Assembly: GCF_001194135.2 (NCBI RefSeq)
Contig: NC_068988.1
Span: 72,319,073 to 72,383,072, forward strand
Length of the DNA: 64,000 nt
Direction of reading: 5' to 3'
DNA from: Octopus bimaculoides
Lineage: Eukaryota
The notes under the pieces were generated by a model that worked only from the letters and a program-made list of their open reading frames with translations, had not been told where the DNA came from and made no database searches. This document shows positions 1 to 64,000 of this stretch, one piece after another. A program made the translations under genes and the position numbers. Each line of letters begins with the position of its first letter. Positions within the stretch are counted from its first letter, which is position 1.

Positions 1-119
1 TGTTCGTACAACGAACACACAAAAAAACTCGCCAAGGAAAGCGAAGATGCCACACCGCTGGACAACAATTTACTAAAAAAATAAATAGAAGCAATAAATT
101 GCTGCCCAGCTGAGCAACA

Positions 120-260
120 AAAACGACCTACCCGGGCGAATTCTTCAATTTTTCCTTCTATAGACAGAGCCGAAAACCATGTCTATCTTCGCTCACAGTA
201 AGTAGCCAGTCTGGCGCACATGCGCAGTAAGCAAACCGGAAGTAAGCAAGCTACTTACCA
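120..260. promoter_or_regulatory. Housekeeping-type promoter-like region (NRF1-like and ETS motifs)
   Basis: GCGCACATGCGCAG (~206-219) and CCGGAAGT (~236-243) lie close together in a locally CpG-rich stretch. Possible donors: CCGG|GTAGGT on the minus strand (~130) and CA|GTAAGT on the plus strand (~198). Direction unresolved. Confidence 0.4.
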
Positions 261-277
261 CACAGCCACTCCTGCGC
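240..277 (-). mobile_element. 5' head fragment of type-B SINE
   Basis: Reverse complement AGGCGCAGGAGTGGCTGTGTGGTAAGTAGCTTGCT matches the start of the full copies at 36858 and 33836. Confidence 0.7.
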
Positions 278-1140
278 CTATGCAAATATAGCAAAAATAG
301 TAATACCGAAGAAAAGACAGATGAATATCTTCGGATATTCATGTTAGATATTTCTTTGAATAATATTTCTTATAATATCTGTAAATGAATAAGTCATCTA
401 AGTGGGATGTAGAACTTAATTTGAGGCAAGTCGGACTCGATCCTCTGTTGACTTTAATTTATTTCATTTGCACTGCGCATGTTTTTGCTTTTTGTTTTTA
501 ATAGACATAACGATATACAGTACTATTTCACTCTGCTTAAGGAACCAATGTTTTCCCCTGAAATGTCGCCAGAACCGTGCAGCAAAACGCAAATAAACAG
601 AAAGTCTCGATCGCAATTCCAGAAACTGGAACTTTTAAAGCACTTGGAAAAGGCATAAATGATTGAATACTCATTCTATTGTTCTTAATATATAAAGCAT
701 TTACGGGATTCCCGAAAAGAGGAACCAATGAGTCTCATTAACCAAGAAATAGTTCGATTCAAAACATGTCTTCGATTTTTGGTTGACGCAAGTTCAAGAT
801 TACTCAATAGTTGAGAATGAAATAAATAGCTGAAAGCACTTACACCAGTTTTATTTTGGTTTCTACTAAATTTGTTTCGGTGTTGAGATCCCTGAATACT
901 GAATCAAATTTTTCAGAAATGAGATACAAGAAGAAGAAAAAAAGGAAAGAAAGAAAACAACAGTTATTCATTTCATTCTCGTTACTGACTTTCATTTTCT
1001 ACCACTTACTTTCCTTCTGGGTTATTTACTTCTAAACCACCAAGATAGTGGTTCAGTTATGCTTTCGTGCTAAATAAAGTAATTAACAATAGTATGTGAT
1101 TAGACAAACGAAAGCTTATATTTATGAACAACTATTATTA

Positions 1141-1296
1141 AAGTGGCTGTGTGGTAAGAAGATTGCTTCCCAGCCAAACGGTTCCGGGTTCAGTCCTACT
1201 GCATGGCTCCTTGGGCAAGTATCTTCGGCCCGACCAAAGCCTTGTGAGTTGATGTGGTAAAAAGAAGCTGAAAGAAACTCGTCGTATACATATATG

Positions 1297-1329
<33 letters not shown>

Positions 1330-1545
1330 CTTTGTGTTTGTCCCTCATTACCGCTTGACAACCGGTGTTGGTGTGTTTACGTCCCCGTAACTTAGCGGTT
1401 CGGCCAAACACACCGATAGAATAAGTACCAGGTTTAAAAAATAAGTACTGGTGTCGATTCATTCGATTACAAATTCAAGGCGGTGCCCCAGCATGGCCAC
1501 AGTCTAACGACTGAAACAAATAAAAGATAAAAAATAAAAGATAAA
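1141..1545 (+). mobile_element. tRNA-derived SINE, type B (CORE-like domain, internal microsatellite)
   Basis: GTGGCTGTGTGGTAAG...GGTTCAGTCC (A/B boxes), CCTTGGGCAAGT CORE-like motif, internal (AT)/(GT) tract, tail GGCGGTGCCCCAGCATGGCC...GAAACAAATAAAAGA. Many copies in window. Confidence 0.9.
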
Positions 1546-1647
1546 GATATAATATATTCTTCGACCTTTACCAAAGAATTGTCTTACATCCAGTTCATAT
1601 AAGTAATCTGGCACCAACAGTTTTGACACAATATTCTCAGGGGGTCT

Positions 1648-1870
1648 AAGACGGCGAGCTGGAAGAAACGTTAGCACGCCGGGCGAAATGCTTAGCGGTA
1701 TTTCGTCTGCCGCTACGTTCTGAGTTCAAATTCCGCCGAGGTCGACTTTGCCTTTCATCCTTTCGGGGTCGATTAAATAGGTACCAGTTGAGTACCAGTA
1801 CTAATCAATCTAATCAATTGGCCTCCTCCCCAAAAATTTCGGACCTGGTGCCTAGAGTAGAAAAGAATAT
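1648..1870 (+). mobile_element. tRNA-derived SINE, type A (Deu/Nin-like domain)
   Basis: GGCGAGCTGG..GAA.CGTTAGCACGCCGGGCGAAATGCTTAGCGG head, then GTCGACTTTGCCTTTCATCCTTTCGGGGTCGAT...GTACCAG, resembling the Deu/Nin domain of AmnSINE/DeuSINE. Confidence 0.85.
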
Positions 1871-2609
1871 TTTCATGCGTCTAATTTATATTTCCTTCGC
1901 ATACATCACCTGTTGTCATTGTGTGATTATTAGAATAATAATTATTTGTTTCATTATCGATAAACTTATCTATTTTCAAAATGAATGCGAAGACTTTTAT
2001 ACATACTTACATTTGAAAGGTATTTGAAGATTAAGGTACTGATTTGTTTGTTTCCTCGTTTTATCTCGTAGAATCGATCTTCAAGCTGTCTTTTGCCTTG
2101 ATATTCCAGCCATTCCATGTAGAGTGGTTTGTAAACCAGAGTTTGTGAAGCAAGTTCGATTTCTGTTTGAGACATTACTTTGCCTCCGTACGCTACATAA
2201 AAATAGAATGCTTTTGGTGCTGACTCAGCGACAGATTAATTATGTCGCAATGTCTTTCTTTATATATCAGTACATCGAGTTTGCACATGATTTCTGTTTA
2301 GAAATTTCTAGTGCAAATGTATTCCGCTATTTTACCCCAGTGCATCAAAAATAACACAAAGTATATGGTTTCAAATAAGGCACGAAAAGAATCTTCATGA
2401 TTAAAAGTGACAAACACAAAATGTAGCATTTTTGATTCAGAGATTCGTATCGCTCAGGTCGTAGTTGGAACAATTGAGTATAAATAACTTCGAAATCTTT
2501 TTATGAATCTTAAACGGCAATAAAATGTCCCCCTATTTTTTTTTTTTTTTTTTGCACAACGAGTAAAAAAATGAATTTAAAAAATGATTTTATCTTTGGA
2601 TACGCTCAT

Positions 2610-2820
2610 ACTACGTTTCATGCTACATTTGGACATGGTCAAATAGCGACGGGTCTTCTAGGTCTTACATAGATAGGATATTTATTAGAAAATTCGATAA
2701 AGAAATAGTTACGCGTCCACAATTCCACTTGGTCAGTTACACTGACCACAAGATGGTAACTTGTAAACTGCACCTAGATAAGATATATAGTAAGGGTTCC
2801 GGCTACTGGAAACTCAATAA
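2610..2820 (+). mobile_element. L1/Tx1 LINE ORF2 APE endonuclease fragment
   Basis: Translates to TWSNSDGSSRSYIDRIFIR...SYTDHKMVTCKLHLDKIYSKGSGYWKLN, containing the TW-N...RIDR, SDH and GYWKLN motifs of L1/Tx1 endonuclease. Runs into a gap. Confidence 0.85.
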
Positions 2821-3015
2821 NNNNNNNNNNNNNNNNNNNNNNNNNNNNNNNNNNNNNNNNNNNNNNNNNNNNNNNNNNNNNNNNNNNNNNNNNNNNNNNN
2901 NNNNNNNNNNNNNNNNNNNNCATATATATATGTATATATATATATATACACACACACATATATATATATAAACACATATATACATACACATACCAATATA
3001 TATATATATATATAC

Positions 3016-3048
<33 letters not shown>

Positions 3049-3954
3049 CATACATACATATACATACATGTACATACATATATATATATATATATATACA
3101 CACATCTACATACATATACACATATATATGCATACATATATATATATACACACACATACGCATATATACCTAACGAATTTATATCGAGGCCAGATTATTA
3201 ATTAATGAATTAATTATTTTTTTATTATGATGAACGATGTACAAGCATCATATTCGAAATGAAATTTATTGCTTGTGGAAAAGTAAGGTTTTATTTTTAT
3301 ACTGAATCCCTGGCAAGTTTCTTGTATTGAGACTAAAGATTTGTTATTTTGAAATTTTAAATTGTCTTCAGTGGATTAACTCATAACGTTTCGTATTAAT
3401 TTCAAGTGAAGATAATTCTATTGACTGTGGGATGTGTCATTATATTTGTATCTAAATACCTATTATAAATTTTAAATAAGCTATCGTCGTTGTACTAAAT
3501 GATTATTACATTTATAAAGAAATTGATTTAATTTATGAATTAATGATAATAACAATAATAATACTAAATGATTAATTTCATATAATGCCATATTGTGATC
3601 AAAAGCATTTATTTCCAAGTACGTATTTCCGGCTTTTTTTTATATAGCTACTTTATTTGTAAACATATAAACTTCGACTTACAAAGATAATTTTTTTCTC
3701 TGGTAGGATAAGTAACTTGGTATTTATTCTGGGAATTGTGTTTGTGTTGATATGAATAAATAGATTACAACAATTATTATATATAGTTATATATTTTTGA
3801 ATAATCGTAAAAATATGTATTAACGGTGGTAGAGCTTGTATACATATTGCAATACTCTATTTTCGTTACTTTTAAAAGAGTTAGTAATATTTGTTTGTTT
3901 ATAGGTAGTTCGATAATAATTTTTACTTTGTTGAAATGATAACAATATCGTTAA

Positions 3955-4175
3955 TATTGGTTCCAATTTTTAGTATAAGGCCAGCAATTTCGAATGAATT
4001 GGGGTTAGTCGATTACATCAACCCTAGTGCTCAACAAATGCTTATTTTATCGACACCAAAAGGATGGAAGGCAAAGTCGACCTCGGGGGAATTTGAACTC
4101 AGAACGTAAAGACGGACGAAATGTCGCTAACTATTTTGCCCGGGGTGCTTGCGATTCTGCCAGCTCACCGCCTTA
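3955..4175 (-). mobile_element. Type-A SINE (Deu/Nin-like)
   Basis: Reverse complement of the 1648-1870 family (GGATGGAAGGCAAAGTCGACCTCGG...GAACTCAGAACGTA). Confidence 0.85.
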
Positions 4176-4859
4176 AGCAACGATGTTAACAGAAAACCTT
4201 AACGTTAATGAAAATAACACTAAATAGGAAGAAGTGAACAGATTCTCAGAATTTCACTTGCTTAAAAATTGTGTGGAAATATGCAGGAAAGTATCAGTTT
4301 TTCTGCTGCTTTGAGCTGATAATGCTTACTTTACCATCACTTTAAAAGTTTAAACACATTTCCCCGTGCAACATCGCTTATGTTTTTGGCCATTTGAAAT
4401 TTTGTAACTTTCACTCTGCCCCTATTTAGAGTAATTTCTTGAACCGCTAAATTACAGCTTTACTTTTAATTGATTAAAAATTAGTTTCGACTCACTATAT
4501 GAAATATTTTAGCCTTGAATAGAATGTATCTTTGTTGTGTAAAATTTTCATTTGAGCAATGTTGTAAGGCATTTCTCTATGTTAGATTGTGTATTCAGCG
4601 CATTATTGTCGTACAAATACCATAAGCTCAGTAAGATTTCTCTCTTTTTTTGTGATTTGTTAGATATATATTGACAATACTTCACTTAAGATATCTGATA
4701 AAACCGAAACATATCTAGAATTATCACATAGATTCCGAAGTTGAAACTCGCTCACCCAGCCCCTTATATATTTCCATTTAATTTTAGGTTAACTAAAATT
4801 TGTTGTGGTGGATAAAGCCCTCAATTACTACAGGGCCTAATAACTCTGTTTTACATGAG

Positions 4860-5060
4860 CTTTAGATTCAATTGTTTTTGGCCGACAGTACTTGCAATAG
4901 GCTTCTTGATTTCAGAATTCTGGACTTATCGCCAATATATCCGGTGCCAGGCCCTCTGTTAAGAAACGAGGAAAGTTGAAACACAAATGCTACAGAAAGG
5001 ACGACCACTCGTACTGCAGGGGCATCGGGGAGAACTTTGTGATTTTTCTCCCTTGCTTCT
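4860..5060 (-). mobile_element. Possible decayed PLE GIY-YIG fragment
   Basis: Minus frame SVAFVFQL...GTGYIGDKSRILKSR loosely fits VY-x-C..C..YIG-T-R-L..R. Confidence 0.3.
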
Positions 5061-5627
5061 TACGAGGAATTGTCATTGACGATAATGCAATTTCTTCACA
5101 TTGTTATTTTAATTACACTTTATCAACATTCATTTGTAGGTCATCCTTGAAATATTATATAATTATATGTACTCTTGAGAAATTTTTAGTGCCACTATTT
5201 GAATTATATAATCAGTGAACTATTTTCAAATGAAAACCACATTTTAATTAAATCATAATTTAGTCAAATAGCTACACTAAGGAGCCTTAATAACATGAAA
5301 GTACGCCAGGTGTTGTATAGCTACTAGTTAGATTAAATATCAAATACGCATGAAACGAAAAAAAAAAAAACCTTGTAATTTTAATGAAATCTAACGGTAA
5401 TATGTAGTATCATTATAGAATTATGTGGCGTGCATAGTATATGTTTTTGGGTCACATTTCCTTCCAAGTGTTTGTTGAAAGCTGAATTAAACTGTTCCAT
5501 ATATGGAGTATAGCTCTGAGGTTTGTAAGAGTGTGAGTTGGTATTAACTTCCGTGAAACACGGAAGCAGAGTATATAGTAGGATGCTACAGGAAATATTT
5601 TCTTTCGTCAGAAATTCTACCCTCATC

Positions 5628-5845
5628 AAGGTGGCGAGCTGGCAGAAACGTTAGCACACCGGGCGAAATGCTTAGTGGTATTTCGTCTGTCTTTACGTTC
5701 TGAGTTCAAATTCCACCGAGGTCGACTTTGCCTTTCATCCTTTCGAGGGTCGATAAATGAAATAGCAGTTGTGTACTAGGGTCGATCTAATCGACTTGCC
5801 CCCTCCCCCAAAATTTCGGTCCTTGTGCCTAGAGTAGAAAAGAAA
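5628..5845 (+). mobile_element. Type-A SINE (Deu/Nin-like)
   Basis: Near-complete copy of the 1648-1870 family. Confidence 0.9.
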
Positions 5846-7380
5846 TTTCACCCTCAGTTCCCTCATGTCATTCTCAGTATCTATTCACTGTATACCTATT
5901 TCTTTAATCTTTTCAGCTTAATGTTTTTAATCTTTTATTTTTCCATATTTTTTTTATAGTGAGCATTACAGAAACAAACAAATCGAAAGCAGCTCGCTTA
6001 TCATGTAATAAGCAGGGAAGTTAACACATTTAATTGAATGATGCTATTGTCAATGTAATCAGCCGTCTAGTAAACTTTCACCTATAATCTTGCTGTTGTA
6101 TCTTCTGAAACCAATCTGCTTCTGTCTTTCTTGTATCGGTATTTAGCGTAGTACTTATCTATTCATGCAGCTGTATCAGCAGTCCTACATCACTGCCTTT
6201 TGCATACATACATTAGCTCACAGATTATATCACAATGTGTAGGTAAACTGCTATTAAACCTAAATAAGAAATCTATAAATAACTTAACATTTTGACGAGT
6301 ATCAAAGAGCAATAGAATAAGCTTCTAATAAGTCGAATCTGCAGCAAATTTTATATACTATGTTCATCTTCGATGCTAATACCCTTAAGTGACGTATGCA
6401 CTTTCTCAAATCTCATTTTCCACCCACCTCCCGATACAAGTAAGAATATATTCCGATAAAAATAAATAATTATATATTTTGTGGTGGAAGGTAACAAAAA
6501 GGCTCCTAAAAGACTGAAACCTAGTTTAGAATACTTTCCAAATAATGTTACTTCATGTTACTTATTACTTTGAAAAAGATATGAACATCTCGATGTATCA
6601 ATGCAATTTGATACATTGATACTTATTTCAATTTGATATATTGGTACTTATTTTATTGATCCTGCTAGTATAAAAACATATATTCCTTATTAATGTGCTT
6701 TAAATGCAGAACAAAAAGATGGAACGAAACATATTGAGTATTTAGTCCTCGCACTGCATAGTATCTCTTGCACTGAGTTTGAAAATTACATTAGAACAAT
6801 ATTGGTTCGAATTTCCAATGAATTGCTTGTCTAAAATATCAACTTTACTCGCTCATATGATACACTAACTTTACTTGTATCTCGTTTATCTGGTTTAATA
6901 TATAACAACGTTCTCTTTTTTTTTACCTACTTCTTTTTTTGTTTTGTTTTTGTCTTTGTTTTTTTTGTTGTTGTTTTGTTTTTGTTTTTTGTATTTAATT
7001 TAATTTTGTTAACGTATTTAATTCCATTTATTTATCTATGTTTTGTATTATATTTTGTTCATATTGTTATCGGTTTATGGGGATTTTATTGTCATATGTT
7101 GTGGTTTGTTGGGGGGGGGTGCTAGTGTTCCATTCCAGTTTCCTATTCAGGCTAGGTATAAACACATGAACAAATAAATAAATAAAAACAAAATAAACGA
7201 ACATGTATTAACAGAGGATACAGATAATACAAGCACTCTCCATACACACACATGCACTTACAAAACATAGACACACATTGAGGGATACGCATGCGTAGAC
7301 ACATACAATAGGAATACAAAATACAAAATGGCTGATCGTTAGCAAGGAGGGACACACATATAAGAAAGAAGAAAGCAAAG

Positions 7381-7440
7381 GACCACTGATGAGGTCACAG
7401 AAGTGTGACGAAAGAACTGTGGCCGAAATATGATTAATGT
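7381..7440 (+). ncRNA. Hammerhead ribozyme core remnant
   Basis: CTGATGA(7386-92)-GGTCACAG...CTGTGGCC-GAAA(7425-28): 8-bp stem II with one G-U pair. Stems I and III are decayed. Confidence 0.5.
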
Positions 7441-8070
7441 AATGTAATGTAATATAAAGCTGAAGCAAATTATCACCAAATATACAGTGCGTGTGTTTTT
7501 ATTGACTAAACTGACAACATGACCATCCCCAAACACAGCAATATCTGTTTCAGCATACGATTTCACATCAAAAGTCTTGCAAAACAAATATATATATATA
7601 TATATGTAAATCCTCATATAGAGAGTATTTATGCACATCCATGCGTGTGGTGTGGTGTATGTGTGCATCTGTGTGTTTATTTTCATATATGTATATCTGT
7701 TATACGCAACGGAAATATTAGTAGATTAAAATAGCCATCTGTGTATCATATTAATATGAATAGATCGCGAAAAGCAAATTTACTTCAATATCCGTCCGCA
7801 CATATTATCACTTGTGGACTTAATATTTTATAACCACTACTTCGGTAGCAGACGAAAATCGTGATGTGAGAATGCTAGAATCGTATTGCTGTATCATTGA
7901 GCGTTTTCGCTAGCATGTGGTCTCATCCAGCCGCATGCTAAGACCAAATCAGTCGCTAGTGAAAAGTACTGTAGTGTCTGTAAAACAGGACGTAGTTCGA
8001 GATGACTAGGCGGACCTGATTTCGAGTGTACGTTCTGTTTATCGACAAGTTCCTATTGTTGATTCTTACC

Positions 8071-8162
8071 TGCTTTCACCTGATGAAAACGGTTCTTTAG
8101 CATGACGTAACACTTTTGCTCAAGAATAAAGAACACTTCAGAAACAACTGTAGTGAACCGCA
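8071..8162 (+). ncRNA. Type I hammerhead ribozyme motif (PLE-associated)
   Basis: TTCAC-CTGATGA-[stem II includes GTTCTTT/AAAGAAC]-GAAA-C-AACT-G-TA-GTGAA. Stem I is TTCAC/GTGAA; predicted GUA cleavage after 8152. Confidence 0.7.
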
Positions 8163-8459
8163 ACCCATCTGTTTATATATATANNNNNNNNNNNNNNNNN
8201 NNNNNNNNNNNNNNNNNNNNNNNNNNNNNNNNNNNNNNNNNNNNNNNNNNNNNNNNNNNNNNNNNNNNNNNNNNNNNNNNNNNNNNNNNNNNNNNNNNNN
8301 NNNNNNNNNNNNNNNNNNNNNNNNNNNNNNNNNNNNNNNNNNNNNNNNNNNNNNNNNNNNNNNNNNNNNNNNNNNNNNNNNNNNNNNNNNNNTAAGAAAT
8401 TAAAGAAGGAAAATGCACATGCTTTACATAGCTTTAATATATTTTTTAATATATTTTAT

Positions 8460-9612
8460 ATTGTGTTTGTCGACCGGTTTCGCTTTCGCTAATCATGACA
8501 TTAAAATAATTTTAATTACGTATTTTCTTAAGAAATGTTTTGTTTGTGCTGCCTGGGGAGTTTACGGATGAATTATACAACAAGTAGACAACTCTAAGGG
8601 GTGGTAATTGGTGATCGTTATTATTGTGGACAGGGGAGATAATTATTCTTGTATAGAAATTATAGAAATTGTATCTTTGCACTGGTAGAAGGGGAAAACT
8701 GTGAAATTTGGTTTGACGTTACCTGCACATCTCGCTATGTGTTCACTTAAAGGAATCAGTCAGTATTGCGGGAATCGTATTTGCTCTTTCTGTAGAGTGG
8801 TTCTCAGTCTCAATGTTATATTTGTCAGTCCTATATAGTTATGTTCACAACCTGAGCAGGTTACTACATAAATTAGATTCTCAGAGGCACAAGTGAAGTT
8901 GGTTTCAATTGTGAACCTCTCTCCTTGTTTGAAAAGGAAATCCGAGCCTTCAAGTAGTTTGGGGTATATTCCACAGTTTGAGCTTCCACATCTTTTAACC
9001 GTTGGTTTCGTGGTTGTTGTGTAAGACTTCGCATTTGCAAAAGTCACTTTAGCGATTTGTGTTGTCTTTTGCATTTGATAAATTTGTCTTTTAAAGATGT
9101 TGTTCATTTTTGGGTCCCTAGTTAGTAAAGGAAGATTTTGCACAATATTGATTTTATCCATCATAGTTTCTAGGGTTGTGAGTTGATATATACAGTAGTG
9201 TTTTGAGATGAAGTGTGGTGTTATGTTTTGTTGTCCTTAGTGTTTCTATGTCTAATTTCTTGGTACGCTTAATTCTATCGTCTATAAGAGAGCGTGGCTA
9301 TTATATTTCAGTTAGTGTTGTTCCGAGGTCTTAAAGACGAAGGTCCCGAGAAGCTCTATCAGACAATATTGTGCAAATCCTTGTTGCCAAATTAAAGGGG
9401 ATAATTATTTTGACGTGTTTCAAGTGGTAAGAGCTAAAAAGGAGTTATTGCTTCGAGTCCATTGGTTTCTGATAGATGTCAGTTATGATAGGATTGTAAA
9501 CTTTTTATCATAATATCCATAAGTGGGAGCTGTTCTTTGCTATATTCCATTGTGAATTGAACGTTACGGCTTATATCATTGACGAGGAACTTATAATCAA
9601 CTGCTTTGAAGC
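8460..9612 (-). mobile_element. Penelope-like element 3' part: RT thumb, GIY-YIG endonuclease and 3' terminal region
   Basis: Minus translation TDIYQKPMDSKQ.LLFSSYHLKHVKIIIPFNLATRICTI (RT thumb) and CGSSNCGIYP...FTCASENLIYVVTCSGCEHNYIGLTNITLRLR (GIY-YIG). Confidence 0.9.
8468..8500 (-). ncRNA. Minimal hammerhead-like motif at PLE 3' end (core damaged)
   Basis: TGTC-ATGA-TTA-GC-GAAA-GC-GAAA-C-CG-G-TC-GACA: stem I TGTC/GACA, GNRA-capped stem II, palindromic ACCGGT stem III, GUC site. The CTG of CUGAUGA is missing. Confidence 0.5.
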
Positions 9613-9613
9613 A

Positions 9614-11700
9614 AATATTCTCACTGGCTAGGTGACACCGTCTCCATTACTCGCATACCAATTATACCATCTAATGTCCCTTTTCAACTTAAGCCCTTAC
9701 AGTTTCCTATCCGTGTTTCTTTTGCCATGAGCATTAATAAAAGTCAGGGCCAAACACTAAAAGTTGCTGGATTGCAACTTGAAGAACCATCCTTTTCACA
9801 TGGCCAACTTTATGTAGGAGCATCACATGTGGGAGCTGCGTAATTTGTCTCAACAAAAATTATGCAATGGTACAACACTAATTGTACACAAACTCATAAG
9901 AAACTGCATTGAGGCAAATGCATTCCGAAATAGAACAAAAAGCATTGTTTATAAAGAACTATTCACTCTTAATGCAACACGAATACTTCAATAATTTAAT
10001 TTGCCATCGCTATGATTATGTTCATGAATGAGTAAATTACTGACTTAAATGAACAGTATTAATGCCATTATTGTATTGATAAATAAAATAACACATACAT
10101 CCCATTTATTATTGTCATATGATAAACTCCTCATTTTCTTCACCCGAAAAAAGAGACACGTATTATGCTATTGCGTAATTTGTCTGAACCAAATTAATGC
10201 ATTGGTACAAGATAAATTGTGCACAAACTTATGACGAACTACATTGAGGCAAACATTCTCACTGGTTGTGATAAAGGTGACACCGTCTTCATTCTTCACA
10301 TGCCAGTTATACCATCTAATGTCACATTGCTGTTTAAACGGTAACAGTTTCCTATCCCACTTTCTGTTGCCATAAACATTAATAAAGGTCAGGGCCAAAC
10401 ACTAAAAGTTGATGGATTGCAACTTGAACCATGCTTTTCATATGACCAGCTTTGTGTAGAAGCATCACGTGTGGAAGCAAAAGCAAATCTTTTAGCTTAT
10501 GCAGCCCGAAATAAAACAATAAGCATTGTTTATAAAGAAATAATCACTCTTAATGCAACATCAATACTTCAATAACTTTACTTGTCATTACTATCACTAC
10601 GTTAAAAAAATGAGTAAATTACCTATTTAAATGAAGTGTATTATATAATTGCTATCGCAATATTGATAAATAAAATAGCACATACAACTCATTTATTATT
10701 ATCATATGAAACAGAAGTTCTACTTCAATTATCATATGTGATCGTGGCTTTCAAGAGATCAATCAGCTGAAGTATTTGCAGAGCAGCATTTGAAACTCGG
10801 TGAAGAGTGAGTTCCAATTGATAAAGAACAGTTTCTTACACTCAATCCGATATGTAATTCAACTGACTTCGTTGACGATTTGGTGGATGAAATCTGTCTT
10901 AATCTTCTTGATAACCACATCAATACATATTGTATCTGTGAGCGAGCTATCCTGGGTCCAAAAGATATTGGTGTACATAGCATTAATAGTATAGAATTGA
11001 ATAAACTTCCGGGAGACGTATTCACTTATAACTCAATTGAAAGCGTTGTTGATGATCAGGATATTGTTAACTACTCCATCGAATTTTCGAACTCACTAGA
11101 ACCACCAGGTACAGCCCCTCATTGTATTTAGCTGAAATAGGGACTCCTATTATGTTATTGCATAATTTATCTCAACCAAAATTATGCAACAGTATAAGAT
11201 TAATTGTGCACTAACCGGTGAGGAACTGCATTGAGGCAAAAATTCTCACTGGTTGTAGTAAGGGTGACACCGTCTTCATTCTTCACATACCAGTTGTGCC
11301 TTCTAATGTCCCATTCTAATTTAACTGTTACACTTTCCTATCCGGGTTTGTTTTGCAATGAGCTTTAATAAAACTCGCGGCCAAGCACTAAAAGTTGCTG
11401 GATTGAAACTTGAAGAACCATGTTTTTCACATGGCCAAATTTATGTAGGAGCATCATGTGTGGGAGCAAAAGCAAATCTTTTTGCTTATGCATCCCGAAA
11501 TAAGACAAAAGATAGTGTTTATGCAGAAATATTGACTCTTAATGCAACACGAATACTTCAATAACTTAATTTACCATTGCTATCATTGCATTCACGAATG
11601 AGTAAATTATCTATTTAAATGAAGTGTATTATATGATTGCTATTACTGTATTGATAAATAAAATAACACATACAACTGACTTATTATCATCATATAATAA
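9614..11700 (+). mobile_element. Three tandem decayed Helitron PIF1-helicase 3' fragments
   Basis: Repeated motifs IMLLRNL..PKLCNGTRL and QFPI...FAM.INK.QGQ.LKVAGL.LEEP.FSHGQLYVG.S.VG, each followed by the same ~150-bp 3' tail (CACTCTTAATGCAACACGAATACTTCAATAA...). Copies at ~9614-10130, ~10150-10740 and ~10750-11700; the third also has YSIEFSNSLEPPGTAPH. Confidence 0.92.
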
Positions 11701-11934
11701 ACAAACAGCAGTTCATATATGAAAGTTATTATTTTTCTATTTCAGTTATTACATATTTTTCTCTTATAGAAATACACACATAGAGGAGGAGTAAATTATA
11801 TATATAATAATACTTTGAATGTGGCTCTCGAGAAACAGTAAAAGTAATTATACGATCAACAACGGGTATTACTGCTAGTATATATATATATATATATATA
11901 TATACACAAATGAGTAACAGTAGAGGTACAGATA

Positions 11935-12027
11935 TCAATCTATTACGGTCGTTTCTAACGACACCTTTGATTGATTAATGAAAACATTACACCATTGTAA
12001 AGAAACTGTTTTCGTCAGATGAATTCG
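11935..12027 (-). ncRNA. Hammerhead ribozyme motif (same family as 8071, 30855, 33472)
   Basis: Minus strand: GAATTCAT-CTGACGA-AAACAGTTTCTTT...AAAGGTGTCGTTA-GAAA-C-GACC-G-TA-ATAG. Confidence 0.65.
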
Positions 12028-13275
12028 TGAACTTCAAAATAAAGGACATTCAAAATGAGTTAACATAGTTTAAAATCCACGGAGCAAAAACATTTATAGA
12101 GATTGTGCTTCTATTTCAGTGGGAAGCGATGAAATCGGGGAGTTAAGGGCAAACAGTGAATATGCTCCAAGATATGCATGCTGAAAACTTAATGAAAATA
12201 AAGGCAGGATAGAAGGCCTTTAACTCAATAAAGGATGTTCTCCAAACAAAGCTAAACAATACGTGTCAGACTCTTCCATTGTACCATCCCGTTCTTTATT
12301 TTTTTACTTGTTTCAGTCATATTGACTGCAGCCATACTGGGGCACCGCGTTATATATNNNNNNNNNNNNNNNNNNNNNNNNNNNNNNNNNNNNNNNNNNN
12401 NNNNNNNNNNNNNNNNNNNNNNNNNNNNNNNNNNNNNNNNNNNNNNNNNNNNNNNNNNNNNNNNNNNNNNNNNNNNNNNNNNNNNNNNNNNTGTGTATAA
12501 GTATGTGTAGGAGTGTGTGTGTGTGTGTATAAGTATGTGTAGGAGTGTGTGTGTCTGTGTGTGTGTATGTGTGTGTGCGTGCGTGCGTGCGTGCGTATGT
12601 ATGTATAAATCGAAACTGTATTAGATAATTAAACCAGTGACAGTTCAGAGCATTTAAAGGGTGCATCATTTAATAATTTACAAATCTGCCATTCCTTGTA
12701 TATTATGAAATATAACAAAAACAATTAGGTGTGTTAAGGTTAAGTCTGTTCTATATTTTTTTGAAGTGGCAGATCTTTCTCAGAGGAAATAACAAAATAT
12801 ATATTCACAAGATTTGTTTTTCTTTAAGTAGTGAATAAATATAAATAAAATGTCTTTAGTTGATATATTTTGATATAAGTAGCACTACAAAGCCGGATTT
12901 GTTTAGACAACATCTAAACATTTTGAGAGCACACGTTTTGTAGTAGGTAACAAGTGGTTTATACTTAGCACTAATCGTACATGAAAACATAGACCATATT
13001 TCTATATTTCAAGTAGTCAGTGGCAAAATAGAATACTACCAAGCTGATCTCAGGTTCGATACATGATTGTAGCTGCTTCTTTTCTTTAACTCATTAAATC
13101 ACATGGCATATAATAAAAATAAAGTATCATTTGTCAGACCCTACCACACACACAGTCAACAAATAATAGTACATATTAAAAGGTTATCCCTATTTGTCTT
13201 CCAGTAAAGGCTATATTATATGCCCGAAATGAGTGTATTGATTAGATTATCAGTAAAAAATATACATTTTATTGG

Positions 13276-13306
<31 letters not shown>

Positions 13307-13404
13307 GGTAAAGTAAATGTTAGAGGTAATATTTTATAAAAGTAAGCACCTGTGTATGCCAGATCATGGCCGGGGTGAAAGAATAAATTGGAAACGTAAA
13401 AATA

Positions 13405-13860
13405 AAAAACAAAACACAAAGAATTCTGCGGTACACGTGTTTCAAGCTTTATAGTTGTTGCATCATTATTGATATATAATTGATAGTATAAAGCCGCAAA
13501 TATATTCTTTCCCAAGAATTATATCACAAAGAAGAAATTAACAGAGGGAGAAACATGAGAGATAAAAGGTGAGAATCCACTTGGTATTGTCCATTGTAAT
13601 ATACCTCGTAGTATCTTGAATTTGATATATTTACATAAAAGCTCATCGGTACTCCGAAATCTGTCCATATTGTGCCACAATTCAGTGTAGAGTGAATGCT
13701 AAAAAAAATGTTTCTCCCTCTTTTAATTTCTTCTTTGTGATATAATTCTTGGGAAAGAATACATTTGCGGCTTTATACTATCAATTATATACCAATAATG
13801 ATGCAACAGCTATAAAGCTTGAAACACGTGTACCGCAGAATCCTTTGTGTTTTGTTTTTA
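13405..13860. repeat. Inverted repeat, ~150-bp arms with ~150-bp spacer
   Basis: 13405-13556 is the reverse complement of 13708-13860 with only a handful of mismatches. The right arm runs into a gap. Confidence 0.9.
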
Positions 13861-14509
13861 CTNNNNNNNNNNNNNNNNNNNNNNNNNNNNNNNNNNNNNN
13901 NNNNNNNNNNNNNNNNNNNNNNNNNNNNNNNNNNNNNNNNNNNNNNNNNNNNNNNNNNNNNNNNNNNNNNNNNNNNNNNNNNNNNNNNNNNNNNNNNNNN
14001 NNNNNNNNNNNNNNNNNNNNNNNNNNNNNNNNNNNNNNNNNNNNNNNNNNNNNNNNNNNNNNNNNNNNNNNNNNNNNNNNNNNNNNNNNNNNNNNNNNNN
14101 NNNNNNNNNNNNNNNNNNNNNNNNNNNNNNNNNNNNNNNNNNNNNNNNNNNNNNNNNNNNNNNNNNNNNNNNNNNNNNNNNNNNNNNNNNNNNNNNNNNN
14201 NNNNNNNNNNNNNNNNNNNNNNNNNNNNNNNNNNNNNNNNNNNNNNNNNNNNNNNNNNNNNNNNNNNNNNNNNNNNNNNNNNNNNNNNNNNNNNNNNNNN
14301 NNNNNNNNNNNNNNNNNNNNNNNNNNNNNNNNNNNNNNNNNNNNNNNNNNNNNNNNNNNNNNNNNNNNNNNNTATATATATAGAAATGTACGTATATATA
14401 AATATATATATGTTTTATATAAGCTTTAAGCTTATGTAAAAATACCATTTTTATTATTTACAGGATTGTAAAAATGGCGCCGTATAAAAAAATTATTCAC
14501 ACCGAAAAC

Positions 14510-14542
<33 letters not shown>

Positions 14543-14700
14543 TACATAGAAACATACATATATACATGTATGTATGTACGTACGTACGTACGTATGTATG
14601 TATGTATGTATGCATGCATGCATGCATGTATGCATGCATGCATGCGTGCATGTATGTATGTATGTATGTATGTTTGTATGTATGTATCTATCTCTCTATC
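14510..14700. repeat. Compound microsatellite (AT/AC/ATGT/ATGC)
   Basis: Direct inspection. Confidence 0.95.
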
Positions 14701-15291
14701 TTGCTAAAACTCACAGAAACGCAAGAGAGATATATGGATTTTTAGAGTTTTACCTCCCCACTACTTCAATTATATCAGTTTTAACCCCATTCCAAATCAT
14801 GTGTTCGATTTATTGATGAGATTGGTTTAAATGCAAGGACTTTTACTATATAAACTATACCCTTCTTATAATGCTCATATTAACTGACACAAGAAACTCA
14901 TAGATTTGTATGCCATATGCACTGAGCCACAAAACAATAACACACAATAACAATATTCAACAAGCAAACAAGCGACACTGACCGCAAATAACGACACTAA
15001 CTCTTGGCGGATGGATTTCGAATGCTAGGAACGCGGTTCAAATTCATTTATGTACCCATAACATCCACGAGATTCACATGCATTTCGGCTTTCATGACAA
15101 TTGTTTGCGACTGCCACTCACGACATTTAACTCAGCTGCGTTTTGGCGTCTCGTTTCAGGTAAAGTTGAAAAGTTACCTGCAATTTGGGTCTCATGTCTT
15201 GGAATATTTACACTTACATCCTTGAAATAAATTTTCAGAATTTACCATATAAAACTGATATTTGAAATCGCGTTTCTTTTTGCCGCTCAGT

Positions 15292-15391
<100 letters not shown>

Positions 15392-17086
15392 AAAGATAAT
15401 GAAAGTTCAATAAAAATATTTCCAAAACCTTTTTCAGATATCATCTGTTAATTATGAACATTAGGACTATTATGTAATTCTCAGAGCTCCCACCAGCTAG
15501 ATGTTTCATCGGTTCAGCATAAAAGGAAGGCTAGCCAGTGCCGGAAAATCTTGGAAAACCTTGGTAATTATTTAACCAGGCATTTTTCTGCTCCACCTTC
15601 TAGATCTATGGAGACGCATGAGGGAACAACGTGTCTTCAATTTAAACCGCTACCTAGTTGTATAAGAACTGGATCCGAATAGGTGTTTTACCCGAACTTC
15701 ACTTTCGGATCTATGAGTGACTCCATATCTGTGGTTGTCGTTTTCCGACTCCACCTGTTGTCATGGCACCTCAGAGTCAGTTGGTTCAGTTGGCATGCCG
15801 GCCTTAATGATATAGTCAAATATGATACGAACGCAGCTGATCTTCCATTGTAATTGGAATTCGCGGGATTAAACTGCGTTGACGTCAAAAACAACGGTAA
15901 GCATTACAATCGTTTCGAAGTAGAAAGTCCCTCATCTGAGATGCACCTTGAAGCGATACTTTTTTCAGTGGCAACCTGGTGGATAATACATGCTGCTTTT
16001 TTAGTAGGCTTCTTTCTTAAATGATGGCAGTAGAAATGTTCTGTGTACTCGTCCTCTAAACAAATTCCTACTGAGCTTGATTGCGAAACAAATGGCCACC
16101 CACATGAAGCCGCTAGGCAAATGGCCTTTTCCATGCATCTCCCTCACAACGTTTTGGTGTAATCAATTCGTTATTTTGCCTGCGGAACTTGAAGAATCTG
16201 CGTCACTCACTTCAACACATTTCTCAATAAACAATTAATAAAAGTGAGTAGCAGCTCTGTTCAGTGTGAGTCATGAGGGTTGTTGCTATTATAGGAGTGT
16301 GTTTTGTATTTTATTAGGTGTTGATCGTGTTAAGTGTGTGTTTTGTGAGTTATGTCATTTCATTGGCTGGTGATCGTGTAGGGTTTGTGCTGTGTGCAGA
16401 AGGTTAATACTGTCCGTTGTATTACTGAATTTAAAGTGTCTTGTGTATCATGAAGTCTGTATCTAGTAGAGTTATATTTTTATTAAGTGTAACGTGTGAG
16501 AAATGCTATTCATTGTTTTCTTACAAACGTGTTTTGTTTTATCTTAACTAGTGATCCAATTATTATTACCATTGTTTTATTTTCATGCACAACAACTTGC
16601 TTATTTCGATTTAAAGATTATAAGGCACTATCCTTTTAACCACTTATTAAATATGACTTGACGTCGTAGTTATTTGAATATAATACAATATTCTAATTAT
16701 ATACACTGAACCCGGAATCTGATTATCGTTATAAAAGGGTTTTAATGCCAGGCTATGTAGGTCATTGCATTTTACATGTTACACAATGGAAATATTTAAT
16801 TATAGTCCATCAGATGTAATTCAATCAGAACAAAATTCAGGCAAAATTCAAGTTACTTAAGTGGCACTTATGTACACGAGCCTATATTAACAAGAAAAGA
16901 TAAATAAAAAAAACAAAACTATTGCAACAATGCTGAAACTATTTACATATAATTATAGATTTATTCCCTGCAAGATGTAGCATCACTAAGTTTTTTTGTT
17001 GCACGCTAAAACTTGCATATTCTGAAATTTCAAAAGTTCCCAATAAAAGATACTTAAGGAAGAGTTGAAAAATATGTCATGAACGA

Positions 17087-17300
17087 CAGTCCATCGCAGC
17101 ATTGCTCAAGAAACAGGAAGAAAGAGTGAGAGAAAGTTGGGGCGAAAGAGTACAGCAGGGTTCGCCACCACCCCCTGCCGGAGCTTCGTGGAGCTTTAGG
17201 TGTTTTTGCTCAATAAACACACACAACGCCTGGTCTGGGAATCGGAACCGCGATCCTTCGACTGCGCGTCCGCTGCTCTAACCACTGGGCCATTGCGCCT
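17087..17300 (-). mobile_element. tRNA-derived SINE, type C (5' part)
   Basis: Minus strand: AGGCGCAATGGCCCAGTGGTTAGAGCAGCGG...GGTTCCGATTCCCAGACC (A/B boxes), then GTTTATTGAGCAAAAACACCTAAAGCTCCACG. Confidence 0.88.
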
Positions 17301-17855
17301 ACACAGAAATAGTGGTAGCTATGACAATNNNNNNNNNNNNNNNNNNNNNNNNNNNNNNNNNNNNNNNNNNNNNNNNNNNNNNNNNNNNNNNNNNNNNNNN
17401 NNNNNNNNNNNNNNNNNNNNNNNNNNNNNNNNNNNNNNNNNNNNNNNNNNNNNNNNNNNNNNNNNNNNNNNNNNNNNNNNNNNNNNNNNNNNNNNNNNNN
17501 NNNNNNNNNNNNNNNNNNNNNNNNNNNNNNNNNNNNNNNNNNNNNNNNNNNNNNNNNNNNNNNNNNNNNNNNNNNNNNNNNNNNNNNNNNNNNNNNNNNN
17601 NNNNNNNNNNNNNNNNNNNNNNNNNNNNNNNNNNNNNNNNNNNNNNNNNNNNNNNNNNNNNNNNNNNNNNNNNNNNNNNNNNNNNNNNNNNNNNNNNNNN
17701 NNNNNNNNNNNNNNNNNNNNNNNNNNNNNNNNNNNNNNNNNNNNNNNNNNNNNNNNNNNNNNNNNNNNNNNNNNNNNNNNNNNNNNNNNNNNNNNNNNNN
17801 NNNNNNNNNNNNNNNNNNNNNNNNNNNNNNNNNNNNNNNNNNNNNNNNNNNNNNA

Positions 17856-18070
17856 CAGTCCATCGCAGCATTGCTCAAGAAACAGGAAGAAAGAGTGAGA
17901 GAAAGTTGGGGCGAAAGAGTACAGCAGGGTTCGCCACCACCCCCTGCCGGAGCTTCGTGGAGCTTTAGGTGTTTTTGCTCAATAAACACACACAACGCCT
18001 GGTCTGGGAATCGAAACCGCGATCCTTCGACTGCGCGTCCGCTGCTCTAACCACTGGGCCATTGCGCCTA
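17856..18070 (-). mobile_element. Type-C SINE (duplicate of 17087 copy across a gap)
   Basis: Same sequence and same flank as 17085-17328; I see one mismatch. Confidence 0.85.
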
Positions 18071-18999
18071 CACAGAAATAGTGGTAGCTATGACAATAAC
18101 AGCAGTAGAAACAGTATGATTGTTGTAGAGTTTGTTTACCTCCCAACCTTAGGCGTTGTTTCATTTAACCTGGACTGTTTTGGACTCATCTCTTCCGACT
18201 TCTGCCAACCATGTCGATCATAGTTAGCCACAAGTATTCCAACATTCTTGGTGATACAGTTAAACAAGTGTCCACACCGGCCTATCAAGCATTACTTCAG
18301 TGAACCAACTGGAACACAGGGCACTCATACTTGCCACTCAAGCACCTCATTCTCACACCTTGTGAAAAAGCAAATACATCATTTAATATATCCAATAACA
18401 TGGACAGACTTATAAACTTTAAAACACCCAATAACGTTTGATCTATCTCCTTTCTTCGACTTCAGTACGAAAGCAGCCAGCAGAGATCTGATTGTGTACC
18501 TCGAGTCAGTGCCAAAATTGGATGCATAGTACGTAATGAAATCACTTATATGCAAGACCGGTTCAGTAATACTAGAAACCGAATCACCCAATCCACGCAT
18601 TTCCTCAGAATACTTGGAATCAACTCGTGCCCAGCTTCCTACATCAACCAGTTTCAGAGCTCTAAACCAACGTAGAAAAAAAAAATGAAACAACAAATTC
18701 ACCAACAACTGCTTTTTAAAGACACCACATGCCAATGCTGTTATACAAAGGGAAGCATTCGATCGTTCATCGGAAATGCCCATCTGCTAAATAGGCCCAC
18801 AACTACAGGTATCCATGTTCACTGACCAACTGGTCCATCCGAAACACGAACAAGTACATATTCACCTTACAGTATGACAAATGCAGTGAGTACAACTTCG
18901 GCAGCACGGTCAGTTTAAAGTGCATTTTAAAACAAGCACGTCACCCTTCCTGAAACACATATTAAAATGTGGGAAGACCTAAAATAGTTATATTCTTTC

Positions 19000-19400
19000 C
19001 TATTCTAACCAAGGAGCGGAACGTAGACAAGTTGTAGATCAAAGGTGTCATTGTGGTTTTTAGATTTAAACATTGATAGGGGGATTCTTTTTCTTACAAG
19101 TTGCATGAAAAATCCGGGTTGAACCGTGTTTTCACTTAACTCACAATATTTATATGTCATACCCAACGGAATATTTGGTATGCTGAGTGCATTTTTGAGG
19201 TCTTTAGGTACATTACGTCATTCATATTGTTGATATTCAAAATTAGATTTGCTATATTCGCTCACAGTCTTACTAACTGAGTAGATTTTGCCTTAATGGT
19301 TAGGTTTAATAAGGACGATGCATGTCCATTGCTCTTATTATTTATCGGTAAAACAATATTCACTAACAAATAGATCGAATATATTTTGGTAATTATATTA
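19000..19400 (-). mobile_element. Decayed PLE RT N-terminal fragment
   Basis: Minus frames IVLIKPNH.GKIYSV (cf. IVIKPADKG) and PGF...CKKKNPPI (cf. P.FY.LPKIHK.NPP.RPI), with frameshifts. Confidence 0.4.
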
Positions 19401-20456
19401 TTTTATTGGGATTATCCTCCTTGTGTGTTGTTTTCAGGCCACTCCCTTGAACGGATTTTTATTTAGACTACACTTTTTTGCATTATGAGTGACACTTCTC
19501 TATATGTCCTTAGTAACCAGAAGGTTCCTTTGAGGTGTTTTCCCTCAGCTATATTGTTGATAATCATAATCAGCGCCACTTCATTACCTTTATTTCTGCA
19601 TATTCGGATCCCGCTTAAATCTCATCAACAAGACCTTAGCCTGCCCGTTGTTTTCCTCAGTTGACTGTAAAGACCAGAACAACGACTTTATTCTTTAAAA
19701 AAATACCCAAACCCCAAATTGTTGCCTTTACTGCAGTTATTTGTCTTGTTTGTTGTTTTTAGATTTTTAACACTTCTAGATTCCTATACGATATATGTGA
19801 GGTGCAATCGTTGTACGCATATTTACTGTGCAGGACGCTTTGTAAAGTACATCCCTTGAGCCATATTGTTGTTAGCTGTCGGTAACTGTCAAAAGGCGGA
19901 ATGTAAACAGGTGAAATAGAGAGGATTACACTACTTTCCAGGACAGCATGCTGCAATTTTTTCACTTTGTCAGCATACAACATTTTAGTCTCCTTAATTC
20001 TTTTTTTATACAATCCGCTACTTTTCTAGTTTATTAAAAATTCAAATACGATATTTTGGCTAATCAGAAAAGAATATAAAGAAATTAAATGAAATTTCTG
20101 TAGCCATATTCTAAAATACTTCCATTCATATTTTTGTGTGAAATCCCAATCTTCGAAAAACAAACAACAAGGCTATTCTATTTACCATGGAATTAAAATA
20201 GTTGAAGCAGTAATTCACTATCGTAGTTGAGAAAAGTATTCCTAAATTGAAAAGAGCTAGTAACAAAATATCATGGATATTTACTTCCCATTAAAATATA
20301 TTGAATTATTGATCCTCTGTTGATGAGTATATAATACATTAGCTGTTACAACACTACCATTTACATTACATGCGAATAAATTGTTTGCGCAATCATAAAT
20401 ATTTTAGAATATTTTATCTAGAAATAAAGTCTAAAATTTTAACATAGTTCAGAATG

Positions 20457-20680
20457 AAGGCGGCTAGCTGGCAGAATCGTTAGTACGCCGGACAAAATGC
20501 TTAGCGGCATTTCACCCATCTCTACATACTGAGTTCAAATTCCGCCGAGGTCGACTTTGTCTTTCATCTTTATCAGGATCGATCAAATATGTACCAGTTG
20601 AGCAGTGGGGTCAATTTAATCGACTTGGTCTTTCCCGTAAAACTGCTGGCCTTTTGCCAAAGTTTGAAACCAATATAGTT
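20457..20680 (+). mobile_element. Type-A SINE (Deu/Nin-like)
   Basis: GGCGGCTAGCTGGCAGAATCGTTAG...GTCGACTTTGTCTTTCATC...GTACCAG. Confidence 0.88.
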
Positions 20681-22599
20681 TAGAATTGATATTAAAAATA
20701 AAATATTTTCATAATTGCAATATATTATCAGTTCATTTTCATATGTTATAGATTTATTAAATCTAGGGTCCAGGCACTGCCGCTAGCACTCTTTTATTGT
20801 TTCAGCTAAGCATGAAATATATATTAATGTAATAAACTCAAATTCGCAACAAACTAGCATGGTAAAATAACAAAATCAAAAGTATAATCCGTAATATTTG
20901 GCACTTGATATTTGTAGCGCCCATCATTTACGATAATTTATTTACTCATAAATGAATTTTATTATTATAACTAATTATTGATAGGGAACATAACTGAATA
21001 TGTATAACACTTATCGGAAATTTTATTACCCCATCTTAACTAAACAAACAAATTGAGACTACGTAGGGACGGTCAGTTCTTTATTTCTGGTTGATTTAAC
21101 AAATCTAATCCCACTAAACAGGGAGAGCATAAACTCGGAAAGAACTAGTCTACATAATCGAATATTTAAATCGAATTATTAAAGTTAATTCCCTCTCCTA
21201 GGGAGATGTGTCAACAAAAGAGGGTTCTCCCACTCTCAGTGTGCCAACTGCATGCTTGGACACCAACCCAGGTATTTCCACGTCCCAATGCATACATACA
21301 TGCATGCATACATACATACATACATACATACATACATACATACACATGGACATATGTTGTTGGATGGTGGTTGACTGCCCATGAGCTCTTCCACCCTCTG
21401 ACAAGTCATATTTTTCGTCCTGCAGGGTGTCCAACAATCACCCTCCTCACCATGTGGTTGCCAGTTTAGTTGCCGACGACCCGACCATGCAACAAGCTGT
21501 ACTGGGTTACATGTTACCAGTAGTGCCCAAGATCCTCCTGACATAAATTAGCTAGCATGTATATGTATGTAAATAATTGAACGCAGAAGAGAACATATAC
21601 ACATATATACGTACATTATATATGCATGCATGTATACATACATACATACATGTACATACTAGTTAAGCAGTGCGCATTTAGACTTGAATGTGTTTGTTTA
21701 TATACATCATTTGTGTGTGTATGTGTGTGCGTGTGTGAGTATGTGTGTGAGTGCATGAGTGTGTAAGTTCATCCTTTCTTTTCTCTCTCTCTTATTCTTT
21801 CGCACGCAGACAAGCATATATGCACAGAAACAGTCGACTGGCTGTCTGTATATATAATTAATCTTATTGCCAGACGCTAACTAAGTAAAAGACTGAAATA
21901 ATATTATAAATTATAAACATTTCTTTCACCTCTAAATGCTCCTATAACATCTGCTACCTATAAATACCTTGGTTTTCTTCAGCTATATACTCACATATTG
22001 AGAATAACCCTAACCCTAACATCACATAGCTAGACATAGAAAGCAGATGATTTTCAATTAATATACCAACTAAATAACATGTCTCTTCAGAACTGAAAAC
22101 CTCGTAGATAATGGTAACTGAAAGAATGGATCGGTCCCTCAACTCTCAATTGATATTTAAAACGTCTGATTTACAACACTGAATATTATGCAGAGTTGTG
22201 GCATGTTTTGTAGAAAATTGATTTGTAACTTTATCGTTATGTTCGAATCTATAATAATGAACAATTGCACGTCCTGTACCACAGCTACATTTTCGAAAAA
22301 GCTACATCTTTAATGTTTATCGCATTTAAATAGTCAAGCTAAGCATGTTAATTCATTTGCATACACAGGAGTTCCCTTGGGTTAATTTCGGTTTGTTAAA
22401 ACATTAAACAATAAGTAAGTAAATAACCTAACAGAAACTTCGGATAGTATGTTAGTCTCTTCTAGATAAACGATTCCGATGGGCGAAAATCTATTATTGC
22501 AAACCAACGATGCATTTGTAAACTTTGCTGCTATTTACAGCACTGAACAACAAAATTCTATTACACAAATTTGCAACGATTTGGACTGGGCTGTTTAGT

Positions 22600-22760
22600 A
22601 GTCCTTTTGATAATCACATGAACTTGCAATTTACTCTTCCAGATATTCTAGCGATTTTAAGTGCCTATCTTTAATACTTTGTCTCTCCTGTGTATCACAT
22701 GTGATACACTGAACATATTTCCCTGACATCCATGCATCCTTTATCGTATAAATTCCCAAT
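22600..22760 (-). mobile_element. Decayed PLE GIY-YIG fragment
   Basis: Minus frame SVYHM*YTGETK resembles VY.I.C..C..YTGET. Confidence 0.35.
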
Positions 22761-23589
22761 TGTTTTTCAACCAGCAGTGTAACTTGGGACTCAAGAAAGG
22801 AGAACTTTATTTTACTCAGAACATATAAAACAAGTGTTATCTAAAAGTCTGTAAACAAGTTTGGGCGTTTAGAACAAGTATATTTTATCTTTAAAGTAGG
22901 AACACAGCGGTTTCTACTTTAAAAGAAATAAACGTTTCTTTAAATTGAGTTGTTAAGTCCCAACTTAGAGAAAAACTTATAATATTCTTGTTTATCCCCA
23001 GGTCTGGCAAGTAATAGAGCAAACCAATAAAAATGTTTTGTCTTTCCTGAGGATATACAGTATAAAGGACTACATTATACAATGCGCTCTTTTCTGTATA
23101 AAACAACTGCAATGTGAAAGAGTTTTAGCAGCTATTTTAGCGGGTTAAGCCACTGCTAGACGTTTCCTTGCTGGGTATTTATCTAGGTATGCAGAAATTT
23201 TATCAATAATTCTGTTTAATTTAGTTTTCCGTTCAATTTACATTATAAAACCGATATTCTACCGATTAAATTAGATGCATATATTGATAGCTGAAATGAA
23301 ATTCTTTAGGTTCTGACTCAGGCACAAGGTCAATTTAGATCGTAAACATTGATAAAATGAACGTACGTACACGTGTTTGAACAACTCACCATATATTTGT
23401 TTACCATTGTAAATATTGATAGTTATTTGGCGTATTTGCATTTTAAAAATAATTAATTTAGAAATTAATTAGAATACTATTTATTTTTACAAAATCCATT
23501 ATTTGTTTTATATATCCGTCGCAAATGTATTTGGATGGTGTTTTCTTTAATACATTCCGGATTGTTTAAGAATAAATACGATAATAATA

Positions 23590-24050
23590 TGATAATTAAA
23601 ATCCATCCCTATATCGCATTCGGAGAAACCGCATGGCCTATACTGACCATAACAGTAGTCTGCCCATTTTCCTCGTCGGTGAAGCTAACAAAACCTAACA
23701 ACCAAGAATATCATAGTTCTTTCACAGATCTTGTGCTCCTTGGTAGATACATCGATGTTTGTATGTGATAGCACAAAGGACCTCCTCAACATGATCCACG
23801 AATGCAACCACACATTTGATCTCAATTATTTCATCATAGAGATCATGGATGTAGTATCATTGTATCCATCAATTGATATAGATTTTACTGTCGAGAAAAT
23901 TGTGGAGAGTGATATGATATTCAACAATGTCGATGTTGATAAACTGGATATCTTTCTATCCCTCACTCGCATCAAGTTTTCTGAACATAACTTAGCAGAT
24001 GCTTGTCACCCTCGAACCAAACTAGGTAGACGTCTACAATTATTTTGATT
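23590..24050 (+). mobile_element. PLE reverse transcriptase fragment
   Basis: FVCDSTKDLL...IMDVVSLYPSIDID contains the PLE RT DVxSLYPSI motif, preceded by a KIHP...WPI-like segment. Confidence 0.8.
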
Positions 24051-24116
24051 ATCAGAAGCGATCTTAAAGAGATTGTGTGAATGGAGTATGCTGTCTATAC
24101 TGCACCAAATAGGTAT

Positions 24117-24340
24117 AGATATTGATTTCCAATTTTGGAACAAGGCCAGCCATTTCGGGGCAATAAAGAAGTTGATTACATCCACCGCAGTATTAAACTG
24201 GTTGTTATTTTATCGAACCCCTAAAGGATGAAAGGCTAAGTCGACCTCGGGAGAAATTGAACTCAGAACGTAAAGTTGGATGAAATGCCTTTAAGCATTT
24301 CGTCCGGCGTGCCAACGATTCTGTCAATTCGGCGTCTTAC
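24117..24340 (-). mobile_element. Type-A SINE (Deu/Nin-like)
   Basis: AAAGGATGAAAGGCTAAGTCGACCTCGG...GAACTCAGAACGTA, reverse complement of type A. Confidence 0.85.
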
Positions 24341-24459
24341 TGGGAGTTATAGATTTTACCAAGATAAAAACGTGGCACTATAACAAGTGTGATAGTGTTT
24401 ATTGTAGATGCAACAATGAATATTAATCTAGCTAAAAAATTAGGCAAAGCCTCTAAACT

Positions 24460-24965
24460 ACTTATCAGGTGAGTCCGTCTTGAAGATCGCACCCCTCACC
24501 TTCGTTTGGCCGTGAAGGAAAGGCAGTTTTCCTCTGTCTGGTGGTTGTGGCGAAGGGGGTAGTGTGGTGGACGGGACTGAAAGGACTGAAGACAGATACT
24601 TTCCTCTCCGGCCAAGTCATCATCAATTTTTTTCAAGTTTCACTTGAAAAGGGAAATGAGGGTAGAGAGGGAAGTATTGCCCCCTAGCATTTTTGTTGAA
24701 AGGTAGGTGAATGTGGCGAAGATGGCGAGTGTGAATGGGCCTACTCTAAACATTCGCTTGTTCAGCGAGGAGTTTCGAAGGAGAGGCATCTGTTGAGGCG
24801 CACCTGACGGTCGGGGTAACCAGGATGTGTGGGGTTCCTCGGTTGCACCTGGGATGAATTCCCATTTTTGAAGATTTTATTGTTTAATTTTATTGTCAAT
24901 TATTTTTACTACATGACTTTGTACTAAATCTCACTTGTCCTTTGTGTTGTAGTGTGTTTTGTGTT
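24460..24965 (+). mobile_element. Tx1-like LINE ORF2 C-terminus and 3' UTR (5'-truncated)
   Basis: VVAKGVVWWTGLKGL...FHLKR.MRVEREVLPPSIFVER*VNVAKMASVNG resembles the Tx1-type C-terminal ER..L...F..RW motif, followed by a T-rich UTR. Confidence 0.7.
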
Positions 24966-25000
24966 AGGCACTTATGGCCAGTAAAGAAAACATTATTATA

Positions 25001-25195
25001 ATTACCTCCGCCTTAGCGAAGGCGGAGGTATTGTTTTCAGCCGTGTTTGTTTGTTTGTTTGTCCGTGGATAAGTTATCTCAAGAACCGCTGGATGTATTC
25101 GGATGAAACTTTCAGGGATGTTTGGCCTTCTGACTGGCACGAGCGGATTAAATTTTGGGATGTATCTGGTACCGGACAAGGATTCTGGATTATTT
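25001..25195 (+). mobile_element. Helentron/DINE-1-like non-autonomous element (5' part)
   Basis: Palindromic TACCTCCGCC-TTAGCGAA-GGCGGAGGTA start, (GTTT)n microsatellite, GGATGAAACTTTCAGG core; architecture as in HINE/DINE-1 elements. Confidence 0.65.
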
Positions 25196-25612
25196 GTTAC
25201 ATTTACTTTACATTACATGATTAGTATATGATTACGATCTTACGTTGACTTTCAAGTCTTTCTCAATTATCTCCCTTTACTCTGTTTCCAAAGTTTTATT
25301 TTCCTTTCTATTATTAATTTTACTCGCGTCTCTATCTTAGTAGAAGCTGATGGATAAAGAAATCAAACTGCATAAACAAACGGCAGCAAAATCGTTCAGA
25401 AATTAAATAACGCTAACATATTATTATAATATATATATATATATATATATTATACATACGTATTTACACTTTACAGTATACTTACATATATACATACATC
25501 TATCCATCAATCTAAAGCAACAGGAATATTAAAGAAAGGCCGGAATTTAAGAGAAGAGAAAACCAAAACGTCTCATGCTATTCATTTAAAAATTCCTGAG
25601 TAGGTCTTATGG

Positions 25613-25913
25613 TTATTACCTCCACCTTTGAATGGTGAATATGTTAACTTTGGTTTGTATTAGATAAGGATTAGCTATTTATTGCAGTTGCTAATTTTTC
25701 TACAGCCACCTTCACATTCCATGACTACCATTGGGATCGATCAGGTACCGGATAATGAATCTGGATTATTTTCCTGTTTGTTTTTTACTTTATTTTTTAA
25801 AGGGGTCGGGTTCATTTTTAGTATTCTCGTTTGTGAGAGTAGTCAAGTTGATTTCAGATATTCTCATTTTAAAAATCATCTCTGGCTAATCGTTGAGAGG
25901 ACGTTGGTGTTGT
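25613..25913 (+). mobile_element. Second Helentron-like element, interrupted at 25913 and resuming at 27790-27830
   Basis: TTATTACCTCCACC start, GGTACCGGATAATGAATCTGGATTATTT shared with the 25001 copy; terminal GGCGGAGGTTTGCGCTCTCTG found after the insertion at ~27809. Confidence 0.65.
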
Positions 25914-27789
25914 AGTCGAGTCATTTGATTCCCTGTTGCATTTGATGTGTGCTCGTTTCATGTGAGTCTTGTCGTTGTTTAAATTGTTGAAGGTATACCG
26001 CACCTAATTGTTGTATTACTGAATTGTTAAATTTATTGTTACCTGTGAATTTTTATTTTCTTCCCCATTTATGGATGAAGTTGTGAATAACAACATTATG
26101 GAAAGTCAACCAGTTCCAGCAGGCAGTCACGCTGCAGTAAGTGGGAATAATCTAACGGCAGATATCCTGCAAGTTAGAGAAATTCGGCTGAACGACACAA
26201 ATTTTAAGAAATATAATGAATTGTTACGAAAGGAGGGAGACAGCCTGAGGCTGACGCGACCCAAGGAAATTATGGAAAAGAAAAATTGAAAAAAAGGACA
26301 GTAATATACAGGACACTGTCTGTTGCTGCAGAAAGAGTTGAAATAGCTGCAGAAGTGAGAGTCGAAGAATGCTTGAAAGAGATTAAAAGCTTAACTACGT
26401 ACTACACCAGTGGAAAGAAATATGGCACAGTGGAGGTACGTTTCGCGAGTGAACAAGAAGCGATAAAGCACTCCACTGTGCCTTTGAGATCCACTGAGTG
26501 GGTACTACTACCAAGCTTCTGTGGCAAACGTGCAGCCAGAGTGAGAATTGGTAGAGTGCCCCCAGAAACTGACGAGGCGTGGCCGGTGGCAGCCATCCTC
26601 TATAATACATAAGAGGAAACAAAAATACTTACAATCACAAGAACTACGGAGGTAAACTGGGGGGATACGGCCTTGAGGTGACGGTCCACATCAGTTTGCC
26701 AGACCTTCATAAAATCAGAGAACTAATTATACCCGATGAAACGAAGTGAAGAGTCGTGGTGGAAGGAAGACCTCCCGTATGCTATGAATGTGGAATACAG
26801 GGACACATGAAAGCTAAGTGTCCCTAGAAACACGAAGCGGAGGGGATAGAGAAATAACAACAAGAAGAAGAGGTTTCAACCGTAGAAGAGCAAGGTATAA
26901 AAGAACAGTACACAATGGTGAAGAGGAAAAAGAGTAACGCGGACTCATCATCAAAAAGTCTTAGGAAGAAGAGAAAAGGAAATGGAGAGGAGACGCAGTG
27001 CGTGAAACAGGGAAAAGCGAACGAGCAGAGAAAAAAATGAAAGTAAGTGACGAAGTCGAAGAGCGAAAATAGAGACCGTTACCAACAACCAGCAAGGAGG
27101 AGAAAGTACAGAAGAAAAAGGAAGATGAAAGAGAAATGATAATAATAAAGAATACAGAGATAGAAATACCAGCAACAGTAGAAGAGATTGGTGAAGAAAA
27201 TCAGAGAGAGACACCGAAAGGAAAACAATTAAGAAATGATACAATACACAAAAAAATGTAGAGATAGAAAAAAACATTGCGAAAATGAAGAATGTTATTA
27301 GAATTAAATTGTCAACTAACAAGAAAAATGGAGGTTTGAAAGTTGTTCTGCTGGAAAGAGAGAGAGAGGAGAAAAGTTGAAGGAATTGTTTGGTGAAAAG
27401 TTAGAAGTGACACCGGTACAGTATCGTTTTGATGAATTGCCGCCGGTGGTGGCATTCGAAGATTTAACGGAGTATTTGGTGTAAATGAGAGTAAGTGAGG
27501 AAATTTAAGAACTGAATAATTAATGACTTTGTGTAAATTTTAAAAGAAAAAGAGGAAAAATAGGAAAACCAACAGATACAAGACAGAATATTGAACTGTC
27601 ACTAAAACGTTATATAAAAACAATAAAATGAAACTGCCTGCTTATGGGGGGGGGGGGCAGGTAAGTGATTTCATCCTCATTTCTCATTGTATCCATAATT
27701 TCATACGATATGTGTTTTTATTGTATTGTTTTGTATGTCCTTGTACTGTCCCCTCTCTATAAGAGCCATGTGCTTAATAAAAGAAATAA
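25914..27789 (+). mobile_element. ORF1-only L1/Tx1-type retroelement (HAL1-like) with 15-bp TSD
   Basis: TSD GGACG(T/A)TGGTGTTGT at 25899-25913 and 27790-27804. Frameshifted ORF1 from 26071 with an RRM-like region (GKKYGTVEVRFASEQEA...RVRIGRVPPE), CCHC knuckle CYECGIQGHMKAKCP (~26780-26825) and K/E-rich tail. 3' end TAATAAAAGAAATAA. No ORF2. Confidence 0.82.
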
Positions 27790-27987
27790 GGACGATGGTG
27801 TTGTCTAGGCGGAGGTTTGCGCTCTCTGCTTGTTGTCTACTATTATCTCATAAATGCAATAATATATTGTTGTTCTTCCTAGAATAATGTTTTCTTTACA
27901 GAGATTATATGTTTTACCTCTTTTAACTAAACATAAAAACTATGTTTTATAATGTTTAACTAATGCATTGTCAACATTTCTATTCAG

Positions 27988-28296
27988 GTCCACATCAATA
28001 TGAAACGAAAGATTAACCGTTATGTAATGCGACGCGACACAGTGAGTTTACGATCGAGCACCGGACACTATTCTTGCCATCGCCAGAATTCGGCACCAAC
28101 GCAACATGTTCAGTGTCCAACATCTGATTTAGAGGAGTCGATTCAACTACAGTTATCAGATATCATTTCACACAACCAAGATAAACAATCAGAACATTCT
28201 ACTGAACCGATGAAACAGTTCAGTATAAACTCAGACATTTCACAACTGAAATCTAACCAGCCGTGTGTTATGGCAGAAACAACGTTTACAACATAA
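27988..28296 (+). CDS. Putative terminal coding exon; resembles class B (secretin-family) GPCR helix 8 plus C-tail
   Basis: Acceptor CATTTCTATTCAG|GTC, then 102 open codons VHINMKRKINRYVMRRDTVSLRSSTGHYS...TTFTT*. Class B GPCR last exons typically start at the V of NxE|V...KR.W.R. No upstream exons found. Confidence 0.5.
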   Translation, partial: VHINMKRKINRYVMRRDTVSLRSSTGHYSCHRQNSAPTQHVQCPTSDLEESIQLQLSDIISHNQDKQSEHSTEPMKQFSINSDISQLKSNQPCVMAETTFTT

Positions 28297-28446
28297 CGGA
28301 TTTTTTTTCTTTTTCGATTGATTAATGTCTGCACGTGTGCATTATTTAGATACGTCACTATAAGCGTATAACTGTGTGCATAAGTTTTAAGAATTTATAT
28401 TATTACATATTCATCTAACACACACACTTATATACATATAACATCA

Positions 28447-28490
28447 TGTGTGTGTGCGCGCGTGTGTGTGTGACTATGTGTGTGCGCGTG

Positions 28491-28589
<99 letters not shown>

Positions 28590-28600
28590 GAGTGTGTGTA
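28447..28600. repeat. (GT)n microsatellite
   Basis: Direct inspection. Confidence 0.97.
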
Positions 28601-29260
28601 TTCCGCTTAGACATTGCGATGCTAATAACCTACATGGAACTCAACATGCATATGCTTCAGTATGAAACGTCAGTCGAGTACATAACGGTAAAAAGAAATT
28701 GGGAAGACAAAGGAAATAAACAATTATGAATTTCATTAGCTTACAGCTGTTTCTGCTATAAGATTAATGCACTCATAGCTGAGTGCTTGAGTACCACATT
28801 ATAGCTTCATCGGAGCTTCAAACCTGAAGTGCAATCTATTTTGGAAAACTTTTACATTTATGTTTATACATAGCAAAATCATTATCAATGAAAAAACATA
28901 CATGTATGTAGGAAACAAAATTCAGGAGATTGAGGGGGAAGCCCTGCTCATAATTAGAATATCATAAATGTGTACAAGCATAGGTATAAGACACATTTCT
29001 ATAAGATGAGAAGACAGTAAAAAGAAATATCTCTCAGTAAAATATATATTTCTCNNNNNNNNNNNNNNNNNNNNNNNNNNNNNNNNNNNNNNNNNNNNNN
29101 NNNNNNNNNNNNNNNNNNNNNNNNNNNNNNNNNNNNNNNNNNNNNNNNNNNNNNNNNNNNNNNNNNNNNNNNNNNNNNNNNNNNNNNNNNNNNNNNNNNN
29201 NNNNNNNNNNNNNNNNNNNNNNNNNNNNNNNNNNNNNNNNNNNNNNNNATATATATATGA

Positions 29261-29717
29261 ACAATTGCAGCGTGGAAGGTGTTTATAAGCCATTTAAGAA
29301 ACACACAAAAACCATTAGATTCACTTCAACATTTAAATTTAATTTGCCAAAATATTTTCGTCGCTTTGAGACCGCGATCTGTTCTCTGACAAAATTCCGT
29401 GCTGCATCTTCTTATCACCCCCTCCCCATTACTAATTCCCTTATTACTATCCAATGCATTTTCCACTTTGTAGATAAAGCCGGATGTATTGTTTCATCAC
29501 ACATGATAGTTTAGTAGGCCGACATGATATTAATTGATTTATCACCACTGACCAGAATTTATCACCACTGACCTGTTCACTGACAAAATTCCGTGCTGCA
29601 CGGAATTTTGTCAGTGAACAGGTCGCGGTCTCAAAGCGACGAAAATATTTTGGCAAATTAAATTTAAATGTTGAATTTTCTTAAATGGCTTATAAATACC
29701 TTCCACGCTGCAATTGT
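29261..29717. repeat. Inverted repeat with internal perfect 55-bp palindrome and templated insert
   Basis: 29261-29402 is inverted relative to 29598-29717. 29570-29624 is a perfect 27-bp/1-nt/27-bp palindrome. 29407-29558 is an inverted copy of 31219-31370. Confidence 0.92.
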
Positions 29718-30702
29718 TTTCGTTCCAACACACGATCTCAGATCAGGTCACCTGCTCTGATGCAAGTACATCTCCGTAATATATATATACATATATATAT
29801 AAAGTAAACGGAAAATGGAGAAATGGAGATTTCTCCATTTTCTATTTACTTTAAATTTGATTCCTGACAAACTCATGTTTATCTTTGTCATTACCTGTAA
29901 TCTATGAGCATAATATGCTTGCACATGTACTTCCAGGGTTAACATAGGTAATTATACCGGTAGTATAACGGATACTTTTATCCCTTAGACCGTTATTCCA
30001 GCCTCTAACTCTACTAACCTATATATATATATATATATATATTTATATAAAGGGCATTATTACAGAAAAAATAACAACGCCACACAGTGGACTTCTCAAA
30101 ATAACCACATTTAGTACCTAATGCGGTGGTTATTTTGAGAAGTCCANNNNNNNNNNNNNNNNNNNNNNNNNNNNNNNNNNNNNNNNNNNNNNNNNNNNNN
30201 NNNNNNNNNNNNNNNNNNNNNNNNNNNNNNNNNNNNNNNNNNNNNNNNNNNNNNNNNNNNNNNNNNNNNNNNNNNNNNNNNNNNNNNNNNNNNNNNNNNN
30301 NNNNNNNNNNNNNNNNNNNNNNNNNNNNNNNNNNNNNNNNNNNNNNNNNNNNNNNNNNNNNNNNNNNNNNNNNNNNNNNNNNNNNNNNNNNNNNNNNNNN
30401 NNNNNNNNNNNNNNNNNNNNNNNNNNNNNNNNNNNNNNNNNNNNNNNNNNNNNNNNNNNNNNNNNNNNNNNNNNNNNNNNNNNNNNNNNNNNNNNNNNNN
30501 NNNNNNNNNNNNNNNNNNNNNNNNNNNNNNNNNNNNNNNNNNNNNNNNNNNNNNNNNNNNNNNNNNNNNNNNNNNNNNNNNNNNNNNNNNNNNNNNNNNN
30601 NNNNNNNNNNNNNNNNNNNNNNNNNNNNNNNNNNNNNNNNNNNNNNNNNNNNNGTATACGTTTTTTATCTGTCGTTGTTTATTTACAATGCAGTTTTTCC
30701 TT

Positions 30703-30744
<42 letters not shown>

Positions 30745-30854
30745 TAGGAAATATGGAGAGAGTGACAGATGTAGGATCTAAGACAATCAGAGAGAGAGAG
30801 AAAGAGAGCAGGGGAGAGAGAGAGAATAAAGGAGTTAAAAAAAGAGGTACAGGT

Positions 30855-30945
30855 GTCCATTCCTTACGGTCGTTTCAAGCGACTCCTTTAATTGATTAAT
30901 GGAAATATTACATCATTGCAAAGAAACTGTTTTCGTCAGATGACT
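30855..30945 (-). ncRNA. Hammerhead ribozyme motif
   Basis: Minus strand: GCAGTCAT-CTGACGA-AAACAGTTTCTTT...AAAGGAGTCGCTT-GAAA-C-GACC-G-TA-AGG. Long imperfect stem II; stem I decayed. Confidence 0.65.
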
Positions 30946-32770
30946 GCATGAACTTCAAACAAAAAGGACCATTCAACTGATTTAAGATAATCACAACTCC
31001 ACAAAGCCAAAATGCATTGATTCTGCAGCTATTCAGTTGGCAGAATTTTACCAAATAGTTATCTCGGAACAAATAGAATTTAGAGGACAGTAGAGGTTAT
31101 TGTAGTGGTGGGGTGTGGAATAATTGAAATAAGTGACCCAATTACCTGTACTTCAAAATAAAAGAGGCGGGATTATTTCCAACCGGCTAGAATTAAGTCT
31201 TAGTGGGGTTGTACATGTATTCTGGTCAGTGGTGATAAATCAATTAATATCATGTCGGCCTACTAAACTATCATGTGTGATGAAACAATACATCCGGCTT
31301 TATCTACAAAGTGGGTAATGCGTTGGATAGTAATAAGGGAATGAGTGATGGGGCGGGGATGATAAGAAGAACGGAAAAGGATAGGGAGAGCTGATACTAC
31401 TTATTTTGATTATCGTATTAAAAGGGGGAGACCTTGAAATCTACTGGAATAAGTATTAGGACGTAGGGGTGGAAATCAAATTCAGAAAATAGGAAAAGGT
31501 GTTCACTACAGTTTAGCATAGTTATGATATCATAGCAATAGATATAATATTAAATATATAGGCGAAGGATAAAATTGTACATTAAATTATAATAAAGGGA
31601 TACATTAAGATATAAGAGAAATAATAAAACTTTTTGTAAATGTAGTGTATAAAATATCCTGGTAAAAAGAATATATATATAGAATCTATAACAAAATTAC
31701 TTATGATATAAAGTGAACTGATATTAGAAACATTCCACATCATAACGGGTGGATAACGATAGGGTAGAATAAAAAATATGGTCCCAGGTATAGGGTAAAT
31801 AGATTAGAGATATTTAATATATATAAAGAAATACATTCAGATACAAAATTTTAAAATTTAGGCCCACAATCAAATAATGAAAAATAATGTGTATTAAAAT
31901 AAAAGAATATGAAATTAAAGTCTACTGTGAGGCATGTAAAAATGTATAAGCTGTTAAAAGTATATAAACTGTAAAAGTATATAAAAGGATAAAGGCATAA
32001 AAAAATTTAAATATAAGCTATAAAGATTATATAAAAGGATATAAAAGATATAAAGATGTAAAGAAGAAGGATATAAAATAAAATAAAAAAATCTTTTTAA
32101 TGGTATAGATATATAGAAAAAAATTATAGCAAGATCATTTTTATTAATAAGAGACAACCAAACCAAATTGTAATAGAGACAAAATTAACTGTGAAAAGTG
32201 GTTTATAAAATGTTTCTAAAGTACACCGAAAATGAATACAGGTAGAATACTACCAGATCTTAGAGGGTATATCCTATACTTAGGGGAGGTGCGAAATTTT
32301 AAAATCCACTAGTAAAAATGGTAAATGTATTTTATATCAGCCATATAGGGAACAAATTATACTAGGTAATATTGATTTAAGTAATAAACTATTGTGTCCT
32401 AATTTAGGCTATAGAATAATCATTTCATTTTGCAGGTTATATAAATGTCAGATTACTAGAGAGTGCTATAAATAGATAGTGCTGTTAGCTATACATAAAG
32501 GATCAGAGGGGCCAAGGGTCATTAGAATGCATTACTGAAAAGGTTTCGATATCACAGAGTGTAAGCTATGAATGATTAGCGCATTGAGTAACTTGTTATC
32601 AAAGATACAGTATGAGGTATTTATTATTAGCTGCTTCTAAAGTATTTAAAGGTGCGGGTAATCCTATGAACACATGATACCTTATGATCTAAATTATTAT
32701 TAATTAGGCTGTTTTTATCTCTATATTTGAATATTTCATATATCTCTATACAGCAGAAATCACACCCATA

Positions 32771-33455
32771 TCAGCTATTTTTGTATGGCTGAACTCTACG
32801 CACTATATTCCACTTTACACTGAATTTAATATTATTATCCTTGAATTCCCGAATCTTCGTAGATAATGACGTACTGCTGGCTTTATGCCTAATTCTAAAG
32901 GATGGAAGATGGTTATTCAGACGTTTTTTCATATCTAAAGAGCACTCTATGTAAATAAAGTTATTAGTGTCCGTCATTACTGTACATTTATATAAACACT
33001 GACCTAATAGCGGGCAATGGGATCTTGCCCTGAAATTGCAATTGCAGTTATTATTATTATTATTATTATTAGTTTTTTCTACCATATTATTAATAATCAT
33101 AGAGTCATCATTTGAGGTACTGTTCAGATTACGTCGCTATTACTCCTGTTGTTATAATTGGTATTGTTACTTATATTTATATTAACCCTAATGTCATGGA
33201 TTGTAACGTTAAGTGTTATGAAATCAACTTAAAATGGTTGCATATGTGATACATGGGGTACCGACTGTGGTTTATTGGCTCCGTTGATATTAATCATCTC
33301 GTCTGCATTACTACTGGCTGAGGTTGAGTTATCGGTGCTATTCTTTGTATTATTGGTATTTACATACTTAGACTTATTAGAGTTATTAGGGATTAATCTA
33401 CTATTACCATTATGATTATTTATCCTACGGGCTAATATTATCCTAATATTTCCTT
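32771..33455 (-). mobile_element. PLE (Neptune-like) Asn-rich linker and GIY-YIG endonuclease
   Basis: NIRIILARRINNHN...CNCNFRARSHCPLLGQCLYK...IYIECSLDMKKRLNNHLPSFR...TSLSTKIREFKDNNIKFSVKWNIV...PY, fitting the CNCR..CPL.G.C / SF...T.LS..IW.LK..W.I pattern. Confidence 0.85.
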
Positions 33456-33471
33456 TATGTTTGAAGTTCAT

Positions 33472-33540
33472 GCAGCCATCTGACGAAAACGGCTTCTTAT
33501 CAATTAAAGGAGTTGCTTGAAACGACCGTAATGAATTGAC
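33472..33540 (+). ncRNA. Hammerhead ribozyme motif
   Basis: CAT-CTGACGA(33480-86)-AAACGGCTTCTT..AAGGAGTTGCTT-GAAA(33519-22)-C-GACC-G-TA-ATG. Stem II about 12 bp with G-U pairs; GUA site after 33530. Confidence 0.7.
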
Positions 33541-33572
33541 AACTGTACCTTTTTACTACTCATTTATACTTT

Positions 33573-33632
<60 letters not shown>

Positions 33633-33704
33633 NNNNNNNNNNNNNNNNNNNNNNNNNNNNNNNNNNNNNNNNNNNNNNNNNNNNNNNNNNNNNNNNNNNN
33701 NNNN

Positions 33705-33747
<43 letters not shown>

Positions 33748-33835
33748 TAGATAGATAGATAGTTGTAGGTTTTCATGCCTCCAAGCGTATTTGCATATAT
33801 ATGAATGTATGTATGTTTAATATACATACACATAG

Positions 33836-34005
33836 GTGTAGGCGTGGTTGTGTAGTAAGAAGCTTGCTCCCCCAAAACATAGTTCCGGGTTCAGTCCCAC
33901 TGCGTGGCACTTTGGGCAAGTGTCTTCTACTATAGCCTGGGTCCGACCAAAGCCTTTTGAGTGAATTTAGTAGACGGAAACCGAAAGGATCCCGTCGTAT
34001 ATGTG
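33836..34005 (+). mobile_element. Type-B SINE, 5' half
   Basis: GGCGTGGTTGTGTAGTAAGAAGCTTGCT...GGTTCAGTCCCACTGCGTGGCAC.TTGGGCAAGTGTCTTC. Confidence 0.9.
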
Positions 34006-34054
34006 TGTGTGATTAGACAAACGAAAGCTTATATTTATGAACAACTATTATTAA

Positions 34055-34460
34055 AGTGGCTGTGTGGTAAGAAGATTGCTTCCTAGCCACATGGTTCCGG
34101 GCTCAGTCCTACTGCGTGGCACCTTGGGCAAGTGTCTTCTAGTATAGCCTCGGGCCGACCAAAACCTTGTGAGTGGATTTGGTAGAGGGAAACTGAAAGA
34201 AACCCGTTGTATACACATATATATACATATATACATATATATATCTGTGTATGTGTGCCTCCCCATCAGCGCTTGACAACCAGTGTTGGTGTGTTTGTGT
34301 TCCCAGAACTTAGCGGTTCGGCAAAAAAAGCGTGGGTAGAAAAAATACTAGGCTTTAAAATTAAATTAAGTCCTGGGGTCGATTTGTTCGACTAAAACCC
34401 TTCAAAGTGATACTCCAGCATGGCCGCAGTCAAATGACTAAAACAAGTAAAAAAAAAAGG
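34055..34460 (+). mobile_element. Type-B SINE, full length
   Basis: Complete head, CORE-like motif, microsatellite and tail. Confidence 0.92.
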
Positions 34461-35004
34461 CAAAAAATAGAAAGAAAAAGAAGGAAAAAAGAATGTACGT
34501 CATTAATGCTGCGGAAATGTATGAATGTCAGAACCCCATTCCGCATTTGGAATTCACCTCTGTAACCATTTACTTCTGTACATCTATCTGTGGTGGTGGG
34601 TGGGGTTGTATTTCTGGAAGATGTGAGTTCAAAGAGATGTGGGATGGAGTTGTCACATATACACTTTCTGCAACATTAACGGCAGTGTTGATAAAACAAA
34701 AAATACCTACAACAGTGTATTGAAACGTGTCTGTGTTCCTGTTAATTTCTGTGTGAGTTAGATTATGTCTGACCATTTTTGTGTAACAGGTTTTTGTTTT
34801 TTGTTTGTTTTTTTTTGCCATCCCAGATTCCTAGTGAGATATCAACCATGCTGAAGATTCCTTTGCAAAAAGAATAACATTAATAAAACAATTGTAATAT
34901 CGAACTATTTGATTACAACTCTTGAATCTTTTGTTTGGTTACATTTTTTGAAAAATTTTAGTGAAATTTAAGTGAAAATTTAAGTGAAAAATTAAGTGAA
35001 AATT

Positions 35005-36450
35005 TTCTAATTTGGAGTATTGATGTAATTTTTCACGCTGAATTTCATTTGTTCCAGAAATTTTTAAATAAAAGTTACAGAAGTTTAAAGTTTGATCATT
35101 TTTACCTAGTTAGAAAATGGGATTTGGAAGCTGTCATTTTGTGTGTGACTGCACGTGTTGTCAACATTGTGTGTTTTTATATCAAACTGTAAACAAATTA
35201 AATATTGGTGGAATTCTGCTTTACACAAGCCATATAACCCATCAACTTATTATAGGGAATTTTCAGATGTTTTGAAATTTGCATTCTACACACAGGAATT
35301 CATACGATTATGCAAAACCCTCTCCACAGCAAAAAAAAAAAACAACTTGGTGCTTGATTTAAGGCCTGTTTACCGGTTATTTTTTAGCACATCTCACAAT
35401 CACCTCATACCTCATGTGACCACGAAAAAATGACCATATTATGGACAAGGGAGCAACAGAGGGGCAAGTAGCTTGGTAACAGCTTGGCTTGTTACAATGG
35501 AAACAGCTTTGCTTATTACTATGGAAGCAGGCTCCCATATGTCTGTCGCTTTCGACTGGCTAAAATTATCCAATATTTTCAAACTTTAAAAGCTATTAAT
35601 TCTTTATTTATTGATTTATGGCGAAAATGAATTTCTTGTCAATAGGTACCATACAAAACTATATCATTATACCAAATACGAAAGTAACGGGAACAAAATT
35701 GAAGAAATTCAAAAGTGACAGCGAAGCAAAAGATCCCAATTCTGTTACTCTAGGATATTGCATACAAATAAAATAACAAAATCGGGATCTTTTCTGCTTG
35801 GCTGCCAATTTTCAATCTCTTCAATTCCTGCGCGAATTGATTTCATATTCCGTGTGATAATATGGCTTTATAGGCCAATCACTGCTTTGAGATTCATTTC
35901 GCCATAAATTAATAAATAAAGAGTTATTAACTTTCAAAGTTTGCAAATTTTGGGTAATTTTAACCAACCGTAAGCCACAGACACATTCATGCTTGTTTCC
36001 ATAGTAACAAGCCAAGCTTGAGAATTATTTTGTCTGCTAGAAAGAAGTGTTGACATATTTTCCACTCACTGAGCAGGTCGTCAGATGTGCTAAAAATAAC
36101 AACAAAATAGGCCTTAAATCACGCACCAAAAAGGTTTTTGTTTTATTTTTGGATAAACGCATGAATTCCCATGTGTAGAATACAAATTCGCAAAGTTTTC
36201 AGAAAATTCCCAAAGATAAAAAAAATGTTATGAGGCGTTATATGGCGTGCATAAAGCAAAATTTGTTTTATTTACAGTTGACAACACGTGCTATTAAGCA
36301 CAAAATGACAGCTTCCACATCCTGTGGAGAAATGATCAAACTTTAAACCTCTATAACGTTTTTACTAAATTTTTCTGGATACGTGAAATATCCCTTGAAA
36401 TTCAGCTTGGAAAGCTACAATAATGTACCAAATTTTAAAATTTTCAATAA
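35005..36450. mobile_element. Foldback / long-TIR non-autonomous DNA element
   Basis: 35005-35400 is inverted relative to 36075-36450 and 35481-35660 to 35850-36020 (diverged but alignable by eye). A related fragment lies at ~37560-37900. Confidence 0.8.
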
Positions 36451-36530
36451 ATTTTGAATTTTCGACATTTAGTGGTCAAACTGAAAAAGATCCACAGGCT
36501 TTCTATCGGCAATCGAAACTGGTGTACGGT

Positions 36531-36710
36531 TTCTCTCTCCCTCTCTCTCTTTCTTTCTCTCTCTCCCTCCCTCTCTCTCTCCCTCCTTCTCCTCTCTCTC
36601 TTTCTCTTTCTCCCTCTCTCTTTATCTTTCTCTCTCTCCCTCTATCTTTATCTTTATCTTTCTCTTTCTCTCTCCCCCTCTCCCTCTCTCTCTCTCTCTC
36701 TCTCTTTTTT
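36531..36710. repeat. (CT)-rich polypyrimidine microsatellite
   Basis: Direct inspection. Confidence 0.95.
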
Positions 36711-36857
36711 CCCTCTACTGTAAGCTTTCACTAAATATATACCGATTCCTCTCATATCTGGGATTGTTTGATATACAGAAAGACAATACACCAACTGTAC
36801 TTTCTTGTTCGTCAATAGCAAATCATCAAGACAACTTTATTGGTATTATATTACCAT

Positions 36858-37225
36858 AGGCTGTGTGGTAAGTAGCTTGCTTACCAACCACATGGTTCCG
36901 GGTTCAGTCCCACTGCGTGGCACCTTGGGCAAGTGTCTTCTGCTATAGCCTCGGGCCGACCGAAGCCTTGTGAGTGGATTTGGTAGGCGGAAACTGAAAG
37001 AAGCCTGTCGTATATATGTATATATATGTGTGTGCGTGTTTGTGTGTCTGTGTTTGTCCCCCCAATATCGCTTGACAACCGATGCTGGTGTGTTTACGTC
37101 CCCGTAACATAGAGGCTCGGCAAAAGACCGATAGAATAAGTACTAGGCTTACAAGTACCGACTAAAGGCAGTGTTCCAGCATGGCCGCAGTCAAATGACT
37201 GAAACAAGTAAAAGAGTAAAAATAG
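36858..37225 (+). mobile_element. Type-B SINE, full length
   Basis: Close to family consensus over its whole length. Confidence 0.93.
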
Positions 37226-38275
37226 AGTAAAGAGATATAAATGTATGTCTGCAGGTGTGTTATTTGAAAACTAGGTCATCTATTTTAAGCAAATATCTGA
37301 CCGGTACTAAACAGGCAGCAAGCATCAAAGAATTGTAACTCTGACCACGAAAAGAACTGAAATTTCATACCTTCCTAAGTTGTTCAAGATTGCTGCGGAC
37401 AACAGGGGACACTTATGGAAAATTACTACTAGATTTTGTAATGTTAGTAGAGAGGAAGAAACTATATGTTATAACAAAAAGTCATTGACAATATGAGAAC
37501 TTGCGGAAATTATTCAAGCAGAAAGAACAATTCACTATTCTCTATATATTAATAATAATACTAGTAAACAAGATTCACAAACACGCAGAATTCTGGTTTC
37601 AGCATCCCATAACTTTTTTTTTTCTTTTTTTTTTTTTGAATTTCCAGAAAATTTTTGCGAATTTGTGTTCTACACACGGAAATTCATACGATTATGAAAA
37701 GAAAAAATATTTTTAGCTTTTTAAACCTCTCCCCACCCACAAAAGTCCAAAAAGTTCCACTCTTTCAAATTCTATTTTTAAATCTGAATTTAAAATAGAC
37801 AGAGAGAAAAATATTGAAAAGCATCAATACATGTCACAGAAACAATGAAATGAGGAAGGTATTAGGTGGTCGTGAGTTGTGCTGCTAAAAATAACAGTTA
37901 AATTCCAAAAGAAAATGGTATGAAGGGTTTTACGGGGTGCTTGAACCAGAATTTTGCCCATAAAGAAACAGCAATATTGTATAGTAACAGGAGGAAAACT
38001 AAAATGACTGTCTGAAAAGGGAGCTGGAGATGTTTACGATAACTAAAGAATAATTAGAAAAATTAAGGAGATTTAAAGTGAAGGTCTTATTGTAAATATA
38101 ATGAATAGAAAAAATGAGTAGAACATTGAGACTTGAGTTTACACAGAAACTCTAGTGATAATAGAGTAAATGACGCTGGACCTTTAAGAGAAGGTTTCAC
38201 ACTCAGCAGTGGTTCCAGAAGGAAATGGACATGATAGTGATGTAGTGGCTGTTCCATAATTCTTCGATGAACTGG

Positions 38276-39513
38276 TACGAAGTGGTATGAAACAATTCCC
38301 GGACTAGTTCTGTAGCGCGCCAACAGCTAGCACTACATAGCTGTGTGTGTAGTAAAAGCGAGCAGTGACCTTCGTGAGGCAGTGTGCCGAGTGACATTAC
38401 TGTGTTTACTTCGCAAGTTGTGAAATTCGTGTTTTGGGGATCATGTGTATGCTATATATAGTATGAGATTTTGTCATGGACAGAAAGCTGGAACAAGGAG
38501 CCAACGTGAAATTTTGTGTTAAACTTGGGAAGTCTTCTACAAAGACATTGAGCATGCTTCGGCAAGCTTACGGAGACGAGGCAATAGGCCGTACGCAATG
38601 TTTTTGAGTAGCACTAGGGCTCCAAAAGCGGAAGAACATCCCTGAAAGACGATGAGCGATCTGGCAGATCTGCCACGAGCGTCACTCCCGGAAATCTGGT
38701 GAAAATATATCATCTTGTGCATGAAGATCGTCGGAAGACAATCAGTGACCTTGCTGATGTTGTTGATTTATCGTATGGGTCCGTGCAGGCAATCCTAATG
38801 TATGAAATGAACAAGTGACGTGTTTCTGCCAAGCTTGCCTTCTGCCCGCTGACCACTGATCAGAAAGAACATCGCATCGAAGTTTGTCAAGATCTCCATC
38901 AGCGTGCCACTGATGACTCGTCCTTCATGTCCAGGATCATCACCGGTGATGAGAGCTGGGTCTGCGGGTAAGACCCTGAGAAGAAGCAGCAGTCGTCACA
39001 ATGAAAGAGTCCTTCATCTCCACGACAGAAGTTGCAGTTCAATCAAGAGCATGTTCATCGTTTTTATCGACATCCGCGGTATTGTGCATCGAGAATTCGT
39101 CCCCCAAGGCAAAGCTGTCAATCAAGAGTTCCACTGCGACGTTTTGAAGCGTTTGAGAGAGGAAATTCGGCGAAAGCAACCGGATCTACTGAGCCAAAAG
39201 AATTGGATTCTTCACGACGAAAATGCACCCTGTCACCGAGCTCTCCTCACAAAACAACATGGTATCACTTTCGCACCTGCCCTATTCGCTAGATTTAACA
39301 CCGTTATCGAGATGAAGAGCGAATCATAGAAGGTCCTCGACTCGCTTACAGAAACCAACTTCCAGGCCGGGTCCCGAAAGTGGCAGAAACATTGGGACTG
39401 ATATATTGCTGCGCAAGGTTACTATTTCAATGGATGTTATGTTAAAACTTAGGTAAATAAGTTATTTTTTGTTAAACATAACTAATCCTGGAACTTTTAG
39501 ATACCACTTCTTA
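38276..39513 (+). mobile_element. Full-length decayed mariner (DD34D) transposon
   Basis: TIRs TACGAAGTGGTATGAAACAATTCCCGGACTAGTT and its inverted counterpart at ~39480-39513. Transposase pseudo-ORF MDRKLEQGANVKFCVKLGKS...ITGDESWV..DPE.KQQSSQ...FIDIRGIVHREFVPQG..VNQEF...WILHDENAPCH, with stops and frameshifts. Confidence 0.95.
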
Positions 39514-39971
39514 ACTACGAATATCCTTTATTAAGGATATTCCTTAATTTTGTCTCTCTGAACACGGAACAGTTAGCTTAGATGGAAATCTTTACTCAAT
39601 GACATATGCTCCACATGCGCAGCTATACTAGAAACTGCTGAAAGAGACTTTACGCAATTTTTCTTAATCGCTTATTCACTACAGCTAGTCTGCAATTACT
39701 TTTGAATTATGAGTTAATTGCTCTAGAGTGAAACACATGTTTTACTTGTTCATTCTATCTCTCTACCCGCTCAATGATAAATCACACCAAGCTATCTTTG
39801 ACAGGCAAATTCAGTACCGCCATGTCTCAGTTGCAGTTCAAGCCGGAGTTTTAGCTGTAAACTAACCCGAGCAGTAAACTAACATCACGTCATTAGACGG
39901 AATTGTATTTTTATACGTTCTCAAAATATGTATGTATGTATGTGTATATATGTATGTATGTATGTATGTAT

Positions 39972-40082
39972 TTCAGTCCCACTGCGTGACACTTTGGGTA
40001 AGTGTCTTCTACTATAGCCTCGGGGTGACCAAAGCTTTCTGGATGGATTTAGTGGACGAAAATTGAAGGAAACCCGTCCTAT

Positions 40083-40159
<77 letters not shown>

Positions 40160-40240
40160 CGTGTTCGTGTCCCCTACCAACAAAATTCTTCAAAGCGGCG
40201 CCCCAGCATGGCCACAGTCTAATGACCGAAAGAAGTAAAG
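39972..40240 (+). mobile_element. Type-B SINE, 5'-truncated, with (GT)n expansion
   Basis: TTCAGTCCCACTGCGTGACAC.TTGGGTAAGTGTCTTC...GGCGCCCCAGCATGGCCACAGTC. Confidence 0.85.
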
Positions 40241-41759
40241 GATATATATATTGCATTATATCATGTTTGCCCAAAGTATGAAATTTCAGTTAGTTTCCCG
40301 TCACTTCAGTTTAGAAACTATTTTTCCAGAATTTAAAGTTAGATTATTGACTTAGTTGTGAAATAACTGGAATGATTTTACATTATATTCCCTTACAATG
40401 ATTGGTTGCTCTATTATGTCGCCATTGACATCTGCACACACACACACAAAGAGGTGAGATTTACATTCATGCAATTCGATTCTTTTTCTTTTTTATGAAA
40501 GAAAACCAATTCCGTGTGTTAGAGATTATGGAATGGAATCTTTATTACTTTTATTTATTTTACCAAATAAAAAAAAAGAAAGCATAGCTGTATTAGAAGG
40601 TAAACAAAGAAGCGATAATTGCAAGACTTTGGAAAAAGAAACGGATGAGATATTCTCGTTAACTTATTTTTCTTCTGATTTATAATAGGTAATATCTGAT
40701 GAATACAGGAAAGCACATGCCTACCTACGACATCAAAAATTACATTGTTTAGACGGATAAAAACCTGGAAAACTGTTCTCGACTATTGGTAAGAACAATT
40801 GAAAGAGAAATTAACGAAAGTAAAAATTTATCTCAGTAGTGGGTTTGGTGTTTTTTTTTTATTTTTGAAATGTTAATAAGTTCTAGAAGCGTCTTATAAA
40901 TTTGAGCAAAACAAAAAATAGTTGTGAGTAGTTCATTTTTAAATAGTTGATATCTGGAGTTCAACTCCAGGTCAGCCCTGGTTGAGCCAACCCATAATCA
41001 AAGAACAAAAAATGCATTTTAACATTTTACCTATATTTAAAGTTACCTTATGCAATGTGGGTTTCCTTCCGTAAGATTTTTAGGATACTATAAGGAAATT
41101 TGGCTAAGATTTCTAACATATTTTGCGAACGCTTCAATGATTTCAACACGGTGTGACAAAGATAGAAAAGTTAAATACTTTTGCGTGATGTCATCAATCA
41201 TTTCTGATCCAACTATTATCCACTGTCAGGAAAATATTGAGAAAAAATCAGAATAATATTTACCTAAAACTTTCACCGCTTATGCAAATACTGAGAAAGA
41301 AAGCATCTCATTGGTAGAAATCTCCGTAAAAATATGTCTTAACTCTTTGAATTTTTAATTTAGAAGATTTTTGTTAAAGATTTAAAATACAATAAGCTAA
41401 AAGAACACTAATACTTTAAAATATTTTCTTTTCGACATCATCGGTTAATATTATTTTTATTGATTTGATATTGGATTTTATTGTTGCTTATCTTCCTCGT
41501 AATTTGAAATATTCGTTGTTTTTATCAGCACAATTTTTATTTTCAATCGTAAACTTGATATAACTACTTTGATACCGCCTCTTTTAAAATGTTGCCAACT
41601 CTTTTTCACCGCTATACATAGAACATTGCCTACTAAAAATTTCTAGCTACAAATTTATGAATATTTTACATACACATTCGTTTAACCCTTCTTTTAAATT
41701 TCCCACTTTCATATGTTTGCAAGTCCTTTTCATTGAGAAATATTCAATCAAATAATATT

Positions 41760-41900
41760 TTACAGTTTTGAAGAGCATTCACCGCCGATACTTTTGTATT
41801 GAACTCCTTCATGCGATGTCTGGCGTCTGGTTCTTCGTTTGATACTTTCTCTCTTGATAACATGGATTTCGCGTTGCATTTTCGTGACACAGCAACGATA
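41760..41900 (-). CDS. Integrin alpha-like gene, terminal exon (cytoplasmic tail)
   Basis: Acceptor CTTTTTTCTACTCGCCAG|TAT, phase 0 matching the TM exon; 46 codons YRCCVTKMQREIHVIKRESIKRRTRRQTSHEGVQYKSIGGECSSKL*. Best candidate exon downstream of the TM exon. Confidence 0.65.
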   Translation of the reverse strand, partial: YRCCVTKMQREIHVIKRESIKRRTRRQTSHEGVQYKSIGGECSSKL

Positions 41901-42092
41901 CTGGCGAGTAGAAAAAAGATGCAGTTTAAATGTTCAGTATGAAAGAGCTCAATCGAAACTAAAAATAATACATGGTTATCATACAATGAGTGATTTAAGA
42001 TGCAATGAAACAATCTCAGTAAATACTTGAAATCAAACAAATGAATAAACCATAGTTGAAGCTACGGCATTAAATATATACATACGTACGCG

Positions 42093-42153
<61 letters not shown>

Positions 42154-42191
42154 CTATACAAGTAGATAGATAGATAGATAGATAGATAGAT

Positions 42192-42575
42192 GGTGGCACT
42201 CTGTCGGTTGCGACGACGAGGTTTCCAGTTGATCCTAGCAACCGAACAGCCTGCTTGTGAAATTAACGTGCAAGTGGCTGAGCACTCTATAGACACATGT
42301 ACCCTTAATGTAGTTAGTTCTCAGGGAGATTCATCGTGACACAGAGTGTGACAAGGCTAGCCCTTTGAAATACAGGTACAACAGAAACAGGAAGAGGGAA
42401 AGAGGGAAAGTTGTGGTGAAAAAGTACAGCAGGGTTCGCCACCACCCCTGCCGGAGTCTCGTGGAGCTTTAGTTGTTTTCACTCAATAAACACTTACAAC
42501 GCCCGGTCTGGGAATCGAAACCGCGATCCTACGACCGCGAGTCTGCTGCCCTAATCACTGGACCATTGCGTCACC
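42192..42575 (-). mobile_element. Type-C SINE, full length
   Basis: tRNA-like head at ~42575-42505; tail ending GGAAACCTCGTCGTCGCAACCGACAGAGTGCCA followed by (ATCT)n. Confidence 0.92.
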
Positions 42576-42577
42576 AC

Positions 42578-42621
<44 letters not shown>

Positions 42622-43181
42622 CATACATACATACATACATACATGCATATATATATATATATATATACAGGCATAAGTATATGCATACATATGTATATAT
42701 ATACACACAGATATATATGTATATATATATATTTATATCTATAAATCTCTCTCCCTCTCTCTCTCCCTCTCTCTCTCACTGGATATATATATATATANNN
42801 NNNNNNNNNNNNNNNNNNNNNNNNNNNNNNNNNNNNNNNNNNNNNNNNNNNNNNNNNNNNNNNNNNNNNNNNNNNNNNNNNNNNNNNNNNNNNNNNNNNN
42901 NNNNNNNNNNNNNNNNNNNNNNNNNNNNNNNNNNNNNNNNNNNNNNNNNNNNNNNNNNNNNNTAGCGATGGAAGAATTAATCACAAAAGGTAATTTTTAT
43001 ATCCAACTTGGCTACTGTGTTAGAACACCGAATACTGCGATACTAGCATTGAAAGATCCTCTTATATAGGCGCTTGGTGCATGAAAGCACACACATAGAT
43101 CGTGGCAGACGAAGCTAGATATAATGATTACCTTTTGGTATTAATACTGTTTCCATCACAAATAATTAATTTTTAATAAGC

Positions 43182-43223
<42 letters not shown>

Positions 43224-43314
43224 CCAAAAAGAAGAACAAACACAAAAAAAAACATCAACGCGAGGACGTGGTACATGTAAAGTATTAGCAGACGCTGAGG
43301 GAAGGAAAGAAAGA

Positions 43315-43352
43315 TGGTGTAACGTTTCGAGCGGACGCTCTTCTTCGGAAAC
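43315..43352 (-). ncRNA. Degenerate minimal hammerhead-like motif
   Basis: Minus strand: TGTTT-CCGAAGA-A-GAGC-GTCC-GCTC-GAAA-CGTTAC. 4-bp stem II and palindromic AACGTT; U4 replaced by C. Confidence 0.4.
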
Positions 43353-43437
43353 AGGGGCAAGTTCAAAAGAAGAGAAGACAGAGGAAGAATATTGCCAACG
43401 ATTCACATGTGGTTACATGGTTATATATATAAGAAGA

Positions 43438-43827
43438 ATGTGGAAAGAGAAAAAATAGGCAGCTTTGAACAATACGGAAAATTCAATAAAACATATATTT
43501 TGGGCTCAAATCTTATCTTTAGAAGAACAGTCAAAGAAAAGTTCAGTCGTGTTGGATCCGTTATTCTATTTAATCTCTCCAACGTTTATGCAACAGCACC
43601 AGACAGTTACTCGCTCTCCAAACGTTTGGAGAGTGAGAGAGCGACTGCTGCTGTTACATAAACGCTGGAAAGTTCAATTAAAGTAATGGATCCTACACAA
43701 CTGGACTGTTCTTCGTTTGTTCTTCTCTTCTAAAGATGAGACTTTCAGCCCGAAGTATATTAAGGTTTTATTAAACTTCTTGCATTGTTAGAAGCTGTTT
43801 ATTTTCTCTTTCCACATGCTTCAAACG
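43438..43827. repeat. ~390-bp spacerless imperfect palindrome
   Basis: Centre CTCTCCAAAC|GTTTGGAGAG at 43623/43624; arms align out to ATGTGGAAAGAGAAAA (43438) and TTTTCTCTTTCCACAT (43827). Confidence 0.9.
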
Positions 43828-45889
43828 AATTACGACGATCATATAGAAATGGATATTAATAAACAGTCGACAACTGATGAGCGAGTTATCTTCATTTGGT
43901 GTTTTGTCCTGTACTTAATGTGTATTATATATATATATATATATTGCCTTCCGTTAACCCTTGCAATAGTGAGGAATATCTATTTCAGATAATTTTTCTT
44001 ATCATAATCATTCGCTATATAATCCTACAAACACATATTGGCCGGTTTATGAATGACTGACCACATGATATAGCAAATAAATAGTTTACATTCCCTCAGT
44101 TCTAGTCATAAATTGTAACCTTGTAAAACTACTAAATTAACCAATCAAGTGTATATTGTTATTGCTCTTCTGGGTAAATGAAAATCTTTCCATTCTGCGA
44201 TTTTCACTTTCTAAAATATCATTTAAGGAAATTATAGATTCTACTTATTTTTATATCTATCCGTGATCTAACAGTATTAATGAGAAAAGGATAACCTCGC
44301 TTCTAAAGAAGCTTTGATTCTTTGAAGTTAAAAATCCGTAATTTGAACATATCTCTACCTGTAGGTCATTCTCTGATTCAAAGAATATAATCACATCAGC
44401 GAATATAAATGAGCGTCTCAGGGGCAGACCTTACATTATAACTTTACTGATTGCACAAAATTGACATTTTTGTAAGTCAGGATAAAATTCACTGGGAATA
44501 TATGACGAAGTATGGCCATTTTATTTTATTTATTTATCTCGAAGTGGATTTTTATATCGAGTGCGATTTAAACATATGATTGGCTATATAAATAAATTCT
44601 GTGTGAAATTAGTTACTTTTTTAATACATTAATAATGTATCGTTTCTTTGAGGTTTAAACGTCAATCACACAGATAGAAATGTGTTTGCTCGTCCTAACT
44701 GTAAACCTAATGACTGAAATATCGTTTATTATACTTCATTAACAAAGTAAGATCAATAAGAATGAATTCCAGTTATAATTAAAATTTAACTTTACAACTA
44801 ATTTTAACTCATTTGAAAACTTTTTATAATGTTTCATGAGATACTTCTTTCCTCAATAACATACTTACTTTCCAAACTAATTCTAAATATTTCTGTTCAA
44901 AATATTGTGATTCTCTCTTCTTGATCGCTTTCATACAGAAACATAGCAGGAATGAGGGGGAGGGGAGAGGGGGGAGGGACTTTTGCAATAATGAAGTTTG
45001 TTATTGTTGAGAGAGAAATATATATTAAGAGAGAGGGGAATAGGGAGAGNNNNNNNNNNNNNNNNNNNNNNNNNNNNNNNNNNNNNNNNNNNNNNNNNNN
45101 NNNNNNNNNNNNNNNNNNNNNNNNNNNNNNNNNNNNNNNNNNNNNNNNNNNNNNNNNNNNNNNNNNNNNNNNNNNNNNNNNNNNNNNNNNNNNNNNNNNN
45201 NNNNNNNNNNNNNNNNNNNNNNNNNNNNNNNNNNNNNNNNNNNNNNNNNNNNNNNNNNNNNNNNNNNNNNNNNNNNNNNNNNNNNNNNNNNNNNNNNNNN
45301 NNNNNNNNNNNNNNNNNNNNNNNNNNNNNNNNNNNNNNNNNNNNNNNNNNNNNNNNNNNNNNNNNNNNNNNNNNNNNNNNNNNNNNNNNNNNNNNNNNNN
45401 NNNNNNNNNNNNNNNNNNNNNNNNNNNNNNNNNNNNNNNNNNNNNNNNNNNNNNNNNNNNNNNNNNNNNNNNNNNNNNNNNNNNNNNNNNNNNNNNNNNN
45501 NNNNNNNNNNNNNNNNNNNNNNNNNNNNNNNNNNNNNNNNNNNNNNNNNNNNNNNNNNNNNNNNNNNNNNNNNNNNNNNNNNNNNNNNNNNGAGAGGGAG
45601 AGAGAGGGAGAGAGAGGGGAGAGGGAGAGAGAGTGTGTGTGTGAATGATAGATAGGTAGACAGAGTATTGTCACCATAGTAACTAACGAGACTTTCACTA
45701 TACAACAGTCTGCTGCTAACTAGCTGTACAATACGAGGCACATTACAGATAGTTTCAGTAATAACGGTCGTATAATTGTTACGCACTGTCAGCCAGAGTA
45801 CATAAGGCGAGAGGTCCGCCACATAGTTTTGTAGTTTTTTGGTCATGTGATTTTGTAGATTTTTGGTCATGTGATTGATGAGCATCGCA

Positions 45890-46590
45890 GAATTACTCGT
45901 ATGGAAGAAGTAAAGCAGTGCCAGAATGCAAAAAGACAGGGAATAAATGGAGCAGAAAGGAAGAACGAGAGATAGATTAATGTAGCTCGATAAAGACAAG
46001 CACAAGGATAACTTTCTCAAGAACATCGACATGTTTTGGCATGAGAAGCTGGGCAGCATAATGCAGCACAACAGTTTCTTTCTCAAGAAGAACTAGAAGA
46101 AACTGGTACGAGATGCTGAACAGCGTATGACAGCGAAAGAACAATAGTCTCGAGAACAGCGTGAACATATTTTAGAAGGTAACGCTGCGCAACACCGTCA
46201 TGTACACCAAAGGCTTTCTCAGGAAGACAACTAATCCTAAATAATCGAGAAAACCTCTGTTTTGTCGATTATTTCAGCGATACTACTAAAGCTCGGCCGC
46301 ACGACTCATTCCGCTTCAAGTTCCCCATTCCGATAGCATCAACTTCAACGTGTCTCGCCTAATAATGCAACTGGAGTCTTTTATACGATGCTCAGCCGTT
46401 GGTGTGAAATGAAGCCCCAATGTGCCACCGACATCTTCTTGAAACTTTAAATCATACACTTCAGGGTATCGTGAACAATGAGCCACAGCTTGAAGGAAAA
46501 TTATTGGGTCTTGGTGAAAATTTTCGACAAATTCTTCTTGTAGTTTTCAAAATCATTCGATGTTCTCTAATGCATAAAAAGCACTGTGTG
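45890..46590 (+). mobile_element. Helitron fragments (N-terminal charged repeats joined to PIF1 motifs)
   Basis: Repeats of ...SQEE/EQR..., then GRTTHS.F...STSTC and EAPMCHRHLLETLNHTLQGI..N...EGKLL.LGENFRQILLVV (PIF1 WDEAPM and GDFRQ motifs). Confidence 0.85.
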
Positions 46591-47544
46591 CCATCACGTT
46601 GGGCCTTTTAAATATAGATACAGTCCAGTCAGTGGATTTCCACAAGCTTCTGACTACCCATTTTCACTCTCAATGGTTCGGTTAACTCGATGTTATTGTA
46701 GAATACACAAACCCAAGCTACCATGCTGTAGATTAGAACTTGGAATCTCATAACTACAATGTGAGCTTTTAACGGTTTAACTGAGAAACGTTTTCCACTT
46801 TGCAGGGTATAATTAAATTTTGTAAAGAGTAATGACTGTGATAGATTAGTGTTTTATCTAAGGTGTATTACCTTGAAAGCTCACATAAAGTCTAATATAT
46901 TGCAATTGCTACGTAAGACACTATAAGAGGACTTACTTGAATATCTCATTAAAATTCGGTTTAAATTACGTTTAAAAAACATCATTTCAACGTAGGAAAG
47001 TTGTTTTATAAATTAAAAACACATTGATATTCATTCACTTTTATTTCTGTATTTCGGAATGGTCATTTTTTTTCTTTGCTAAATTATCATTTTATAGTAT
47101 TAATATATATTATAGAGAATCAAAATGTTCGTCGTACATCTGTAACCTGGTGACAGATATTTCACCAAATCTGTTAAGTTGTAAACCTAACACCGTTCAG
47201 TTATCTGCAGTTTACTGGTAACTTAAATTTATTCCATCCTGGGTATGAGGTAGGTGAATCTCAAAAAATAATCAATCGGTTGTATAGCTCGTTTTTCGTA
47301 TATTAATACTTGAAAGAGATTATATTATGTGTACCATCGTTAATTAAACAGTGATGAAATAGCTATGTGTACCATCGTTATATAACAGTGATGAAATAGC
47401 TTAATTATGACAGAAGTTGAAATATATAACACAGAATAAGTATGTAGCTGAAAAACGTTCCTGTCTTTCAAGATATGCATTTGGAAAATTTATACAAAGA
47501 GTTAAAATTAATGGTACAAATCAAACAATGATAGATTCACTTAC

Positions 47545-47667
47545 TTTCCATATAAGAAACCACAAAAACATTATACAACAAAAGGCTCCAGCTGCACTGG
47601 CTACAGCCACCCATATATAGTTGATAGGTTTTCCGGATATCATGTCTGCCAAGAAAGACAGCTGAAC
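47545..47667 (-). CDS. Integrin alpha-like gene, transmembrane exon
   Basis: TTTTCAG|GTT...TGG AAA|GTAAGT, 123 nt, phase 0/0: VQLSFLADMISGKPINYIWVAVASAAGAFCCIMFLWFLIWK, typical of the integrin alpha W....S...G.........LWK TM segment. Confidence 0.9.
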
Positions 47668-47772
47668 CTGAAAAGTGATTAACAAAATATATAAACGTAG
47701 AAAGTATCATAAATGTTTAAATCACAATTAGAACATTTATCATACATATAACTTTAAAGAAAGTAAAATCAC

Positions 47773-47871
47773 ATGTCGAGAATCATCGGTATTTATAATT
47801 GGATAAAGATTACTGACGCACGGAAACTCTGAATAGGTAACTAAAGCCAAATAAATACGCCAGCAGTTCAG
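47773..47871 (-). CDS. Integrin alpha-like gene, probable calf-2 exon
   Basis: TTGATTCTAG|CTG...CAT|GTGATT, 99 nt, phase 0/0: LNCWRIYLALVTYSEFPCVSNLYPIINTDDSRH. Donor is weak; position and length fit the expected exon. Confidence 0.5.
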
Positions 47872-48789
47872 CTAGAATCAAGTAAATAAAGAACTTTCGC
47901 AGTTACATTTTGTTCAAATATTGTAACTTCCATATTTTCAGCTTATTATACAGAAAATTTACAATTCAATCCCCCATAACGAATTAAACGAGAGTGTACG
48001 ATCTATACCTATGTTCCGTCTACTGACGTAGTTCGAAGCTGAAAATACGAAGTAACATATGTTCTTTATATGTCACTGTCAATTCCTGATTGATACATAC
48101 AACAGATATGATTTAAACATCTGACATTTTCTCACTAGAGATGTATCGCTCCTACTCTCTCTCTCTCTCTCTCTCTCCCTCTCCCTCTCCCTCTCCCCCA
48201 TTTCTCTCTCCACGTGCGTGCATGCGTGTCTTCCTTCGTACGATTTCTAACTACACTTAAATGACTATATAAATTAGCATGTTAGTACTAGGAATGTGAA
48301 ACTATCGAAACCAAATATTGCTAACTCGACAGTGCAAATCATATAAAATTATAACAATATTTACATAGTTGGAAGAGTTGAAAGCAAATAATAAAATTAT
48401 GAAAGAGCAGATTGTGCTCAGTTTAGAAAATAGACGGTCACAAAATTTTGAATTCAATTTGAATACAAATATGCTTTAAATTTCAGGATAACCATAATAT
48501 AGACAACATGGTACTATAGATTTCGGTTTGAAAACCATGCAACAGAATAAAACAAAATATATTAGAGCGAAAAAATGCAGTTATGTAAATATATTTTTAA
48601 CAGAATTAGTGCCGTGAGTCGCTTTAATCCAAAACGAAACAGGTCGTGGACTCAATATTTCAAGATCTAAGAATTTTTTCTACAAACGCTCCAAATAAAA
48701 ATATTATAAACAAACAACACTATATTGTTAAAAAAATAGAGTCAGTCGCCCAAAAACCGCGGTTCATAATATAAAAAACATACTCAAGT

Positions 48790-49990
48790 TATATGAAGAG
48801 AATAGTTTTCCGAGTAATATGAGAGGCTTCTTTGCCAACATTTTCTGTGCCTGTTCACCATTCAATCCTTAGCAACTTTAGTATAATCACCTAGACAGCA
48901 TGACGGAAGACATGTTGCATCACGTACACCAAAAGTAAAATAACCCACACCTGAAGTTTAACTCTGCTATGTACAACCAAACACTGATTATGACTGGCAA
49001 AAATCTTGGACACCGTGGCCTACCATCTCCAATACGAAACGTAGCTGCAACTTTTAGTCGAGAGACTTTTTATGCAAATGTAACATTCAAGAACTGGAAT
49101 AGTACGTCCTCTAAAGTAAATTACTTTACCTTCCAGGTTAAAGAATCATACACAAGAGACCAAGTAATTACAACATCTGAACGGGAAGAAAATTCTTCCC
49201 TGATGCTTTTGGTATAACAGGCAATACTTTTATGACCAAATTAATTTTGACAAAAGATTTGTTCACTAAAGCAGATTGCTCTTGCAGCGGCCTCATTGCT
49301 TCAACTTTGCTCAGAAGTGCCAGTATTATTCATCACTACGGGTAATGACTGTTGTGTGCAACATTAGGGAAAAGGTGAATAAACAGAGAATCTAAAACAG
49401 GCTATGCTGAACGTATAAGTGTACAGTATCTCCCAGACTTGCATGTGAGAAACAAAATCGAATTTTTACAAACCTCGAACATAATGTTAACATCATGGGT
49501 GAAGTCATTTGTCTTGTTCTCAGTGATTTTAGGTCATTGATACACCTACTGTTAACCTGGTAGTATGCTTCAAAGAAACATATTTGGATACTGGAAGAGA
49601 TACTTTATCTTCCCATCAAAATGACAGTAGCACTAAACAAAAATGTTTCAGCAGCTCAGTTTGCAAATGTTTTACTTCAAAAGAGGGAAATAGTCAGCTA
49701 CCAGTTAACACTGACTGTAGAGATATCAAAATACAAAGCAATTGTGGAATAACTATCAATAAATCCTAAAAGATGTCATTGAATGTTTCAAATGTTACAC
49801 AGAATTATAGATACAATTAGTAGTTTTGTGAAAGTGCTATCCGTGCTTCCAAAAATGACCTTATACTGGATATTAATACCACCATCATTCAATAGGCACT
49901 AGCACAATCCTGATAGACAATCAGTTCACAATGTTATTGGCGTTGACGCTACTGGCGACTATCAAACAGTAATTCGTTTCTCTTCAGCCT
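48790..49990 (+). mobile_element. Decayed Helitron Rep/helicase segment
   Basis: RGFFANIFCACSPFNP, LGHRGLPSP, a degenerate Walker A region (G.TG.TF..KLIL...IALAAAS), VICLVLSDFRSL, SFKETY.W and PKND.ILDIN in the expected order, with many stops. Confidence 0.75.
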
Positions 49991-50439
49991 GTTACTGTCC
50001 CCCTTCATTGTCATCAATAGATAGTAGGAGTGGCCACAATGTTGCTACGAAATTTGCATGTATAATTTAACAGAAATGCCAGTTTACGAAACCGAAATAT
50101 GATTACACATGTTGATATACCAACAAGGGAGCCTAAGTTATCTCTCGACCTATTAGGAAGGGCAATCAAATTTCTTTCAATACTTTCTTGAAGATAAAGG
50201 ATACATTGATAATATAGACTAAGATGCGTAAAGCCTAAGATGAAGGATGAAATTGATAATTTAGTTAATAATTGAATTAAATTAATTTATGATTAACATG
50301 AATGATTTACAACTGAAGAAGTATAAAACTGCCATGAAATAAAAGAAAATGTGAGAATAGAAATCTGTAAAAAAAATTTTAATAAAAAGAAAAAAAAAGA
50401 AAAAACTGTAACGAATATCGGCAGGAATTATTGCTGCTG

Positions 50440-50990
50440 ACTAATGTAAACATGGTTTAATGATGTAAGTCCAGTTACAAACGATAACTTACTCTTATTG
50501 AATGAATTCTCTTCCAAGGAGCCAAATATGTGTTTGCTTCGTTAATTATCTCCATGTCTATTGCGATTTGAAGGTAATCAAGAATCTAAAATAGAACATA
50601 TTAAACATCAAATGATGTGAACTTGAACGTGTAAATTATTTCAAATACCTAGGATCATAGGTAGAAAGCTCAAAACGACACTGTGAAGTAGTAATTGAAT
50701 TAGTATGGTCAGCAACAAACAAGATGTGTATAGTGTGGAGTCAGATCTGTTTACATCAAAATGCAACATTTGAATAATGCTAACCCAAGTTTCTGGAACA
50801 CTTCGAGATACTGCTGGAAAATAAAAGACAAAGGTCAACTATTACTGTAGCACCAGTATATGGTAAAAAAAAATAATAAGCAGATTTGTCGAACATAAGT
50901 GCCGCAATTGCTGAGGGGACACAAATCTTGAAAGAAACTGTACTGCAGAGATGATTGAGAACAAGAAACACGATATGATTTCTAGTATTG
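50440..50990 (+). mobile_element. RTE-like LINE reverse transcriptase fragment
   Basis: ERVNYFKYLGS*VESSKRH...LVWSATNKMCIVWS...RFVEHKCR matches the RTE pattern FKYLGS.I.SS...LAW.A.NKL..IW.S...R.FAGH..R. Confidence 0.8.
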
Positions 50991-52324
50991 GTAAAAATCT
51001 GTCATTTTTGTAAAGAAACGTTGTCACATTTATTCAAATAACTGACTGGTGATTAATTTATCAACATCGGGAGGACGAAAGCCAGTCTTACCAGGAAGAA
51101 TTTAAACTCAAAGCATAAAGAAAGGAAATTAGAATACCATTAGACATTTAATCCTGCATCTGTCCTATTTATTTCAAACATCGCACTCAACTTCAGTACA
51201 TGGTGTCAGAAAGATGAATACCAAGGGAAAACACGACAGTATTTGGTATATACGAGTATTTGATATATGCATATATATATATATATATATATATGACAGA
51301 ATGAGATAACAAAGCCAAGACTGCAGGGAGTTTTCAGGACATTTATAATGAAATAGTCTTACAGCTGTTTCTGGGATATTATGGAGTGAAAAGGGAGGGT
51401 GGTTTGGATTATTCTAGAAACAACAGCGAAACCTCCCTTGAATTGTTCACCTTTTCTTCTGAAAATATTTACAATTTGTCTTTGTTTTTTATAACGTTCC
51501 GAACAACCATAACAACAAAATCACTTCTAAATTTGTTTTACAAAAATTATTTAGAATTATTTTAAAAAGTTTTCATTCAATAAATAATGTATTTACATTA
51601 CGTATACATTATTAGAATAAACTGTCGGGTTTTCAAGTACCGAATTAAAACTTGAAATTGAAAGAGAAAGTGAGAGACTTTGAAAACTAAAATGAAATAC
51701 TCCGCAGTGAATGTAATGAATATTTAAATTCGTGAAGAATCGGACGCAGTGGAATGCAATGAATATTTAAGTTTGCCAGAAATTGGAGTTAAAAAATTCA
51801 ATAAACTTGAGAAATCGAAATTATAGGAAATTTCTTAGAACATGAATGTATATAAAGATATTTCCAGACTGTCAACCCTTTAATAATTGCTTTCTTTTAG
51901 TACTTTTAATAATTGTTACATACCTAATTAATAAGCAGCTTTCTCCATTATAGTATAGAAAGCATATAAGTTTCGAAGTTCAGCGGTCAAATTCAGCTGT
52001 TTCATTGGTCAAATTTAATCTTTACATAGGTCATATAATAATCCTTTCTTAAGGCTATGTATAAGAAATAAAATTAGCTAATTCTAATATATTACTGGTA
52101 CATAGTTTATCGAGAAATAACAAAAAAAATAATCAAATTAGGATTTTGAATTATATAATGTAAAGTATACATTCTGGTGCAACCACTTTTGTCTAACTAC
52201 TGTGTTCCCAGCAATAAGAAGATGAAGAACGACAACAACAACAACAACAACCAGCAATTATTGTAATTGTCGTATCAACGGGAAGTTAGAAGTTAACAAC
52301 CAAGTAGGTTATGAATACTTGTAC

Positions 52325-52441
52325 CTTAAAAACGTCATGTGCGTTTGAAAAATTCAGATGAAGGCTTAAAATAATTTGTTTGTAGGCAGCAATTTCTGGA
52401 ACTTTACAACGCACCATTAAACATGTAGCAAATTGGCAACC
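52325..52441 (-). CDS. Integrin alpha-like gene, calf-2 exon with C-x4-C-x4-C motif
   Basis: TTTCTATTTTCTAG|GGT...AAG|GTACAA, 117 nt, phase 0/0: GCQFATCLMVRCKVPEIAAYKQIILSLHLNFSNAHDVFK. Confidence 0.9.
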
Positions 52442-52709
52442 CTAGAAAATAGAAAGAAATAATATGCATGTGTGTGAGTGTAATCTACTTTTAGTTAAAC
52501 AAATACAATAGTCTATTAGTGATTGATTTAACGTTGAGCATCTCAGAATAATTAAGAATTTGTGTTGTAAAAGTGTTACTCCAAAAAATAAAGATTAACT
52601 GAATGTTCGAGTATGTCCATCTTTCACTTGGTGAACATAAGAAGAAAAGATAAAGTAAAAGAGATTAAAAACATATAACGTGAATAAATTTTAATTAAAA
52701 CTAATATGC

Positions 52710-53000
52710 CTGGCTCTCTGTTGGTGACGACGACTAATGTTCCAGTTGATTCGATCAACGCACCAGCCTACACATGAAATTAACTCGCTGAGGATTCCAT
52801 CGACATGTGTACCTTTAACTTAGTTCTCAGAATGTGACAAGGCTGGCCCTTTGAATTACAGGTGCAATTCATTTTTTCGAACTGAGTTAACTAGTGCAAC
52901 GTGAAATAAAGTGTCTTGCTCAAGAACGCAACACACCACCGGGAATCGAGCTCATCACCTTACGATCGTGAGCCGAATACCCCTAATCACTAAGTCACAC
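52710..53000 (-). mobile_element. tRNA-derived SINE, type D (V-domain-like)
   Basis: Plus strand shows GTGAAATAAAGTGTCTTGCTCAAGAACGCAAC...GGAATCGAGCTCATCACC (V-SINE-like motif and B box); tail shared with type C. Confidence 0.8.
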
Positions 53001-53953
53001 ACCTTCTCCAAAACTAATATAGTTTTGATAGAAGTATATGAGCGAAGAACTTTAACACTAGCATATTTTTTTAATGTGCTGCTGTTAAATTGTTTGTATT
53101 CGTTCGGAAATAAAAATGGTTGTGATGTCAGTTGGAACGTGATCATAGAATTCCAAACATTCCAGTTAGTAGAATTTTTTATTAGTATTATGCTTGTACA
53201 TTAACATACAGACATACAGACGAACATGGCACACATAAACACGTAAACACACACACATGCTCAAACACAAAGTTATATAATAAATGCTTGAATGCATACG
53301 TTTACGTGCAGGACACCATGTATGTTATAAGCTCTGTTTCAGAGCACAAATCTAGACATAGAAATAATTAGATCTTGTTATTTTCAGAAATAATTCAGAT
53401 ATAGCCTTCAGCAAAAAGATGTAGATTAAATTAACCAGCTTAGATGAAACTTCGTGTGTATAAACTATAATATATATATAAGACACAAATCTTTCTGTGT
53501 AAAGAACATAAATTCCTGGTCTCGCATTCAATGCAAAGTTAAAATTGTTTATTTTGTTGTGTCTTGGCAGATTCATAACATCAATAATAATAACACAAGC
53601 ACGTGTTTAATTCCACTTCTTTATTCTTAGTCAATTGGTTAAATATCTTACCAACTGACCACTCGATCGTTTGTTTAATGTGCTGGCCAAACAATCAATC
53701 GGTTGTCTGTTATGCAAATTTCCTTCGTTGCTGTTCATGACCTCTTCAGTGACTTTCCCTCTCGCTCCAATGTCTGTTCTGTGTCTGTCTGAGAACTGGT
53801 CTTATGTCTGCGTGCATGCTTGCTTGTATGTGTTTGCTTAGAAGTGGAGGTAAGATTGAGAGTAAACGAAGGGTGTGGGGGGGTATGTATGCGTGCGTGT
53901 GCGAGTGACTGCGTGTGTACACCAGTGAGACTTATGTACGTGTATGTTTGTAG

Positions 53954-54310
53954 GTGTGTGCACTATGTCCCCACTTCGACAAAACCACTGGCACTGATAG
54001 GAACTGTGTGGTATGTTCCTTTAATGCCTGTATTAACTATGAAACCAGGAACTCGGTCTACAGCATAAAGTGCATAGAGGGAGATTGTAAGAACAAGAAT
54101 ATAGCATATAATGGGGAGACTTTGATGAGTTTAGCAAAAAGGCTATATGAACATACTGGCGTGAGGATAATGACAGGAAACAATCGTCTATACTTTACCA
54201 GGATACCAGAGATCAACATGGCGACATGTTGGGCCAAATTGATATCCATATTTTGTTTAAATACCCAAGAGATCCGTCGCTTAGACGAATACGTGAGAAT
54301 CTCCTCATAA
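53954..54310 (+). mobile_element. PLE GIY-YIG endonuclease fragment
   Basis: CALCPHF...CINYETRNSVYSIKCIEGDCKNKNIAYNGETLMSLAKRLYEH. Confidence 0.88.
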
Positions 54311-54734
54311 ACGATATATTACCAATACTGAATAGAAAATAGAGATACGAGGTAGTAGAACTTGAACACCACTATTACCACCCATGCAATATAAATACAT
54401 GGATGCGTCCGTGCGCGTAGGCAAGTGGATATGTGGCTTGAATGAGGTAGCGTAGGCAAGTAGATAAAGGATGGCGTTAGAACGACAGCAGTATGCAGGT
54501 AAGCCGATACAAATATATGTAAATATGTACAATTCCGATACACATCCATGGTCACAGGGACGCGCATACACGTACACACACATAAACACAAGAACACAGG
54601 AATACGCAACCACACACAGACCATCACTACACACAGAGAGATGTGCAGACACACGTGCATATTCAACATGCACAGGCAAACACACATACACATACGCAGG
54701 AACACACACTCACACAAGAACGCACCGACTCGAC

Positions 54735-54767
<33 letters not shown>

Positions 54768-55271
54768 GTCGCTCTCTGGCCGGCCTTAACAAACAAACTT
54801 ATATATAAATATATAAATATATATATNNNNNNNNNNNNNNNNNNNNNNNNNNNNNNNNNNNNNNNNNNNNNNNNNNNNNNNNNNNNNNNNNNNNNNNNNN
54901 NNNNNNNNNNNNNNNNNNNNNNNNNNNNNNNNNNNNNNNNNNNNNNNNNNNNNNNNNNNNNNNNNNNNNNNNNNNNNNNNNNNNNNNNNNNNNNNNNNNN
55001 NNNNNNNNNNNNNNNNNNNNNNNNNNNNNNNNNNNNNNNNNNNNNNNNNNNNNNNNNNNNNNNNNNNNNNNNNNNNNNNNNNNNNNNNNNNNNNNNNNNN
55101 NNNNNNNNNNNNNNNNNNNNNNNNNNNNNNNNNNNNNNNNNNNNNNNNNNNNNNNNNNNNNNNNNNNNNNNNNNNNNNNNNNNNNNNNNNNNNNNNNNNN
55201 NNNNNNNNNNNNNNNNNNNNNNNNNNNNNNNNNNNNNNNNNNNNNNNNNNNNNNNNNNNNNNNNNNNNNNN

Positions 55272-55315
<44 letters not shown>

Positions 55316-55618
55316 CTTTACATAGACTAGTATAAATTAATAATAAGCATTTAAACAACAGAAAGTTTTGAAATAACGGAGTATAAGTGATTATACAATA
55401 AAAACTTGAATTGAAGATAGTTTGCGTATAACTTAACGAACAACTCAACATCATACAACGCAGAGCAGATAAACGGAAAGCTTTAAACAGTTAAATCGAA
55501 GGATATTAAGTAAAAACCCTGAAGAAACTGCACCGGTATTATAATAGGGTTTCAATTGCAACGGTAACTAAGCACTATAGTTGAAACGTGTACGTGTATG
55601 TAAAGCTGTATATATATA

Positions 55619-56270
55619 TACTAGCTGCTGGACCCGGCGTTGCTCGTGTTTTCCGTGTTGTAGTTAAGCCCACTTCTGACCTTATATTGAAATCTTCTAC
55701 GTTCCCCATCCCAACTATTACCCATTAAGATGTTATATCTGGTTCGGCAGAGATTTTACCGGTTAACGCTTTCGACATACTCCTACATAGCGGACTGTCT
55801 GAAACCGCAGTCAAACTTTTGGGTGTACCTAGACCCGTTAAGAGTGATGTTAGTTTATTTCTCTCCTTAATGTCACCCTCTGTACAAAATTGATCAGCGT
55901 GTTCAATCCCAGCAAAATCCTAAGAAAAGTGTTAAGGTTATGTCATAAAATAGAATCCATGTGACCATTTACATGAAAATATCCCATTGACTTTTAAATC
56001 CCAATACATTATATGAATAATCGATGTTTCATATGTCGAAGTGCTTAATTTCACTCATAGTTCAATTTTCTTCAAAATCAGTTAATTATTTTATTGTGAG
56101 TGAATTTTGACGATTTCTGATTTTCACCAGTTTAATTTTAATTCTACTACATGACTCCGACCATAAGCTTTACGTAAATGTCAAATTTCATCAAAATCGG
56201 GTAAATTCTCTAAAAGTTACAGCATAAAATATTAATCCTATGGGTAATTGCATGCAAAAAGCCTATTGAT
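55619..56270 (+). mobile_element. Probable non-autonomous Helitron-like element (5' end, runs into gap)
   Basis: Starts TACTAGCTGCTGGACCCGGCGTTGCTCG after an (AT)n tract, a common Helitron 5' signature; contains AAATTTCATCAAAATCGG near 56185. Confidence 0.5.
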
Positions 56271-57270
56271 TTCATNNNNNNNNNNNNNNNNNNNNNNNNN
56301 NNNNNNNNNNNNNNNNNNNNNNNNNNNNNNNNNNNNNNNNNNNNNNNNNNNNNNNNNNNNNNNNNNNNNNNNNNNNNNNNNNNNNNNNNNNNNNNNNNNN
56401 NNNNNNNNNNNNNNNNNNNNNNNNNNNNNNNNNNNNNNNNNNNNNNNNNNNNNNNNNNNNNNNNNNNNNNNNNNNNNNNNNNNNNNNNNNNNNNNNNNNN
56501 NNNNNNNNNNNNNNNNNNNNNNNNNNNNNNNNNNNNNNNNNNNNNNNNNNNNNNNNNNNNNNNNNNNNNNNNNNNNNNNNNNNNNNNNNNNNNNNNNNNN
56601 NNNNNNNNNNNNNNNNNNNNNNNNNNNNNNNNNNNNNNNNNNNNNNNNNNNNNNNNNNNNNNNNNNNNNNNNNNNNNNNNNNNNNNNNNNNNNNNNNNNN
56701 NNNNNNNNNNNNNNNNNNNNNNNNNNNNNNNNNNNNNNNNNNNNNNNNNNNNNNNNNNNNNNNNNNNNNNNNNNNNNNNNNNNNNNNNNNNNNNNNNNNN
56801 NNNNNNNNNNNNNNNNNNNNNNNNNNNNNNNNNNNNNNNNNNNNNNNNNNNNNNNNNNNNNNNNNNNNNNNNNNNNNNNNNNNNNNNNNNNNNNNNNNNN
56901 NNNNNNNNNNNNNNNNNNNNNNNNNNNNNNNNNNNNNNNNNNNNNNNNNNNNNNNNNNNNNNNNNNNNNNNNNNNNNNNNNNNNATATATATATATATAT
57001 ATATAAGGAATTAAAGGTGATGCTATGCAACTTCGTGACAATCCTTATTATTATTGTTGTTGATATTATATACTCCAGGAAACCTATATACTACCTTAAT
57101 CTATATGGTTAAGGTAGTATATTCAGAAATATCCACCGGAATATATCTCCATATTCTTATCTTATGAGAATATTATTGAATTTATATATTAACTGTTGAA
57201 TAACTTATTTTGAATACCTATCTGAGAGCAAACCGGTAAACGTTTGGAGTAATCCCTTACTATTTACAAG

Positions 57271-57330
<60 letters not shown>

Positions 57331-57959
57331 ATGGAAAAATATCTACCACTGGGGTCGAACCATGAATCAGTCACTTTCCAGTTTACTTATTATACAACGT
57401 TTACTGAGCAATCTTAACTACTGAAAATAGCTCGAGAATTGGAGATAGTTTAGCAACAGATAATAACCCACCGTAACTATCTCCTAAAACAATACATTAT
57501 CACACTGAAATCCTTCTATGCGAATACTTTCGAACAGCCTCAAGTTAAGAACGTCTGACTAAAGTGAATGATGTTGGTGTCCGTTTCTGCCGCTAAAAAA
57601 ATGGATGGGCTTGGAATTGGCCGGGTTCACACTAACTGAATTCGTATTTAATATTTAAATTCAACTTCTACGAATAATGTTTCTTTGTGACTAGTGTATT
57701 ATCTATATGGTTTTATTTTAGCACTGTCATCTGCTATTAGTTTAGTGTCTTTCATTGTCTATATTTTTGTGGGAAATTCTTTGTAGAATATATGAGTTGC
57801 CTACGAATGCTTTACAATTTAGCTTTCTCACTATTTCATATTATGTGCTATGGGGTTTTGTGATTGTTCATTGTGGTACGTGCATAGTTTGCCAATGAGA
57901 AAGTGGTCAATATAGCAGTTGGGATTGCGATGTTTAACAGCTTCCACACATGCAATCAA

Positions 57960-58300
57960 ATTTGCATAACTTACATGAGATATATATGACATGTACAAAG
58001 TACAGGACATCTACGAGACAAGTACAGCAAACATGTGTAACGTATACTGGAGGTATGTGTGACACGTACAGGACATATGTGAGACGTGTACAAGAGATAC
58101 GTGTGACACGTAAAGGGAATGTGTGAGACATGTACAGCACATATGAGACATGAACAAGAGATAGAGAAGAGGTGTACAAAAGATTATGAAAAATGTATAG
58201 AAGTATGATACATGTACAAGAAATATGTGTGACATATGCAATGGATATATCATACATTTACAGGGGATATATAAAATGTGTACAGGATTTTATGAAATGT
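57960..58300. repeat. Degenerate minisatellite, ~21-22-bp unit (TATGTGTGACATGTACAGGAGA-like)
   Basis: Recurrent GACA(C/T)GTACA motif at roughly 21-22-bp spacing. Confidence 0.7.
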
Positions 58301-58701
58301 TACATACGATGAGAGTGAGATAACTGAATTTAATTACATCATAATTGAATCTATGAACAGACTTGTAACACCGTAGATTTATCTCTTGTTCTAATTTTTA
58401 ATTTCTTGTTAGGCAACTATTTTCCTATTTTAACATATTAAAATTACTGTGTTTTTTTTGTGTGTTTTCTTGGAATTGATATCACTAATATGAATTAAAC
58501 CAATTCTTTTCAAAATCAAATTCAAGCCTCAGTTAGAAAAGATTCAGTAATTTTACACAATATTCATAAACAAATGCAATTCGGTTTTTATTTTTTAAAA
58601 AAAGAGTATTATCATATATAATATTGCAAAAGGACCATTAGTACCACATTAAAAAATAACAATTCGATCTGAGGAAAATATGTTTTGTAGAAAAATCTTA
58701 C

Positions 58702-58884
58702 TGTAACCGCCTGTTTGGTGACAAGGATATTTCTTTGGACATTAGCAATGGATTCTTTATTAAGATTTTCAGCTCGTAAAGTAGAAACTTCTTTCTGTGT
58801 TGTGGTTAAAAGTGAAATGGTTGGGTTGGTTCCATTATCTTCTGATTTGATATCACACTCTAAGCTGATATTCTCTCTGGTTAC
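58702..58884 (-). CDS. Integrin alpha-like gene, calf-2 flexible-loop exon
   Basis: TTTGACAG|GTA...ACA|GTAAGA, 183 nt, phase 0/0: VTRENISLECDIKSEDNGTNPTISLLTTTQKEVSTLRAENLNKESIANVQRNILVTKQAVT. Confidence 0.88.
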
Positions 58885-58977
58885 CTGTCAAACACATGGT
58901 ATAAATAATATTTTGCTTTGATTTTTAATAAATAATTTCTTTGGTTCAATATTTTTCAGTTTATTCTTTTATTCTTT

Positions 58978-59325
58978 TACTTGTTTCAGTCATTTTACTG
59001 CGGCCATGCTGGAGCACCCCCTTTTTGTCGAACAAATCAACCCCAGGACTTATTTTTTAATCCTGGTACTTATTCTATCGGTCTGTTTCGCCGAACAGCT
59101 AAGTTACGGAGCCAAAAACACACTGACATCAGTTGTCAAGTAATGATGGACGGGGGACAAACATAGACACAAAGACAAACACAGATAAATACATATAAAT
59201 GTATGACAAGGCTTTGGTCGACCCGAGGCTACAGTAGATACTTGCCCAAGGTGCCACCCACTGGGATTGAACTCAGAACCATGTGGTTGGAAAGCAAGCT
59301 TCTTACCACACAGCCACGCCTGCGG
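58978..59325 (-). mobile_element. Type-B SINE, full length, minus strand
   Basis: Reverse complement of type B (CTTACCACACAGCCACGCCT at ~59303-59322). Confidence 0.9.
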
Positions 59326-60751
59326 CTTATTCATGAGTATTTTACAGCGCACATGGCCCTCTCTTATATCATTCGTAATATGTGAGTTTAGATGTTAGTC
59401 TTTCAACTAACTTGTTTCCACAGGAAGGTTTGAATTCACAGCTCTGCAATCTTGCCAAGCACTCGTTAATTTCACAGTGACACCTCTGCTTTCAGCATTG
59501 GTCAGTAGTATTTGTTGTTTCCCATCAAATCTATATGAACTGGGTCGCAGAAAGCTAAGTGTTTTGGTCATAAACACTAAGCATTCTTGGTCATAGGAGA
59601 CAAAGTGTCAACCTCTTGACTTCAACCGGCTACAATATTGAACACTACAGACATATAAATAGTTAACAATTGACAAAAATTTCTGAGCATTTTATTATTT
59701 CAAAACTGTAGGATTGAATCTAAAATGAAGAATTCCAGATATATGCTTTAACATAATGTAACATTTCTATATGTTGTAAATCAACATTCAGAATCATATT
59801 TCTATAAGACCCTGAAACCATAACACTGTGCTGCAAGTCATAAAATATATTTTCAAATCTCCCCAACACATCACTACTTAATCATTAAAAAGACATACGT
59901 CTCTTAAAATAATTAAATTATTTAATGTTCTCTAAAAACATGCCCTAGGAGCTTCCTCATGAATCATTACTTGATTCGAGTACAGATTAGATTGATCTCC
60001 TGATCTTTGTTTTGGCTCACGTGAAAATGTGAACGAGAAACCGAATCATTTGAAACTTTCATTAGCTAGCAAGAGTTCTAATTATATCAGATGTATGATA
60101 AATATCCTCACATCTAATATACATACCCATCGTACCATTTTATAATTAGTGAGAATGAAGCATTGAAAGTAAAATGTTTTTTGCCAGAGACTGAATGCAG
60201 GAGTGATAATAACCAAGCAATGAATCTTGAGAGTTTATTTCTTTCTTGTTTTTCTTTTTCAAAAAATAATTTGTAACATGATACATTCGCATATATATCA
60301 TGCCATATAATCGTAATGTATATTATGTATATATATATATATATATATATATAGTGTACGCTATAGCATACTATATTCCCATGGAGATCAACAGTAAATT
60401 TTATATTATATACTCAAATGCAAACATATATTAATATATTATAGTACTATATACTGAAGTACACCTCTGTAATATTATGTTATAACATCTCTGCAGTATT
60501 ACATTATAACATTATATACTCACTGGTATGAAACGTTTACTATGCGTCTTTCATTTTGGGCTGAGTCAGGTACGAATGAGTCATTTCACAAGATTCATTC
60601 GTACCTGTGATTTTTCAACCGAGATCAATTGACTGGAGAAGAATACATTCAGCTCAGTTAATTTGCCGCTTTATACGGATATTAAAGCTTCTGGAATGAC
60701 ACAAATCTATCGAAGTTAATAGACTTCTTTCATTTAACATTCCTATATACT

Positions 60752-61010
60752 GGCACCTCGTCAGTTACGACGATGGAGGTTCCAGTTGATCCGATCAACA
60801 GAACAGCTTGCTCGTGAAATTAACGTGCGTGTGGCTGAGTACTCCACAAACGTAGTTCTCTGGGATATTCAGCGTGACACAGAGCGTGACAAGACCGGTC
60901 CTGTCAAATACAGATACGACTCAATTTTACCAGCTGAGTGGACTAGAGCTACGTGAAATAAAGTGCTCAAGGACACAACGCAGCGCCGGGAATTCACTCA
61001 TGACCTTTGT
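60752..61010 (-). mobile_element. Type-D SINE (V-domain-like)
   Basis: TGGCAC...GTTACGACGATGGAGGTTCCAGTTGATCCGATCAAC...GTGAAATAAAGTGCTCAAGGACACAACGC..CCGGGAATT. Confidence 0.85.
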
Positions 61011-61035
61011 ATATATGACTGTATGTATATATATA

Positions 61036-61097
<62 letters not shown>

Positions 61098-61245
61098 NNN
61101 NNNNNNNNNNNNNNNNNNNNNNNNNNNNNNNNNNNNNNNNNNNNNNNNNNNNNNNNNNNNNNNNNNNNNNNNNNNNNNNNNNNNNNNNNNNNNNNNNNNN
61201 NNNNNNNNNNNNNNNNTTGTGTGTATGTGTGTATGTGTGTGCGTG

Positions 61246-61280
<35 letters not shown>

Positions 61281-61756
61281 CTGTGTGTGTACGTATGTGC
61301 GTGACCGCAGTATGGCCGATTTATTTTTATCTTATTTTGCCATCGCAAGGTTCTTGAATCGATACCATTGTACATCATATTGGGCAAATGTCATTTAGTA
61401 TCACTTCGAGCCAATTCGTGCCTTGTGGGTGAAATCGCGTAGATCAGGTAGACTGAAGCTGTTTAGAAAACCATCAGGTAGACTGTATTCATAATCGTCA
61501 TACACAGTCTCTCGTTGATTAAGCTTGAGAGCTACCTTAGCGTGTCTGTGGAACGCTGAATCACCTACACGTTAATTCAGGAGGAGATTTTTCAGTTGAC
61601 TGAACATGTGACTCCTCACCATCGAACAACGCAGTTGTGTGTGTGTGTGTGTGTGTGTCTGTGTCTGTGTCTGTGTGTGTGTGTGTGTGTGTGTGTAGTG
61701 TCTTATAACATAATAACTTCACGTAATTCACGAGGTAATAACGTATATATACTCAC

Positions 61757-61952
61757 ATGTATATCTGTATAAGTAAAAAGCATGTTTCCACCAGGAACAG
61801 TCATTGGGATCCTAAACACGGCAGTCGTTTCTGGAAGATAACTCGGTCCCAAATTATGGATTATGAAGTCAGTGGCCATTACAAATGAATCAGAGTTATT
61901 GATAGATAATTGATCTTCCTTGTTATATTTCACTGGTGTAGATGCTGTTTTC
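61757..61952 (-). CDS. Integrin alpha-like gene, calf-2 N-terminal exon (NxGPS motif)
   Basis: TCTCATCAACAG|G...CAT|GTGAGT, 196 nt, phase 2/0: KTASTPVKYNKEDQ...DFIIHNLGPSYLPETTAVFRIPMTVPGGNMLFTYTDIH. NLGPS is the conserved integrin alpha motif. Confidence 0.92.
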
Positions 61953-62344
61953 CTGTTGATGAGATAAAGAATACGTTTATCAAACGTTATCATCAAGTAA
62001 TAGGTTGCAATTGAATGGTAAAATGTTTAAATTCTGAATGAGGTCTTTTCTTATTGATGATGCACATCTTCTGGACAAATTATTAAGAAATTATCTATTA
62101 TTGCCATTATAAATATATTTGTGTGCCTCGCGGCATAAAGCTGATAAATCGAGTTTGTTAAATGTTAAATCCATCGCCATGCGTTTCTAAGTTCAGGAAT
62201 AGTCGTGTGTTTCAGTAGCTTGTTTCGAACCACAGCGACAGGAACAAATTTCTTCAGCTATGTACGTTATATTCTACGAATACCGAAGTATATTTGTAAA
62301 GTATTTACACACAAAAAAAATCTAAATCAATAAATATTAATAAT

Positions 62345-62720
62345 AATAGGTGCAGGCAGGGCTGTGCAGTTAAGAAGTTCGCTTGCAGCCACGTGATCTT
62401 AGTTTCCGCCCCACGACATTACACCTTGGGCAAGTGTCTCCTGAATTTTGCAAGCGTAAATTGTGCTAGGCCATCGTATACACGTGCGCACACACGTGTA
62501 TGTCTCTGTGTGTGTGTGTTCGCGCGCGCATGTGTGCGTGTGTGTGTGTATAACCGGTGTTAGTTTGTTTCCGTCTTCAAACTGAGCAATCTGCTAAAAG
62601 ATACAATAAGTACCAGATTTTTTTTAAATATGTACTGTGGTCAGTTTGTTCGACGAAACCTTTCAAGGCGGTACCCCAGCGTGGCTGCTGTCCAATAACT
62701 GAAGCGAGTAAAAGAAAACT
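62345..62720 (+). mobile_element. Type-B SINE, diverged
   Basis: AGGTGCAGGCAGGGCTGTGCAGTTAAG...CACCTTGGGCAAGTGTCT...TTCAAGGCGGTACCCCAGCGTGGC. Confidence 0.85.
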
Positions 62721-63179
62721 CACAAAATATACTTTCCACCAAATGTACTTTTCACGATTTCATAAGTTTTAAAAGCTGGTTAGATTATAATTAATTCTTT
62801 TAAAAAACAAAAAGTTTTAATTATACGGCGTTTTTCTCGTCCTANNNNNNNNNNNNNNNNNNNNNNNNNNNNNNNNNNNNNNNNNNNNNNNNNNNNNNNN
62901 NNNNNNNNNNNNNNNNNNNNNNNNNNNNNNNNNNNNNNNNNNNNNNNNNNNNNNNNNNNNNNNNNNNNNNNNNNNNNNNNNNNNNNNNNNNNNNNNNNNN
63001 NNNNNNNNNNNNNNNNNNNNNNNNNNNNNNNNNNNNNNNNNNNNNNNNNNNNNNNNNNNNNNNNNNNNNNNNNNNNNNNNNNNNNNNNNNNNNNNNNNNN
63101 NNNNNNNNNNNNNNNNNNNNNNNNNNNNNNNNNNNNNNNNNNNNNNNNNNNNNNNNNNNNNNNNNNNNNNNNNNNNNNN

Positions 63180-63410
63180 TAAGTCGTGGGGTCGATTTAT
63201 TCGACTAAAACCCTTCGAGGTGGTGCTTCAACACGGCCGCAGTCAAATGACTGATACAAGTAAAAGAATAAAAGAATAAAAGAATATATATGCTATCTTT
63301 ATGTTAGTTAAAATATGTTTGTGACATATTTCAACTTCAGTTACCGTCCGTTGATCGGATCAACTGGAACCCTCGACGTCGTAAGTGACGGAGTGCCAAC
63401 AACAACAGTA
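63180..63410 (+). mobile_element. Type-B SINE tail followed by a type-C/D SINE tail fragment
   Basis: GGGGTCGATTTATTCGACTAAAACCCTTC...GGCCGCAGTCAAATGACTG; then CGTTGATCGGATCAACTGGAACCCTCGACGTCGTAAGTGACGGAGTGCCA. Confidence 0.85.
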
Positions 63411-63659
63411 AGATGGTATAAAAATAAAATATTTATCCAATGCTGCCCTCTGTAGAATTCCCAGACGCGTTTCTAGTTCATTAGCCGCTATTAATGGGAA
63501 GTACCTGGACAGACTTTATTAAAGAGGCAACTCTGGACAGACTTAATTAAAGCCGTAGCTTCAACTAGAACACAGTCAACAACATCGACTCGTGTGAGCC
63601 ATTCGATCGCCAGGTCTGAAAATTTTTTGTGTGCGCGCGTGCGCGCGTGAGTGTTTTGA

Positions 63660-64000
63660 AGAAGGACCAGTGTCTGTGTCCTTCGCAGACTCTCCTCTCC
63701 TAGACCGGTGAGATTGATTCTCTTGAACATTTCTAAGTCAACATTTACCGGAAAGATGAGAGATTTAGAAAACTGATTTTCTAGGACAGAAGGATTGAGT
63801 ATGGTCATTGGTGCTGAACCTGGAGGTTAGTGAAAAGAGGAGAGGTGTGAAGGACGGGGATACATAAATGGAGTTGACATGTGTCCATGCAGTACCGAGG
63901 TACAGAGGCCATTATAGTAGCGGGAGAGAAGTTAGAGACAGGGGACAGTGCAACTGTGGGTAAGACAGTGGAGTGGGATTAGGAATGACTTCATGCCGAT
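63660..64000 (-). mobile_element. Probable LINE fragment (CR1/L2-like), unresolved
   Basis: Pyrimidine-rich minus strand with degenerate LINE-like peptide; no unambiguous motif. Confidence 0.3.

What the first reader, a model, noticed from the sequence alone, without database searches (positions are those of the whole stretch)
41760..47667. Integrin alpha-like protein whose tail lacks the GFFKR motif
The TM exon ends ...FLIWK at a canonical phase-0 donor, exactly where integrin alphas continue with xGFFKR. I found no xGFFKR exon downstream. The best acceptor-supported exon gives YRCCVTKMQREIHVIKRESIKRRTRRQTS...: a juxtamembrane Cys pair (possible palmitoylation; there is also CC within the TM), a basic stretch and PKA-type sites (KRES, RRQTS). 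GFFKR is known to clamp the beta subunit in the inactive state, so its loss would imply constitutive activation, altered beta pairing or a new signalling tail. This may be a divergent cephalopod/mollusc integrin alpha class.
Basis: partly seen in the sequence, partly recalled or inferred. Interest (0 to 1): 0.7.

Follow-up and report, generated by a model that had tools for sequence, protein, structure and literature searches.

The report
Octopus integrin alpha without GFFKR motif
The window holds the last six exons of an Octopus bimaculoides integrin alpha gene. Where almost all integrin alphas carry the GFFKR "off-switch" motif, this one has a different sequence (YRCCVTK...), which is strongly conserved in four octopod species.

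Summary
On the minus strand, the TM exon (47667-47545, ...FLIWK|GTAAGT) splices in phase 0 to a terminal exon (41900-41760) that encodes YRCCVTKMQREIHVIKRESIKRRTRRQTSHEGVQYKSIGGECSSKL*.

- **Existing models:** The same junction is in public models of this locus (UniProt A0A0L8FQQ8; RefSeq XP_052826125.1 "integrin alpha-9"). It is also in O. sinensis, O. vulgaris and Argonauta hians.
- **Assembly gaps:** Both gaps lie in the intron. The gap-free orthologous introns (651 bp in Argonauta, 6674 bp in O. sinensis) contain no GFF-type exon.
- **Selection:** Between Octopus and Argonauta the tail exon has 13 synonymous and 1 non-synonymous codon changes. 14 of 15 nucleotide differences are at third codon positions.
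- **Conservation:** TM plus tail is the most conserved part of the protein (95% versus 70% overall).
- **Relatives:** Other mollusc and echinoderm relatives keep WK-CGFF[KR]R. Mytilus has the same phase-0 intron in front of CGFFKR.

This is a real integrin alpha of loosely alpha4/alpha9 type in which the motif was replaced in place. The two Cys occupy the positions of the two Phe.

The functional readings are inference: an altered inner-membrane clasp, a palmitoylated Cys pair, and PKA sites. The splice itself was not checked against RNA reads. I rate it a new variant of a known kind, of moderate interest.

The parts
61757..61952 (-). Calf-2 exon (x)KTASTPVKYNKEDQLSINNSDSFVMATDFIIHNLGPSYLPETTAVFRIPMTVPGGNMLFTYTDIH, followed by donor GTGAGT
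   Evidence: Together with the next exon it hits Pfam PF20806 Integrin_A_Ig_3 at E=3e-6. It is 83% nt identical to Argonauta.
58702..58884 (-). Calf-2 exon VTRENISLECDIK...VTKQAVT, phase 0 at both ends
   Evidence: It is part of gene model P0001/P0123.
52325..52441 (-). Calf-2 exon GCQFATCLMVRCKVPEIAAYKQIILSLHLNFSNAHDVFK (the conserved Cys cluster of calf-2)
   Evidence: Acceptor tttctag|, donor |gtacaa. Conserved in Argonauta.
50493..50585 (-). Exon ILDYLQIAIDMEIINEANTYLAPWKRIHSIR
   Evidence: Conserved in Argonauta at 79% nt.
47545..47667 (-). Transmembrane exon VQLSFLADMISGKPINYIWVAVASAAGAFCCIMFLWFLIWK. It has a small-xxx-small motif (A..G at W+4 and W+8) and ends WK at a phase-0 GTAAGT donor.
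   Evidence: Versus Argonauta: 21 synonymous and 2 non-synonymous codon changes.
41901..47544 (-). Intron of 5644 bp between the TM exon and the tail exon. It holds both assembly gaps, microsatellites and a SINE-like insert.
   Evidence: Collinear with the gap-free O. sinensis intron. The orthologous Argonauta intron is only 651 bp.
45050..45591 (.). Assembly gap (542 N) flanked by (CT)n-like low-complexity sequence
   Evidence: Its flanks lie about 29 bp apart in O. sinensis.
42798..42962 (.). Assembly gap (165 N) next to (TA)n and (GA)n runs
   Evidence: The O. sinensis counterpart is microsatellite plus a palindromic repeat with no coding potential.
42200..42560 (.). SINE-like repeat inserted in the intron; not part of the gene's function
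   Evidence: No counterpart turned up in the blastn comparisons with the O. sinensis and Argonauta introns. ARAGORN finds no tRNA.
41760..41900 (-). Terminal coding exon: cytoplasmic tail YRCCVTKMQREIHVIKRESIKRRTRRQTSHEGVQYKSIGGECSSKL plus the TAA stop. It replaces the canonical xGFFKR exon at the same intron position.
   Evidence: Identical in O. sinensis and O. vulgaris; 37 of 38 residues identical in Argonauta. dN 0.011 versus dS 1.3. No PF00357 hit, while control tails do hit.

Best explanation
This is the 3' end of a functional Octopus bimaculoides integrin alpha-subunit gene (RefSeq name "integrin alpha-9"). It has no I-domain and is only loosely of alpha4/alpha9 type.

**Shown:** The ectodomain, the TM helix with its small-xxx-small packing motif, and the phase-0 intron after "WK" are canonical. 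The cytoplasmic exon at the usual position reads YRCCVT-KMQRE... instead of CGFF[KR]R-K[KQ]RE..., and this version has been held almost unchanged since Octopus and Argonauta diverged.

**Inferred:**
- The exon is most likely the same exon diverged in place. C>Y, G>R, F>C and F>C are each single-base changes, and the downstream K-x-QRE is retained.
- The canonical inner-membrane clasp with the beta subunit (the two Phe packing against the beta TM, and the Arg salt bridge) cannot form as in other integrins. Resting-state control must therefore work differently.
- My preferred version is that the Cys pair, which sits exactly where the two Phe sit, is S-acylated and dips into the membrane in their place.
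- The conserved basic stretch with KRES and RRQT(S) sites could give phosphorylation control.
For: - **Integrin alpha identity:** Pfam Integrin_A_Ig_3 on the window's exons. FG-GAP x3 plus Integrin_A_Ig_1/2/3 on the full-length orthologues, with no VWA domain.
- **Same junction in five models from four species**.
- **Splice sites** are conserved in Argonauta and O. sinensis.
- **Gap-free orthologous introns** have no GFF-type exon.
- **No conserved block** lies between the tail exon and the next gene.
- **Purifying selection in this frame:** tail 13 synonymous / 1 non-synonymous codon, differences by codon position 0/1/14, dN 0.011, dS 1.3. TM exon 21 synonymous / 2 non-synonymous.
- **TM plus tail** is 95% identical versus 70% overall, and holds the best-conserved 40-residue window of the protein.
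- **Same intron position** before CGFFKR in Mytilus.
- **Motif survey:** PF00357 hits the Mytilus, Bradybaena and Patiria tails but not the octopod tails. 77 of the homologues retrieved carry GFFxx, and apart from evident read-through isoform models and two single-substitution variants (FDFFKR, CSFFKR), the octopod proteins are the only full-length TM-bearing ones without it.
- **Background:** Disrupting GFFKR gives default high affinity (PMC2119979). Membrane-proximal Cys of alpha3, alpha6 and alpha7 are palmitoylation sites (PMC2172609).
Against: - No RNA reads were inspected here. The splice rests on gene models plus conservation.
- No beta subunit was examined, so pairing and any compensating change are unknown.
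- Palmitoylation and phosphorylation are motif-level guesses.
- In-place divergence, as opposed to exon replacement, rests on weak similarity: K-x-QRE, and 5 of 6 positions reachable by one base change, which is roughly p=0.04 by chance.
- The alpha4/alpha9 assignment is weak: 26-28% identity to the best non-cephalopod hits, and an unresolved NJ tree.
Confidence: 0.85

Rival explanations
1. Assembly or annotation artefact: the true GFFKR exon is hidden in one of the two N gaps, and the YRCC exon is a mis-called ORF.
For: The intron does hold 707 unread bases. A 46-codon ORF alone is not significant in 33% GC DNA.
Against: - The gap-free O. sinensis and Argonauta introns have no GFF motif in any frame.
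- The flanks of the large gap are about 29 bp apart in O. sinensis.
- The YRCC exon shows a 0/1/14 codon-position pattern of divergence.
Confidence: 0.02
2. Alternative 3' exons, as in vertebrate alpha3, alpha6 and alpha7: a second, canonical GFFKR tail exon exists elsewhere, and the YRCC tail is only one isoform.
For: Alternative cytoplasmic exons are known in some vertebrate alphas (PMC2172609 mentions the alpha3A/B and alpha6A/B forms).
Against: - No GFF[KR]R is found on the gene's strand anywhere in the readable window. The same holds for 6 kb downstream in Argonauta and 3 kb downstream in O. sinensis.
- Only repeats are conserved between the tail exon and the neighbouring GPCR gene.
Confidence: 0.04
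3. Decaying or non-functional duplicate: a pseudogene or a gene losing its signalling function, so the lost motif has no functional meaning.
For: - The branch is long, with only 26-28% identity to non-cephalopod alphas.
- The public models are fragmented.
Against: - Full-length open reading frames of 1008-1024 aa exist in O. vulgaris and Argonauta.
- Synonymous sites are near saturation while dN is about 0.01-0.02 in the TM and tail exons.
- The tail is the most conserved segment of the protein.
- The fragmentation coincides with assembly gaps and with a split model.
Confidence: 0.03
4. A real gene, but the protein no longer works as a regulated alpha/beta integrin. It could be a constitutively active adhesion receptor or a beta-independent receptor, and the tail could be conserved for an unrelated partner.
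For: - GFFKR disruption gives default high affinity in alphaIIb-beta3.
- No canonical Arg or Phe is left at the clasp positions.
Against: - The ectodomain architecture is retained, and so are the outer-membrane small-xxx-small motif and the WK boundary.
- Strong constraint on exactly the membrane-proximal residues suggests that an interaction at the membrane interface is maintained.
Confidence: 0.2

Closest known systems
Canonical invertebrate alpha4/alpha9-like (PS3-type) integrin alphas, e.g. Mytilus edulis "integrin alpha-4-like" (P0030), Bradybaena (P0011), Patiria "alpha-9-like" (P0008)
   Same: - FG-GAP propeller, three Ig-like domains and no I-domain.
- TM helix ending in WK.
- Phase-0 intron directly after WK.
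- They are the best non-cephalopod hits.
   Different: They continue with CGFF[KR]R-K[KQ]RE and hit Pfam PF00357. The octopod protein reads YRCCVT-KMQRE and does not. Overall identity is only 26-28%.
Engineered GFFKR deletion or substitution mutants of alphaIIb (O'Toole et al. 1994, PMC2119979)
   Same: The clasp motif is absent from the alpha tail.
   Different: Those are laboratory mutants with default high affinity. Here the replacement is natural and fixed, and is itself under strong purifying selection, so it probably does something rather than nothing.
Palmitoylated integrin alphas alpha3, alpha6 and alpha7 (Yang et al. 2004, PMC2172609)
   Same: Membrane-proximal cysteine(s) at the cytoplasmic face of the alpha TM.
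   Different: There it is a single membrane-proximal Cys, which by my own recollection sits directly in front of an intact GFFKR. Here it is a Cys pair in place of the two Phe, plus a second pair inside the TM. Acylation was not tested here.
Human integrin alpha4 tail (paxillin binding regulated by PKA phosphorylation; from my own knowledge, not tested here)
   Same: Basic tail with PKA-type sites. The pentapeptide QYKSI occurs in both, which may be coincidence.
   Different: In alpha4, QYKSI follows GFFKR directly. In the octopod tail it lies 33 residues in, and no GFFKR exists.

Membership tests
Integrin alpha subunit | N-terminal FG-GAP beta-propeller repeats | tested here: met
   PF01839 x3 on P0124 and P0004 (E about 1e-17). 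This part of the gene lies outside the window; the window's model P0001 carries it.
Integrin alpha subunit | Thigh, calf-1 and calf-2 Ig-like domains | tested here: met
   PF08441, PF20805 and PF20806 are above the curated cut-offs. PF20806 also hits the window's own exons (27.3 bits against a cut-off of 23.6).
Integrin alpha subunit | Single C-terminal TM helix with a small-xxx-small motif, ending W-K | tested here: met
   Read directly: IWVAVASAAGAFCCIMFLWFLIWK, with A at W+4, G at W+8 and K at W+22, the same spacing as in Mytilus.
Integrin alpha subunit | Phase-0 intron between the TM "WK" and the cytoplasmic exon | tested here: met
   Window 47545|47544 and 41901|41900. Mytilus L005 42269|42270 and 44783|44784.
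Integrin alpha subunit | Membrane-proximal GFFKR-type motif (Pfam PF00357) | tested here: not met
   No motif in the window, the introns or the proteins. No PF00357 hit at E<=10, while three control tails hit.
Integrin alpha subunit | Forms a heterodimer with an integrin beta subunit | not testable with these tools
alpha4/alpha9 (PS3-type) subgroup | Groups with alpha4/alpha9 in a phylogeny | tested here: inconclusive
   The best non-cephalopod hits are named alpha-4-like or alpha-9-like at 26-28% identity. The NJ tree is star-like, with 38% support for the nearest grouping.
alpha4/alpha9 (PS3-type) subgroup | No inserted I (VWA) domain | tested here: met
   No PF00092 among the Pfam hits of P0124 or P0004.

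The most novel reading that the evidence does not exclude
Octopods have replaced the universal GFFKR clasp of one integrin alpha by a di-cysteine lipid anchor. Reversible S-acylation of the CC pair, which sits in the FF register, together with PKA-type phosphorylation of the adjoining basic stretch, would set the resting/active balance. That would be an acylation-switched inner-membrane clasp not known in any integrin.
Probability: 0.15. Interest if true: 0.7.

Novelty: new variant of a known kind. Interest (0 to 1): 0.45.

Why it matters
GFFKR is treated as the invariant alpha-side half of the integrin inner-membrane clasp. Among the homologues collected here, every other full-length TM-bearing one, apart from evident read-through isoform models, has a GFF-type or near-GFF motif.

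A natural alpha subunit that lost the motif, yet keeps the replacement under the strongest constraint in the whole protein, is a ready-made experiment. It can show which features of the clasp are dispensable and what can substitute for them.

It also corrects the impression that this tail might be an assembly artefact, and it flags fragmented public models of the gene. It does not open a new field: the gene models are already public and the ectodomain is ordinary.

Tried and rejected
- **Wrong exon guess.** I first took an ORF at about 49240-49132 (-) (SIACYTKSIREEFSSRSDVVITWSLVYDSLTWK) for a calf-2 exon. It has in-frame stops upstream and no Pfam hit. It is in no gene model and is not conserved in Argonauta. 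The real exons are at 52441-52325 and 50585-50493.
- **Word-indexed protein searches.** C-terminal-only queries returned nothing, not even the locus's own protein. That is a limit of the word index, not evidence of absence. The full HMMER representative search and the full-length query found the relatives.
- **PDB sequence search** with the C-terminal exons found nothing useful.
- **GFF look-alikes.** PGFFMQ at 19115 (-), MMFFKRN at 46979 (-), and FFFKRD at L001 44769 have no AG acceptor and are not conserved. GFFQFPSTK at 34204 and 37005 is a dispersed repeat.
- **NJ tree** to place the gene: unresolved.
- **L004.** This ENA contig has a 49%-identical calf-2 exon and was a hoped-for more distant orthologue or paralogue. 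Its TM and tail are not within the 10 kb obtainable.
- **Literature.** No paper in the library names these accessions or a natural GFFKR-less cephalopod integrin.
- **Not attempted.** I did not run a structure prediction of the TM-tail. A single-chain model would not test the alpha/beta clasp.
Full report
**What is in the window**

The gene lies on the minus strand. Reading 48000-41500 shows an exon 47667-47545. It follows the acceptor ttttcag| and encodes VQLSFLADMISGKPINYIWVAVASAAGAFCCIMFLWFLIWK, with a GTAAGT donor after it.

5644 bp downstream there is a strong acceptor (tcttttttctactcgccag|) at 41901/41900. It opens the frame YRCCVTKMQREIHVIKRESIKRRTRRQTSHEGVQYKSIGGECSSKL, which ends at the TAA at 41762-41760.

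A six-frame motif scan found no GFF[KR]R or close variant on the minus strand anywhere in the readable window.

**Is it an integrin alpha?**

Two upstream exons (61952-61757 and 58884-58702) hit Pfam Integrin_A_Ig_3 (calf-2) above the curated cut-off (E=3e-6). An exhaustive HMMER search with the concatenated exons returned P0001. This is UniProt A0A0L8FQQ8, an "uncharacterized protein" of Octopus bimaculoides, and it is the gene model of this very locus.

The model gave the two exons I had missed (52441-52325 and 50585-50493) and showed that my own guess at about 49240 was wrong. Its C-terminus is exactly ...FLIWK-YRCCVTKMQ...SSKL. All six exons in the window join in phase 0, apart from the 5' end of the first.

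**Relatives**

A search with P0001 and a cluster look-up gave these proteins:
- XP_052826125.1, "integrin alpha-9" (O. bimaculoides, newer assembly).
- XP_029639827.1 plus XP_029639828.1 (O. sinensis; the gene is split into two models).
- CAI9727384.1, "integrin alpha-9-like" (O. vulgaris, 1008 aa).
- GAB1609914.1 (Argonauta hians, 1024 aa, 75% identical).

Every model that reaches the C-terminus has the same TM-to-YRCC junction. The tail is identical in the three Octopus species and 37 of 38 residues identical in Argonauta, up to ...VQYKSI. After that point it diverges.

The full-length orthologues have FG-GAP x3 and Integrin_A_Ig_1/2/3 and no VWA domain.

**The gaps**

L003 (the newer O. bimaculoides assembly) is base-for-base identical to the window over this region, gaps included, so it adds nothing. 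Two other species have gap-free loci.

- **Argonauta (L001):** The TM exon ends at 43135 with GTAAGT, and the tail exon starts at 43787 after ttttgttttacttattag|. The intron is 651 bp and has no GFF-type motif in any frame.
- **O. sinensis (L002):** The intron is 6674 bp, collinear with the window's intron, and has no such motif.
- **542-N gap:** Its flanks (45592 and 45049) align to O. sinensis positions about 29 bp apart, so the gap sits in a (CT)n-like expansion.
- **165-N gap:** The region around it corresponds to microsatellites and a palindromic repeat.

Between the tail exon and the next gene, only dispersed repeats are shared between Argonauta and Octopus. The next gene is a secretin-type GPCR lying tail-to-tail with the integrin gene in Argonauta; a 273-bp match in the window suggests the same neighbour there. 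A hidden or alternative GFFKR exon is therefore very unlikely.

**Is the tail exon translated in this frame?**

| Exon (Octopus vs Argonauta) | Codons compared | Identical | Synonymous | Non-synonymous | Differences by codon position (1/2/3) | dN | dS |
|---|---|---|---|---|---|---|---|
| Tail, first 38 codons | 38 | 24 | 13 | 1 (R>H) | 0/1/14 | 0.011 | 1.3 |
| TM exon | 41 | 18 | 21 | 2 | 3/1/20 | 0.021 | saturated |

Fourteen of 15 differences at third positions has a binomial probability of about 2e-6 under no constraint.

At the protein level, TM plus tail is 95% identical against 70% for the whole protein. The single best-conserved 40-residue window of the protein spans the inner half of the TM and the membrane-proximal tail. 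This rules out a spurious ORF and a pseudogene.

**Comparison with canonical alphas**

- Mytilus, Bradybaena, Sinanodonta and Patiria relatives read WK/WW-CGFF[KR]R-[KQM]K/QRE.
- Among all proteins retrieved, 77 carry GFFxx near the C-terminus. Those without it are bacterial FG-GAP proteins, truncated or read-through isoform models, two single-substitution variants (FDFFKR, CSFFKR), one long-tailed protein (Bradybaena) whose GFFRR lies further upstream, and the octopod proteins.
- Pfam PF00357 (integrin alpha cytoplasmic region) hits the three control tails directly after WK, but not the two octopod tails even at E<=10.
- In Mytilus the intron sits exactly between ...CTATGGAAG|GTGGGT and TTTTACAG|TGTGGCTTTTTCAAACGG. 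This is the same position and phase as in the window.

In ungapped register the two versions line up as follows:

| Position after W-K | 1 | 2 | 3 | 4 | 5 | 6 |
|---|---|---|---|---|---|---|
| Canonical | C | G | F | F | K/R | R |
| Octopod | Y | R | C | C | V | T |

The Cys pair falls on the two Phe. C>Y, G>R and both F>C are single-base changes, and the following K-x-QRE resembles K-[KQ]-RE. I read this, with moderate confidence, as the ancestral exon diverged in place.

**Mechanism**

*Shown:* This is a conserved, selected integrin alpha with a canonical ectodomain and outer TM motif, and a non-canonical membrane-proximal tail.

*Established background:* Disrupting GFFKR in alphaIIb gives default, energy-independent high affinity, so the motif maintains the low-affinity state (PMC2119979). 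Membrane-proximal cysteines of alpha3, alpha6 and alpha7 are palmitoylation sites (PMC2172609).

*Inferred:*
- The canonical clasp cannot form.
- Because the replacement is the most constrained part of the protein, it probably provides an alternative membrane-interface interaction.
- My preferred version is S-acylated CC in place of FF.
- The conserved KRES and RRQT(S) sites in a basic stretch are possible phosphorylation controls.

None of this was testable here, and no beta subunit could be examined.

**Placement and novelty**

The best non-cephalopod hits are alpha-4-like or alpha-9-like at 26-28% identity. A quick NJ tree is unresolved, so the subgroup is only tentative.

No paper in the searchable library names these accessions or describes a natural GFFKR-less cephalopod integrin. 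The gene models themselves are public.

I rate it a new variant of a known kind, with moderate interest. What remains open is the RNA-level proof of the junction, the age of the change (octopods or all coleoids) and the biochemical meaning.

Noticed in passing
window 38467-39326 (+): Remnant of a mariner-type transposase (Pfam Transposase_1, E=4e-8), lying in the intergenic stretch downstream of the integrin gene.
   Followed up: partly
window 42200-42560; similar copies near 60738-60953, 63340-63432 and 17080-17277: SINE-like repeat with a tRNA-like head, inserted in the TM-to-tail intron. No counterpart turned up in the blastn comparisons with the O. sinensis and Argonauta introns. ARAGORN calls no tRNA.
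   Followed up: partly
window 27968-28240; L001 50175-53939 (-): In Argonauta the 3' neighbour is a secretin-type GPCR (HRM + 7tm_2) lying tail-to-tail with the integrin gene. A 273-bp stretch at the near end of that gene matches the window at 71% nt, which suggests the neighbour is conserved. The window ORF over the match gave no Pfam hit.
   Followed up: partly
L002 1-716 and 3001-26574; L003; proteins P0005, P0125, P0123, P0001: The public models of this gene are fragmented. O. sinensis RefSeq splits it into a 569-aa and a 416-aa protein. XP_052826125.1 lacks about 100 residues present in O. vulgaris and Argonauta. A0A0L8FQQ8 lacks the N-terminal third. L003 has many assembly gaps, which probably account for the O. 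bimaculoides truncations.
   Followed up: partly
L005 (Mytilus edulis) about 42300-43800: The intron after the Mytilus TM exon holds about ten degenerate tandem copies of the exon end plus donor (translated as ...VGLWK-VGMF...).
   Followed up: no
L004 9998-10190 (ENA ERZ21867824, contig ctg116964l): A contig from an assembly filed as a metagenome carries a 49%-identical copy of the calf-2 exon, among retrotransposon ORFs. It is probably cephalopod host DNA. Whether it is an orthologue or a paralogue is unknown, and its tail is out of reach.
   Followed up: partly
window 8763-9236 (-) and 53954-54307 (+): Two Cys-rich ORFs of 158 and 118 aa that look by eye like GIY-YIG-type mobile-element nuclease remnants. 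Neither has a Pfam hit.
   Followed up: partly
octopod tail, residues 34-38 (window about 41801-41787, -): The pentapeptide QYKSI is, from memory, also the sequence that directly follows GFFKR in human integrin alpha4. It may be chance.
   Followed up: no
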